DNA of 7,871 nucleotides from a virus (Duplodnaviria > Heunggongvirae > Uroviricota > Caudoviricetes): the IMG/VR virus record IMGVR_UViG_2537562194_000038. One strand, 5' to 3'. Both the position numbers and the translations under genes were made by a program. Below are positions 1-7,871 of the stretch, piece after piece. The number at the start of each line of letters is the position of its first letter. The first letter of the stretch is position 1. The notes beneath the pieces were generated by a model that saw nothing but the letters and a program-made list of their open reading frames with translations, made no database searches and was not told the origin of the DNA.

Positions 1-276
1 TCGCAAACGACGAAAACTACGCTTTAGCAGCTTAATAACCTGCTTAGAGCCCTCTCTCCCTAGCCTCCGCTCTTAGGACGGGGATCAAGAGAGGTCAAAC
101 CCAAAAGAGATCGCGTGGAAGCCCTGCCTGGGGTTGAAGCGTTAAAACTTAATCAGGCTAGTTTGTTAGTGGCGTGTCCGTCCGCAGCTGGCAAGCGAAT
201 GTAAAGACTGACTAAGCATGTAGTACCGAGGATGTAGGAATTTCGGACGCGGGTTCAACTCCCGCCAGCTCCACCA
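1..276 (+). ncRNA. ssrA: tmRNA (SsrA), 3' portion; 5' end lies upstream of the window
   Basis: Sequence matches, from memory, the E. coli ssrA 3' region including the tag-reading-frame neighbourhood and the tRNA-like 3' end GGTTCAACTCCCGCCAGCTCCACCA ending at 276. Confidence 0.95.
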
Positions 277-400
277 CTTTAAGAAGGACTACAACCGGAC
301 AGTAGCAATAAATACAGCCACTTACGGACACAAGCCAGACAGTAGTCGGACTGAAAAAAGACAAAAATATACACGTGAAATGCACGTGCACTTCTAAAAA

Positions 401-428
401 CCCCTAGTTATCACCGACTGGGTTTTTT
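401..428 (+). terminator. Possible intrinsic terminator downstream of ssrA
   Basis: Imperfect hairpin (CCC-T-AGT / ACTGGG, 8-nt loop) followed by TTTTTT at 423-428. The stem is short and bulged, so this is weak. Confidence 0.3.
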
Positions 429-482
429 CAATTTGTAACTAAGGGTAACAAAAACACCCCCGTTTTTTTCATCTCACTCACC

Positions 483-511
483 TTGATACTGTTTATTTGT
501 ACAGTTAAAAA
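483..511 (+). promoter_or_regulatory. Putative sigma70 promoter of the dinI-like gene
   Basis: -35 TTGATA at 483-488 (5/6 to TTGACA), 17-bp spacer, -10 TAAAAA at 506-511 (4/6). It overlaps LexA box 1. The -10 assignment is uncertain in this A/T-rich run. Confidence 0.4.
487..506 (+). promoter_or_regulatory. LexA box 1 (SOS operator)
   Basis: TACTGTTTATTTGTACAGTT contains CTGT-N8-ACAG (CTGT 489-492, ACAG 501-504) within the TACTG(TA)5CAGTA-type consensus. Confidence 0.8.
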
Positions 512-514
512 TAA

Positions 515-534
515 TACTGTATACAAACACAGTA
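515..534 (+). promoter_or_regulatory. LexA box 2 (SOS operator)
   Basis: TACTGTATACAAACACAGTA is a near-perfect LexA consensus (CTGT 517-520, ACAG 529-532), 13 nt upstream of the dinI-like ATG and overlapping the likely transcription start. Confidence 0.85.
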
Positions 535-547
535 CAGAGGGACTTTT

Positions 548-796
548 ATGCGTATTGAGATCTGCATAGCCAAAGAAAAAATGACTAAAATGCCAAACGG
601 TGCTGTGGATGCGTTAAAGGAAGAATTAACCCGACGCATCAGTAAACGTTATGACGATGTAGAGGTGATCGTAAAAGCCACCAGCAACGATGGCCTTTCT
701 GTTACGCGCACCGCCGATAAAGATTCTGCAAAAACTTTTGTTCAGGAGACGCTGAAAGATACCTGGGAGTCTGCTGACGAGTGGTTTGTTCGCTAA
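548..796 (+). CDS. DinI-family protein (prophage-encoded DinI-like, 82 aa)
   Basis: ATG at 548 with GAGGG Shine-Dalgarno at 537-541, stop TAA 794-796. The protein ([11 protein letters not shown]...[11 protein letters not shown]) aligns by eye with E. coli DinI (MRIEVTIAK...ETWESADDWFV). Two LexA boxes lie upstream. Confidence 0.9.
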
Positions 797-1123
797 TAAA
801 CACGTAAATCGGTAACGGCTGGAAATCATTCAATACTCGCACTATCGAAAGTTCACCAGCCAACCGCGACACGCTCTTACATACGAAGTGCCGCGCTTTC
901 CTTAATAATTTTTTAGCAGTACTGTGTAAATAATGAGCGACCTAATCCATGCATGACGCGTAGTGCCTATTGTGCATCTTTCTGCGTCTCTTTTTACTGG
1001 ACCCAAGCCAATGATGCTGGCGATACCATTCCCGCCAGGCCCACTTACAACAGTAAAATTCGGAGCTCTGCCTTTACATACAATACAATCTACCTAACAA
1101 ATATCCCCCGGACATTGCAACAC

Positions 1124-1149
1124 AAAAACCGGAGCCGGACTCCGGTTTT
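1124..1149. terminator. Bidirectional intrinsic terminator between the convergent dinI-like and tail-fibre units
   Basis: Stem CCGGAG (1129-1134) / CTCCGG (1140-1145) with 5-nt loop, A5 tract upstream and T4 tract downstream. On the minus strand it reads hairpin plus UUUUUGUG directly after the 89-aa ORF stop. Confidence 0.65.
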
Positions 1150-1163
1150 GTGAAGCTGTCGGG

Positions 1164-1433
1164 TTACTTCATCCCGCCAATATTTTCCCACGTCCCGTCA
1201 GCACGCAGGATTTGCAGCGGTCTTACCACGCACTGTATCTGCTTTTTATCCGCATCCAGTATCACCACCTGCGTGATTACCCTGTCCTGCTCCGGGATAA
1301 TGCCATTCTCATCTGACTCCAGGATGTCTGCCGGCTCCAGTCGCAGTTGTGCTGTAAGCGACTGCACGTGTTCACGGCCATCATGCTTTCCGCAACCACA
1401 CAGACGCTGCATAAGTTTTTTTAGTATATTCAT
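1164..1433 (-). CDS. Hypothetical 89-aa protein, translationally coupled to the tail fibre gene (in the position lambda tfa occupies, but not Tfa-like)
   Basis: ATG at 1433-1431 lies 1 nt after the stf stop (TGAcATG) with a strong AGGAG Shine-Dalgarno 6 nt upstream; stop TAA at 1166-1164. Protein MNILKKLMQRLCGCGKHDGREH...GGMK. The longer 133-aa ORF in the track would overlap stf by 130 nt and is not preferred. Confidence 0.65.
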   Translation of the reverse strand: MNILKKLMQRLCGCGKHDGREHVQSLTAQLRLEPADILESDENGIIPEQDRVITQVVILDADKKQIQCVVRPLQILRADGTWENIGGMK

Positions 1434-1434
1434 G

Positions 1435-2748
1435 TCATTCTCCTGTTCTGCCTGTATCACTGCCCACTTCATCCAGCCCCTTAACATCCTGCCACGGCCC
1501 GTCACCAAACCTGACCTGCAAATGCTGAAAAAAACCCTGAACCCGTGTGGCATCTTTGGGGTCAAGAAAGGTCAGTCCGGTGATGAGTGCGCCATCTGTA
1601 TCCGGGAACCAGCCATTGCTGTTTGTCTCAATAATGTTTCCGGCCCCACGACGGAACCGTATTTGCGTCTCCCCCGGGTCGCCCTTCGGCCCTCGAGGTC
1701 CGGTTGCCCCCACCGGGCCAGCCGCACCTGTTTCTCCTTTCGGTCCCTGTGGGCCTGCCGGGCCTGCCGCACCGGTATCTCCCTTTGGACCCTGAGGACC
1801 TGCATTTCCCGTCAGACCGGTCTCTCCCCGCTCTCCCCTGTCACCTTTCGGCCCCTGCGGGACTGCCGGACCAGCATCACCTGCCGGTCCCCGTTCGCCG
1901 GTTGCCCCGACAGGGCCGGTGTCACCGCGCTCTCCCTTATCACCCTTCGGCCCCTGAGGACCCGCGGGCCCCTGTTCCCCCTTTGGCCCGGGAGGTCCCA
2001 CCACGGTGGGGATTCGGTTTACGGCCTCTTCCGCCGCTATCCTGCTTTGTTCCGCTGACTGTGCGCTTTCTGCTGACTCCCGGGCTTTTTCTGTTGCGGT
2101 CGTTGCATCCCTGGCTGCATTACCGGCTGCACTTTCTGCCGTCTTTCTTGACAATTCAGCTTCTGCTGCACTTTGTGATGACTCACTGGCTTTTTGAGCG
2201 GCCGCAGAAGCCGAGGACGAGGACGCCTCCTCTGACTGCTTTGCAGCGGCTGCACTTTCTGCCGCCTGCCGGGCTGACTCCGATGCCTCCCCTGCTGAAG
2301 TGTCAGCATTTGCCGCGCTCTCTTCTGCCTGACTGGCTGATATGCCGGCATTCCTCGCTGACGTCTCCGCCTCTCCGGCATTCTTCTTCGCCTCCTCAGC
2401 GTGACGCGCCACCTCTTCCACCATCAGTTCAAAACGGCGCAGTGCCTCCGGCCGGACGTCATCCTCCGACATGGCACCGAGAAAATCATTCAGCGTACCG
2501 GGTTGAGAATCTTCATACACGGTGATGGTCCCGGCATGTGACGGCGGGAATCCTTCCACCAACAGAATGACTCTGTACTGACCGTACTCAACGTCCATGC
2601 TGTAACGACCGGCTTCATCCGGATTTTCAGAGGCCACCGTGTTCACCACCACCGTGCTGCTGGTCCGTCTGGCTTTCAGTTGAATGGTGCAGTTCTCTAC
2701 CGGTTTTCCTGTGCCGTCTTTCAGTACACCTGAAATCTTTACTGCCAT
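1435..2748 (-). CDS. stf: Side tail fibre protein (Stf-like) with Ala/Ser-rich linker and collagen-like Gly-X-Y domain
   Basis: N-terminus [28 protein letters not shown]... is near-identical to my recollection of the lambda Stf N-terminus. Start ATG 2748-2746 (the track's upstream GTG at 2754 is less likely), stop TGA 1437-1435. Contains 37 Gly-X-Y triplets and a distinct C-terminal domain. Confidence 0.92.
1666..1998 (-). repeat. Collagen-like Gly-X-Y triplet repeat coding tract within stf
   Basis: Protein residues 253-363 of the listed ORF: [12 protein letters not shown] ... GDP GET, 37 triplets with one interruption (VPQ, Val codon GTC at 1863-1861). The DNA shows the matching 9-bp-periodic G/C-rich pattern. 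Confidence 0.85.
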
Positions 2749-2759
2749 ATTCACCCCAC

Positions 2760-2785
2760 AAAAAAGCCCGCCTGAACCGGCGGGC
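2760..2785 (-). terminator. Intrinsic terminator downstream of lom
   Basis: On the minus-strand RNA: GCCCGCC-GGUUCA-GGCGGGC (7-bp GC stem) followed by UUUUUU (plus A6 at 2760-2765), 28 nt after the lom stop. Confidence 0.75.
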
Positions 2786-2812
2786 TGTCATAACACTGTG
2801 TTACCTGGCTAA

Positions 2813-3412
2813 TCAGAACTTATAACCGACACCCACGATGAAACCGTCAGTGCGCCAGTCGCCACTGCCGGAGCCTTCATAAGCAATATCAATGGCCACG
2901 GATTCGGTCGGGTTAAACTGCACGCCAGCCCCCCACGCCAGAGACGTGTTGCTGTGGCGACCGTCATCACTTCCGGTCAGCACATCGTGCGTTTTCCCCT
3001 TGTTGTCAGTTACGCGGAGATAATCCCCGGAGAAAGTCGACACACGGCTGTAAGCCACACCCGCCATCGCATACGCGCTGAACCATTCATTCACGCGCAC
3101 AGACGGCCCCGCCATTACGCTGAACCAGCGGTTACGAACGGAATCTTCATGCCAGCGGGTATCGCTGTAACGGGTAATCTGGCGATTCCTGTCTCCTGCA
3201 TAGCTGAATGACGTCACCAGCCCCAGTGTGTCCGTAAACTCATAACGGTATTTCACGTTAATTCCGTTCAGTTCATCGCTGCCAGAAACGTTCGTCGAGA
3301 CATGAAGATACCCCGCGCTCAGCGTGGACTGATGTTCAGACGCCCATGCAGGCGCACCGGATACGGCCAGACAAATGGCTGCGGACAAAATGGCGGCATA
3401 AAGTTTACGCAT
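2813..3412 (-). CDS. lom: Lom/Ail-family outer membrane beta-barrel protein
   Basis: 199-aa ORF with signal peptide [24 protein letters not shown] and a C-terminus ...[23 protein letters not shown] identical to my recollection of lambda Lom. GAGG Shine-Dalgarno before the ATG at 3412, stop TGA 2815-2813. Sits between J and stf as in lambda. Confidence 0.93.
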
Positions 3413-3436
3413 AATTACCTCTCGCTTTTCTGCAAT

Positions 3437-3460
3437 AAAAAAGGCGCCATTTCTGACGCC
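3437..3460 (-). terminator. Intrinsic terminator downstream of J (tJ-like)
   Basis: On the minus-strand RNA: GGCGUC-AGAAAU-GGCGCC (6-bp stem with one G-U pair) followed by UUUUUU, lying between the J stop (3479) and the lom start (3412). Confidence 0.6.
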
Positions 3461-3478
3461 CGTTCTGGGTTATAAAAT

Positions 3479-6953
<3,475 letters not shown>

Positions 6954-6995
6954 TCTGTCCCCCTCTCCTGTCTGATGTCTGAATCTGTTTATGCC

Positions 6996-7026
6996 AGAAA
7001 ACAACAGGCACCCCGGAGGGTGCCTG
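6996..7026 (-). terminator. Intrinsic-terminator-like hairpin just upstream of the J ribosome binding site
   Basis: Perfect 9-bp GC-rich stem CAGGCACCC / GGGTGCCTG (7005-7013 / 7018-7026) with 4-nt loop, followed on the minus-strand RNA by UUGUUUUCU. Lies 3 nt downstream of the putative 39-aa ORF stop. Confidence 0.6.
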
Positions 7027-7028
7027 TG

Positions 7029-7148
7029 TCATGACGGAATAAAATTTCTGAAACTCTTCACATTTCCGGCAATTGCCTGTAGCCGCAATAATGACGCTGC
7101 ATTACTTTTTTGATGCCTGAAAAATAACTCCATAACGTTAATCTTCAT
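7029..7148 (-). CDS. Putative small protein (39 aa) in the I-J intergenic insertion; hypothetical
   Basis: ATG 7148-7146 preceded by GGGAGAG (Shine-Dalgarno-like, about 5 nt spacing), stop TGA 7031-7029, hand-translated as MKINVMELFFRHQKSNAASLLRLQAIAGNVKSFRNFIPS. It lies in a roughly 38% GC islet between roughly 58-60% GC tail genes. Several rare codons, no recognisable homology, and below the ORF track's length threshold. Confidence 0.3.
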   Translation of the reverse strand: MKINVMELFFRHQKSNAASLLRLQAIAGNVKSFRNFIPS

Positions 7149-7156
7149 CGTTCTCT

Positions 7157-7193
7157 CCCGCAGCTCCGCTAACTCTGCGGGATTTTTTTATTT
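7157..7193 (+). terminator. Plus-strand terminator-like hairpin with T-tract, antisense to the 5' end of the 39-aa ORF
   Basis: Stem CCCGCAG (7157-7163) / CTGCGGG (7175-7181) with 11-nt loop, then TTTTTTTATTTT (7183-7194) on the plus strand. On the minus-strand mRNA the same hairpin sits directly 5' of the small ORF's Shine-Dalgarno. Confidence 0.4.
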
Positions 7194-7871
7194 TCATCCC
7201 CGCCCGATAACCACCACTTTCCCGTCTCCGCCCTCATCACGGGTGCTGATGTCCTGAGATATCCGTCGTGAACCAACCAGCATTTCACCATAAGGCACCG
7301 GCATCGGGTTCCCCTGGGCAATCATGTTATCCAGTGACGAAAAATACGTGTTCTGTTTACCGTTATCCGTTGCGCGGTAATCCGGTGTTTTTGCCTTCGG
7401 TGCCAGCATCTGGGCCACACCGCCCAGTATCATGCTGGCACCCAGTGAGAACAGCATCGTGGTGGCAGTCAGCCCTCCGGCACTCAGGGCTGCGCCCCAC
7501 AACGCCATCGTTGCGCCGGCGGTGAAGAAAGAGCCCACGATGGCTGCTGCCCCCAGCACAATCTGCAGTCCGCCCTTTCCGGCTCCGGCCAGTCGCGGCA
7601 CAATATGGATGACCGCCCCCTCACCCAGAGGTTCGTGAAGACGGGCGTACACCGCCTCCGGTGCCGTGTCCTCACCGCGAATACGTATCTGGTACCAGCC
7701 TTCGTTCATCTGACGGCGAAAGCCCGGCATCTGCAGCGACAGGGCACGAATGGCTTCCGCTGCCGTGTTCACGTACAGGCTGAGGCGGCGGCCAAATCGT
7801 TGCAAATCCCCGTGAAGGCAGATGCGTGCCAGTGGCGGTGACGCCAGACAGAATGCGTTCGTCGTTGCCAT
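7194..7871 (-). CDS. I: Tail assembly protein I
   Basis: 225-aa ORF; MATTNAFCLASPPLARICLHGDLQRFGRR...GKVVVIGRG aligns along its length with my recollection of lambda gpI. ATG at 7871-7869 (last bases of the window), stop TGA at 7196-7194. Confidence 0.92.
   Translation of the reverse strand: MATTNAFCLASPPLARICLHGDLQRFGRRLSLYVNTAAEAIRALSLQMPGFRRQMNEGWYQIRIRGEDTAPEAVYARLHEPLGEGAVIHIVPRLAGAGKGGLQIVLGAAAIVGSFFTAGATMALWGAALSAGGLTATTMLFSLGASMILGGVAQMLAPKAKTPDYRATDNGKQNTYFSSLDNMIAQGNPMPVPYGEMLVGSRRISQDISTRDEGGDGKVVVIGRG

Follow-up and report, generated by a model that had tools for sequence, protein, structure and literature searches.

The DNA analyzed here (the window) is a 7,871-nucleotide stretch of caudoviral DNA (IMGVR_UViG_2537562194_000038) that is 99.7% identical overall to the ssrA-adjacent prophage of STEC strain 95JB1. 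Its sole match in Rfam 15 was ssrA, at 1-276. Tail assembly gene I runs on the minus strand from the window edge (7871) to a TGA at 7196-7194; the gene is annotated as I in phage VT1-Sakai, and its product shares 67% amino-acid identity with I of lambda. The start codon of the tail tip gene J is a GTG at 6953 on the same strand, and the protein opens with MGKGGGKGHTPVEAKDNL (MGKGGGKGHTP...). J is interrupted within the window and is uninterrupted (3479-6955) in the closest genome.

The two genes are separated by a spacer with a G+C content of 0.39 over 7050-7199, compared with 0.53-0.68 in the flanks. A preliminary description of this DNA, made from the sequence alone, had reported an AT-rich spacer of 240 bp here, against about 60 bp in lambda, with a 39-aa open reading frame (ORF) on the minus strand and two opposed terminator-like hairpins. 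All of these observations were confirmed, and the coordinates of the features are collected in Table 1. The I-J spacer of lambda is 60 bp long (15445-15504), and the 73 lambda-type loci of IMG/VR that could be resolved all had an I-J spacer of 59-60 bp; these phages do not possess the small-RNA cassette described below. Relative to lambda, the spacer of the window contains approximately 180 bp of extra AT-rich DNA.

The 240-bp spacer was 100% identical in phage VT1-Sakai, in the Sakai prophages Sp15, Sp14 and Sp11 and in strain 95JB1, and exact copies were located at positions 2902691, 2676622 and 2166672 of the Sakai genome (NC_002695.2). Further, matches to the spacer were detected in 1841 of 5426 complete E. 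coli genomes, at up to 10 places per genome, and in 147 phage records. The I-J spacer is thus conserved throughout the lineage and is not peculiar to the window. When single genomes representing each species were scanned for the exact pattern, only two tiny contigs, probably contaminants, were returned; this outcome says little beyond absence from the species representatives. The PGAP annotation of the closest genome contains no feature within the I-J gap.

Table 1. Features of the I-J region in the window (strand as in the window; arrows give the direction of reading).
Feature	Position	Strand	Remarks
Tail assembly gene I	7194..7871	-	225 codons from window edge; from the ORF list
Tail tip gene J, interrupted within the window	4200..6953	-	GTG start
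I-J intergenic spacer	6954..7193	.	exactly 240 bp; core ~39% G+C
Small RNA, EcOnc22/23/24 type, sequence variant of PasB	~7115..7189	+	~75 nt
Operator-like box ATTTCTGAAACTCTTCACATTT, invariant	7044..7065	+	CRP core TGTGA-N6-TCACA at 9/10 positions
Candidate -10 hexamer TACTTT (TAnnnT in all cassettes)	7103..7108	+	7 nt upstream of 7115
Alternative -10-like hexamer AATAAT (TATAAT in most variants)	7087..7092	+	would give a primary transcript of ~91 nt
Unstructured RNA body, candidate seed	7120..7145	+	from conservation in alignments of 24-38 variants
Intrinsic terminator of the small RNA	7157..7189	+	7-bp stem, variable loop, A, U7
39-aa ORF MKINVMELFFRHQKSNAASLLRLQAIAGNVKSFRNFIPS	7148→7029	-	probably non-coding, a by-product of the conserved small RNA and promoter
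Terminator-like hairpin of the tail strand (late mRNA)	6995..7027	-	10 pairs, GC-rich stem, U-rich tail

The plus strand of the spacer encodes a small RNA that has already been published, and the annotation appropriate to this element is that of a small-RNA gene. Hfq-CRAC in E. coli O157:H7 Sakai revealed three homologous peaks on the chromosome plus strand, EcOnc22 (Sp15), EcOnc23 (Sp14) and EcOnc24 (Sp11) (Tree et al., 2014; PMC4104026, Table S2), and Northern blotting detected a band of ~85 nt that was destabilised in Δhfq (Tree et al., 2014; PMC4104026). Over its first 23 nt, the Northern probe of that study (GGGAGAGAACGATGAAGATTAAC...) matched the minus strand of the window exactly, from 7159 to 7137, which puts the detected RNA on the plus strand. 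In its central part, the probe as it reads in the PDF disagrees with the window at a few letters. Further, the RNase E-CLASH chimeras reported for EcOnc22/23/24 (PMC5286369) begin with GCCTGAAAAATAACTCCATAACGTTAATCTTCA, which corresponds to the 33 nt at 7115-7147. The preliminary description had suggested that the plus-strand hairpin might end a short antisense RNA over the 5' region of the ORF, and the probe and CLASH matches bear this out.

Note that the published Sakai coordinates refer to an older version of the genome. The offset (~135-142 bp) was fixed using stx2A, the AsxR and HnrS terminators and, lastly, one CLASH read. When the offset was applied, all three EcOnc peaks fell inside I-J spacers, and the Hfq-CRAC peak mapped to 7112-7172, 5' of and into the hairpin at 7157-7181. 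Taken at face value, the published coordinates would place the peak on the minus-strand hairpin, an assignment ruled out by the offset of the older genome. The original report gives the peak, probe and size of EcOnc22/23/24 only, and says nothing of a location between I and J, of a promoter or terminator, or of any link with PasB (PMC4104026). The CLASH hybrids of EcOnc22-24 are few and not significant, and established no target (PMC5286369 data); the targets are given as unknown in a 2021 review (PMC7873438).

The 5' end of the RNA (±1 nt) was deduced from the starts of the CLASH reads and from the annotated 5' end of PasB, an RNA of EPEC described below, and because the two agree we placed the RNA at ~7115-7189. 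The ~85 nt seen on the Northern blot exceeds the 75 nt predicted for the window variant. The transcript ends in a hairpin with the stem CCCGCAG (7157-7163) and CTGCGGG (7175-7181), followed by T7 at 7183-7189, and this terminator abuts the stop codon of I. The stem was the same in 17 of 18 aligned variants and was shortened by a deletion in the remaining one, with loops of 5-17 nt; there was no covariation in the stem, which is invariant among the aligned variants. The folding z-score for the small RNA was -2.9. A terminator scan found a GC-rich hairpin followed directly by a U-tract at both hairpin sites of the spacer, and the U-tract of the plus-strand hairpin is present on the plus strand only.

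Upstream of the terminator, the conserved parts of the RNA body are an A-rich stretch (7120-7127), the motif CUCC (7128-7131) and the near-invariant UUAAUCUU (7138-7145). A 5' stem-loop was predicted for the window variant and was discarded, as only the terminator is conserved. No conserved 5' helix was found across the aligned variants, and the RNA body is therefore probably single-stranded.

A second RNA of this type has been described in another pathotype. PasB of EPEC E2348/69 is an 83-nt RNA on the minus strand (1466343→1466261), strongly Hfq-dependent and with 37 RIL-seq interactions, for which the probe was AATCCCGCAGTGATCGCGGAGCT (Pearl Mizrahi et al., 2021; PMC8550237, Table S6). This probe corresponds to the terminator of another variant of the cassette, and it matches the window itself at 20 of 23 positions. 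PasB is located in a 240-bp gap of prophage PP6, between the end of a tail assembly gene (1466255) and the start of gpJ (1466496), and is antisense to the flanking tail genes, in the same layout as in the window. The RNAs of the window (75 nt) and of EPEC (83 nt) are only 76% identical, and the cassettes from box to terminator are 75% identical. They share the operator-like box, both -10-like hexamers with their spacing, CUCC, UUAAUCUU and the terminator stem, and PasB is annotated to begin one base before the counterpart of 7115.

These likenesses, together with the common slot, orientation and Hfq dependence, indicate that EcOnc22-24 and PasB belong to one family, of which the window RNA is a diverged variant and not PasB itself. 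This link is new here and is not stated in the cited papers. Homologues in EHEC were named for PasA and PasD and none for PasB (PMC8550237, Table S6). A preprint on the distribution of the Pas RNAs places PasB among phage structural genes, with variants that differ by a few nucleotides (10.64898/2026.05.13.724894). Since its PasB variants differ so little, the window variant probably lies outside the BLAST set of that preprint.

Other identities were considered and rejected. HnrS (EcOnc10-12), which is also multicopy in late regions, adjoins the lysis genes of Sp12 and has a different sequence, and the loci of PasA, PasC and PasD are near RusA, Q and holin genes. When Rfam 15 was searched with the spacer, there was no match at E≤1, and no family reached its gathering score for the spacer or the PasB locus.

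A consensus promoter scan detected no promoter on either strand, and the putative promoter of the small RNA is based on conserved hexamers and on the operator-like box. The consensus of the box is A..TCTGAA..TCTTCACATTT; only two inner positions vary among the variants, and nowhere else in the promoter half of the spacer are invariant runs as long. The match to the CRP core is unique in the window, yet at least one such match arose by chance in 53 of 200 shuffled sequences and it is not significant alone. The box fits TGAA-N4-TTCA (Cra-like) equally well. Its center is ~60.5 bp upstream of 7115, and class I CRP sites are canonically centered at -61.5.

The distance from the box to the hexamers (nATnAT and TAnnnT) is fixed in every cassette, with one variant carrying a 1-nt deletion. 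The alternative cassette with an unrelated RNA body, present in three loci (L064, L067 and L069), keeps only the TAnnnT hexamer, as TAGATT, and lacks the AATAAT-type hexamer. The TATAAT-like hexamer at 7087-7092 could still be the real -10, with processing of the transcript to 7115. Growth overnight in LB gave higher PasB levels than growth in DMEM, and CRP-repressed Spf behaved oppositely in those data; this pattern lends weak circumstantial support to catabolite control. The invariant box and its fixed spacing are a new point of this analysis. They suggest that the family may be regulated through the box; the exact start site would lie close to 7115.

We surveyed the I-J junction in 80 IMG/VR loci with an I protein at least 91% identical to that of the window and in five GenBank/RefSeq loci. 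The spacer was extractable from 81 loci and comprised 47 distinct sequences, with lengths of 237-263 bp (54 + 1 loci), ~345 bp (10), ~424 bp (3), 715 bp (1) and 854 bp (12). None of the 81 spacers was lambda-like, all being at least 237 bp. The RNA body and terminator were kept in all 81, and the box was kept in 69, 68 of which had a recognisable terminator. The insert, whose presence in close relatives had been left as a question by the preliminary description, is thus common to the related spacers and absent from those of lambda type.

The 424-bp spacers are tandem arrays in which one box stands ahead of an unrelated RNA body, and the 12 spacers of 854 bp contain an antisense sodC. Besides the EcOnc22-24 and PasB types, the observed RNA bodies comprised four or more further variants and one of unrelated sequence, whose terminator is CTCCCG...CGGGAG. 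The I-J junction is a slot that also takes tandem small-RNA cassettes or antisense sodC, which is new. A more specific proposal, that the junction is a dedicated slot in which one portable promoter module, consisting of the invariant CRP/Cra-like box and a weak -10 at constant spacing, is combined with interchangeable RNA bodies, is tentative, and we regard it as somewhat improbable at present.

The second hairpin of the spacer lies on the tail strand, where 10 pairs (7027→7004) are followed by TGTTTTCT. Its folding energy was -27 kcal/mol (z = -5.2), and 98.6% of the cells were paired across 11 variants. There was one compensatory change, from a C-G to a U-A pair, which is weak evidence, as shuffled alignments equalled it in 48 of 500 cases. 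Several of its G-U pairs are C-A mismatches if read on the other strand. Lambda-type spacers amount to little more than an analogous hairpin with a T-run (AAACCGCC-TGCG-GGCGGTTTTGT), and the minus-strand hairpin is therefore the older element, belonging to the late transcript downstream of I. Further, because the lambda hairpin lacks any ORF, this terminator is not tied to the 39-aa ORF, to which the preliminary description had assigned it. The ~180-bp small-RNA cassette thus appears to have been added to an older, hairpin-bearing spacer. In the 345-bp class the minus-strand hairpin is replaced by another terminator, and in the sodC class it is absent.

The 39-aa ORF is co-directional with I and J. 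The preliminary description had noted its Shine-Dalgarno sequence; the sequence (GGGAG) is present, but is simply what the 3' arm of the plus-strand terminator spells on the opposite strand. Similarly, the complement of the RNA motif UUAAUCUU yields the conserved "N-terminus" MKINV, and the box yields the conserved "C-terminus" NVK.FR.FIPS. When 30 short variants were compared, 19 had ATG at the homologous start and 11 had ACG or ACA; the ORF was intact (ATG to FIPS*) in 7, and 12 had the ATG with a frameshift or an early stop. In the intact copies, differences were spread evenly over the codon positions (e.g., 7:9:11), dN/dS was 0.6-1.0, and the amino-acid identity (56-59%) was lower than the nucleotide identity (75-77%).

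The peptide contains no hydrophobic or transmembrane-like segment (maximum 19-residue hydropathy 0.44; net charge +5), in agreement with its earlier description as basic and not clearly membrane-spanning, and it had no match in Pfam. Older records list the ORF as a "hypothetical protein" only, and PGAP leaves it unannotated. A search of the Sakai ribosome-profiling supplement for the expected coordinate digit-prefixes returned nothing, which is a weak result, as the three identical copies multi-map. Note that the ORF is intact in the commonest O157 variant, in which its translation is conceivable. The spacer is kept across relatives while the frame decays, and we consider that the ORF is most likely an accidental reading frame.

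These results lead us to propose, with a probability of approximately 0.8, that the I-J gap contains a non-coding "moron", a self-contained Hfq small-RNA gene antisense to the tail genes, and that the ORF is accidental. Transcription would start at ~7115 from a weak promoter at a fixed distance from the CRP/Cra-like box and would end at the 7-bp hairpin and U7 that abut the stop codon of I. The product is the Hfq-dependent EcOnc22/23/24 RNA of E. coli O157:H7 Sakai, a member of the PasB family; its identity, strand, extent, Hfq dependence and conservation are documented in the comparisons above or in the cited papers. In a lysogen, the RNA would most likely act in trans as an Hfq-dependent base-pairing regulator, with the A-rich/CUCC/UUAAUCUU body as the seed and the U-tail as the handle for Hfq. 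This mechanism and the existence of trans targets are what we infer from the properties of the RNA. The minus-strand hairpin would be a separate terminator or stabiliser, through which a Q-modified polymerase would read.

The strongest alternative is that the RNA acts mainly in cis on the late transcript after I, by cleavage or interference, and thereby tunes J; we regard this as unlikely as the main function, although it is compatible with the explanation that we prefer. The RNA is by construction fully complementary to the I-J late mRNA, and the cassette is always located at the I-J junction and ends exactly at the stop codon of I. However, the paired region is 160 nt from the start of J and overlaps neither coding sequence, and the 854-bp sodC class and the lambda-type phages, which lack a complete cassette, give no sign that J is affected. 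Further, targets in trans are indicated by the need for Hfq and by the partners seen in RIL-seq. An RNA operating in cis might, in addition, affect superinfecting relatives with the same module.

A protein-coding moron, in which the 39-aa basic peptide would have its own promoter and the minus-strand terminator, is considerably less probable. The ORF has an ATG that is preceded at 6 nt by GGAG, its stop is followed after 1 nt by a terminator, three diverged variant groups contain ORFs of 39-41 aa in the same frame, and some older annotations recorded it as a hypothetical protein. Against this, the consensus scan found no minus-strand promoter, and within the conserved C-terminal block it is mostly the second codon positions that vary. 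Because the RNA was always kept, whereas the ORF was intact in few variants, evolved at the dN/dS given above and encodes no hydrophobic segment, neither a peptide moron nor a type I toxin is likely.

The type I toxin-antitoxin pair suggested in the preliminary description, in which the antisense RNA would block translation of a toxin peptide, is more improbable still. The antisense RNA is real, and 7115-7189 covers the Shine-Dalgarno sequence, the ATG and the first 11 codons of the ORF. This arrangement resembles hok/sok, ibs/sib and tisB/istR, in which a short antisense RNA overlies the 5' end of a small ORF. Unlike in those systems, the ORF here is neither conserved nor hydrophobic, and for this reason the toxin-antitoxin reading fails at its defining feature. 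Further, the Hfq dependence of the RNA and its many RIL-seq interactions in trans, as PasB, are typical of trans-acting small RNAs, and Rfam identified no known antitoxin RNA.

The least probable alternative is that both hairpins are stability or attenuator structures of the late operon with no independent transcript, as the conservation of the minus-strand hairpin and its counterpart in lambda, whose spacer has no small-RNA gene, might suggest; it is contradicted for the plus-strand hairpin by the strand of its U-tract and by the independent, plus-strand, Hfq-bound RNA detected by CRAC, Northern blotting, CLASH and RIL-seq, and is possible for the minus-strand hairpin alone.

The proposed small-RNA gene resembles several known elements. 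AgvB, AsxR, HnrS and PasA/C/D are likewise short, Hfq-dependent, autonomous units in the late regions of lambdoid phages, but they are located downstream of Q/PR', near the lysis genes, and are unrelated in sequence. RNAs of these types are often multicopy in EHEC and EPEC. Morons of lambdoid phages were reportedly described by Juhala and colleagues in 2000. Like these elements (e.g., prophage sodC), the cassette is extra DNA of lower G+C content between conserved late genes. Morons have their own promoter and terminator; the terminator of the cassette is clear and its promoter is putative. The moron layout put forward in the preliminary description therefore holds in that an extra, probably autonomous unit, absent from lambda, is present at I-J; unlike in the known morons, the cargo is RNA and not a protein or peptide.

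The main value of these findings is the correct annotation of the spacer, as a small-RNA gene rather than a peptide moron or a toxin. Since EcOnc22-24 and PasB were named independently in two pathotypes, target and expression data for the one can guide work on the other. For the family as a whole, the invariant box, with its constant spacing to the start site, offers a regulatory input that can be tested. Further, a recombination slot at I-J may help to account for how numerous and how diverse these RNAs are in strains that carry many lambdoid prophages. If the dedicated-slot proposal is true, the diverged Hfq small RNAs expressed by EHEC and EPEC lysogens carrying up to 10 of these prophages would form one family responsive to catabolites.

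The window begins within ssrA (tmRNA), which is followed by a DinI-like gene, and therefore the tail-fibre end of the prophage abuts ssrA (see the table below). Sp15, a prophage of E. coli O157:H7 Sakai whose I-J spacer is identical to that of the window, differs in this respect. Relative to the current RefSeq version of the Sakai genome (NC_002695.2, as opposed to NC_002695.1), the EcOnc small-RNA coordinates given in the 2014-2016 publications are shifted by ~135-142 bp. Without correction for this shift, they lead to the wrong hairpin and to an incorrect part of the spacer.

Gene J is interrupted in the window. In the closest genome, that of the STEC strain 95JB1 (99.7%), J is intact (1158 aa) and the corresponding stretch is 2 nt longer. 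Either J has become a pseudogene through a frameshift, or the break results from a sequencing error. J is also split in VT1-Sakai, at another place. Directly upstream of the J ribosome-binding site, the heptamer CAGACAT occurs in two copies in the window versus four in locus L013, and thus the repeat number in the J leader is variable.

Features of the window
Feature	Position	Strand	Remarks
ssrA (tmRNA), partial	1-276	+	Rfam RF00023, model positions 91-374
DinI-like gene	548-796	+	
J, interrupted	3479-6953	-	frame from GTG 6953 ends at stop 4200; second piece 3982→3479
CAGACAT copies	~6968-6985	-	

When one genome per species was scanned for exact matches to the box pattern, only two contigs were detected, L089 (546 bp) and L090 (460 bp), labeled Asaia platycodi and Parendozoicomonas haliclonae. 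These contigs probably represent E. coli prophage contamination of the respective assemblies.

The I-J spacers of loci L064, L067, L069 (~424 bp) and L071 (715 bp) harbor two or three small-RNA cassettes in tandem. One cassette of these arrays possesses an unrelated RNA body (...AACUCCUUAAGG...) with the terminator CTCCCG...CGGGAG plus U-tract, and the same box is located upstream at the same spacing.

A further class of I-J spacers, 854 bp long and represented by L016 and 11 further IMG/VR loci, carries an antisense Cu/Zn superoxide dismutase gene, sodC (Pfam Sod_Cu, E = 4e-32). Here, sodC takes the place of the tail-strand hairpin and of the cassette's box/promoter half. [quoted passage not shown]
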